This document shows positions 1 to 64,000 of a stretch of DNA of 64,000 nt, one piece after another. The notes below the pieces were generated by a model. The model saw only the letters and a list, made by a program, of their open reading frames with translations, was not told where the DNA came from and ran no database searches. The DNA is from Eledone cirrhosa (lineage: Eukaryota). Position numbers and translations under genes: made by a program. The stretch covers positions 177,692,001 to 177,756,000 of the forward strand of contig OZ024743.1 in assembly GCA_964016885.1 (NCBI GenBank), written 5' to 3'. Each line of letters starts with the position of its first letter. The first letter of the stretch is position 1.

Positions 1-505
1 TTGTGTTTGCTACATGATTCTTTTTTATGTTGAAACTACTTGTTTATTGCAAAGCGATCAGCGAGGAATAAATGTAAAAATAGCTAAAAGGATCAAGCAG
101 GTGCATGGCCGTATTAGAATTGATCGCTAAATTAAGATAACGTAATACCCTCAAGTATAAACTGTCCACCTCCAAAATAATCTATCTCCAATACAATATG
201 ACAGTAGGAAACAATGTAACAAATATGTTACATACACACCACTTAACAAATACACACAAATAACACAAATTTACTCTATGAATTAAACGTATAACACTCA
301 AGAAATAGTGGAACATATGACAAAAAGAAAACACATGAACTCATCTTAGAACCATGCATTAACACAAATACTCTATCACAAATCTATTAAAAAAAAACGA
401 AGAAAATAATATACAATAACAATAACCAACCATAATATTATATAACTGTCAATATGTATTTAAGCTAATGATTTATCATTGTATGTATGTATGTATGTAT
501 GTATG

Positions 506-1072
506 TACTTCTGGTTTTATAATTTCACAAAGTTTTACCAATAGAGAGAGTCGGTTTCTAACATAGATATAAGACTCTCTCATTGGAATTTACACAACAT
601 CAACTAGGTAGATATGTATGCATGCATGTCTAGGTATGGATGTTATTTTATGTGTGGATGTGGATGTTTTGTGTTGTATGTGTGCATGTGTATATGCTTT
701 GCATCTGTACATTTGTATATACAGTTATTAGATGCAACATTTTTGGAATGTTTTACATATTTTTACTGTTCCATTAATGGATAACACTTGTAATTTCCTA
801 ACTAGTTGTGTTCTTTCTGTTCCTGTGAAGCCCAGCTTCTCAAGATTTGTATTGAGGCAGTTACTAACATCCCAGTGCCCCAATAATCACAGGCATAAAT
901 CTGAAGGTATAATCAGGGTGGAGTATCAGCAGATTTCTCATTAGTTCTGCATAAATGTTCTCCTTTTCGCTAATCTTTGATATTATATTGGCATCTGCTG
1001 GGCAGCTAACTTCCATTGTGCATTCCTTCTTTTCCCTGTCCCATATCATTATAACTGGTGTGTTATGCCTGC
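506..1072 (-). mobile_element. 5'-truncated R4/Dong-like (RLE) non-LTR retrotransposon, 3' end
   Basis: ORF 864..1049 MIWDREKKECTMEVSCPAD..ENIYAELMRNL resembles a restriction-like endonuclease and is near-identical to 10072-10260. Flanked on both sides by (TATG)n. Confidence 0.85.
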
Positions 1073-1474
1073 ATGTATGTATATATGTATGTAGGTATGT
1101 AGGTATGTATGTATGTTAGTATATATGTTTGCTTATATATGATGCATGTTTGCATCTATATAAATATATGTATGTATACATGTTTGTATACATGTGGATC
1201 TACATATGTAACTCATTAACATTGAGAGAGTTTGCCGGCCTAGCCACAATTAGAATTTGTGTTGGAGCTCTGCAATGTATATATGGATGTAGGTATTGTA
1301 TATTTAATAATATATGGTATGATTATTTTAAAACATTTTTTAAAACATTTTTTTCCATTTATCTGAGGGTTCTAAATCCCATTATCAGGCTAAAATTCCT
1401 TTAGTCAAAAATACGGTGAAAGCTATTCTATTTTCTAATTTCAAACCTGCTCACTGTTTCAAAACAAACTTACT

Positions 1475-1521
<47 letters not shown>

Positions 1522-1731
1522 GGGTCACTCTTGAGTGCTACTGGTAACATGTAACCCAGTACAACCTGTCGCAAGCTCAGGTCGTCGGTGATTAAACCGG
1601 CAAACCCACCAAGTTTACTTAATGAGGAGGGTGATATTTGGACACTCTGCAGTACAAGGAACAAAACCTGTCAAAGGGCGGAAGAACTCATAAGAATCAA
1701 CGGCCATTCAAAAATGTTTAAATATGTATAT

Positions 1732-1779
<48 letters not shown>

Positions 1780-2345
1780 CAATAATAATGAGTTCAAATC
1801 TCAGGCGATCATTTACAATGAAATAGCTCGAAGAAAGAGTATTTCTGAGCCGTGTAATATAGGTTAACATAAATTTTTCACTGCTCCTTCGCTGAGCTGA
1901 ATTTAGCCCCATACAAACGGCTGTTATTTCTAGCAGCACGAATATGTGACTAGCTAGACACTGGATAACCGCATGAGGTTACCTCGTGCGCTAAACAGTC
2001 TTCCTAAATATTTTGAAGTGGAACATACCAATTTTTATAGTGCTTGCTGAGGAGATCAAAATGCGGTATTTTCTTCCACTTTTTCATTATTCGAAACATA
2101 TTTGGATTTTAAGGTTTAAACCTGTCTACGGTACAGGTTTGATTTTGAAATTTAAATTTGTCCAAGCACTACGGCCATTGCCAATACAATTTGTTTTTGT
2201 TGATTTATGATGTATTATCTTAAGTCATGATAGGCAAACTGTAATATTATTATTAGTATATTTCTATCTAGCTAACTTGGTAATTTACAATACAAACATA
2301 AATATGAGGATATTTGTGTTTATCAAATATATTGATTTATGTTAA

Positions 2346-2400
<55 letters not shown>

Positions 2401-2513
2401 TAACAGATTAAAGTTTAATCTTTATTTCATAAATATTTGCTCTACAGTTTTTATATATTTGATATATATTTATCCTTATCGAGCCCTCTTTGGATTTTCG
2501 TCTTCAAATTTAT

Positions 2514-2548
<35 letters not shown>

Positions 2549-2561
2549 TGTGTATGTATAT

Positions 2562-2694
2562 GCGCGGGGGCATAGAAATAATCGGGCTGGATACTTGATC
2601 GCGCCGTTAAACCACTGGGAGTGAAGGACCCCTAGCCTTTGTCAGGGCATTCTTCTAGGAGAAGACAACTCAGGAAACTGGGATAACTCCGACA
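2562..2694. repeat. Dispersed repeat, inverted copy at about 7596-7722
   Basis: ggacccctagcctttgtcag..ttcttctaggagaag..aactcaggaaact occurs reverse-complemented at about 7600-7720. Confidence 0.7.
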
Positions 2695-2766
2695 TATATA
2701 TGTAACTTTCATAACTTTGATAGGATTCGGTCAGTATTGACCCAGACCATGTCTACCTTAATAGAA

Positions 2767-2864
<98 letters not shown>

Positions 2865-3120
2865 CTACATAGGCACACTCATACAAGTGTTAACAGATAT
2901 AGACATATACATAAACAAAGAAATAAGAGCATAGCTAACACTCGTATACAAAAGCACGTTATTGTCCATTTTCTCATATATGCGCATGTAAAAATACCTA
3001 TATAAATACCTATATATATACATATATACATGCACATCAGCACATACATATATATACATACACACACATACATTCCTAATCATATACATAAAAAATATAA
3101 AAGAAAACAACTAAAGAAAA

Positions 3121-3440
3121 TTAAACAATAATAATTCTAATCAGGTTCCTTAACTCTATAGTACAAAGACTAAAGTGTTTTATGTTGACGAAAAGGAATA
3201 ATTTGTTAAGGGAACATAATAATTTTGTCAGAGAAGTAGTATTTTCAGCTTTTTTTATTTTTAAAAGAATGGGTATGAGCATAAAATCCAGTCTTGAATG
3301 CATTGGCAGTAGCCCCTATATAATTAAAATAGTTATCATTAGTTAAAACCACGCATCTATAAATAACATTAGTTGTAAGACATCTACCTCCAAATGGGCA
3401 ATTATTAGGAATTCTACAGTTACACATAGGCATTTAATGT
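3121..3440 (-). mobile_element. Penelope-like element GIY-YIG endonuclease fragment (frameshifted)
   Basis: CNCRIPNNCPFGGRCLTTNVIYRC..YIGATANAFK..HTHSFK, then ENTTSLTKLL in another frame; homologous to ORF 39193. Confidence 0.85.
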
Positions 3441-3628
3441 ATTAATGTATTTGGTGCCATTTATTAATGTATATATATATATATATGTGGGGGGGGGGGG
3501 GGTAGATCCAGTAACTTCTGGTATATATGCTAGTTAAATGTGTAACAGTTACAGGCGGCAAGGCGATGAACCACTCAATGGTGTTAGAAGGTCTGAATAG
3601 TTTCGACTGTAGTATGCACAGTGTCAAG

Positions 3629-3733
3629 AGATATAAAAGAGTCGAAGTCAGTGTTGTAGCATATGTACAAACTTTATATGAAATTAAAGTTTGTATATAT
3701 ATACTGCAACACTGACTTCGACTCTTTTAAATC
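3629..3733. repeat. About 105-bp fold-back palindrome
   Basis: aaaagagtcgaagtcagtgttg..aaactt / aaagtttg..caacactgacttcgactctttt. Confidence 0.85.
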
Positions 3734-4402
3734 TATCTATGTATCTCTCTATCTATCACAATCTCTCTCTCTCTCACTCTCACTCTCTCTGTATATATAT
3801 ATATATATATATAAATATATATATATATAAATATGATGTGTGTGTGTGTGTACTGTGTGTATAAATAAGAAATTCAGAATGCACTTGAATTATTTAAGAT
3901 GTATTTACAATGACTTGGTTTCACATTTAACTATATACCGCAAAGCACGTGTTTGTCCACCGCTCTACCGATAGTGTCAGTCCATCACACTCCACATAAT
4001 AATATTATCCTACACATTCCATTAAACAAAAACAAACTCAAATACACACACATACAGATATAGAGACATACACATACGCTGATTGACCATTCTCCCTATT
4101 TTCACAAGACTGGACATATGCAAATTATGTCCATAAAACATCCTACACTTATTGATATAATCAAAGAGAAACACACAAATACAGAGTAAGCTATGACCGT
4201 AGAAATCTTCCTCTATGCAGATATCTATACCTAGCTAATATAAAGGTCACAGGAACGCCCACAGTCAATTTCATTTACTTTGTTTTAACAGACCAAACAT
4301 CTACAGCTACTAAACAAACCAATTCACACACAAACAGACACACAGCCATATATATATATATATATACATATGTTCATTATACATATATATATAAATAAAT
4401 AT

Positions 4403-4514
4403 AGGCAAATGTTTGACCCCGACGGCAGAGCTCAAGCCGTTTCGACGGCTATTTCTGGAGTCCAGAAATAGCTGCCGAAACGGCATCAGCTCTGCTGTCG
4501 AAGTCAAACATTTC
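4403..4514. repeat. About 110-bp palindromic element (family also at about 27750-27870 and 51146-51260)
   Basis: tgaccccgacggcagagctcaagccgtttcgacggctatttct / agaaatagctgccgaaacggcatcagctctgctgtcg; three copies, each next to (TA)n. Confidence 0.85.
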
Positions 4515-4544
4515 CTTATGACCCACTCAATTGAATACTCTGAT

Positions 4545-5165
4545 ATATATTATACATACATATATATATATATTATACATACATATATATATATATATAT
4601 ATTATACATACATATATATATATATATATATATTATACATACATATATATATATATTATACATACATATATATATATATATATATTATACATACATATAT
4701 ATATATATATTATACATACATATATATATATATATATTATACATACATATATATATATATATATATATTATACATACATATATATATATATATATATTAT
4801 ACATACATATATATATATATATATTATACATACATATATATATATATATATTATACATACATATATATATATATATATTATACATACATATATATATATA
4901 TATATTATACATACATATATATATATATATATATATTATACATACATATATATATATATTATACATACATATATATATATATATATATTATACATACATA
5001 TATATATATATATATTATACATACATATATATATATATATTATACATACATATATATATATATATTATACATACATATATATATATATATTATACATACA
5101 TATATATATATATATATATTATACATACATATATATATATATATATTATACATACATATATATAT
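4545..5165. repeat. Compound minisatellite TTATACATACA(TA)n, about 25 units
   Basis: Directly visible unit with variable TA length. Confidence 0.95.
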
Positions 5166-5827
5166 GTATATATATTATATTTATATATCTCTATATATGT
5201 TTGTGTATGTAAGTATGTATGCATAAGATTGTGTGTGCTCACGCATATATTTATCTGTGTATGAATGTGTGTGTTGGTATTACCAAAGTTCCTAAAAGGA
5301 AAAACAAGAAGATGTGTTTTTAATTCCTTCTTTTACCACTGTAAGGCAAAGGAAGGTAAATTACTTGAATTATTTACATGGGTAATGTCTCTTACCATAT
5401 CTTCGTTCGTGTCTTGAATATTTAATGAAAATCTATTAACGTATGTAATGGGAGATTTAGGGCGTTGAAAGGCATTCCATTTACCATTCATCAATATGTC
5501 AACAGCTATAACAGTCACTAAACCATGTATGCATTATCTAAAGTAAAAATATATAACCTAGAAATAGGTAAATATCGAGAAACTGCAAAGAACGGATGAC
5601 GTAAATCACCTCTGGTATAGTGAATTATTTAGTAAGTAATTACATGCTTATATACGTATTTCTAATTACAAGGATTTGCAAACACTGACAAAATCTCAAA
5701 CATACACTTATTGATTTAGTTATGTACTTTTATATATATGTGATGAAAGTAAACAGAAATATCAAAACAAAAACTCAGTACAATGAAGAAATACATTAGT
5801 TCAATGCTTTGAATTGTAGAGAAAAAG

Positions 5828-5863
5828 TCTTAGCGTTTCGAACAATAGTTCTTTTTCAGAAGA
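5828..5863 (-). ncRNA. Degenerate minimal hammerhead ribozyme-like motif
   Basis: Minus strand: tctt CTGAAAA AGAAC tatt GTTC GAAA cgct aaga; same family as 55456. Confidence 0.45.
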
Positions 5864-6411
5864 TAGAATGAGAAATAAACCTCGAAATAATGAGTGAGAA
5901 GAGGCATGAACAGAAAAAAATTTTTTGAGAAAAACAAATTTTCTTTAGAAAAACACGTCCATTTCGAAAGAAAAAAAATGTAGTTTTATGTATCCAGGCG
6001 TAAGTATATTCTTTTACTGTTTTATTTGTTTCAGAGACTAGGCTGTGGTCATACTGGAGTAACACCATGATATAGTCGATTATGTCCATCCAGATATTCT
6101 TCTTCTCAGTCATGTTTCTTATTTTATTGAACCCTTATTTTCGAACCACTAAATTACGGGAGGTAAATATTGAAATTCATAAACACACACACACACACCC
6201 ACGAATATATATATATATATATATATATATATGGGGGGGGGGTTAAGGGAATGGACCTCGGTAATGAAAGCATCACCTTGATTCGTACTCTTATCTTTAA
6301 CTTGTAACATAACCTTGTTACAGGTGATACGTAGCCATGAACGCCATTGAATAAAGAGATATGAATATCTACATGGGACCTACGCAATTGTCCTTAATGT
6401 ATCTAAAATAC

Positions 6412-6563
6412 AGGCTTCTGCAGTTTCCGTTTATTAAATGGCACTCACAATGCTTTGCTCAAACCGAACATTTGATAGAAAGCACTTGTCCAACATGCCG
6501 CACAGTGAGACTGAACTCAAAATCATATGGTTGTGAAGCAGGCTCCTTAATCACATGGCCATA
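6412..6563 (-). mobile_element. tRNA-derived SINE, second family (also about 16068-16205 and 48825-48975)
   Basis: Three diverged copies of cagtttccgt..cactcacaa..gactgaac..; B-box-like GTTCA on the minus strand; resembles octopus SINEs from memory. Confidence 0.6.
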
Positions 6564-6646
6564 AACATATATATTAACATACATATATATATATGTATAT
6601 CAACATATGTGTTTATGTATGTAGATGTTTATGTGTATATGCTGAC

Positions 6647-6809
6647 GTTCCGATTGTATTGAGGGGGACGGCAGCATGTGCTGCGAGGATGCCTGTGGTC
6701 ACGACGGTGATCGTTGCGACGAGGAAGCGGCCGGTCAAGTCCCGGTAATATTTTGTCTTCTTGTCCTCTGCATTGCATGCCGCAGTACTGGTGTGTGTAA
6801 CGACAGCGG
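6647..6809 (-). CDS. Putative exon of an unknown gene
   Basis: Acceptor ttttactccaacttag; open frame RCRYTHQYCGMQCRGQEDKILPGLDRPLPRRNDHRRDHRHPRSTCCRPPQYNRN; weak donor GTCAGC; non-repetitive and GC-richer than flanks. Confidence 0.35.
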
Positions 6810-7039
6810 CTAAGTTGGAGTAAAATTAAACATGGCAATAAAATACAGAAAATTAGAAAAATTAACGATAGAATTAATTCTACAAATGAGAAAACTAGTT
6901 ATGTCTATGTTGGATCATAAACCATTCTAGAGAAAGAAAGAAGTATCTTGTACAGGCAGCAAATAATTTCCTGCTTGTCATTAATGCACTAATTTTTCAC
7001 AAGATTATGGGTAATGATTAAACATTATTTCAATATAGG

Positions 7040-7223
7040 GTCGGTGGATTGGCAGTATCGGTAGAGGGTCGGACGCCATGCTTTCACGCATAGAGTTAGC
7101 CCTTGCCATTCTGAGTTCAAATCCCGCCGAGGTTAACTTTGCCATTCATCCTTACGGGATCGATAAAATAAAGAACCAGTAATGTACTCGGTAATAACTG
7201 GCCTTGTGCCAAAAATAGAAACA
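7040..7223 (+). mobile_element. tRNA-derived SINE with MetaSINE-like core, 16-bp TSD
   Basis: A/B-box-like head (TGGCAGTATCGG, GAGTTCAAATCCC), core tttgcc.ttcatccttacggg..gataaaataaag.accag; TSD attatttcaatatagg at 7024 and 7224. Confidence 0.9.
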
Positions 7224-7903
7224 ATTATTTCAATATAGGATGTATCGTAACATTATAAAGAACACTTTATTTATACACACACATACTGACGTCTTTGTTG
7301 TCATATTTACAATATTTCGGCCGCTGCGCCCTCTGATGTTTTACTAATGTCATTATTCCTACCGTATATATATACATGACGGCTGCCCCCTCGTTATCGA
7401 ATATGGCCATTGCAGATACACCATTATTAATCATTATTAATTAATTTTATCATGCAATGCCTGTGAGTGAAGATTTTTTCTTAAAGTGAGGAAAAATTGT
7501 GCACTAAGCCAATCCCACTCTCTGAGCGATAGGAGCTATAACCCGAACAGAAGAAGAGATCAACATCATCGGTAACTACTGAGCCGCATGTTTTATGTCA
7601 GAGTCATCCGAGTTTCCTGAGTTGCCTTCTCCTAGAAGAATAGTCTGACAAAGGCTAGGGGTCCTGCACTCCAAGTAGTTTAACCGCGCGATCCAGCCTG
7701 ATTATTTCTATGTCACCACGCATATTGATACACTTGCATATACATACATATGTACATGTGTATATACATATTTACATATTTTTTTATTTGGGGGCGGTGG
7801 GGGTGGCCGTTGACTCTTATGAGTTATTCCGCCCTATACATACGTACATACACACATACACACAGACATGCATACATACATACATACATGCATACATACA
7901 TAC

Positions 7904-7966
7904 TGCATGCCAGAACCAGATATATAAGATGTATACAGCCTGCCTGAACCTATTCCTCGAAGATCA
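7904..7966 (-). CDS. Putative 63-nt exon (contains ATG at 7908)
   Basis: Acceptor tttttctttattattttcacag and donor GTATGT; phase-compatible with the 6809 exon. Confidence 0.35.
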
Positions 7967-8343
7967 CTGTGAAAATAATAAAGAAAAATGATATATCGTC
8001 CAGGTGTGTGAACGACATCTCATCTCTCTAAGATTATTAATTAAAACAGAAGGGCTTTAACGATAACAAGGCTAATCTTTTATTAAATGATTCATTTAAT
8101 AAAACATGACATAATAATTACATTCATAGGACATACCCTGCAAGCTAAACGGCAATGGCTTAATTCTTACATTCAAGAAGAGATATGAAAATCTCTTGGT
8201 CAAAAACAGGCGTTTTTACAAAGTACGTCCACGTGGCAGGACAAAGGCGACTGGAATTGAAAACCAAATCTCTTGAGTTTTACATTGGCGTCTCTTTTAG
8301 AGAACGCCGAGATAAGGGAAGTAATTCGCCATTTTTTGTGTTA

Positions 8344-8397
8344 CCAACAGGTGGCGACACTGCGTTGCTATAGTCAACACACTGTCGCCATAGTTAC
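8344..8397. promoter_or_regulatory. Candidate CTCF-like site plus two RFX X-box-like motifs
   Basis: CCAACAGGTGGCGAC 8344-8358; GTTGCTATAGTCAAC 8364-8378; GTCGCCATAGTTAC 8384-8397. Confidence 0.4.
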
Positions 8398-8429
8398 TAC
8401 AATAATAACATCATCACAGATGAACAAGC

Positions 8430-10605
8430 AGCTGGAAAGAAAGGTCTTTGGGGTGTGCTGAACAACTCCTAATCAACAAAACTGCGATGTCGGAGGTGCG
8501 ACAACTTAGGAGGACTACAGGAAAGCTTTTGATTCTGTTCCCCACTCTTGGATGATAGAGGCCCTCCGACTTGCTAAAGTCCCAGACATTATTATCAGAG
8601 CCACAGAGAAGCTGTCTTCTTCTTGGGCTACTATCCTAAATTTAAAAACAGAGAAGGAGGACTTTATTTTAACTGATAAAATAGAATATCACAGGGGTAT
8701 ATTTCAAGGAGACAGTCTCTCTCTGATACTATTTATTCTGTCATTAAACCCCTTGTCTTTCTGCTCAAGAAATATGAAGGATACATAATTGGCTCTCAAT
8801 AGGACAGAAATACGAACTTAACCGATAATTTCTTTGTGTATGATCTGAAGCTCTATGCCAAGAACATAGATCGGATGAAGACAAATCTTGACCTGGTTAC
8901 AACGATCTCAAAGGATATAGGAATGGAGTTTGGCCAAAATAAATGTTCATATATGATTTTAAAGCGGGGAAAAACAACAACCCAATCTAGCAACATTGTC
9001 ATCAATGACCTAACTGTTTCATCGATATCTGATGAGGACTGCTACAGATACCTAGGAATAGATGAGAATATATCCTATAATGGTATTTGTAATAAGGAAC
9101 GTGTAATCAGGGAATATTACACTCGATTAAGAAAAATATGGTCATCGGAACTCTCTGCGCACAATAAAACAGTGGCTCACAATGTGTTTGCTATGCCTGT
9201 CCTAACACCAACGTTTGGAATACTCAATTGAACGATAGACGAAATCCGAGCAGTTGATGTTAGGACTCGAAAAATACTAAACAAGACCGGAAACTTCCAC
9301 ATCAACAGTGACATAGACCACCTTTACTTGAAACGTAAGCAGGGAGGCAGTGGCCTAACATCAGTCCAGACAGCATTTGAATGTTGCATCATACCCCTCC
9401 GACAACATCTACGAACCTCGAAGCGTATGAGCCCGTCTCTCGAGCAAGTCTATCTGCATGAAACAGATGAGATTATCACAGTTGGCAAGGAACTCCTTGA
9501 AAGATATTCCCTGTGTGATAATCAAAAACTCATACCCAGGGAAGTTGCTCGGCACAACCCAGTGAATCTATGGATGAACAACTGTATGTTTATTAGCAAA
9601 AGATCATGCATGGATAAGTTGCCAGGAAGCTCCAGAGTGAGAGTAATATATATAAACAAAGTAGTCTATCTTGGACCAACAACCGCTATATTGGCTCCCA
9701 CTTTGAATGATACGCTTTTGCAATCCAAGAACAGGAAATGAACATGTAATACCTGATTCAAAAGAGATAGGGATGCAGGCAAAAAACCTAGATGTGACAA
9801 CAAGTGCAGACGCTGCAGAATTAACATCGAAGATGTCACCCATGTCATAAGCAGCTGTCCAAAGATGTCATCACGGTACTATCTACCTATGAGGCATGAT
9901 GTAGTGACCAAAACCCTGTACAATGCAATCCGTAGAAAATATAGCCCCGATAATAAACACATGTAAAGCTACTGCAATGTGGAAGATATACATGTATATA
10001 ATATGAAAGAGTACTGGTGGAATGTTCCAGCAAAAACCCCAATATAATGTAGGCATAACAGACCAGATATTATGATATGGGACAGGGAAAAGCAGGCATG
10101 CACAGTAGTGGAAGTTAGCTGCCCAGCAGATGCCAATATAATATCAAAGATTTGCGAAAAGGAGAACATTTGTGCAGAACTGATGAGAAATCTGCAGATA
10201 CTCCACCCTGATTATACCTTCAAATTTATGCCTGTGATTATTGAAGCACTGGGATGTTAGTAACTGCCTCAATACAAATCTTGAGAAGCTGGGCTTCACA
10301 GGAACAGAAAGAACACAACTAGTTAGGAAATTACAAGTACAATCCATTAATGGAACAGTAAAAACATGTAAAACATTCCAAAGATTTTGGATCTAATAAC
10401 TGCATATACACATGCACACATACAACTCAAAACATCCACATCCACACATACAATAACATCTATACCTACACATGCTTGCATGCAGACATGCATACATATC
10501 TACCTAGTTGATGTTGTGTAAATTCTAATGAAAGAGTCTTTTGTCTATTTTAGAAACCGATTCTCCCTCTATTGGCAAACATTTTTGAAATTATAAAACC
10601 AGAAC
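8430..10605 (+). mobile_element. R4/Dong-like RLE non-LTR retrotransposon, 5'-truncated and decayed
   Basis: RT motifs DYRKAFDSVPHSW, GIFQGDSLS, YDLKLYA, DIGMEFGQNKC, YRYLGI; CCHC knuckle CRRC..HVISSC; RLE RPDIMIWD..VEVSCP; ends in (CATA)n; stops and frameshifts. Confidence 0.92.
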
Positions 10606-11418
10606 ATACATACATACTTTATATTAGTGAATTATATACACCACTATAGCTCAAAGTATTGGTTTCCAGATAAAATGTATTCCTGAATCTTTAAATGACC
10701 ATAAAATAATATTCCAAACTCACACTAAGATTTTCTTTCCTTATTTCTTCATTTATTTATTGAAGTTATGCAAGTAATATATATCTTTCTTTAGGCGGTT
10801 TACTGTATGTATTATTGTAGTTTCAATTCTCAGTAGAGTCACATTTATTTTATTGGTACTCTTCGTAAATGTAGTGAGAATTTTCCAGGCGACACGAAGA
10901 TCCATTAATATTACCTGACGTAATATTTTTTTATTTCTGACAGCAAAATTAGGGCTTAGTTTTTTTAACGTAACGAAACAATAGCACTGACAAGTTTAGG
11001 AGTTATCAAGTTTTGCCAGGAGGAATAGAAATATTTGTGAGTAGGAATTTTTAAAAGCTAAATTAAGTTTAATCATATGCTACTGCTGAAAATTGTGTAT
11101 GTATGTGTGTGTATATGTGTATGTATATGTGTATATATGTATGTATGTGTGTATGTGTGTGTATGTATGTGTATGTATGTATGTGTGTATGTATCTATGT
11201 GTATCTATGTATCTATGTGTGTATGTATGTAAGCATGTATGTATGTAGGCATAACTCCCTCTTCCTCTCAAATAGTTGATCTATGTCTATAACAAATCAT
11301 TGATTAAAAATCAGTAAATATCTTGAAAAGTATTGCATCTTTTTGTGCAGATGTGTTGTTGCTATAGCTAAACATTGTAATCTTAAAATGGATCAAAACA
11401 TAGCTTTTAAAATGGGTA

Positions 11419-11772
11419 CACTCCGATCCCAAATAATAGGGGAGGGGTGGATTAAGCCGAGGAGGGAGGGGGTGTATAGTCGGTAATTTTTCTAGGTTGT
11501 CTCCGTCGATTTTTTCAAGAACCAGAATTAGTCGTTTACTTTACATATCCTATTTATTTTACATCGTATAAGATTTTTAGTAATTTATTATTTTTCTCAT
11601 GTATAAATTTGTTAATGTATAAAGAAAATCAACTGTCGCGGGAATGATACCACTTGACATAAAATTTCGCCGGTGATAGATTAGACAAAGCGAGATTAAT
11701 AAGCGAGGGGTTGGAAAACCTGAAAAGTTAATAAGCTGTGAGGGTGGATCACAATCATTTGTGACCCAAGAG
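11419..11772. mobile_element. TA-flanked MITE (Tc1/mariner-like), same family as 19544-20002
   Basis: Imperfect TIRs cactccgatcccaaataat / atcatttgtgacccaagag, TA on both sides. Confidence 0.6.
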
Positions 11773-11847
11773 TATGCGATACAAATTTGTCAAGAATGTT
11801 ATTAACATTTACAAAAAAAAAAAAATTCTACGTAAGGTTTAAATAAT

Positions 11848-12032
11848 TGTTTCTACTTTAGGCACAAGGCCAGCAATTACCCAGTGCGTTACTGGTACTT
11901 TATTTCATCGACCCCGTAAGGATGAAAGGGAAAGTCAACCTCGGCGGGATTTGAACTCAGATCGTAAAGGGACATAAATATGCTGGAAAGCATAACGTCC
12001 GACCCTCTACCGATACTGCCAATCCGCCGCCC
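11848..12032 (-). mobile_element. tRNA-derived SINE, 15-bp TSD
   Basis: Full-length copy; TSD taaggtttaaataat at 11833 and 12033. Confidence 0.9.
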
Positions 12033-12089
12033 TAAGGTTTAAATAATGTTAATAAATATATATGCTAATCGAATATCATGTTAAAGAAA

Positions 12090-12475
12090 GAAGATGCAGC
12101 AGAAGATCCATATATTCTTCAACACCTGTCTGAGGTGCATCTACAGCAGCAAATGGCCAGAGAAGATAAAAACGAAGATCTGTGGGAGCGACAGGGACAG
12201 GAACCAGTGTCAAAGCAGATTCTGTCGAGGAGCTGGATTGGACATACACTCAGGAATCTAGCATCCAACAACACACAGTAAGCCCTGGTCAGATATCCGC
12301 AGGGTAAGAGGAAGAGAGGCCGGCCCCAGGGCAGATGGAGGTGTAATACTGAGGCTGAATTAAGAAAGTTAAGAAAGCTGAAAGCCAACTGCAATGGAGT
12401 GGCAAGATGAGTCCAGTATCGTGTACGATGGCGCAGGGTCGTCAAGAGCCAAGTCTCCATCGAGGGCGAGGAGAC
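12090..12475 (+). mobile_element. RTE-type LINE 3' fragment
   Basis: NEDLWERQGQEPV..WIGHTLR..PQGKRKRGRP..W..RVRWRRVV. Confidence 0.75.
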
Positions 12476-13260
12476 TGAATGACTGATACAACAGTGCTTT
12501 AATGTAAAATAGTTTAAAGTTATCTGTATTAAGAAGAGCCCCAATGATATTTTGTGATATCTTTGCAGCTCTAAAGCACGAGAGTAGCTTACAAGTAGTT
12601 GAGATAATTTTAAAATTGATTTTTATCCCAAAGACCTCTTCAGAATTATCGATTACAAATGCTTAAGTTAACTCATGTTTGCCGTGAATACTACCTAATC
12701 ACAAGAATGACATTGATATTTAAATACATATTGATTAATAGTTGAAAGAGATATTAAAAATTCTTATTTTGTCAAATAACTAAATATGACATGTATCACA
12801 AATCATATCGTCCATTTGCTTTGATAAACATCAAGCACATTTATTTTTTTGCGATAAAGTCATTATTTCTCAAAAATAATATTTATTTAGGAGAATAAAT
12901 TACATTTCTCGGGAATATATTAAGAAAGAATGATGTAGAGGTAGAGAGAGAGAGAGAGAGAGAGGTAGAGAGGTAGAGAGGTAGAGAGGTAGAGAGAGAG
13001 AGCGAGAGAGCAGGCTGTACCGTTGATCGAACAACTGGAACATTCATCATCAAAACCGACGGCGGTCCATAGTAACGGATGGAAAGCCTTATATAAACAT
13101 TTCATTAATGGTGTCAAACAACGACGGAATTATTTAGTTGCTTGTTTTCTGTCACGGGTATTAGTCTTTGTCTAACTTCAGATTTCCTAAATGTCCTTAG
13201 ACACAGGACTCTGAAAAATACAGAGTAGATAAATATCTTTTCTGAAGTTCAGGGAACTGG

Positions 13261-13481
13261 TAATGGTTTCTAATTTAGGTACCAGGCCAACAATTTTGGG
13301 GAAGGGAAAAGTGGATTAAACTGGCCCTAATGCGTTACTGTTACTTTATTCTATGGAGCCCGTAAGAATAAAAGGCATGACTACCTTCGGTGGGATTTGA
13401 AATCAGAACGTAATGCGGCGTAAGTCTATGCCGTAAAGCATGTTGTCTGATGCTCTACCGATTACTGCCAATCAATTGCCT
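13261..13481 (-). mobile_element. Diverged tRNA-derived SINE
   Basis: Same family as 7040 and 11848. Confidence 0.75.
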
Positions 13482-13709
13482 TTAACTTACTGACAGAAAT
13501 TTCTTTCAAAGCAATATAAACCCTGATATATTAAACTGAAGAAAAATATACTAAGTACTACACCTACGTTTCTATGAGTCATTTGGTACAGCAAATTGTC
13601 GTGGAAGCAATATAATACAAAATATTGAAATTGTTTTGTTGTATAGAACAAAATTATTGATATGAAACTATTGCAGAAATAAGATTCTTTCCTTTTTATT
13701 CTTCTAAAC

Positions 13710-14777
13710 CAAAGGTTCTCAACGGGGTCATATGCACCCCCGGGGGGCGTTCTCGGAACTCCAGGGGGGCGTTTGGGAGCAAGGTCGCCTTAGGGGGGCG
13801 TTTGGAGTTTGAGGGTGGGCTAGGGGCGCTGGAAGACTCTTTACGTTGGTAAGTTTTATAAGCCATATTTGTATGTCTTTGAGACAGCCAGTGTGAATGC
13901 ATTTGAATGAGCTTGCAGACAGCATAACTATAGTCTGACCGCAGCTGTGAGCAGGTGTGCAGGCGTGTCTAGACATTAACCGGTAATTGAGATCCTAAAA
14001 ATGAAAAAAAAACCTCAGTCATCTGGGTCATGGACACTTTGAGCTACATCTTAGGAAAATTCAGCCTCACGTCAAAGAGTTAGCTAGACTCCATGAAGCT
14101 CAAGGGTCCCATTGAAATGAGTCAAAGTTAAAGTAAGTTGATTTTTCCGAAAACTTGGATATGCTATTGTTACAAAGAAAACTAACAATTTTTTTATTTG
14201 TAGTTGCAGTCTGACTGAACTGGGAACCATCTACTACAATTCAATTACTCATTTGTTGTATATATTTTACCATTTATTAATAAATATACCCTCCCGCGTG
14301 GTCATGAAAACCCTCTTCCGTGATCTCTAAGCTCACAAAGCAGGGGGACATTAAGTTTGATATCAACATTTATTCTGTCCGTTTCATTAAAGGGAAAATT
14401 GGAAAGCTTTGAAATGATATAATTGCCACTTTCTTCCAGATAAGAGCTCTCTTTGGATAGACAATTGCTCTTGTATAAAAGTTCAAAATAGCTTGTATCG
14501 CCTGGTGGGAATATAACAAATTCAACTGGTCCTTATTCATAAAAAAGAACATTTATGTTCCTTTTTTTGAAATTTATATATTTCCTTTCAAGGAATGTAT
14601 TTATACTCTCAGCTGCCTGAATATTGTTAATCAATTTTTAAGTAATCTACTGATATCAAAATCAGTAGTATATTGAAAAATGGAAAAATAGAGTAGGGGT
14701 GGGTGGGGGGAGGGGGGCATTTCGTGATTTCAAGGGGCAAAAGGGGGCGTTTGGCGTAAATGGGTTGAGAACCTGTG
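13710..14777 (+). mobile_element. Non-autonomous hAT (Charlie/Buster-like) element
   Basis: TIRs caaaggttctcaac / gttgagaacctgtg; 8-bp TSD TTCTAAAC (13702, 14778); remnant transposase C-terminus KIQPHVKELARLHEAQGSH* at about 14056-14115. Confidence 0.85.
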
Positions 14778-15636
14778 TTCTAAACAAACATTATTTTTGA
14801 GAAATAATGAATTTATCGCAATAAAAATAAATTGGCTTGATGTTTTTCAAAGCAAATGGACGATATAATTTGTGATACATGTCATATTTAGTTATTTAAC
14901 AAAATAAGAATTTCTAATATCTCTTTCAACTATTAATCAATATGTATTTAAATATCAATGTCATTCTAGTGATTAGCCAGTATTCATGGCAAACAGGAGT
15001 TAACTTAAGCATTTGTAATCGATAATTCTGCAGAGGTCTTTGGGATAAAAATCAATTTTAAAATCGTCTCAACTACTTGTAAGCTACTCTCTTATTTTAG
15101 AGCTCCATAGATATCACAAATATCATTGGGGCTCTTCTTAATACAGATAACTTTAAACTATTTTACATTAAAGCACTCTTGTATCATTCATTCAGCCTCC
15201 TCGACCTCTATGGAGACTTGGCTCTTGACAACCCTGCGCCATCGTACACGATCCTGGGCTCTTCTTGCCACTCCAGTTGGCTTTCAGCTTTCTTAACTTT
15301 CTTAACTCAGCCTCAATATCACACCTCCATCTACTTTGGGACATGCCTCTTTTCTTGGTCACGATCAGGTGGCGATAACCGCCGGTGTATTTGCAGAGCT
15401 ACGGCTCTCTAAATCTTTATTTATAAACATACCGTATTTCTTTAGAAATGCGTAATTCCAATACATATCTGTATAGAGCTATGCTCGAACCTACATTGTA
15501 ATTCTGTTCTATTATAAGTCAAGCCAACTAATACAGCTTCATGTGCAAATGAGATTAATCCCCTCATCTACACAGACGAGAAAACTATAGATTCTTGCCT
15601 GTTTTCATGTCCAGGAGTTGCAAGACCAGAAGGGAC

Positions 15637-15676
15637 CGTCCTGATGAGGACCAGTTCAGTTCGAAATGCATCGATG
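15637..15676 (+). ncRNA. Minimal type I hammerhead ribozyme in a 341-bp partial tandem repeat (15367-15843)
   Basis: cgtc CTGATGA GGAC cagttca GTTC GAAA TGCA TC gatg: intact core, stems I and II, palindromic stem III. Confidence 0.8.
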
Positions 15677-16605
15677 CTTATCTCCCTTGCTTCTGCTGGA
15701 AACCGCTAGGTGGCGATAGCCGCCAGTGCTTTTGCATAGCTACAGCTTTCTAAATATTTATTTATAAACATACCGTATTTCTTTGGAAATACGAAATTCC
15801 AATACATATCTGTATACAGCTATGCTCGAAGTTATATTTTAATTATCTAACAATATTTGTTTCAACACACGATTTCATATCAAAAACCTTGTGAAACATA
15901 TAAATAAATATATATATATATATTATATATAACTATCTATCTACCTACCTTTATCTATAGTGTAACTTGGTAATAATTCTGCAGATAAGCAGTTTTCAGT
16001 GAGATTGAACATGGCAAAAAATGATACAAGGAAGGCTCTTTAATATTACAGGTGCAGGTCTATGAAACGGACTTCCAAACAATTTCCGTCTACCTAATTT
16101 TACATCAAGGCATGGATCATCAGAAAGTTATGTTAATATACACTAGCCAGACCGTCGAATTGAACACAGGACCTAATGATTCTGAAGCAAAATACTGAAT
16201 TATTTGGTAATGTTGGAACCACATAGTACAGCCTTTTTTTTTTATTCCCAGATTGCTACAGGGACACTGTATTGACATATGGCGTTTCAAAGGTAATTTT
16301 TAAAACTTAGCGGAGCCCATTTCCTCCCCAAGTCTGAATACAGCAGATTTCTTGCAGAAAAGGATAGGAAGTAAGAGAATGAAAGTGAGAAAGATATATG
16401 TAGGAATAATCTACCGCAGTAATAGACTAGTACTTTTTTATCGACCTCTAATTGATGAAAGGCTAAGTTGGCCTCGGTGGGATTTCACCTCAGAGGGTAA
16501 AGAGTCGAAACGAATATCGTAACGCATTATATCCGACGTTCTAACCAATCCACTCTCTTACAAAATATATTTCAAATGAATCGAGACGAAGTGAGAGTGT
16601 ATAAG

Positions 16606-16912
16606 AATTCATATAAAGATGAGAAAACTCATCGCTAGAACAGCCGATAAAACAGCCAAATGCTGTCGATGACAGCGATGGACAAATATGCCTCAGAGGA
16701 TAGAAACCAGCGTCTAGTGGTCGACCGAGAGATAATACACGAGGGTTGGGGTGACAGGCAGATGAACTATAGAAAATATTGAAAGAGTAGCTCCTCTTCT
16801 AGCAGCCGGTCTCTGTCATCTGAGACATTTTTGCCGAGCACTTGCCATCGACAGCATTTGCTTGTTTTAACGGCTCTTTTAGCGATGAGTTTTCACATCT
16901 GTATATAAATTC
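16606..16912. repeat. Fold-back element, about 110-bp arms
   Basis: aaaactcatcgctagaacagccg..aaatgctgtcgatg / catcgacagcatttg..cggctcttttagcgatgagtttt. Confidence 0.75.
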
Positions 16913-17729
16913 AACTATATTTTATTTGAAAGAAAGTAAGTAAAACTGAAATAAGTTAGGTCGTTTTAAAATAACTCCGTATGATAAATGACATCTCACG
17001 TAGTGTATTTATATCAATATTTCAGAAAATAATTCTAGGATTTATTCTTTTCTTGATAAAAACGATTAATCATACCATCATTCTTCATTTAATCATATTT
17101 ATTCTAATTGTCTACACACAACTAAGTGTACAAATATGTATGTATGTACGTACGTACGTATATAGATATATACATATATATATACATATATAAATACATA
17201 TATGTACACACATACACACACACACACACAAACGCACACACAGACACACACACAAAGACTTAAATCCAAAGAGGGCTCGATAAGGATAAATATATCAAAT
17301 ATATAAGAACCCTAGAGCAAATATCTATTTAGTTTTAGAAGATCCCGTTAAGGGTGAAAGCGTCGATTCTTTGCTTAAACTTTAATCTGTTTATTTTAAT
17401 AATTAATATACATTATATATTATATATATTCTATTGTGTTCCATATATAACATTCACTATGTGCTATTCCATGTGGACATATAAATACATTTATCAAGAA
17501 CAGCTGGTTATCTAAATATATTATTGGAAACGCTAATATGATCTAGTTCCTGTTTGATCGTATTAAATTATGTTTTATAAATAAATTTCGAATATCGATC
17601 GATGATTCAAAACTTGCTCAGTATTAGCTTTTTGATCAAAAGATCAGTATTGTATCTATTTCACATTCGTTAAATCCTATGGCACTGGTGTATTTTCAGC
17701 ATTCTATTATGTCTATTATTATTATCATA

Positions 17730-18510
17730 GTGAAGAAAGTGGATGTGTAATAAAGGGAGGGTGTTGAGCAACGTGCTTTGCGACATGTTACGTTCCTTTG
17801 CATTATGAATTCAAATCCCTCCGAGGTTACTATTGCCTTTCATCCTTACGGAGTCGATACAAATAAAGTACCAGTAATGAACTGGAGTAGATTTAATCGA
17901 ATTTCCCCTCACAAAAAAGTTGTTGGACTAGTGCCTGAATTAGAAAACATTATTATACTAGTGAAGAGTGATGGATTAGCAGAATCGGTAGAGGGTCGGA
18001 CGACATATTTTGCAGCATACAGTTATGGCCCTTTACGGTTTGAGTTCAAACCCCGTCGAGGTTCATTATTACGGGGTCGATAAAATAAAGTACCAGTCAC
18101 ACACTGGGATCGACTTAGTCGACTTTCCCCTCCCCACAAAATTGCTGGCCTTGTGCCTATACTAGAAACCATTATTATACTAGTGAAGGCGGTGGATTAG
18201 CAATAACGGGAGAGCGTTGGACAACATGCTTTGTGACATGTTGTAACGGTCCTTTATATAATGATTTCAAAACCCGCTAATATAAGATTTGCCTTTCATC
18301 CTTATGGGGGCGGTAAAATAAAGTACCAGTCATACACTAGAGACGATTTAATCGACTCTACTCAACCGTTCACATTGTTGGCCTTGTGTCAAATATAGAA
18401 ACTATTCGAGGTTAACTCTGCCTTTCATCCTTACGGGGGTCGATAAAATAAAGTACCAGTAATGCACTGGGGCATTTTGCTGGCCTTGTGCCAAAAGTAG
18501 AAACAATTAT
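17730..18510 (+). mobile_element. Head-to-tail array of about 4 SINE units
   Basis: Repeated tagtgaag..ggattagca..gttcaaa..gataaaataaagtaccag..ggccttgtg..agaaac units. Confidence 0.85.
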
Positions 18511-19185
18511 TTTGCTTATCACTTCTCTTTTTGTCATATGACACATGCACAATAGTTAGAGAGACAGGTTTAGACCGGCGATCCAGACCATGGCATATTT
18601 TGTAGTATTAGCGATTGCCTTCAGCCATGTGTTGTGCGGATCCTATTAAGAGACATCCATTGCTTTCTGGGAAGGTCAAGGCTGGCTGGTTTAGATGTGG
18701 GGTCCTGGACGAGGTCAGGATCGGCCAATTTGGATCAATATATGCACATTACTATTCACTGAACCTCCGTCGAATTATTTCTATCAACTGAGGACCTGAT
18801 TCATGAATTACATGGCGGAGTATTCCATAGACACAAGTAACGTTAAATTAATTCTCAGACATAATCACCGTGACACTGTATGTGACAAGTTTCCACACAG
18901 TTGTCGCTTACTTAATTTCACCTCAGACTGTAGTAAAACAAAATTGCTCAAGATATTACACAATGGGATACAGCCTGGTATCTCATGACTGGAAAATATT
19001 TTTCTCATGAACCTTGCCATTTCTATGCTCACATGTTGCTTCAGTGCTGGATTTAACTATAAGCTAAATAAGCTATAGCTTAGGGTCACACACACTAGGG
19101 TCCTCAGTTTTTTAAAAATATATTTTTAATTTATCATCAATTTTTATTGTTTAACACTAAATCATCAAACCTTATATTATCAATA

Positions 19186-19369
19186 GTGGATTGGCAGTAT
19201 CGGTAGAGGGTCGGATGCCATGCTTTGACGCATAGAGTTACGGTCCTTGCGATTCTGAGTTCAAATCCCGCCAAGGTTTACTTTGCCTTTCATCCTTACG
19301 GGGTCGATAAAATAAAGTACCAGTAATGCACTGGGTAATTGCTGGCCTTGTGCCAAAAGTAGAAACAAT
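19186..19369 (+). mobile_element. tRNA-derived SINE, 13-bp TSD
   Basis: TSD tatattatcaata at 19173 and 19370. Confidence 0.9.
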
Positions 19370-19543
19370 TATATTATCAATAACAATTTGTCTATCTAGT
19401 TCTATTTAGGAATACCGTGTTGCAATCGTTACTGCATTTGTATTTACAATATTATTTTTATTTATTTCAGCATGTACGAGAGAAAACCCCAGCCATGATT
19501 TGGGCTTATAGAGGCTTATCAGCGAAGTTACAATTTCAACGTA

Positions 19544-20002
19544 CTCTCGGGTCTCGAATAATCATTCCCCACAACCGCCACTTAATTTTTCAGACCCACC
19601 ACCACCACCTGCTCTTATTCCGACCTCTACCCATGCTTAATAAATGTTTCCTAATCTATCTTCGACAAAATTTTATTTTAAGAGGTAGCATTCCTGCGAC
19701 AATTAAATTTCTCTATTCATAAAAATAAAACATTATTCATGACAAAAAAAGTACATTATAGGATGGGTTGGGGTTTCAATATGTAAACTAAACAACTAAT
19801 TAAAAAAAGAAAAAAAAATGAACGGAAACAACCTAGAAAAATTACCGATTCCCCTCCCCTCCGCTTATTCCAGCTACCTCGCTTATTGTCGCCCACCTGC
19901 TTATTCCAAATCCCCACACTTATCCCTCCCGCTTATTGCAATTTCCCCGCTTATTCCAACTCTCCTGCCCCGCCTCCACACACTATTATTTAGGACCCAG
20001 AG
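19544..20002. mobile_element. TA-flanked MITE
   Basis: TA-ctctcgggtctcgaataat ... attatttaggacccagag-TA; partial third copy at about 26817. Confidence 0.75.
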
Positions 20003-20141
20003 TACTTGCCTATGTCGTAATTGAAGACTCCCAAGATGATTTGAGAAGAATATACACTGATGGTGCTAAAACATTAAATTGTTTACAATGTGAATAATTT
20101 AGATACACCATCCGTTTTATGTGGAGTAATAATTATGTTAA

Positions 20142-20325
20142 CTAGCAGAAAAACCACCGTTCGGGTGGTTTTTCTGCTGGCATGTGTAGTGTGTATATTG
20201 ATATTATACACAAATATATATACACGAAAATAAAATCGTAATTGACAATATACACAGATATTGCACGAAGACTGCGTTACACTGTCTTCTGTAATCAGTA
20301 ACGTAATCCATGATACATTTAACAA

Positions 20326-20357
<32 letters not shown>

Positions 20358-20735
20358 GATATTATATATAAACTGCATTAGGAGAAAATTACCGACGGAA
20401 ATATATGCGATTATAAGTGTTATAATATAACTGTTTCTACTTTTTGACACAAGGTCAGCAATTACCCAGTACATTACTGGTACTTTATTTTATCGACCCC
20501 TAAGTGTTATAATATAACGGCCGCTAACCGGAAGTGTTGACATTTGACAATTTTAAAGAAGTGAATCTTTAAATAAGCTAAAAAATATATTTAATCAACA
20601 GCCACGAAATTTAGTAGATAAATTATGTAATATTCATTCATTATTTATTCAATGTAATCCAACTTATTTTACAACCGGGGTAAAAATATATATTCTGGAT
20701 GCAGTCCCGCACTCCTTTCTTTATTATAGTTAAGA
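20142..20735 (-). mobile_element. Non-autonomous Helitron-like element with a nested SINE fragment (20432-20500, 18-bp TSD)
   Basis: Minus strand begins A|TCTTAACTATAATAAAG and ends with a hairpin plus CTAG|T; TSD taagtgttataatataac at 20414 and 20501. Confidence 0.65.
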
Positions 20736-21659
20736 TGTAAATATATTCAGTATATTCAATAGAGGGGAAATATTTAAAAATATCAATCATAAGTAATATG
20801 GTGCGACGTCAATAGTGCCAGACTGTATCGGTCATTAGCTTCAACAACATCGTTGGTGTCGAGACGGCAGACTGGTGTCAATGGCTGACTATTCTTCTTC
20901 CACAGACAACCTTACCCAGACTTTTGCTTTGGAGGGGAACATTGAAGGTGCAAATCCCATGGTCATTCGTGACCGAACGGTGTTCTTTACCTTTTACCAA
21001 TAGAAAGACATATAACAAAAAAGTTACACCTTATAAAGATGAAGGAGAAAACGAAAAGGGAGTACAACAGTTGTGTTAGACTAATATTAAAACATTGACC
21101 TAATATTAGAAATACGTGTATAGGGACATGTACTTAGATATAAATAAAACTTCAAGTATCATAAACTAGATGATTCAAAGATAAATAAAAACAGAATATA
21201 AGCGCCATCCGTAATATAAACAATAGGTTTAATCTGATAAAATGGAAGTTAAGAGAATGGGAGAGTTTAGACAGAAAAAAAGGGAAATAAATAAAAATGT
21301 TCTAAATCCAAAATGCTGATAGTAGACTATCAAGATTGTGGGAGATTATCCGAGAGAGGTGAAACTCATAGAACGGACCAAGGAAATACTGTTTACATTG
21401 GTTCTTCCGATTGCTGATACTATCTACCGCTTGCAACTCCTGGCAGATACACACACACAAAAATACTAGAATATAGGGTGAGAAAAGTAAGATTAGAAAC
21501 CTATTTAGAAGTAAACAAACATTTATTAGTGTGATTAGAAAACAAAAGAAACCGATAAAGATGGGTTTTTTTCTGTACATTAAGAAACAATAAAATACAC
21601 ATTAGAAAACTAATTTCAGTGGAAGAGGCAGATTTAGAAAAGACTAAAACAAGGGAATT

Positions 21660-22299
21660 ACTTACGAAAAATATTAACTCAACAAGGCGTTTTCATAGTG
21701 ATGCTGCGGGTACGCTGTAATTCCTATGTTGTAAACACTTGGAGTAATAATAAATCAGGTAAGAAGGTTGACATGGTTTGCTATACAAAAAAGGTTTTTA
21801 ATCTCATAGCTGACAATTGTTTCTCTGAACTGGTAGGTCTAGAGATCGCTATTCGCTTATTTTCACGTTACTCGATCGCCAATACAAAATTATAACCAGT
21901 CAGTTCTTCGGAGCTTGCGAGAATGAAGAGAATATACAGGCATGAAAAGAATATACAGGCTACTATATGTAGTAGTAATGGCATTCAGTTAGAACAATTA
22001 CAACAATGGTATTAATAAATTATTTGAGGAGACCCTGACATTACTTAGGTGGGGGGTATAGTGTATCTAAGATTTCGGCGTGTAAAACTAGCTGTCATGA
22101 GGCAAAATTAAAAGTTTGGCATGTACAGAGTATCGAAGTGTGTATCAATTTTAAATTATAAAGATAAGCCAGTGTTTACAGTCTTTCTTTTCATCTTCAA
22201 TAACATACATGAGTGGGACAACACTGTCAAAGCTAAATAGTTGTTGAGTTAATAGAGGTTAAGGGGGTAATATATGCATATATTTACACACACACATAT

Positions 22300-22338
<39 letters not shown>

Positions 22339-23620
22339 CACATGCATGTGTACATAGACACATACATACACATCAATATACACTCGTACACATGCAAAGA
22401 GATAAGCGTGCTAATTGTAATTATGGCAAAAGGAAGGTAAAGTTACATTGTAGTAGTGATTTGAGAAAAACTAGGATTTAGGATCAAATGATGGCAGCAG
22501 CTGAGAAGGAATAAGTTTGTGGGTTGATGAGGTACTTACAGACATTTGTGTGGTATAGACTTGTGAAGGCTAGAGTATACTTAATGAATATATTTCTGTG
22601 GGTAGTAGGTATCCTAATTTAAAGCTATGTTGTGTTTGTTCGATTCACGGAGGTTTGAATCTTATGAATTTAGTGGCAATTCTATGTCTGCAGAAGATAG
22701 ATCTTTCTAACTTATTGTTAAGTAGCCTTTTTACATTTTTGAGGATATACAATAGCTCAAGATCACATAGCCAGCAGTGGGACATACCTGTACTATAGGT
22801 TTTAGCAGCCGACAACTTCGACCAGTTAATACTGTAGTTAGTGCTGCTGTCCTTCAGTTCCCATATTTTTTTGGCGAGGGTTGTGGAACCGATAAGTGCA
22901 CGGTTTTTCATTGAGTTCCTGTGCACATACCATCTTTTTTTAAAAGAACCCGCGGTGGATCCTATGTAATTCCAGGTGGAGTTACCCGAGATGACCGTGC
23001 ACATGTACACTAGGCTCGAATCGAGACATCTGTTCGCCAATGGGCACCTATCTGGTAGGTGACAGTTACAGTTTGAGGCGCTATTTTGTGCAGATTTTAC
23101 ATTCCTGTTTAGTACTCTGTTATAAGTGGGTTGTGATATATGCCCAATGGGGTTTTACTGCTGCGCGTTTGTATGCGCTTGTGGTTGTGATATTGTGATG
23201 TGTTTGTGCTTATAATTTGGTGCTACGTTATGTATAGATGCAGTTGATTTACTAGAGATATTTCTGTGGTTGATCTTGCGTATGTGTGATTCTATGTTTG
23301 CTGCTGTTGAGTATGAGAGTTTTATAGTAGATCTATTGAGTATTTTGTGATATCTATGCGAGATAGGGAAGTGTTTATCTATTAGTTTAAAGAATGTAGA
23401 GGGCAGTCTAGTTTTTATAGAGGAGTTGAATATTGGGTTGAACCATGGGTATTTTCTTTGTCTGTTTCTTCTATTGTTTCTTGGGTTTACGTTATTAGTG
23501 CTTTGGCCGTTTACTCCAGGTGTTACGTGTCTAACCCTATGTCTAGTCAAGTTATTTCTATTATTATGTGAGCGGTTGGAGTAGTAATTAGTAGGATTGT
23601 TTACGTTGTCTTTATTCACT
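21660..23620 (-). mobile_element. Penelope-like element 3' part (linker, GIY-YIG, 3' region)
   Basis: RQRKYPWFNPIFN..FFKLIDKHFP..ILNRSTIKLSYS; VYMC..YIGSTAGSFKKRWYVH..CWLCDLE..C.HR; 3' part homologous to 52030-52260. Confidence 0.9.
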
Positions 23621-23624
23621 AATA

Positions 23625-23850
23625 AATAATAATAGCGGCTAGAAGGACTATCATAAAATTTGAAAATAGCTACTGGGTAAGAAAGGATAGAATAAATAGC
23701 TTCGATATAACAATGGGATCAAATGATTCTGCGCAAATCACAGATATCGTGGGGCTATTCATAGCACACAACCTACATAAGGAATTCAGTAACCTCCAAG
23801 GAGGAATTTATAGGGACGACACGTTACTTATAGCTAGGAACCTAAATTAC
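23625..23850 (+). mobile_element. Inverted PLE reverse-transcriptase core fragment
   Basis: My translation: ARRTIIKFENSYWVRKDRINSFDITMGSNDSAQITDIVGLFIAHNLHKEFSNLQGGIYRDDTLLIA (MGS and YRDD motifs). Confidence 0.85.
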
Positions 23851-23904
23851 TACTAATTACTACTCCAACCGCTCACATATATATCGAAAGAGAGAGGAAG
23901 AGAG

Positions 23905-23977
<73 letters not shown>

Positions 23978-24168
23978 AAGAGAGAGAGTGAGAGAGTGAG
24001 AGAGAGAGAGAGAGATGTGTAACATTCATTTATTATTGGTTCACCTGTTTGAGCATTCAATGCTCATATGCGTCCGCCTGATCGATCGCGAATCGCGCGT
24101 CAGGTGCTAATAAACTTACAAACATTCTCTTCACTAATAATAATATACACACATGCAAATACACAGAC

Positions 24169-24268
<100 letters not shown>

Positions 24269-24400
24269 ATACTTTGGGAGGGTCATGTTGCCAATAAGAA
24301 ACACACGCACCAGTTGCTTTCACTCCAATTTATTATAATTTAAATTTATAAATTTCCGGTTGGTTGGTTGGTTCCACAACCGGACGGTTGTTCATATATT

Positions 24401-24443
24401 GTCAAAGTTATTTCGTCACACATTATGTGACCTATTCAGTGAT
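24401..24443 (-). ncRNA. Hammerhead-like motif in pLTR-like element 24262-24500 (family of 62922)
   Basis: Minus strand: atca CTGAATA GGTCAC ataatgt GTGAC GAAA taac TT tgac. Confidence 0.55.
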
Positions 24444-24835
24444 TGAGGATTCTTTTCTTTGTTTTGTGCCTCTCCTTTGTTCTGTCCTACGCCATCTTAT
24501 ATATATATATTTAATATAGAAAGGCTTCTACAGAACTAGAACTGTTTCATTCGCGAGTGTGTTTTTGCGAGTGTGTGGGAGTAAGAGCTTTATATGTGTG
24601 CATCTGTGAATGTGCTTATAGACACCTAACCAAAAGCACTGTTAGCTTAAGTGAACCATAAAAATGAGAGTGAACATGTCTATATAATTCTTTCTGCCTT
24701 TGATATTCTAAATATAGTTTTTTAAGAAATCCCTTTTCTTTAAACCCATCAACCAATGACCTCCACACATCCCAATTACCACCCTCTCCTACCACCAGAA
24801 AAAATATAAATATCACCATATTACTTGGACAACCA

Positions 24836-24884
24836 GCTTCCTAATGATTTCTCCCGAATGAAACAGTTCTAGTCTTGTAGAAGC
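24836..24884 (+). ncRNA. Type I hammerhead-like motif (family also at 24511-24555, 43226-43304, 57830-57876)
   Basis: gcttc CTAATGA TTTC tccc GAAT GAAA CAG ttctagtc TTG TA gaagc; the minus copy at 57872 retains CTGATGA. Confidence 0.65.
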
Positions 24885-24969
24885 CTTTCTATATTAAATA
24901 TTTATACTCTGCTTTGTATTGAGTACCTTACTTACTTTGGTTACTTATATATATATATATATATATATA

Positions 24970-25056
<87 letters not shown>

Positions 25057-25216
25057 TATTTACGTATCGAGAGAGAGAAAAAAAAGGGGAGGATAGGTGA
25101 TACATATAGTTATTTGCCAAGTAGCGTGTGCCAAAGGTGCTCGATACTAGTGCCGGCAGTATTAAATATTCGAAGTGTTAATATTTAGTAGGCTAGAGAA
25201 TTAGCAGAGCGTAAGC

Positions 25217-25592
25217 ACGTGGGAAAATAAGACAACGGAGAATAGACCGTTAAAACATGTTTATTTAAAACAGCACCTACGTACGTTTCGCTCGGTTGGG
25301 CTCCTCAAGGGTATAAATAATCAAAAGTGTTCCTTACATTGCTCGGAAAGAGTTTTTGTTAAATCTACGTCAAGGTTCATTGCTCGCAAAAATAGCTTGT
25401 TTTGATTTTGCAGCAGGTCATTTGCGAGCAATGAACCTTGACGTAGATTTAACAAAAACTCTTTCCGAGCAATGTAAGGAACACTTTTGATTATTTATGC
25501 CCTTGAGAAGCCGAACCGGGCGAAATGTACGTAGGTTCTGTTTTAAATAAACATGTTTTAACGGTCCATTCTTCGATTTCTTACTTTCCCAC

Positions 25593-25594
<2 letters not shown>
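25217..25594. mobile_element. 378-bp fold-back element with an HHR-like motif in each arm
   Basis: About 174-bp arms, 30-bp spacer; cc TTGAG(A/G)A GCCC aacc GGGC GAAA cgtacg TA ggt (consensus of both arms) at 25275-25312(-) and 25499-25536(+). Confidence 0.8.
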
Positions 25595-25640
<46 letters not shown>

Positions 25641-25701
25641 ATCTATATATATATATATATACACATATATATATATATGTGTGTATATATATATATATAT
25701 C

Positions 25702-25767
<66 letters not shown>

Positions 25768-25834
25768 TAATATATATATAATATATTTATTATATATGTA
25801 ATATATATAAATATAATATATTTATTACTATTTC

Positions 25835-25912
<78 letters not shown>

Positions 25913-27111
25913 CGTCTGCGTGTGTGTGTGCGTGCGTGCGTGTGTGTGTGTGTGTATGTGTGTGTGTGTAATTAAATCAAACTTTGCCTCAATTACGCTT
26001 GATAACGGAAGGATAGTTGAATTTATAACATTCTGGTAAACTGCATTATTTTTGAAACCACAACCAATATTCCAATGAAGTATTCCAGGGAGATGCAATA
26101 TATTCCTGGCAGAGTAATTTAATATATCTATGTATACTTGGTGTTGTTAAACAAAACTGTCCTCCACCTACGTTGGTCACGTAGTTATCTATACAACCAA
26201 CATAGCAGTAATCTTCCTTTATATGTTAACTCATTTCAGACATAAACACTACAACCTCACACACCCAACCTGGATCGTTCGTTCTCCGACAGGTTTGCCG
26301 TCGAGCCCGTAGCAGTGGATACTTCTGGTGTCCTTGGCCCTAGCACTACCTCTCTACTCACCACCATCAGCAGGGAGTTGGCTACCAGTAGCAGTGGAGT
26401 CTTCTTGTGAACGTGGCCCTAGGACCACTTCCCTTCTTACCACCATCCGTACGGAGTTGGCTACCCACAGGTGAGAGCCTAGCAAGCTGGAATGGATCTC
26501 CTAACGCGTCTCCCTCACCATCCTCCGGGGAAATTCCTTCTCTTTTCTGTCCGCCTGTTCCGCGGGTAGGCCAGCACGTGGGCCCCCATTTGCTTATAAT
26601 AGTGAGAGATTGGCAGAGCGAGAGGGCTGAAGGCAGTGAGTGAAAGAGAAAGAACATCAACCCTTATTTCTTATTTGCTTGTAGTAACAACCAGGAACAG
26701 CACCAACTGAATAAATACAAACGATAATGTCTACAACAACGACAGTAACAACAACAGCAACAACAATAACAACAATAACTATATGAAACGTCATTAGGAA
26801 CTGAATATTTCAACGTTCTCTCGGGTCTCGAATAATCGTCCCCCATCCCCTAACCTTTATAATTTTTCAGATTTTTTCCACCCCTGCTTTTGTTTCACCC
26901 ATACCCACATAGTAAATTATGCTAATCTATCACCTTAATAGAAATGAACCTCACCTGTCAGTCAGACCTTATATCACATTGGAGAGCCTTTGATTTATAT
27001 CGTAATGTAAGATCTCATTGTATGAATTTAAATATATATATTTTTCAGAAAATGTCGCTCTACATCGCTGAATACAATAAATGTAATCTGAGTTTTTCGA
27101 ATATTAATAAT

Positions 27112-27200
27112 TGTTTCTACTTTAGGCACAAGGCCAGCAATTACCCAGTGCATTACTGGTACTTTATTTTATCGACCCCGTAAGGATGAAAGGCAGAGTA
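27112..27200 (-). mobile_element. 5'-truncated SINE, 12-bp TSD
   Basis: TSD aatattaataat at 27100 and 27201. Confidence 0.8.
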
Positions 27201-27952
27201 AATATTAATAATAACATTCGATTCGTTTGCATTTGTGCAAACAAGCCTCAATTTTATAGCCATGTCAGTAGAATGAACACTTCATTCTTGCTCTTGTGTT
27301 GGCATGCGAACAGAACTGCAGCCACTAATGTTTCTGGGTATCACCCATCATCAGTACTGTTCACCTGTCAAACTGTTAGAGCTAGTGAACATATATGCTA
27401 TTTTCAAAAATACACAGTGACTGATCGGCCTGATTTGCATATTAGCAGACTGGCTGATCTGTCAGATCTGCATCTTAGCAGATCCACTGATCAGCCAGAT
27501 TTGCATATCAGCAGACTGGCCAGTTTCCATCTGAGATGTGAGAAAAGCCACAAACCCTCCATCTCAATTCTACTTTTGAAAAGCAGAAGAACTGCGAAAC
27601 CGGTAAAGGAACCAAATAAATATATATTTAAAAAAAAAAGACTCCAGTTGCATTTTCGATTTCATCTTTTTTCCTTATACTTTCACTCGTGTAGGACACC
27701 TCCTTATTTTTTCATTTTGTAAAAAAAACCTCACTTTCTAATATACATAGGAAACGATTCAGGACACCAACAACGGCTGATCTCCGGCCGTTTCGACAGC
27801 TAGATCGGATTTATCTGTCGAAGCGGCCGGAACTCGACCGAACTCAGCTGTTGGGGTCCTGACTCTTTTAGTATTACCCACTCAACTACCCTAAGTATCG
27901 AGTACTCTGGTGCGTTATGGTACACCCGCGTTATCTTACCACACCTTCTTTG

Positions 27953-28007
<55 letters not shown>

Positions 28008-28267
28008 TGCGTGTGTGTGTATGTGTGTGTTTAATATTGACGGTCTCACAATGCTGTAAAGGGAATTTCTACCTTCGTTGAGACCTGCTAACCTGAGGTT
28101 TCTTTTGTGTAGTCACAGAGTAATTCGACAAAGGATATACAAACACACACATATATATAAACACACAAGCGTGTAAGCATGTATGGGATGGTGTTGCAGG
28201 ATAATGAGGTGGAATTGGAGGCGACTTCTAGAAAAGTAGAATGGTAATACAGAGATTATACTCGAAT

Positions 28268-28324
<57 letters not shown>

Positions 28325-28586
28325 CCTTTGTGAAACATGTTTGAAGTTTGAAGTTCTGACCGATCTGCGGAAAAGTTTGTATTTTGAATTTTAAACGTGT
28401 CTAGGTACCAAGGCTTTTTGCCCATATGAGTCTGTGAGTATTGATTTATTATTTTCTAGATCGTACAGGCAGACCTTATGTTGTTGAATTAAGATTTTTC
28501 ACTCTAGCGATCTTATTAGTCAATTGCAACTATAACATGTAAATGTTCATCAAATATTAATTTATATATATATATATGTATGTATG

Positions 28587-28624
<38 letters not shown>

Positions 28625-28686
28625 AGTTTCAGAAGATCCCATTAAGGGTGAAAGCACCAATTCTTTGCTTAAACTTTAATCTGTTA

Positions 28687-28714
<28 letters not shown>

Positions 28715-28717
<3 letters not shown>

Positions 28718-29098
28718 TAATAAGAGGAATTCCAACTTTGTCTGATTTACTCGTTTTATTTACAATCCTTTAAAATATATAATGGTATTATAATGAAATA
28801 GTATGATAGAATATTAAATTCTAAGTGTTAATTGAACAAGTACTTTCATGCTTTCGCAATCTTCAGGTTCATAATATGTGGTGACAGTCGAGTTTGCAAT
28901 TTTCAACTGAAAATTGCAAACTCGACTGTCACCACATAATCTGAACCTGAAGTTTGCGAAAGCATGAAAGTACTTGTTCAATTAACACTTAGAATTTAAT
29001 ATTCTATCATACTATTTCATTATAATGCCATTATATATTTTAAAGGATTGTAAATAAAACGAGTAAATCAGACAAAGTTGGAATTCCTCTTATTAATA
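28715..29098. mobile_element. 384-bp near-perfect palindrome with an HHR-like motif in each arm
   Basis: Centre about 28906; tgaac CTGAAGA TTGC gaaa GCAT GAAA GTAC TT gttca at 28833-28871(-) and 28942-28980(+). Confidence 0.85.
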
Positions 29099-29148
29099 TA
29101 ATCTTCTATACACAATCATACACACCCGTGTATATTTACCTATCTATA

Positions 29149-29250
<102 letters not shown>

Positions 29251-29269
29251 AATAAATGTGAATTACTCT

Positions 29270-29465
29270 TCCTCGTTCATTTATTTCTGAATGTCCTCAA
29301 ACATTCCTTCCAGTGGGTCCTGTCAGATGCAAGCAGCTCCAACTGATCCAGCTAGATTCTCTAGTGAGACCACTCAAGCTCATGGATAGTTTCGCCTGTA
29401 AAATATGTCCAGCGATTCTTTGCAAAGAAATTCTAGCTACATGCCTGAAATATCGGAGCTGTGAC
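29270..29465 (-). mobile_element. RTE-like LINE 3' fragment (related to 36263-36510)
   Basis: QLRYFRHVARISLQRIAGHILQAK. Confidence 0.55.
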
Positions 29466-30460
29466 TTGGTACGAGTGATGAAGAACGTGTCCTGCATGTG
29501 CGACCCAACTGAAAGACACATGCAACACTTCATCAACCGCATGCAGTTCTCTGGCTACAACCAAAGAGACAGAATCAGACTATACAAAGGAACTCCGGAG
29601 AAATATAAGACCCTCATAGAAATGGACATGAAAGGGATTTGCCCATTATACAGGAGCAAATCATGGAATAGCTTAGATAGGGCTAGACATAAGATAGGGA
29701 AAGCCACTTCATGGTACGACAACCAGAGATACCAAAGTGTCATGTTCGTGGATGCTACCCCTTGAGAGAAATTTGCTAACCAATGTAGAAAGACCCTAAG
29801 TAAGACCCACTTAAAGATTAAAGTGGTAGAAAAGCCAGGAATTACCATAAAATCGCTGATCAGCACAACATACCCCTTTAAGAAAACCCACTGTACTAAT
29901 AAGAAATGTGCTATATGTAAAGTGCACCCCCAGATAAACTGTAAAACTAGAAATGTAGTCTATAGCATAAGCCGTACAGAAATATATAGGTGAGACATAC
30001 ATAGGTGAGACAGCTTGAAGCATAGGAGAAAGAATAGACCAGCACTGGGGAGAATTAAAGGACAAAAAAACCGTTCAGTACTATACGAACACGCCAGAAA
30101 AGACATGACGGTAATATAGACAACATAGAAATTAAAATAATATCTAAACATAGAAATTACCCAACAAGTAGGCAAATCAGAGAAGCGAGTGAAATAGTGC
30201 TTAGAAAACCAAAGTTAAACAGGAAAAACGAATGGAATAACAACAAGAACCATACCCAAACAAATAATACTGACTTTAGAGATATATAAATGAATAAATA
30301 AATATATATATACACAAGCAAAATAACAACAAACACATATAAACACACACTAGTAAACAAAAATAGAATACAAAAACCAAACGACATACACTCAAACGGG
30401 AACACACGCACCAAACATTATACACACACGTAAACGCATGCGCAGAGACGGAGACAAAAA

Positions 30461-30503
<43 letters not shown>

Positions 30504-30603
30504 AAATTAAAATGGTGTAAACATTACAATACAATACAATAGGAGGGAAGATGATAATAGTACTACTGATGATGTTGCAAATGTGCAAGGAAAGAACTTT
30601 GTT

Positions 30604-30665
<62 letters not shown>

Positions 30666-30870
30666 TATATATCTGTATTTTTAACCGCTGGTCAAACATT
30701 GATTGCCAAATAAATTAACTATGGAGATACAAAAGATACAGAAGCGAAAACCAACCAAACAGTGAATGTGTTCTGTTATTATTTCTGGCAATATTATTAC
30801 AACAATATGACCCTCCCCAAGCATAACAATATTTGTTTCGACACACGATTTCATATCAAAAACCTTGCAA
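29465..30870 (+). mobile_element. Second PLE family, decayed 3' ORF plus pLTR with HHR-like motif (30559-30608)
   Basis: MQFSGY..LYRSKSW..SVMFVDATP..IKVVEKPG..C..C..NCKTRNVVY..YIGET..RQIREA..LNRKNEWN; CTGATGA TGTTGC..GCAAG GAAA. Confidence 0.8.
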
Positions 30871-31747
30871 AAGAAATATATATATATCCTTTGTTTAACA
30901 CCTCGAATCTACCCGCCAAAATCGAGGGTTGCTTCCCTTGTTGGAAATAACACGTGATAAATAAATGTGCGTTCAGCTCGCTCATAGCGGCAGCATTTAG
31001 AATCCCCCTCGCTTTTGGAAAGAACGGAACTCCTGTTGATGAAATGAGTCCTCTGTTCGATCATGGAATACCACGAGCGTGCCTGTTACGAAAGTCGGAA
31101 ATTTGATTTCGGATTCACAGAAACACTTTAAACGTATATCGTTTAATTTGTCCAGGTGTATCTTTTATTAACCTGTTAGTTTTTTCGTTGCTCTGGTATT
31201 GTGTGTTAGGTTTTGCCTACCACAATGTTCAATTTGTCAAGCTATTTAAACGTATGTTGTTACTCTAAGTGCTTTGCTAACTCATTCATATTGTAGGTCA
31301 ACTTTGCTTGCCCACAGCCAAAGCTTCGATTTTACTAAGCTTCCACATGTATATATATATATATATATATATACATGTGGGGGGGGGGGTCTGTGTAGGT
31401 GTGTGTGTGTAAAAGGTAAACAGAAATAACAACACAATTGATACAGTACATGGAAAGAAGGATGGATTCAGATTGGAACTGGTTAAACAATCACTCACGA
31501 GAGTTAAACAATCACTCATGAGATAGTTGGGGTAGTATAGTATGGTTATATTACAAAGAGTCGTGTCCCAGGTGGCTGAGGTCTTGTCATTTCAACATTT
31601 AGTTCCAGCTCGTGTGGAATTCGCTGTGGAAACCCAAAGAGCTCAGCCGTCGGGGTCCCGACTCTTTATCATATATATATATTTGAAAAAAAAAGAAAAG
31701 AATGACTTCACTTGTAGTTCTAAATAATTTTATTTTATTTAATATTA

Positions 31748-34075
31748 TCTACTTATATATATAACCAGCAATTTCTCTGTTTGTCTGTCCGACAGTGGAA
31801 ACACGTGCGTAGAGAGAGAGTGAGAGTGAAAGAAAGAGACAGACTACGAGAGGAGGATAGCGGGAGGGAGAGAGGGAGAGAGAGTGAATAGACGCTAAAA
31901 CACGTGCTACAGAAACATTACCTTCCCCTCTCCACTGACTTTGGTCACTGAGGCCGAGGGAATCGCTAGTTGCTATAGAGACACCTTGCACAAGCCAGAA
32001 GTAACCAGTTCGAGGCGGTTCTGACTTGACACCATGCGAAGGAAGAAGGTTGCCATTGAATTTGTGGTTGTTGCTGCTGATAATAAGGACCATTTGAAGA
32101 AGGTTGCTGCTGATGAGGTAATTTATTAATCAGATTGCGCAGTTCCATAACCTACGTTTGATTTGTTCAATTTTTTTCTTCAATTTTTTTAGTTTTTTTT
32201 TTTATTTCTTATTGAAAAAATATAAATAATAAAATAAGGTTAGAAATTTAAATACAATTAAATACGATTTAATTTCCATTTCCAGCAGGCAATGTCCAGT
32301 GTTCAATTTCATGAGAAAATTGGAAAAATTCAAAAAATTGAAGTTTAACTTTTGAACATTTGTTTTGACAATAAAAAAATATTTCCTTATTCACACCTAA
32401 TGGTATGATTAAAATTTCATAGGAATATTTTTTTCTAACCGCCAGTTATTTAAATATTATTAAAAATAAATTATTTTTTTTAAAAGCATGGAAGATTTTG
32501 TGGATTTGTTTACCACCTTCCAAGCCTTAAACACTAATTCTGGCGAATTTGTGTTTTGTAATGACCCTCAGGACGCTGCTATTGTTGATTCCAATAGCGC
32601 CTGGTATTCGAATATGTTAGTATACAATTTTTTGAATAAAATTAAGGCGCAATTAGAGCTGCCAAACAAAATTTTTTTCGGCTTCGGCCCATATTATTTT
32701 TGGGATAATTCTATTGGCTCTAATGAGTCTGCCTCTGTTGGCGTTATTTTCGACAGTCACCATTTCTTGACTTTCAAGTCTATATATGTAAAGCTGAGGT
32801 TGTATGTCTGTCTGTCTACTAAAGCCTTCGGCACACATCTCCTCTTAAACCGTACGTTCAAATTTCGGTGAAATTGCTACACTTATAGATGAAGGTCCGG
32901 TGGAGTCTTCGGTCAAAAACATTTTCAAATCGACCCACGCCAAGTGTAAAAATCGAATTTGTAATCTATATATATAAAACTGAGGTTGTCTGTCTGTCTG
33001 TCTACTAAAACCTTCGGCACACATCTTCTCTTAAACCGTACGTTCAAATTTCGGTAAAATTGCTACACTTATAGATGAAGGTCCGGTGCATTCAACATTT
33101 TTCAAATCGACCCATGCCAAGTGTAAAAATCGAATTTGTAATCTCCTTATAATATATAACCAGCAATTTCACTGTCTGTCTGTCCGACAGTGGAAACACG
33201 TGCGCGCGTGCGAATGCTTTTTGCGCACGCGTAGAGAGAGAGTGAGAGTGAAAGAAAGAGACAGACTACGAGAGGGGGATAGCGGGAGGGAGAGAGAGAG
33301 GAGTGAATAGACGCTAAAACACGTGCGCGCGTGCGAATGTTTTTTGCGCACGCGTAGAGAGAGAGTGAGAGTGAAAGAAAGAGACAGACTACAAGAGGGG
33401 GATAGCGGGAGGAAGAGAGGGGGAATTGAGGAGTGCTACGGAAACATATATACATTTCTCTGTGTGTGTAATATATATATATATACACACACAGAAATAT
33501 ATATACACACAGAAATATATATACATTTCTGTGTGTGTAATATATATATATATATACACACAGAAATTTATATACATTTCTGTGTGTGTAATATATATAT
33601 ATACACACAGAAATATATATACATTTCTGTGTGTGTAATACATATATATATACACACAGAAATATATATACATTTATGTGGGTGTAATTTATATATATAC
33701 TAGCAGAAAACCACCCGATGGGTGGTTTTCTGCTAGTCTATATATCTAAAACAGAGAATGTCTGTCTGTCTGACTCACTAAAACTCGAGAACCAACCAAC
33801 CAATTGTTTTCAAACTTTACACATGTAATACTTATGGTCCTGTGAGTGTTTTGAGCAAAAGATATTTCGAATTTTCAATGCCCTAGGGACCGCATCAGGC
33901 GATTTAGCGATCTCTCTCTATAATTCTTAGTCTTTCTTTTTAGATAGATACATAGATATAACGTTGCGCCCTTATAATATCTGTCTGTATGTCTGGCTGT
34001 CTGCATTACGACATTATGACGCTATGTGTGTGTGTGTGTATGTATATATATATATAGTGTGTATATATATATATA

Positions 34076-34108
<33 letters not shown>

Positions 34109-35398
34109 GTCTGTAACGTTTTTCGAAATATTTACTTCTGCGTTCACAGATTTTAGTTCCAGAAGATCCCGTTAAGGGTGAAAGCAGCGATTCTTTGCTT
34201 AAACTTTAATTTGTTATTTTAATATCTATCTATCTATCTATCTATCTATATCTATATCTATATATATATATATATATATATAATTATATATTCGTGTACA
34301 GATATTTTTGCATACATAATAACAAAATATAAACAGAAGTATTTATTTCGCGATAAAGTATTGATTTTCTTCGCACGGAAAAAAACCCGTGTAATCTAAG
34401 ACGAATTTTTTTTATAAGCACAAAATGTAGATACCATCCTAAGGCCAAGGTATTCCGTACTTCTCTGTACTGTTTCAGAAAGGAGGGATAAGCATGCCAA
34501 TCTATGTTTAGAATCCCGAGCAACGCCGGGCCATTCTGCTAGTCTACTTATATATATAACCAACAATTTCTCTGCCTGTCTGTCCGACAGTGGAAACACG
34601 TGCGTAGAGAGAGAGTGAGAGTGAAAGAAAGAGACAGACTACGAGAGGGGGATAGCGGGAGGGAGAGAGAGAGAGAGAGAGAGTGAATAGACGCTAAAAC
34701 ACGTGCTACAGAAACATTACCTTTCCCTCTCCACTGACTTCGGTCACTGAGGCCGGGGGAATCGCGCTGAGCGCGTCATAATGACGTAATGCAGACAGCC
34801 AGACATACAGACAGATATTATAAGGGCGCAACGTTATATCTATGTATCTATCTAAAAAGAAAGACTAAGAATTATATAGAGAGAACGCTAAATCGCCCAA
34901 TGCGGTCCCTAGGGCATTGGAAATTTGAAATAATTTTTGCTCAAAACACTCTCAGGACCATAAGTATTACATGTCTAAAGTTTGAAAACAATCAGTTGGA
35001 TGGTTCTCAAGTTTTAGTGAGCTGAGAGACAGACAGACATTCTCTGTTTTAGATATATAGACGAGCAGAAAACCGCCCCGAGTGTGGTTTTCTGCTAGTC
35101 TATATATATAAAACTGAGGATGTCTGTCTGTGTGTGTGTGAGTTTGAATCCTTAAAACTCGTGAAACACACAAGCGACTGTTTTCAGACTTTACACATGT
35201 AATACTTATGTTCCAGGGAGTGTTCTGAGCAAAAAGAATTTCAAATTTTCAATGGCCTAGGGACCGCATTAGGCGACTTAGCGATCTCCCTCTATAATTC
35301 TTAGTCTTTCGCTTTTTAGATAGATACATACATATAACGTCGCCCTTATAGTATCTGTCTGTATGTCTGGCTGTCTGCATTACGTCACTTCATTGAGG

Positions 35399-35439
<41 letters not shown>

Positions 35440-35744
35440 TGTGAGTTTGAATCCCTAAAACTCGAGAAATACCCAACCGACTTTTTTCAAACTTTACATG
35501 TGTATTACTTATGTTTCAGGGAGTATTATGCACATAAAAAAATGAATTTTCTTGATCCCCTTAGGTGAAAACCTGCATTTTACCTGCTTCATCGATTAAA
35601 ATCTTAAAGATTATCCAGCCATCAAAATATTCGGTTTATTTTCTTTACATATCGTCCAGGCATGCAGTTTTTCCACGATTAGGTCTGTTAGCGGCTCGCA
35701 TTCCAAAATACCTTATCCCGTGCAACGCCGGGTACTATTGCTAG
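31748..35744 (+). mobile_element. Stack of non-autonomous Helitron-like elements
   Basis: Repeated TC(TA)-type starts (31748, 32779, 32965, 33142, 33737, 34543, 35099); 3' hairpins cccg.gcaacgccggg followed by CTAG (34542, 35744); outer A|T insertion. Confidence 0.8.
32488..32778 (+). CDS. Non-repetitive ORF fragment inside the Helitron stack, truncated by the next element
   Basis: 97 codons of protein-like composition (MEDFVDLF..WYSNMLVYNFLNKI..VIFDSHHF); function unknown. Confidence 0.35.
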
Positions 35745-36031
35745 TAATATTATAAAATTAAATCAAATTATTTAGAAATATGTCATTCTTTTCCTTTTTT
35801 TCCAAATATACTTAACTGTAGCAAGGATCTCACACATTTTCCAATATATATATATATATATACATATAAAGAAAAACCATTATGGATTTAAAACATCTAT
35901 ATTTATTCTCCACACGTTTCAATAATGTGGAGTAGTAATCCATAATCTATAATTTTGATTAATTGACTGCTCATCAGATTTATTTGATCCGACGGATTAA
36001 TAATCATAACAACACATCGTGCTTCCCAGGA

Positions 36032-36135
<104 letters not shown>

Positions 36136-36138
36136 CTT

Positions 36139-36173
36139 GAGTTGAAAATCCGTTGGGTGAAACACGTGTCCTC
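36139..36173 (+). ncRNA. Degenerate minimal hammerhead-like motif
   Basis: gag TTGAAAA TCC gttg GGT GAAA CACGTG TC ctc. Confidence 0.5.
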
Positions 36174-36262
36174 GAAGATGGTTTTCTAATATGTTGTGGA
36201 ACTAATTTTGTATACATATATATGTATATGTATATATATGTATATATATATATATATATATA

Positions 36263-36510
36263 TCTTCTTCTTCTTCTTCTTCTTCTTCTTCTTCTTCTTC
36301 TTCTTCTTTTTTCTTCTTCTTCTTCCAGCTGTTACTGTCAGAAGAAACTCTTTCCAACTGATCCGGCTGTATCCCCGAGAGAGACCAACCAAGCCCGTGA
36401 AAGTTATCCAACCACCTTCCTCGGGGTCTACCCCAGGGTCTCCTGCCGCTTGGTTTTGCCCGTAAAATCTGTCCACCGATTATTTCCTGATACATTCTAA
36501 ACACTTGCTC
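36263..36510 (-). mobile_element. RTE-like LINE 3' end with (GAA)n tail
   Basis: ILRAKPSGRRPWGRPRGRWLD followed by GAA repeats. Confidence 0.65.
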
Positions 36511-38003
36511 ATAATATCGGAGCTTTGAACTCTTACATGAGGGTAAAATGTAAGATCAAATGAAAGAGCCTCTCACATCAAAAGATATTGCAAGTAACTT
36601 CTCCGAATGTTTTTTCTATTTTTCTTCCTGTCTCAATTTTCTGTTTTAAAATGAGGAGTTGCCGTTTTCAACACATTTGGATTGATGTATTAAATACACG
36701 TAGAACGTGCAATAAAAAAAAGAATGGAATCGAATTGACCTGTATCGCTTTCCACGATGAGTGATCTAGTTGTTCGATTAACAAAAGAGCCAACTTGGGA
36801 AATTAACGCTAGCATTCGACAGACACAGGTTCGAGCACAGCAGATTTCTTGAGGAGGGAGATAAAGAGAAGAGAAATAATCAATCCAAGTAATAGACTGA
36901 TACTTTTTATATCAACCTTGAATGTATGAGAGGCGAAGTTGACCTCGGCAGGATTTGAACTCAGAGAGTATGGAGCCGGAACGAATATCGTTCCATCAAC
37001 TCTGCCAATACACCGCCTACTGTGCTAATGTTGAAATTCTATATTTCACATGGTAAACATTGATCATAAACCAAATGGAATATTACAACTAAAATATTAT
37101 GGCAAAAGCATACTAATCCTTTTATGTTCACATTTGATACATAAATAATATCTGAACTAAAATTCTAAATCCATTATTTGCAAATAAAGAAACCGCAATG
37201 GATGTTCGACTGTAATAATTATTTCATGAGGCATGATTTATTTCACTGTTATTGCTAAAACAACATATTGGTATAGTTGGTAAACATTAAATCATGAAAA
37301 GTGTGGCAAATTATGGAAATTATATTTTAGAAAAAATGATTGTTTTAACAGATATTAATAATATCGTTAGCGTCCATGGCAACGGAGGAAAGTATAGGGA
37401 AAAAAGGGTATTGTGGTAGTTGAAGTATGACGATTTCAACAAATCATTTCAAATAAATATGTATTCATTTTTTTGTCCACCAATATAGAATAATGGTTTC
37501 TGATTTAGACAAAGGGGCAACAATTTTGGGACAGGGGACATTCCACTGAATCGACCCATTGTGTTACTGGTACTTTATTTTATCGATCCCATAAGACTGA
37601 GCGGCAAAGCTAACATCGACGGGCTGTGAACATATTAATCGTTTGTGATTTAGGCACAAGATCAACAATTTTAGGGCAGGGAAAAGTTGATTGAATCGAC
37701 CTCAGTGTGTTACTGGTACTTTATTTTATTGACCCTGTAAGGGATTCGAACCGAAAAGGGTGGTAACTTTAAGTAATGACTAAGCAGCCAGAGTGGGATA
37801 AGAAAGCTGTTTCGACAATACAGGTGTTAAAAATAGCAGCAAATATCTCCCTCAAACCAGATAATTAACACTGATGAAGGACATGATATGTGTTGATAAC
37901 ATGGTTTCTGATAGACTACAATTACATAAAACAGGAGGGACACAATTCGAACAGGTCCTATCATGGATCCAATATGTGTGTGTATGTATGTATGTGTGTG
38001 TGT

Positions 38004-38074
<71 letters not shown>

Positions 38075-38465
38075 GTGGAGACATGAGCCGAATGCTACCA
38101 TTCTATTATACATCAATGTGAACTGCTATTTCTAATAGCCATCTTTTCACCTCTTACTAATTTGTCTGTGTGACACGGCACATAAATGTTCGGTAAACCT
38201 AATACGTACATATATATGTGTGCATGTATGTATGTAAATACATACTACTGTACGTCTGTATACATATATGTAAGTACGTATACATATTTATATTTAAGTG
38301 TCAGCCGTACTAAGAGTGAGAAATGAAATTTCATTTTTTCCATTTATCGCTTTCGGTACGCCCGGCCGATTAACTCACTCGATATGCAAATTAGGCTGTT
38401 CAGCCGTTAATATGCATAAGGAAAGTATATACTTCCAAACGTTCAATCAACTGACAGGAAGGTAT

Positions 38466-38508
38466 ACGGTGCTGATGACAGCTAATAAGCTAGAAACTAG
38501 TTCATCGT
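38466..38508 (+). ncRNA. Minimal type I hammerhead ribozyme in an about 424-bp partial tandem repeat (38184-38772)
   Basis: acggtg CTGATGA CAGCT aata AGCTA GAAA CTAG TT catcgt. Confidence 0.75.
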
Positions 38509-38768
38509 TCCTTTGTCAGTGTTGAACAAAATGGCAACGATGGTTGCCGAATAATGTACGGCTAATACTTTGGGCTGTTTGTTTACAAACAAACCGAGCA
38601 TTATAATAAACATTCGGTAAACCCATACGTACATATATATATATGTGTGCATGTATGTATGTATATACATACTACTGTACGTCTGTATACATATATGTAT
38701 GTAAGTATACATACTTATATTTAAGTATCAGCCGTCCTAAGAGTGAGAAATGAAAATTCATTTTTTCC

Positions 38769-38820
<52 letters not shown>

Positions 38821-39051
38821 AATTATACTATTTATGGTTATGTAAATACAAAAGCCTCTTACAGTTATATATATTTTTTTATACAAACCCTAAATAGTGG
38901 TAGGCAGTAATATATTACTACCTTATTACCAGTAAGTTAAGTAGCTCAATGTAAAAACATCAGATGATTTACAGAGCAGTTATATGAAATATAAGAATCA
39001 AAGAACTGTTCAAAACATTTTTATGCTTACAACTGTTTCCTCCAAACCGTT

Positions 39052-40176
39052 TCCTCTAATCTATCCTATGACGCAAACATATTTAGCAAAAACTCACAAT
39101 ATTACAATCAAGCATTAGCTAGATCCGGCCATAATATAGAAATTGAGTTCCTACCTAAGAAAACACATAGCTACAACATCATCTCGCACAACATGTCCGT
39201 GAGGAAACCTAATAATAGGAATAGCAACCACAAGTACACCAAAGCGGAGGGTGCCACCGGAAGTAACCATTACCACGGAAACTACCGTGGTGCCTTAGGA
39301 AGAAACAACACACCAAACACTAAAAACAAAAATAGAAGAAGAAATAATACATTTTTCAACCCTCCTTTCAACCTAAATGTCTCCACCAACATACCTAGGG
39401 CTTTCTTCTCACTACTAGATAAAAACTTCCCTCTAGGACACAAGTACCACAACCTTTTAAACAAAAACACTATTAAAATCTCTTACTCTACGACGCCTAA
39501 CTTAGCATACCACATAGCTAGCAGCAATAAAAGTAAAATTAATTCTTACTTCCAACAAACGAAATCACAACAGGATGTAAACCTTCTAAATACCTCTGTA
39601 GCAAGCAACCATAGTAACGGCAGTAACAATAGAAATAACACTAATATAAGAAATAACACCGGGGTCGACAACCCGAATGTCCAAAATCCTATAGCTACCA
39701 CCCAGACTTCTGCACTGCATTATAACCAGCAGACTAACACACAGGATAATTGTAACTGTAGAGCTAATAGAACCTGCCCTTTAGATAAAAAATGCCAAAC
39801 CAAGGATATCATATACTCATGCACCGTCACAACTAGCAACTCTTCAGAAACCTATGTAGGCTCCACTTCTAACTGCTTCAAAATCAGATATAATTCGCAC
39901 ATCCACTCGTTCAAAAAGCACAGTCTAGCCAACTCCACCTCACTATCTAGCTACATACACTATCTAAAAACTAAAAATAAACCTTACACACTCAAATGGG
40001 AAGTGATAGGTAGCGCGACTTCGTACAAACCACCTAATAAATTTTGTAACCTCTGTATACTAGAGACCCACAATATTATCTCTAACCGTAACCTACTTAA
40101 CAAAAAATCTGAAGTGTCTGCAACTTGCCAGCACCGCTTCAGACATTCCTTCCAAAACTTTAAGCCCAATATATAG
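39052..40176 (+). CDS. PLE polyprotein C-terminal part (RT thumb end, Asn-rich linker, GIY-YIG endonuclease), uninterrupted
   Basis: Frame open upstream of ATG 39193 (LSYDANIF..YYNQALARSGH); FFNPPFN, KISYS, CNC..CPL..KC..IIYSC..YVGST..FKIRYNSH..CNLC..LLNKKSE..CQHR. Confidence 0.9.
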   Translation, partial: SSNLSYDANIFSKNSQYYNQALARSGHNIEIEFLPKKTHSYNIISHNMSVRKPNNRNSNHKYTKAEGATGSNHYHGNYRGALGRNNTPNTKNKNRRRNNTFFNPPFNLNVSTNIPRAFFSLLDKNFPLGHKYHNLLNKNTIKISYSTTPNLAYHIASSNKSKINSYFQQTKSQQDVNLLNTSVASNHSNGSNNRNNTNIRNNTGVDNPNVQNPIATTQTSALHYNQQTNTQDNCNCRANRTCPLDKKCQTKDIIYSCTVTTSNSSETYVGSTSNCFKIRYNSHIHSFKKHSLANSTSLSSYIHYLKTKNKPYTLKWEVIGSATSYKPPNKFCNLCILETHNIISNRNLLNKKSEVSATCQHRFRHSFQNFKPNI

Positions 40177-41620
40177 CAATGTCGGACTTGAACCAAACAC
40201 CACCTCTAGCATCAAACACCAGGGGCACACCTTATACCACATACCCAACACTAACTGATCTAATATAACACAAACAGCGACATCCCTCTTGAACCCTTCG
40301 CAGGGCGAATACCCATTTATACCTCTACGTTAGGTGTGACAACATCCACCCACTTGAACTGCACTACACCGCTCTATAGGTAATTTAAGCATGTATTGAT
40401 TGTCTTGTTAGTGTTGTGCTGAGGAAATGCCTTCGTTGGACAGATGAAAAACGATTTAATCTAGTAACGCTGTTGAGCAGTATGACCGGTACGCTGAGTG
40501 CAGAGAATGAATGTATTGCAACTGGCGTACGGGTTGTATGGATGATTTGATGGTCAGAGTGGGGTCATGAGGACTGCGGATTGACCTCTGGTCGGCCCTG
40601 GTGATGATTATCTTTCGACATCCAATGTAGCAAGCGATGACCCAGAGCTTACCAGAGATCATTGTGTGTTGAAGTGATTCTGCAATCACCGCGGCTGGTC
40701 CTATGAGTAGACTACAACCACAGAGATCATTAATTTAGAATCCTCGCTCGTCGTCTATGATATTCATTTGTGGCACTCTACGATGGGGTCAATTCACCAT
40801 AATAATACGAACACCTTCAGCACAACTTAATAGACTACTCTATAGTTAAAACACTTTATGCTTTAGAAATTTTTTAGAAGTTGCGCATAACCATAGAAAT
40901 TAGGGTCTGTTTTGAGACAAATTTAATAGTTAGTAATAGAAACCTCGGAGTTACCTCCCCTTATGCATTAACTCCCCTTAGCCACACACACACTTCCGGG
41001 TAGTATTTCAATGTCGATTCTCGAAACGTAACATCCTCCTGTATTGAACTAAAGAACATCAGACTACGATTCTCTAACTGGATTGTCAAACGCTCAATAT
41101 CGAATTGTCGTGGATTATGTGAGGGGCATATAATCTGAAAAATACACTCCCCTGACTATGAAAATGTCGAAGTACATGAAGTCCATAACATCCCTTCGCT
41201 GTGCATTTCCAATATTTTTAATATTTTTAATATTCTTAATGCTTGCACTATTTTTAATGCTTATACCATTTCTCCACACACAGACTATAACAATCATATA
41301 AATAATTTGCCACCAGATCAACCAACCTAACACTCTTGTTTACCTACCTATGTGCTTCTACTACACGTAACTCTCTGCCACACTATATAAACAAGACGCA
41401 CATGCTTGCCACACATATAACATTTGCACTATATAACCGCCTATTTTCATGTTGTATTTTAACCTGTATTTTTGATTGTATCTTTTAATATGAATTTAAT
41501 CTCTAAGTGTGTACTGCCATCTAAATGCTGTAATGAATGTTGACCCACAATATTTGCATATGTATCTGTATGTCTCTTGGGTGAAAAGGAGGTCATACAA
41601 GTGTTCACTCATTAATAAAT

Positions 41621-41667
41621 TGCTCCGAAGAATCCAAACCTCGGTTTGGAGGAAACAGTTGTAAGCA
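41621..41667 (+). ncRNA. Hammerhead-like motif in the PLE pLTR
   Basis: tgct CCGAAGA A TCCAAAC ctcg GTTTGGA G GAAA cagttg TA agca. Confidence 0.7.
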
Positions 41668-42237
41668 TAAAAATGTTTTGAACAGTTCTTTGATTCTTAT
41701 ATTTCATATATATATATATATATATTTATATATACCCATATATATATAAAAATTATATATATATATTAAAATTCATAGCGAATGGCCTTCAAAATGTTTT
41801 TAAATAAACACAGTATATTATTAAATACACAATACGTACATTCATATATACATCGCTATTTCAGAGCATCAACCTTAAATTGCTAATTCAATCTCAATTC
41901 CTTTTCTTCTCTTATTTTCGTTCACAGATCTTGAAGATCGATGTTTTCTTTGAAAAACCTTGATAGAAATTTGTCTTTGATGTAATGATTTCTAATTTAG
42001 GCACAATGCTAGCAAATTGTGGGGAGGAGAAAGCCGATTATATCGACACCAGTACGTGACTGGTACTTTATCTAACCGAACCCACAAGGATGAAAGGCAA
42101 AGCTAAACTCAGCAGGTTCTGAACTCAGAACGTAAAGAGACGTAACTATATGCTCAAAATATGTTTCCCGACGCTCTACCGATTGTAGTAATTTTAACTG
42201 ACATTAACTGTTGTATTGTATGTCTACGCCATTTTAT

Positions 42238-42555
42238 TTAAAAAATGGCGTAGACATACAATACAACAGGAGGAACATAATAGTACCACTGATGATGTTG
42301 CGGATTTGCAACGAAAGAACTTTATTAGACTATATATATGTGTTTATATCTATATTATATCTGTATTTTTGACCGTTCGTCAGTCAATGATAAACATTGA
42401 GGACCAAATCAATTAACTTTGGAGATATAAAAGATACAGAAGCGAAAACCAGCCAAGCAGTGAGTGTGCTCTGTTATTATTTCTGGCAATATTATTACAA
42501 CAATATGACCCTCCCCAAGTATAACAATATTTATTTCGACACACGATTTCATGTC
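42238..42555 (+). mobile_element. Solo pLTR-like copy of 30505-30855 with HHR-like motif at 42282-42331
   Basis: CTGATGA T GTTGC ggattt GCAAC GAAA gaac ttta ttagact. Confidence 0.7.
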
Positions 42556-42719
42556 TGCAATGAAAGCTCAATTAGCCAAAGTAAGATGAAGAGAAGTTTT
42601 ATAAGCATTGTTTATTTTAAAGCCAATATTTGAACATAGTCTGTCTGTATGTTATACGTATGTTAAACAAGCGCCAGATGATAATTTAATTTTAACTTCT
42701 ATATTAAGTTCTCATTATT

Positions 42720-42905
42720 GTGGATTGGCAGTATCAGTGGAGGGTCGGACGCCATGCTTTCCAGCATAGTTACGTCCCTTTACGATCTGAGTTCAAATCC
42801 CGCCGAGGTTGACTTTGCCTTTCATCCTTACGGGGTCGATAAAATAAAGTACCAGTAATGCACTGGTGAAATGCTGGCCTTGTGCCAAAAGTAAAAACAA
42901 TTATT
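42720..42905 (+). mobile_element. tRNA-derived SINE (further copies at about 16417, 36885, 37490-37750, 41983, 49545)
   Basis: Full-length match to the 7040 family. Confidence 0.9.
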
Positions 42906-43147
42906 TTGTTACTATCTATTACTGCAATCTGTTTAACTACAAAATATACATTCTGTCTATTCTGGGATATTTAAATATAAATGGCATAATTTAACTATTC
43001 ATTAAATTCCATGCATTTTCCTCGTTAAATTGATTAATTTTACAGAAGTTTATGTAAAGATAATTAGTGGTTGAGATTTAGTTTTGTTCTCTTATGTTCA
43101 TAATTTAAGTCGTGAGTGGGGGTCTTACTTTAAACTTTCGGCTACAC

Positions 43148-43228
<81 letters not shown>

Positions 43229-45659
43229 AATGGCTTCTACAGGACTAGAGATGTTTCATTCTTCCGAATGAAACAGTTCTAGTTATGTAGAAGCCATTTA
43301 TATGTTAAATATGTATACTCTGCTATGTATTGAGTACCTTACTGACTGTGGTTAACCCGGGATAAACATATATATATATATATATATATATACATACATA
43401 CATACATATGTATATATGTTATGTATGTTTAGTCGTGCGTGATCGACAACAGTTGATATGTGATGTCCTCAAGGAGTTGTAACCAGTTCACGGTTGTATT
43501 AGAGTGTGTCAGATCCTTATTTTCGGGTAGGCAGAGATCCGGGCACTCACTTACAATATAATCAGGAGTCAGTTCTGGCGTCCAAGTCAGGCAAGCTGCT
43601 GACTAATGCACCCCCTCTGCCACGTAGTGCATTAAATAGGGCCGCACATGAGTGTAGCCGATTCGGGGTCATCCACTCCCCCGGACGAGGTTAGCGCCTG
43701 GTAGGTGGGCCGTATTGGAGTTGATATTCAGTTGGGCTGGTAGAGATATCTGTGGCCATCTAGCTCTTCACCTCTGAAAGTATGGTGAAAACTGAATGTC
43801 GCAGCCTTGCTGCGAAAGGGCGGAGTGACATTAAGCGATGCTAGTCCAGTAACTAGGAATCCTGAGCCATGTCATGGAGCTGATGACTAGGGTCTATTGA
43901 GGCCTTGCTGTGTGATGTTCTCTATGAAGGTGCACAAGAGCAATGCCTGTGAGCAGAGGAAGATAATCAGTTGATCTAGGACGGCGACATCAAGTGGTGA
44001 GTCTTAAGATTGTGTTCCAAGATGTATCTAGCTTCTTATTATAGGAGCTGATGCCCCATACATGGGAGGCGTAATTTGCAGCTCCATAAATCAAGGTTAA
44101 GGCACTGGTTCGTAAGGGGAATCGGCCAGTACCTCGTGATGGCCCTGCCTAGCGGCGTAGAAAGTTGTTCACCGAGGACACCTTTGCACATAAGGACTCA
44201 GGGTGCTGCCTCTAGGCCAGATGTTGGTCTAATTTCACTTCGTTGTAGACCCTGGAAACTGATCACTGACTTCAGTCAGGCGAACGACAAAACCCTGAGA
44301 CAGCGGCGACGAGGTGCTGAATGGATGTGAATAAAAGTTGTGGTATTAACCTGAAGATAATTTACATTGTCTTTTCAAAACAACGTTACGAATCTCATGC
44401 ACACACTCTTGTTTAAACACGTTGAAACTTGTCCAAAAGTATTTTAAACAGTTAAAATCACTTCTTTGTATAATAACGGCTCTGATTTCATTGTATGCAC
44501 ATACGATGGATTACAACCGATTGGAATATCCTAGGTATATGTTTCCGGAAGTATTTCGGTAAAGAAATATTTTCATAGTAACTGTTATTTAATTATTAAA
44601 CAAAACATTTGAATTTGTAATTATTTTAACACAGAACTTTAATGGTGGAATGTTTTTGAGATTAATCTATTCAGTTGCACAAGTTAAAATCATGAAGCTC
44701 TTGTTTGAAATGACTGAAGTGTCAAAAATAGAAATAATAACAAAACAAAATTCCTTTAAAACCAGTCATTTAAGTGTCGCCATGAACCTAAAAATAAAAT
44801 TATGATAGAAATACTGGCAGTCATGCTTCCATTTTTAGTAAAGGGATTTTTCTACTGAAGCTAGCTCTATTATAGCTCGGAAAATATGCAACAAAAAAAA
44901 TATCAGATATATTATTGCAATTCTCCAGAGTACTCTAAAGTTCAATAACCAATATAACAAGTTTCACTTCAGCGCACACTACCTATAGATAGATATGTTG
45001 TGTTCTTAACACAAGATCCTAACTATCATGAATGTTTCTTTATTCATTATACCGTTCATTTGAATATTAATGCTGTCATAATTAGGTTTAGAAATATTAT
45101 TGGGATGCGAAAAAAAATAGACAGAGATTTTAGAATTGACCACAATATAACTGACGTTTTATTCCACAACACTTGATACTAATTAACCCTATTGTGATGT
45201 TACAAATCTATATACTTTTGTACAATTAATACATCCCAAAACAATTTAATAAATAGCTAAAATATACTATTTATATTTAAACATTTAAAGAACAGACATA
45301 ATACTTTTGGGGCATTTAAACTGATTACAAATATAAATAGTAACAATATTACAAGAAATAAATATAGAGGTTAAAATTAAATGTGATCTAGTTCTGAATT
45401 CACTCGCATTAAGCAGAAGGGAGATACTTCTTGTCTCTATTACAAGTAACTTTTCCAGAAGGTTTGTTGTTTAAGATTCTACGTGTTACAAAACAATCAC
45501 TCAGCCATTATCCTATTCTATGACAACTAAAGGATTATGTCTGACACATCTTGCTGTAACTGCTTGCTCCATCTATAGGCAAGCGTTGAGCGTCTCATTT
45601 TGTTATTCCCGATGTTGATTGGACAAGGAGGTTTCTATATATATAAATGAAATTCAACC

Positions 45660-47860
45660 TCCAAAAATATCTGGCCTAGGTCAGATTCAAGTGTATGAGC
45701 TAAAGAATCTATCCTATGAAATATCTCAAATTCTGAGAAGGTTGTGTAATCGTTCTTTCAAGGATAAATGTCTCGCTTGGCTGTTGAAGATATCCGTGGT
45801 TTACCGCAGCCTTCAAGAATCATATGGGCTGGACTGTTCCTTTCTCAATATAATCAAATTCTATGAAGGTTGTGTAATCCTTCTCTTGAGAAATAACGCG
45901 TCACTCGACCATGGAAGATTTCAAGAATTCTATTCACTATCCTTCACCACCTCTACACAGATCAATTAACAGAGTGAACATCCACATCAAACTGCTTACA
46001 TCTATCATTAACCATTTGAATAAAGGAAATCTTATTAATAAAAAAAAACAGTATGGTTTTCTGTCCCTCGTGGCGACTGTGGGCATACACACTCATCGGA
46101 TGAAACAGTGCATTAGAGAGTAGTTTGATACACGTGTTGTTGCTCAGACATCTCTAAAGCATTTGGTGAGGGATGATGTAGATGATTGCATCATAAACTG
46201 ACCAACTGTGGCATATCTGTTGGAGACTTTTCCGTCATCAAGGCATTTCTCAGGGGAAAATATCAAGAAGTTACTGCCGTCAAGATGACATTCATACATG
46301 TCATTACCAACACCATCAACATCATAATCATCATGAAGACAACGAGAACAACCGCGGAGGTGGCAAAAAAGATGCGGCGGTGATATGAGTTGTTACAGCT
46401 CACACCTATGTAGGTTTAGCAGACCCCCCACTCAGGGTTGTATCTCATAGGATGTTCCTCTGGAGTTTTAATGAAAGGGAGCCAAGTCGTTGTTACAGCT
46501 CACACCTATGTAGGTTTAACTGGCCTCACTCAGGGTTTTATGTCATATGAGATTTCCGGGGTTTTTTAATGATAGGTACCCCAGTCATATCATGTACTCT
46601 TATCTGTTATGAGTAGCAGAAGTTGAAGAAAGAAGATGGGAGGGCTGACTCAATGGAACAAGTAATGTTGAAATATATGGCTAGATAACAAATATTTGTT
46701 ACAATGGATTAGTTTTAAACGGAAACCTACATGAAGATGGGAGTTTAGAAATCAATGTAAAAGAAAATATAAGATATGCATCTTGACCACGGTAGCAGAT
46801 GTTTTCACTAACCTATTAAATGTCATAATAAAGAAAGAAAAGCCTTTTTATATTTAATACTTCAAAAACCATTCTAAAATCTTTCCATCACTCTCGTAAA
46901 ATTGTTAACCCACTATTTATTTCGATGGTTATGACTACTTTCAAGAGTTTTTTTGTGAGTCTCAATCGCTTATATTTACACTTGATTTGCGCTGGTATCC
47001 CTAGAATGATTTACTTGGGTGTGCTGAAAAGTTTCTGACTTTGGGTAAAAGAAAATACAGGAGGATCAGTTAAAAGAAAATACGGGAGGATCAACTAAAA
47101 GAAAATACAGGAGGACCAGTTAATTATTATTTTATTCAACATATTCCCGTCCCAGATTTACATACTTATTGCAGCGGTCCTACCTCTCATGTAAAGGTAA
47201 CAAGTCTGCCTTTTCGTGATATCCTTAAAGCCAACACCTCATGACCAATGTGCTGGATAGATTAGTTGACACGTTCTACCTTTCAAAAATATAGTTAACC
47301 TCTAAAGCCCTATTACATGTCTACAAGTGTCAGATCCACTAACAAGACTACAGTGTCGTTCACAAATATTGTTGACTTATTCCATACTTGTACAGTTTAG
47401 TAATGTTAGACTGTATAATCGAGAAGCTAATGTATTTAGTACTAGACACCTCTTTTCGATACTCCAACTGTTCTACTCTCGACAGAATGCTGCATGCCTC
47501 ACGTTTAATACCGCAACTTCCAAAAAATATGTTTAGATGAACTTCAGCCTATGTTCCACCAATCCGGGAAGTTCTCTTTAGAACTCGATTTGCTAAATTT
47601 AGCGAACCGCGTCCATGTTTCCTGGATATGTCACGGAGAAATTCAGTGCAAACGGATTTTACACAGAACAACAGAATTTTGGAATAAACTCTGTCCCTAT
47701 AACGTGATGAGGCTGTTTGCTTGCAAACGAATCGGATATTATTATTATTAGATATAAAACTCACGAATGCATCGGTCACCATTCTTTTCCTGCTAAATTC
47801 GACAATGATCTCTTTAAATTCACAATTAACAAGTTCTTCGCCGAATGTGGCCAGTTTCTT
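45660..47860 (+). mobile_element. Highly decayed CR1/Jockey-type LINE pieces (about 45660-46270 and 47330-47860)
   Basis: LKNLSYEISQILRRLCNRSF; HLNKGNLINKKKQYGF; DISKAF; HKLTNCGISVG..IKAFL; FWNKL; FPAKFDNDLFKFTINKF. Confidence 0.6.
47014..47180 (+). mobile_element. Mariner-like TIR fragment with a 3x 25-bp internal tandem
   Basis: gggtgtgctgaaaagtttctgactttgggt..ttttattcaacatattccc; (aaaagaaaatacaggaggatcagtt)x3. Confidence 0.5.
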
Positions 47861-48205
47861 TCATTTAAAAACTTTTCGCAGTTCCTTTATTCCCAATTAC
47901 GGCATTCATTGCTATCTCATTTACTGTATTTCATTGCTGTCAAATCATTGTATCGTAAAATCTGAAAGGTATATTAACTTTCGGCTCGATGCAAGAAGAG
48001 ATTTGAAATCCAAATTCGATTCTCGGTTTTTCTGCCATCGCTAAAATGTCTGGTATATAGATATGGAAATAAAAAATAGCCTATTTACTATTCCCCTTTT
48101 CTAAAGTAGCCCCAAAGCGTACCAATTGTATATTAAAAAGAAAAACATTTGTAAGTTAACCGAAACAATCAGCTCAACATTCGTAAAACAGTTAGACTAA
48201 CTTAC

Positions 48206-48364
48206 AAGAATATTGTAAATTAGAATATTTAATGTTTTCAGTTGTATAAATGTGATTAATTCTTTCCCTGTTATTATGACAAGAAACTCGTCATAAAGGT
48301 CTACAGAATCGTTAAACCTGTCAAATGAACCGGAATATTTCATATAGATACTGATTAATAAACT
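48206..48364 (-). CDS. Putative 159-nt phase-0 exon
   Basis: Acceptor gtttacag, donor GTAAGT; stop-free SLLISIYMKYSGSFDRFNDSVDLYDEFLVIITGKELITFIQLKTLNILIYNIL. Confidence 0.3.
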
Positions 48365-49137
48365 CTGTAAACATGACAACTTTTATTATAAATTTACTGG
48401 ACTTAATTATTGACTTTCTAGCAATAATTCTCTATCGAGATAGCTCAATATATATTGCAGTACTGATATGTTAGTATATCTATATATGTGTTACCGAGAT
48501 ATATGTGTATGCATATATGTGTTACCGAGATATATTTGTATGTATATACCCGTTACCGAGATATATGTGTATGTATATATAGGTGTTACCCAAATATATG
48601 TGTATGTATATATGTGTTACAGAGATATATTTGTATGTATATAACCGATACCGAGATATATTTGTATGTATATATTACAGTATCAATATATTTGTATGTG
48701 TATATATTCGTGGGAGTATAAGTATGGAAGATGGGATGGTCCTCCGTCTGTTTTGACGATGAGTGTTTCAGTGTGATAGTATGTGGGCAGGATGACCCTT
48801 TGAATCATAGATATAATCCATCCAAGGAGTTTCTAAACAGTTTCCGTCTAGCTAATTTCAATCACAAAGCTTAGTTTGACCTGAGGCTATGGTAAATGTC
48901 ATTTCAGACGCCCCATAGCGGGATTGAACCTGGGACCTAACGATTGCAAAGCGAACTCTTTCAACATTCGTCTATGCTGCGACCACGTGATATTACACTG
49001 AACACTTATAAACCAGGCGTAACTTGGCTATGAAGACGACCTAAATATTAATCAATACAAACAACTTGAACATGAATAGGGGTGATAATAGGGTATGTCT
49101 CAAATTTAGGTAAGGAAAGAGAAACATATAGTCTAGA

Positions 49138-49295
49138 CAAGGTTTCCCAAACCTTTTCAAACGCAGAACTCATTTTGGTTCAGAAACTTAGTCCAAAGTC
49201 TAATACTGTTATATGATCGTAATATAAATATACTCCTCTACTTTTTTCACGGAACCCCAGACGCTCCTTTGCGGGTCCCACTTTGCGAACCATTG
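49138..49295. mobile_element. Short hAT-like MITE
   Basis: caaggtttcccaaac / tttgcgaaccattg; degenerate TSD gtctagac/gtatagat. Confidence 0.5.
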
Positions 49296-50421
49296 GTATA
49301 GATAACATTCAGCGAACACTTTCTGAATTGCAAACGTAATTGTACATTATATATGAACTCAGATTTGAAAAAAGATTTTGCTTCTCCCGTAATTCCTGAT
49401 AGAATCGTAGGGGTGGTGTAGTGGCATGCAACGTTTCTTGCGTATTTTAAGCCTGGCGGAGTTCATCACCTCTCCAGGTCTGACTACAATAGATTTCTTC
49501 CACGGAGGGATAAAACGTGAGAGAATGGAAATGAGAAAAAACATAGGGGAGGAATCAATCCTAGTACTAGACTGGTATATGTTTTATCACCCTCAATAAG
49601 ATGAAAGCAAGTTGATCTCGGTGGGATTTAAATTCATAGAACAAAGAGTCGAGACAAACACTACAAAGTATTCTATACGACATTCTAAGGTCTCGGCCAA
49701 TTCGCGGCCTATATGAACTCAGAGATTACAGACAAACATGTTGGTAAAGAGATTATTTAGAAAATACCTAAATATAAAGATACTTATTGCGCACAAAAAG
49801 ACATAAACATACGCGCACACACACAAACACTCTCGCGCACACACAGATATAAATGTATAATATGTAGGATCCCGATGTCAATTGTGATGTGACCACCGTT
49901 AAAAAGGGTACTCAATACGCTATTAGAGTAAAGGTAAAATAGTAAAGACCTCCCATCGGTCACAAATGCCCATGAGATTCTCGCCTAGAAACTTGCCCTT
50001 GAGACACAAGTCCGAGAAAGGTTGTAGTCCGGGACTCGAACTCACAGCCGCATGATTGTAAGCTGGACGATCTAACCACTAAGTCATGTACCTTCTCCAG
50101 ACTATAAGTATATTCATTCGTATGTCGTTGACGGCTGAGAGAAAGGAGTATTCAATACCGAAGTAGAGTTGTACTATTCCTTTTATTAAGGTGGAATAGT
50201 GAGTCTTGTTTCGAGTAATAAGACTCACTATTCAGCCTTAATAAAATGAATATATATTTATATAAATATTTATTTATCTATGATCTGTGATATTGTAAAA
50301 CTACTGTCTCTGAGAATTTACTAATTGGATTAAAATCTGAACTGTCTTTTACCTATCTTACTGTGGACTATAAAATATTATTTTCCTTATACAGTTGTAT
50401 TATCAACTCATCTCAAATACA

Positions 50422-50467
<46 letters not shown>

Positions 50468-50731
50468 AAAGCATGTATTGAGTTAGAAACTCAAAATAGT
50501 CTCATTACAGTAAAACTTAGCTCTAGCAAAAAGGATTTTCCGAGCCGTATAGTATAACTGAACAAAAAAGAAAAACGAACACAGACATATGCATGTATGC
50601 GTTCAAATCGTAATGGACCAGAAATGCTAAGGTGAAAAAAAATACTAACTACAGACAATAGGGTTTGGTAGACTCAATTTAAGAATAAATCAAGAAAAAT
50701 AAATACAAACCAGTATTGTGGTAACTACCAT

Positions 50732-50814
50732 TCACCCGGACGGTTTTTGATGGAACCGTTTCGCAATATTATTTGTGAAGAGGTATATGAAATTCTTGGC
50801 TCATCAGCGGGTGA
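50732..50814 (-). ncRNA. Canonical type I hammerhead ribozyme with GUC cleavage site
   Basis: Minus strand: TCACCCG CTGATGA GC..long stem II..GC GAAA CGGTT ccatcaaa AACCG TC CGGGTGA. Confidence 0.85.
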
Positions 50815-51090
50815 GAAATTAGTATCCTGATCACTTCTAAATAAAATAAAGAACTGGATAGTGTGTGTATATGTAACGCACATGTTTCCAAACTTAGCGC
50901 GTCGCGCAGACTCACGTCACTAAAAATAGCAGCCGGGTCTACACGACATTTGAAATAGCTCTACGAAATAACGGAGCCGAATATATCAAAAGCATGTATT
51001 GAGTTAGAAACTCAAAATAGTCTCATTAGGATTTGAACGCTTACATGCATGTGTCTGTGCTCGTTTTTCTTTTTCCTTTTTGTTCAGTTA

Positions 51091-51149
<59 letters not shown>

Positions 51150-51339
51150 AAAAGGTATGACCCCGACGGCAGAGCTCAATCCGTTTCGACGGCTATTTCA
51201 GTCCAGAAATAGCCGTCGAAACGGCTTGAGCTCTGCCGTAGGGGTCATACTTTTTCCTATTTCCCACTCTACTACCCTAAGTATTGAGTACTCTGGTGCG
51301 TTATGATGATCCGCCTGGTTCCTTACCACAATTCCTTCG

Positions 51340-51385
<46 letters not shown>

Positions 51386-51417
51386 CGAAGGAATTGTGGT
51401 AAGGAACCAGATGGATC

Positions 51418-51448
<31 letters not shown>

Positions 51449-51454
<6 letters not shown>

Positions 51455-51846
51455 GTTTGTATTGTAAAGCCAAAACAATGCAGGTATGGACATAGAATAT
51501 AAATGCAAATGCAAAAGATATTGTTGACAATTAGTCTTTTATCTTAAATTTATTTAAATGTCCTTAATTTTCGAGATAATATCTCTTCTTCGGAGGGAAG
51601 TAAAGAGGTTAAACCAGTGTTCTAAATAGCTTGCCAAGTCATCCTGTCAGCATGACTTGGCAAGCTATTTAGAACACTGGTTTAACCGCTTCACTTCCCT
51701 CCGAAGAAGAGATATTATCTCGAAAATTAAGGACATTTAAATAAATTTAAGATAAAAGACTAATTATCAACAATATATTTTGCATTTGCATTTATATTCT
51801 ATTTCCATACCTGCATTGTTTTGGCTTTACAAATACAAACGTTTAT
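51449..51846. mobile_element. 398-bp fold-back element with an HHR-like motif in each arm
   Basis: Centre about 51647; cct CCGAAGA A GAGATA t TATCTC GAAA at TA agg at 51698-51732(+) and 51562-51596(-). Confidence 0.85.
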
Positions 51847-51880
51847 ACCTCATTACACAATGCTTCAAGTGAACTATAAC

Positions 51881-54020
<2,140 letters not shown>

Positions 54021-54199
54021 TTTCTTGAATTATTATTACTCCAAGTATAAACTACATAGAAATCACCGCGAAATCGCAGCATCACTATGGAAATGTCTTG
54101 TTGAGTCAAACTAAGCCACACGTTAATACTACCCACTACAAGAAATACTACAACTGGACTACATCTAAGTGGACTGCCATGACGATAACCTATTATCCC

Positions 54200-54248
<49 letters not shown>

Positions 54249-54249
54249 T

Positions 54250-54432
54250 AAATATACACAGGTGTGTATGATTGCGTATAGAAGATTATATTAATAAAAG
54301 GAATTCCAACTTTGTCTGATTTACAATCCTTTAAAATTTATAATGGTATTAGAATGAAATAGTATGGCAGAATATTAAATGTTAAGTGTTAATTGAACAA
54401 GTACTTTCATGCTTTCGCAATCTTCAGGTTCA
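54250..54432 (-). mobile_element. Non-palindromic copy of the 28715 family with HHR-like motif at 54394-54432
   Basis: Matches one arm plus the outer flank 29099-29140. Confidence 0.8.
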
Positions 54433-55207
54433 TCGAAATACAGTTTGCAAAATTTAGCATCCTGTAGCCGCTTTTCACTGTATATAAGGCACAACATTTA
54501 CCCATCTCATTACAGTTGAAAATTGCAATGACGAAAATTCAATGACGATACACATCGTTAAATGACGATAAACATCGATAAACATCGTCATTTCTTCAGA
54601 CAGCCAAAATTGATTAAAAGGTAACATTTCTGAGGCAATTTTATTTGGAAGGGAGTGGACTAAAAAAATCTGTTTTTGCTTTGGTTGTCCGCCCCCTTCT
54701 GGTTTCAGGCCATACATACATCTCTGCGCATGTCGCAGGGGTGTGTGGGTGGCTGACCCTTCACCTACACCAAGAATAATACCAACCTTGTATGTTCTCT
54801 CTATCCACCAATCTCCCACCTCTTCGGCCGACAACTCGATATGGTCAGTGGGAGTTCAAGCAAGCCAAAGGTTACTGCTAACTTTGGCAACCAATAGGAT
54901 TTCGGTGCATTTGTACCCGCCATCCGTTTATGGCGGGATTATCACCCGAAGTGAGAAAGTTCCCTTCTGCTATGGTTAATATAACTTATCATAGAAAATA
55001 TTTAAAATTTCCCAACAGTCAATTTTCTAAGGATAAGAAAATATCTGGCCACTGGTCGTTGATGACATGTGAAATTTAAAGTATCTAATTTAATGAGTGT
55101 TAAACTTTAAAATAAACGAATGCAAAGAATAAAACAAATATAAAAATTAAACAAATGTAAACATTAAACAATCCTACAGTTGGTATCCCGGTATATTTAT
55201 ATACATT

Positions 55208-55305
55208 CAGGGTGTACAAAAGATATGTATACACACTTTGATTACCACTACAGGCAATATTTATTAGAATGGTGTTGAAGTGTGTATAATTTTTAGGACA
55301 CCCTG
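55208..55305. mobile_element. Tiny Tc1-like MITE
   Basis: cagggtgtacaaaa..tatacacactt / aagtgtgtataatttttaggacaccctg-TA. Confidence 0.5.
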
Positions 55306-55336
55306 TATATATATATATATACATACACACACACAC

Positions 55337-55370
<34 letters not shown>

Positions 55371-55455
55371 AAAAGGTAAACAGAAATAACAACACAATCG
55401 GTACAGTATATGGAAGGAATATATTAGGTTAACGCTTGAAATAGTAGGAAGAGCG

Positions 55456-55491
55456 TCTTAACGTTTCGGATGCTAGTCCTTTATCAGAAGA
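55456..55491 (-). ncRNA. Minimal hammerhead-like motif
   Basis: Minus strand: tctt CTGATAA AGGA ctagca TCC GAAA CG TT aaga. Confidence 0.55.
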
Positions 55492-55539
55492 AAGAATGCA
55501 AAATAAGAAAGATTGAAGGGACGGGTGTGACTCCGCTCT

Positions 55540-55946
55540 GACTATACCTGTCATTATCGGGGCACTGGGATATGTTAGTAACTGCTTCAGTAAAAATCTT
55601 GAGAATCTAGGCTTCACCGAAACAGAAGGAAAACGACTAATAAGGAAATTACAAGTACAATCCATTAATGAACAGTAAAGATATGTAAAACACTCTAAAG
55701 GTTCTGCATCTAATAACTGCATATACACATGTACAGATACAAAGCATATGCACATGCGCACATATACCTCAAAACATGCACATGCACACATACATTAACA
55801 TCCATACCTGCACACACATGCATTCAGAAATGCATACCTATCTACCTAATTGATGTTGTTTAAATTCTAATGAGAGAGTCTTGTAACTATGTTAGAAACC
55901 GACGCTCTCTATATTGGTAAAACTTTATAAACTTATAAAACCAGAA
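55540..55946 (+). mobile_element. R4/Dong-like 3' fragment
   Basis: Homologous to 10225-10605; ends ataaaaccagaa(cata)n. Confidence 0.85.
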
Positions 55947-56079
55947 CATACATACATACATATTGTGGAACGTAAAATACCCGATGGCGACACCAAGTGG
56001 TTTCGGCTTGTATTCAGCAAGCCTTTACGAGTGTGTGTATATATTTATTCATGTGTGTATATATGTTGCTATGGCCATT

Positions 56080-57460
56080 GATGGGCTAATCTTATCTGTA
56101 TGACATGGCGATCCTCTCTTGCAAGACTAGGTAGATAAAATGTTGCTTTCGATTTACAAAGGCAAAGGCTCCAAGTCGGAATGCGGTGATTATCTTGGTA
56201 TAAGTCTCCTCGAATCGGTAGGAAATGTCTTGTCCAAGTTCTTGCTGAATCATCTAAAAGAAATGGATCTACCCTGGTGCCATTCCTGAGATGCAGTGTG
56301 GATTCAGAGCTGAGCAGGATACTATGGAAATGATTTTCTTAGCCTGTCAACTTATGGAGAAGTGTGTTGAGCAGCAAGTGAAACTTTACCATGTTTTTGT
56401 GGATCATACCAAAGCTGTTGATACTGTTAATCGTAGTGCGTTGTTGGTCATACTGGTGAAACTTGGATGCCTTCATGAGTTTGTTGGAATATTCAGAAAC
56501 TCCATCAAAATATGAAAGCAATAGTCCACTTCAATGGGACACTTTCAGAGCCAAAACGGTGTTAAACAAGGCTCTGTTCTCCATCTTCTTTGCAGTGCTG
56601 CTGACATATGCCTTCCAATATTTCGATTTCGGTGTATACTTGCGAATTAGAACCTCTGGCAAAGTATTTGATCTAAGACGGTTTAACACTAAGTCCAAAG
56701 CTTTGGGCACTCTTGTTAGGGAGTTCCTGTATAGTGATGATGCAGATTTTGTGACTCACACAGTAGAGGACATGCAGTTGATATTAGACACCTTTTCCAA
56801 TATATGGACTGTGTTTGGACTAAATATTAGTCTACAAAAGACAAATGCCATGTACAATCCACCAGTTGTGAAAGTGTATATGGGGCCAAACGTTTTCGTG
56901 AGAGGAAAAAGAGTTGAGCTAGTGGACAGCTTTGTGTATCTCGGAAGTACACTTAGCAGAGATGGAACCCTCGATGCAGAAATAGATCACCGGATTACGA
57001 AAGAAAGTATTGCCTTCGGAAAGATAGAGAAGCGAGGCTGATCAAATCGGGGTATCACTAAAAACACAAAGCTATCGGTGTATGAGACCTGTGTTCTTAA
57101 AGCCCTGCGAACCGTGGACAAATTACAGGCATCATATCAGGCAGTTGGAAAGATTTAATCAGCATTGTATACTACGCATCTTGAACATCAAGTGTTCCTC
57201 TTACACGCCGGATGTTGAGGTACTTGAGAAAGTGGGTAGCTCCAGTATTGAAAGGAGGATTATGAACCAGATGCGCTGGGCTGTTAATATGGTCAGGATG
57301 GAGGATGGAAGGCTCCCTAAACAGCTGTTTTATGAGGAGCTGATCAGAAGAAGAAGGCCACAGCATAAGCCAAAGAAGTGGTTTAAGGATGTCTTGAAAG
57401 ACAATCTTAAAGCTCTAAAGATTGATATGGATAACCGGGAGAGACTAGCATCATAGAGGA
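56080..57460 (+). mobile_element. RTE (BovB-like) LINE RT region, decayed
   Basis: PEMQCGFR..EKCVEQ..FVDHTKAVDTVNR; FLYSDDA; FGLNISLQKT; FVYLGSTLS; RMEDGRLPKQLFY. Confidence 0.9.
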
Positions 57461-57684
57461 AGATAATCATAGATGTGTTTGTACATATGTATATGTGAAT
57501 TTTTTTTTTAATAGTGCAATGGCCATACTCGATAACGAGGGGAAAGCCATCATGTATTTATGTATGTATTTACGTATGTATACATGCATGTATGTATATA
57601 TATATATATATATATATATAGTGGTAGAACACTGGAAGGTAATATCCGTAGTGGTAGAGCACTCAGTCCATGGGACGAGTTAGG

Positions 57685-57796
57685 TAGAAGTGGTTACACA
57701 ACAGTTAGTTCACCATGTCCATTACGAGCTGAGGATCCGCTAAGGTGAAACAATTGTTCTCGGTATGGTGAACTAACTGTTGTGTAACCACTTCTA
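57685..57796 (+). ncRNA. Minimal hammerhead (57725-57762) enclosed by a perfect 32-bp inverted repeat
   Basis: cgag CTGAGGA TCC gctaa GGT GAAA CAATTG TT ctcg; IR 57685-57716 / 57765-57796. Confidence 0.75.
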
Positions 57797-57872
57797 TATA
57801 TATATATATATAGGTTTAATATAGATGAGATTCTACAAGACTAGAACTGTTTCATTCTTTAGAAATCATCAG

Positions 57873-58038
<166 letters not shown>

Positions 58039-58568
58039 ATATATATATATGTATGTATAACAGCGAGCGACAAACAGACAATGGTGGGACGCTGTGCAAC
58101 TGGCCTGCTGACCGAACGCGGTGGAATACTATGATTGCCTCTTGCGTCGCAAGACGCGGGAGCTTCTGAGTCTGAGTCTGAGTATAACAGTTAGTAATTT
58201 TAGTACAGTTTATGCTAAGACTTGTATATGAATGAGTATGTTCAACTGAATGTTTCAATTTAAATTTATTTATCTTAGCTCACAGCTGAAATAAATTACA
58301 TGTTGTCCTTCCGATTCTTATAAGTTTTATGGTTGTAAAATCATAGTTAGTTGTATCATAATAGCAGATTCAGGAAATAGTTTCTTCGGTGATGGGTTTA
58401 TTATGTTTCTAACATCGTTCGAAAGTTTGCCAACTTATATAAAGTTTTCTAGTAAAATATACCAATGTCGCCCACTTGATTGATGTATTCAACCTCTTTC
58501 TGCATTGCGAAATATCTATAGACGTTGGCATGAAACAACACACACACACACACACACACACATACACA

Positions 58569-58608
<40 letters not shown>

Positions 58609-58613
<5 letters not shown>

Positions 58614-59280
58614 TGGATTGGCAGTATCGGTAGAGGGTCGGACGTCATGCTTTGGCGCATAGAGTTACGGCCCTTTCCATTCTGAGTTCAAATCCCGCCG
58701 AGGTCAACTTTGCCTTTCATCCTTACGGGATGATAAAATAAAGTACCAGCAATGTACTGGGTAATTGCTGGCCTTGTGCCAAAAGTAGAAACAATTATTA
58801 TAACAGAATCTAAGAATTTCCCGTTCACGAGTTCCTTCTGTTTGTGTGATTGGTAATTTATATAATTATAGAAAATAATTTGTTCTTTAATATTGTCGTT
58901 TGAAGATGCTCCGTGTTATTATGACAAGAATCTACATGATATAATTGTTTCTACTTTTGGCAAAAGGCCAGAAATTATCCAGTACATTACTGGTACTTTA
59001 TTTTATGGAGCCCGTAAGGATGAAAGGCAAAGTTAACCTCGACGGGATTTGAACTCAAACTGTAAAGAGACGTAACTATGCTAGAAAGCATGTCGTCCAA
59101 CCCTCTACCGATACTGCCAATGACAATATAATGATTTGTACTATAGGCACGAGTCCAGCAATTTGTGGGGAGGGTAAAGTCGATTAAATCCACCCACTGC
59201 GTAATTGGTGCTTTATTTTATCGACCCGACCCCTGTCAGGATGAACAACAAAGCTAACCTCGGCGGGATTTTACCAATCC
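58609..59280. mobile_element. SINE cluster (+ copy 58609-58797; - copies 58942-59280)
   Basis: 7040 family. Confidence 0.85.
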
Positions 59281-60584
59281 ACATATTATAATGAAAGGCA
59301 ATTAAATCTATTCCACATATCAGAACCATAAATGAAACTTAAAAGTCAGTCCTCCTTATTTCACGTTGCACCAGTATATTCAGCTGAAAATGTGTACCAG
59401 CAATACATGGAGGGAGGGGGGGGGTCAATTTCGATGGACTGACGTCCTGTCCAGTGGGAAGTCTTGTACTCTCATTTGCTTAATGCCACGAAACCGGGAT
59501 AAGCACCGGACTACCGAGCCTCCTGGCTTATGGCACATTTTAGACAATAGACTTTAGACTTAGCCACGCACTAGGATCGATTTAATCAACTCCCCCCACC
59601 CAAACAATTGTTAGCCTTGTATCTCAATCATAATCCAATACATTTACTAGTAATTCATTGCTTAAAAGTAGTACGTTGAGTAGGTTGATTGCTCTGGCGT
59701 TATGTGGTATTTCAAAGATATTTAACCTTCGTTAAAAATATCCACTTATATTTTGAATATCACAAAATTCCTACATATACAACATTGCTTCAAATGATTT
59801 TAAACTTCAGTTGAAAGAAACTAGTTATAGCTAAGATCTTAGATAACCACTTGACAAAGGAAATGTTTATGAATGAAATACTTAATGTAGATACCATACA
59901 GAGAATGGTTCAAATGACACCGGATCATTTGATTGCTATAGCTACGTTCGATATTATCTAAACAGTTACAATCTTAGATCAAAGTTGTCTGAGTTGAAAT
60001 AATATTACTTACTTCAATGGTCTATCAATAAGTAGCATCTTGTTATGGGTCTTGTAGCAAAGCGACCCTGAATCTCTCATAACAACTATTTAACTTAATA
60101 AATAGTTTATAAAAAGATTCAATAACAGAAACTTCTAGCTGATTTACGGCTTCCCTTGCATTTTTTCTTTATCATTTTTAATATTTATTTCCTTAACGTT
60201 GGCTTTCCCTAGTTATTTTGTTTTCCTTTTTTCCTTTTCTTTTTAATTTTATATTCATTTATCTCTGTCTATCTTGTTTGTTTGTTTTTTATTTGTTTCT
60301 CAACTGTGATAAATATTAGATATTCCCCTAGACTTACGAGCTCTATTCTGACGGATGTTTAAATGTTTTAAATAGATAAATAGCTGAGCTTATAATGGGG
60401 GAGATACTCAGTGATATACATATTGTGAGCAGGGCCAACCCACGATGAGGACACCACTGTGTAGTGCTAAAAACTCCCTTCCTATACATTGAGATAAAGA
60501 CCAGATACTGCAATAGCTTGTGGTTCAAAGGCCCCCAACTCTTTAAATAGCAAACAAAAAACGTGAAAGAATTACACGTTTTTG

Positions 60585-61095
60585 CAGTAACGCACTGGGG
60601 TCAATCTCATCGACTTTCTCCTCCCTTAAGATTGCTGGCCTTGTGCGTACATCAGAAAACATTATTTTACATAATAAATTGGCAGTATGGGTAGGGCGTC
60701 GGAAACACACTTTGAGGCATATAGTTACGTCCCTTTGCCTTCTTAGTTCAAACCCTACAGAGGTTAATTTTGCCTTTTATCCTTAGGGGGTTGATAAAAT
60801 AAAGCACTAGTAATGAACTGGGGTCGATTTAATTTACTTTTAGTTCCCCAAAATTGTTGGTCTTGTGCCTAAATAAAAAACTATTATCATTTAGGCAGTA
60901 TCAGCAGTGCGTCGGCAAACATGCTTAGCGACATAGAGTTACGCCCTTTACATCTGGGATCTATTTCCACTAGGTTAACTTTGACTTTCATCCTTACAGG
61001 GTCGATAAAATAAAGCATCAGTAATGTACCGGAGTCGATTTAATTGACTTGCCCCTACCTACAAAAGATTCTTGGCCTTGTGGCTAAATCAGAAA
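60585..61095 (+). mobile_element. Tandem diverged SINE units
   Basis: 7040/17730 family, about 2.5 units. Confidence 0.75.
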
Positions 61096-61917
61096 CCCTC
61101 TTCTTCGCTCACGTTTTCATGAGAGGGTCGTTCGTGGTGAAATCAGACACCAATATTTTTATTAATACACGAAAATATGGGATCAATAAGATCCTACGAC
61201 CCAATATAAAATAAGCAGTGAAGCAATATTCATTACATATAAAATATCTCACGTTTCATATGTACAACTTTCCAGCGTTTTGATTTTAACTTCCATAATT
61301 TTCATACCGGGAAATATAATAGTTTCACATAAATCAAACAATTAGGTTACCAATACCTTACTCAGTGTGTTTCGGTAACATAACGCACATATAAATAAAT
61401 ATACATACTCAGGCATACACAAACATACACACACGTGCGTGCACTAATCTACATATCTCTCTCTCTCTCCCTCTTTCTCTCCCTTTTTCTGGCTCCTTTC
61501 TTTCAATCTTTCCCTCTTTCTAACACACACACACACACACACTCTCTCTCTCTCTAATATATATATATATATTTATTTTCTTTGGTCGTTTTGGAAGCCT
61601 CAACAATGCAGATGGGTAATTCATTGGGTAACATGATCCGGTGGTGAAGAGAGAGATGTAATGGAATGTAGAATGCGATGTACAGTGTGTAGAGGAACGT
61701 AGGAAAGAGCGTAAAAAAAAAAATAACACGAGATGGAGTTACTTTGGGAGAGATTTAATTGTCCCTATATTTCGGATTCGCATCCATCAACTGTGGGGTT
61801 TTCGGGGGAGTTCGGGGGGGAGGGTTATCTGTCGGAAAGGAACGGTATGTGTCCTCTGCTGTTCGTTGTTTTGACTAACGCTCTTTCCTATGTTCCTCTA
61901 CACACTATACATCTCAT

Positions 61918-61979
<62 letters not shown>

Positions 61980-61987
<8 letters not shown>

Positions 61988-62516
61988 ACTTTGGGAGGGT
62001 CATGATGCCAATAAGAAACACACCGTCCACATGTTTTCACTTCAATTTATTATAAATTTCCGTTTGGTTTGGTTCGTTCCACTGAAGAGGTCACAGAATG
62101 TGTGACGAAAGAATTTTGACAATATATGAACAACCATCCGGTAATAGAACCAACCAGCCAACCGGAAATTTATAATAAATTGAAGTGAAAACATCTGGTG
62201 CGAGTGTTTCTTATTGGCAACATGACTCTCCCAAAGTATAACAATATCGGTTTCAACACACGTTTTCAGATAAGGAATCTTGATAAACAAATTCAGAAAC
62301 GAAATATATATTAGAAAGTGAGGTTTTTTTTACAAAATGCAAAATAACCGAGGGGTACGACACGAGTGAAAGTATAAAGAAAAAAAGGATGAAATCGAAA
62401 ATGCAACTGGAGTCTTACTTAAAAAAATATAAATATATTTATGTGATTCCTTTACCGGTTGCGCAGTTCTTCTGCTTTTCAAAAGAAGAGTTGAGATTGA
62501 GGGTCTCTGATTTTTC

Positions 62517-62587
<71 letters not shown>

Positions 62588-63131
62588 CGTTTCTGAATTT
62601 GTTTAGCAAGATTCTTTATCTGAAATCGTGTGTTGAAACCGATATTGTTATACTTTGGGAGGGTCATGTTGCCAATAAAAAACACACGCACCAGTTGCTT
62701 TCACTTCAATTTATTATATATTTATAAATTTATAAATTTACAAATCTACCAACTTATAAATTTCTGGTTGGTTGGTTGGTTCCACAACCAGATAGTTGTT
62801 TATATATAGTCATAGTCCTTTCGTCGCACACTCTGTGACCTCTTCAGTGACTGGGGATTCCTTAACAAAATGGCGTAGGACAGAAGAAAGGAAAGGCACA
62901 GAAACAAAGAAAGGAATCCCCAGTCACTGAAGAGGTCACAGAGTGTGTGACGAAAGAACTATGACTATATATAAACAACTATCTGGTTGTGGAACCAACC
63001 AACCAACCAGAAATTTATAAGTTTGTAGATTTGTAAATTTATAAATTTATAAATATATAATAAATTGAAGTGAAAGCAACTGGTGCGTGTGTTTCTTATT
63101 GGCAACATGACCCTCCCAAAGTATAACAATA
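61980..63131. mobile_element. Nested fold-back complex with three HHRs (62077-62120 +, 62808-62852 -, 62922-62966 +)
   Basis: Palindrome 62642-63131 (about 220-bp arms, 47-bp spacer); agtca CTGAAGA G GTCAC agagtgt GTGAC GAAA gaac TA tgact. Confidence 0.88.
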
Positions 63132-64000
63132 TATATATATATATATATATTTATTAAAATAACAGATTAAAGCTTAAGCAAAGAATCGCTGCTTTCACCA
63201 TTAACGGGATCTTCTGAAACTAACAAAGTCAATCTGTGAACGCAGAAGTGAATATTTCAAAAAACATTGCAACCGCAGAAAGACAGAAAGACGATACTTT
63301 GGTTCGTGGAAACGTTCCCTGGCAAAGAAAAAACGAATATAATACGTCATTATTTGGAGCGGTGAAAAACAATTACACGCAAAGAGAAAAACCACGTTTG
63401 TGGTATAAAAGAAGTCGTAGACTAATATTCTATTAGGTGGTTCATAGAGACGTTCTCTGTCAATGAACGGAAAAAAACGAAGATAATACGTCATATGTGG
63501 AGTGCGGAGAACAATTGCACGTAAAGACAAAACCACGTAAATGGTATAACTGAAGTCGTAGACTAAAATTCTAACTAGGAAACCGAATGATTCTTGGCTT
63601 CAGAGTTAAGAATAAAGTAAATAAAATACAGAGGTAATTGAAATTAAATAAATACATAAACTCATCCATATACGTACATACACAAACATAAGCGGAAACA
63701 CTCGCCATAGGCATACACATACACGCACGTACACAAAAAATAAATTTAAAGTATTACTCTAAAATAATAACGTAAGGTCTTCAAAATGCTATTAATTAAG
63801 CATGCAGTGTATTGCAAAATACACTATATATACATTCATATATATATCGCTATTTCAGAGCACCAATTCCAATTTTCAATTTCTGCTTGACCGGCAACCG
63901 CTCTGTATAATCAGTTCCTGATTATTACTAGAATTCTATAAGAATCAAACATTCATGATTTCCAGCAAACAGGTGGAGTGCTTAGCTTTGATAAGTACCA

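What the first reader, a model, noticed from the sequence alone, without database searches (positions are those of the whole stretch)
50462..51096. Complete GUC-cleaving type I hammerhead with long stem II in a direct-plus-inverted repeat cassette
Seen: 7-bp stem I, intact CUGAUGA/GAAA core, 5-bp stem III plus the A-U pair and a GUC triplet at 50732-50814(-). It should fold as a monomer, unlike the minimal motifs. The cassette has a 46-bp direct repeat (50462, 50983) and an about 55-bp inverted repeat (50552-50610 vs 51030-51096) and lies between (TA)n tracts. It is the best candidate for an active ribozyme here.
Basis: partly seen in the sequence, partly recalled or inferred. Interest (0 to 1): 0.7.

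Follow-up and report, generated by a model that had tools for sequence, protein, structure and literature searches.

The report
Two-armed Penelope-type hammerhead retroelement
This is one of several hundred copies of a 521-base non-coding repeat that carries a self-cutting-RNA (hammerhead) motif; its mirror-image insertions almost always end at two different fixed sites, which suggests that a Penelope-type jumping-gene enzyme copied a likely circular RNA from both sides of a DNA break, while the motif itself is predicted to fold poorly.

Summary
The type I hammerhead at 50732-50814(-) is real (0 equal matches in 100 shuffles; two compensatory pair changes across 99 copies). But 'long stem II' is wrong: 2 bp close a 34-nt loop, and the active fold is predicted about 7 kcal/mol above a fold that hides GAA, here and family-wide. 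The 'cassette' is one insertion of a dispersed, non-coding 521-nt unit (123-193 exact-pattern hits; roughly 500 arms) in (TA)n. The direct repeat is the start of a second unit; the inverted repeat is a second, short arm. Arms end at two fixed sites 82 nt apart, and 44 of 46 assignable two-armed insertions use one site per arm: the Penelope 'tail' signature. Arms run up to 1.76 units, read through the cleavage site and match their own locus best, consistent with a circular or multimeric RNA. No coding partner was found; a young Hydra-type Penelope element in this genome has the same two-end anatomy but no sequence link. Cleavage, circles and expression are untested. The scan noted this two-armed pattern before in other repeat families of this genome. 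Verdict: retrozyme-like non-autonomous Penelope derivative; this copy is not an especially good ribozyme candidate.

The parts
50466..51028 (-). Arm A: 563 nt = one 521-nt unit plus the first 42 nt of the next; 3' end at fixed site A (50466) running into (TA)n
51026..51097 (+).
50732..50814 (-). Type I hammerhead motif: stem I 7 bp, CUGAUGA, stem II 2 bp with 34-nt loop, GAAA, stem III 5 bp plus A-U, GUC; predicted cut after 50739
50724..50823 (-). Hammerhead with the upper part of stem I (ACUA/UAGU beyond a 5x4 internal loop)
   Evidence: 94% of cells paired, no change on both sides
50760..50779 (-). Predicted competing hairpin in the loop that takes in the GAA of the core; conserved in sequence, no compensatory change seen
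50466..50547 (-). 82-nt 'tail' between site B (50548) and site A (50466), present on one arm only
50462..50507 (+). Direct repeat copy 1 (end of arm A, including AT microhomology with the target)
50983..51028 (+). Direct repeat copy 2 (the same segment one unit earlier)
50424..50465 (.). (TA)n target tract, left
51089..51147 (.). (TA)n target tract, right (overlaps the TATA end of arm B)

Best explanation
This is one insertion of a non-coding 521-nt repeat with a hammerhead motif, likely copied in trans by a Penelope-type reverse transcriptase-endonuclease that primed at both ends of a cut (TA)n tract, likely on a circular RNA that the hammerhead would cut out of longer transcripts. Shown: the unit, its dispersal, the (TA)n target, two fixed 3' ends 82 nt apart, one end per arm in 44 of 46 assignable two-armed insertions, arms longer than one unit, no ORF, compensatory changes in stems I and III. 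Inferred: RNA intermediate, Penelope enzyme, priming at sites A and B (as with the two start sites of the anole element in vitro), head-to-head joining of the two cDNA ends, a single template for both arms. Predicted only: the ribozyme is slow or conditional because a competing hairpin hides GAA. Untested: cleavage, ligation to a circle, expression.
For: Fixed 3' ends at site B (56 of 230 pieces, 53 followed by TA-like repeat) and site A (101 of 230, of which 33 are read-through into the next unit) with scattered 5' ends. 44 A+B, 1 A+A, 1 B+B among 69 head-to-head junctions, 23 of which had an end that could not be assigned; p 3e-11 against an even split on the 46. Anatomy matches partial tandem + inverted copy + one-sided tail (PMC8557442) and tail = stretch between two RT start sites (PMC11167929). 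6 arms span the cleavage site twice, longest arm 919 nt; 5'-repeated segments match their own locus better than the median other locus in 24 of 26 cases and show no fixed difference from terminal segments in 94 columns. B-like arms stop at site A more than expected (6 of 31 at risk, 1.2 expected; A-like 0 of 33; window chosen after looking). Cleavage-to-cleavage monomers from 3 natural two-hammerhead copies fold as circles with z -5.2, -4.0, -4.5 (30 shuffles each). Pair 1.1-2.1 AU 49/GC 43 and a stem III pair GC 71/AU 18 of 99. A young Hydra-type element in the same genome has two fixed 3' ends 115 nt apart in (TA)n (13 and 18 of 32 loci).
Against: No pile-up of 5' ends at the cleavage site (3 of 140 at risk, 2.1 expected) and 127 of 194 arms cross it, so cut linear RNA is not the main template; this fits a circle but also uncut RNA. 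No locus with two complete units was seen in the 150 family loci fetched, unlike classic retrozyme arrays. 5' ends pile up about four-fold near the second pass of site B for both arm types (19 of 23 in the pattern-selected sample, 33 of 48 in all), which a transcription start there explains as simply as a collision on a circle. The hammerhead fold is not the predicted fold in 65 copies with intact core (median 7.1 kcal/mol above the minimum), and RNAalifold recovers only stem III. The covariation rests on two inherited events; number of doubly changed pairs does not beat shuffles (3 against 3.7). No A-to-G excess on the RNA strand (8.7 against 10.1 per 1000, p 0.19). No coding partner with sequence similarity.
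Confidence: 0.6

Rival explanations
1. Same Penelope-driven, two-site priming, but on uncut linear transcripts: an RNA of about 600 nt starting near the second-pass site B (internal promoter), with occasional read-through or template jumps; the hammerhead is mostly idle at the copying step.
For: Both arm types pile up at the same 5' region; most arms cross the cleavage site; predicted misfolding; in vitro the anole element used unprocessed RNA and hammerhead mutants did not matter (PMC11167929).
Against: 15 of 48 arms run beyond that region, up to 919 nt; the repeated 5' segment has not diverged from the 3' one, so it must be regenerated each cycle; compensatory changes in the hammerhead and strong self-pairing of the monomer need a function.
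Confidence: 0.27
2. The unit is only the pseudo-LTR of an autonomous Penelope element whose coding body was lost by 5' truncation in the sampled copies.
For: Hammerheads sit in pseudo-LTRs and most copies are truncated (PMC4209133); only part of the family was sampled.
Against: Long arms continue into the previous unit, never into shared foreign sequence; no ORF in six frames; Penelope-type ORF pieces near 150 family loci are unrelated neighbours, and the one directly abutting family (L114) shows no similarity to the unit in 14 other copies.
Confidence: 0.08
3. A locus-specific, efficient monomeric ribozyme cassette framed by purposeful direct and inverted repeats.
For: Core intact, stems I and III predicted to form (0.94, 0.96); tertiary contacts and core stacking are not in the energy model.
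Against: One of hundreds of copies; repeats explained by the insertion process; 34 of 99 copies have a damaged core or stem II, about what neutral decay at 2.9% per site gives; this copy has a private change that worsens the fold.
Confidence: 0.05

Closest known systems
Metazoan non-LTR retrozymes (PMC7229834, parts 2-3 of 6 read; preprint 10.64898/2026.07.22.740005, parts 1-3 of 5 read)
   Same: Non-coding unit with a type I hammerhead, low G+C, head-to-tail repetition, strongly self-paired predicted monomer, co-existence with Penelope elements; the preprint derives them from Penelope pseudo-LTRs.
   Different: Unit 521 nt (170-400 in the tested invertebrates; 51-972 in the preprint); never two full units in the loci fetched; two-armed insertions with two fixed ends; hammerhead with stable stem III but 2-bp stem II and a 34-nt loop; no cleavage or circle data.
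Endonuclease-containing Penelope-like elements and their pseudo-LTR, inverted copy and tail (PMC8557442, passages; PMC11167929, parts 1-2 of 4)
   Same: Partial tandem, adjacent inverted 5'-truncated copy, one-sided tail, (TA)n target, hammerhead upstream of the two end sites.
   Different: No ORF; tail 82 nt rather than 30-40; both ends carry TATA-like microhomology with the target, whereas the anole element starts at non-homologous sites.
Penelope-associated hammerhead variants (PMC4209133, parts 1-2 of 4)
   Same: Type I core in a Penelope-type repeat, G10.1-C11.1 pair, low activity expected without helpers; fungal and protist variants also have a large helix III.
   Different: Metazoan minimal forms have a long helix II and no or tiny helix III; this one has the reverse.

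Membership tests
Type I hammerhead ribozyme | Core CUGANGA, GAAA, NUH with stems I and III, stem I open | tested here: met
   core columns 88-99 of 99 conserved
Type I hammerhead ribozyme | Stable stem II | tested here: inconclusive
   2 bp, 98% paired in 99 copies, no double change; predicted pairing probability 0.0
Type I hammerhead ribozyme | Rfam gathering score | tested here: not met
   HH9 18.3 bits against 52; the model penalises long loops
Type I hammerhead ribozyme | Self-cleavage after NUH | not testable with these tools
   bench test; genomic 5' ends show no pile-up at the site
Non-LTR retrozyme | Non-coding repeat unit with a type I hammerhead | tested here: met
Non-LTR retrozyme | Tandem copies with at least two hammerheads | tested here: inconclusive
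   not at this locus; 6 of 201 arms hold two, at most 1.76 units; no full dimer seen
Non-LTR retrozyme | Highly self-paired monomer | tested here: met
   z -4.0 to -5.2 in 3 of 3 monomers; prediction only
Non-LTR retrozyme | Expressed as linear and circular RNA | not testable with these tools
   needs RNA data or northern blot
Penelope-like element (autonomous) | ORF with RT and GIY-YIG endonuclease | tested here: not met
Penelope-like insertion anatomy | Partial tandem, inverted 5'-truncated copy, one-sided tail, microsatellite target | tested here: met
Penelope-like insertion anatomy | 3' similarity to an autonomous partner | tested here: not met
   two coding families tested: tail score reached by 433 of 1000 shuffles, hammerhead region by 29 of 1000; other families not tested

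The most novel reading that the evidence does not exclude
A dimeric Penelope enzyme binds the 82-nt tail of one circular RNA, primes both ends of the DNA break at the two tail borders, and the two polymerases run on the same circle and stall at each other's anchor; the oversized loop II is a switch that keeps the hammerhead off in the circle until protein binding or co-transcriptional folding turns it on.
Probability: 0.25. Interest if true: 0.75.

Novelty: new variant of a known kind. Interest (0 to 1): 0.48.

Why it matters
How Penelope elements make their tandem and inverted insertions, and whether animal retrozymes are copied from RNA circles, are open questions in the papers read. This family gives a countable genomic rule (one start site per arm, 44 of 46) and a small, ORF-free substrate beside a young intact Hydra-type enzyme, so dual priming, circle use and protein-assisted cleavage can be tested directly. 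The single copy in the window has no special standing.

Tried and rejected
Long stem II: rejected; a distal 5-bp helix exists in most siblings (91% paired, no double change) but is broken here; two other loop helices show no double change. Cut linear RNA as main template: no support. Autonomous partner: the Hydra-type element next to one copy (L121) and the older family abutting L114 share no sequence with the unit; an apparent cluster of 5' ends near one position had no shared upstream sequence. Pfam HTH family search: family not in the library. Pfam and PDB give nothing for the L121 protein; the Atlas does not hold it; its clade rests on motifs from the paper. Rfam miRNA hits are (TA)n hairpin artefacts below gathering score. 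Earlier notes: none by sequence or nearby. Eight paper searches listed no paper on this family or on a one-site-per-arm rule; the octopus repeat paper has no hit for hammerhead, retrozyme or ribozyme. Supplements were not read (those of PMC8557442, PMC4209133, PMC7229834, PMC11167929 and the preprint may bear on novelty), and Repbase and Dfam could not be checked.

Full report
Coordinates. q numbers count along the minus strand from window 51088 (q1); q623 is 50466, q541 is 50548, the predicted cut follows q350 (50739). The source is a 3.0-Gb animal genome rich in microsatellites; I did not identify it.

Observation. A descriptor scan of both strands finds one hammerhead in the window, at 50732-50814(-): stem I 7 bp, CUGAUGA, 38 nt, GAAA, stem III 5 bp plus A-U, GUC. 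Shuffles give none at that stringency in 100 trials. The 38 nt hold only two contiguous pairs, so stem II is short and loop II is 34 nt. Rfam aligns it to HH9 at 18.3 bits, far below 52. The 83-nt fold has z -2.7, but its minimum-energy structure pairs AUGAG of the core and GAA with the loop. The direct repeat is exact, spacing 521; the inverted repeat is 66/72 nt.

Family. A genome search gave 2395 candidates, 40 scored, with matches of 87-96% identity on many contigs. Three exact patterns gave 123, 153 and 193 matches, controls 0; the second pattern catches 8 of 28 arms chosen by another pattern, so about 500 arms cover that part, a rough figure. I fetched 150 family loci (30 best BLAST hits, 53+30 from the first 100 places, 7, 30; some overlap and were de-duplicated in scripts). 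The unit has no ORF. Upstream of long arms lies the previous unit, the opposite arm or flank, never shared foreign sequence. Rare changes run at 2.9% per site, the window copy has 5 in 521: fairly recent, not brand new.

Ends. Of 230 aligned pieces, 56 end at q541 and 101 at q623 (33 of these read on into the next unit); nearly all are followed by TA-like repeat, and both sites end in TATA-like letters. Of 201 chained arms, 69 head-to-head junctions were found: 44 join an A arm to a B arm, 1 A+A, 1 B+B, 23 had an end that BLAST broke early and were not assigned; p 3e-11 on the 46. The window copy is arm A (563 nt) plus arm B (about 70 nt). Craig et al. describe partial tandems, an adjacent inverted truncated copy and a one-sided 30-40-bp tail as Penelope features (PMC8557442, passages); Frangieh et al. 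show that the anole protein cuts and extends both strands, is predicted to be a dimer, and starts at two internal sites that bound the tail (PMC11167929, parts 1-2 of 4). The one-site-per-arm rule is what two primings at the two ends of one break would leave. The two arms overlap in what they copy, so they need either two RNAs or one RNA read twice (Penelope RTs lack RNase H; recalled, no call). Arms of one locus are more alike (0.951, 64 pairs) than the median other locus (0.917) but usually not more than the best other locus (0.967): same subfamily, compatible with one template but not proof, and conversion between inverted arms could add to it.

Template. 127 of 194 arms cross the cut site, 3 of 140 stop there (2.1 expected), 6 cross it twice, the longest is 919 nt. 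The repeated 5' segment resembles its own locus's terminal segment in 24 of 26 cases and has no fixed difference in 94 columns (smallest p 0.002 before correction), so it is regenerated rather than inherited as a separate repeat: circle, multimer or template jump. B-like arms stop at site A (6 of 31, 1.2 expected; A-like 0 of 33), a post hoc count. Both arm types stop about four times more often near the second pass of site B, which fits a collision on a circle for B arms but fits a transcription start equally well. Three natural monomers fold as circles with z -4.0 to -5.2, as reported for retrozyme circles (PMC7229834, parts 2-3 of 6). The circle route for Penelope elements is proposed, not shown, in PMC4209133 (parts 1-2 of 4). 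No A-to-G excess was seen.

Ribozyme. In 99 copies picked by a pattern that allows two changes per block, the hammerhead pairs hold in 93% of cells against 30-43% when slid; pair 1.1-2.1 is AU in 49 and GC in 43, a stem III pair GC in 71 and AU in 18. These are two inherited events, and the count of doubly changed pairs does not beat shuffles. 65 of 99 keep core and stem II, in line with neutral decay after insertion; selection acted on the templates. In those 65 the hammerhead fold lies a median 7.1 kcal/mol above the minimum, stem II probability 0.0, GAA unpaired 0.09; RNAalifold finds stem III only. The model lacks tertiary contacts and I had no positive control, so this predicts a slow or assisted ribozyme, not a dead one; the anole hammerhead needed protein and 8 of 9 frog dimers did not cleave (preprint 10.64898/2026.07.22.740005, parts 1-3 of 5). 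The window copy's C at 50789 (G in 122 of 130) breaks the distal loop helix.

Enzyme. Next to one copy lies an intact ORF (L121) with RWK, DKT, CxCX5C, CxxC and CxH motifs, the marks of the Hydra clade in PMC8557442; Pfam and PDB gave no useful match. The 150 scored matches are 99-100% identical, and its copies end at two sites 115 nt apart in (TA)n (13 and 18 of 32 loci). It shows that the machinery and the anatomy exist here, but it shares no significant sequence with the unit, so the actual partner is not identified.

Earlier notes. After these results I looked up the scan's notes: several describe the same two-armed pattern in 310-, 422-, 467- and 518-601-nt families of this genome. They are unchecked and not counted as support; none matched this sequence or place.

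Verdict. It works like a non-LTR retrozyme mobilised by a Penelope enzyme; membership is met for the sequence features, open for tandem arrays, cleavage and circles. New variant of a known kind. Interest 0.48.

Noticed in passing
window 51148-51340, 51385-51419, 51452-51883: Palindromic inserts stacked in the same (TA)n tract, with one arm longer by about 83 nt (51148-51340) and 40 nt (51452-51883): probably very short two-armed insertions of other families; the first recurs beside several family loci.
   Followed up: partly
window 52031-54200: Two-armed insertion between (TA)n tracts, one arm about 179 nt longer, holding the C-terminal endonuclease part of a Penelope-type ORF at 53153-53581(-).
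   Followed up: partly
window 22651-23454(-), 23656-23820(+), 39055-40173(+), 3254-3424(-): Further Penelope-type ORF remnants by tblastn with the Hydra-type protein.
   Followed up: no
window 54427(-) and 28866(-): Two copies of a minimal hammerhead-like motif (4 nt between the boxes, near-palindromic stem III region) of another repeat family.
   Followed up: no
L121:6607-9039(-); L155; L156: Very young Hydra-type Penelope family (785-aa open frame, tandem unit about 3.6 kb). About 110 nt after the stop it has CUGAUGA followed by GAUA in place of GAAA and a GUC, the same in the copies printed: an odd or dead hammerhead in an active family.
   Followed up: partly
L006:2911(-) and 3292(+); L121:4719(+); L123:818 and 1112(+); L122:6335(-); L124:8452(-): Other type I hammerhead-like motifs with 26-53 nt between the boxes: oversized loop II seems common in this genome.
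   Followed up: no
window 50559-50580(-): A conserved pyrimidine tract ending in CAG just before site B resembles a splice acceptor; Penelope elements have an intron near this position (PMC8557442). No donor was looked for.
   Followed up: no
L052 (G000:C1:293787000-293788500): Tail-to-tail perfect inverted duplication of the unit (343 nt, 100% identical), unlike the usual head-to-head form; possibly a fold-back event or assembly artefact.
   Followed up: no
window 7044-7230, 11843-12023, 19188-19374, 42720-42906, 58941-59121 and others: Dispersed SINE-like repeat of about 180 nt in many copies.
   Followed up: no
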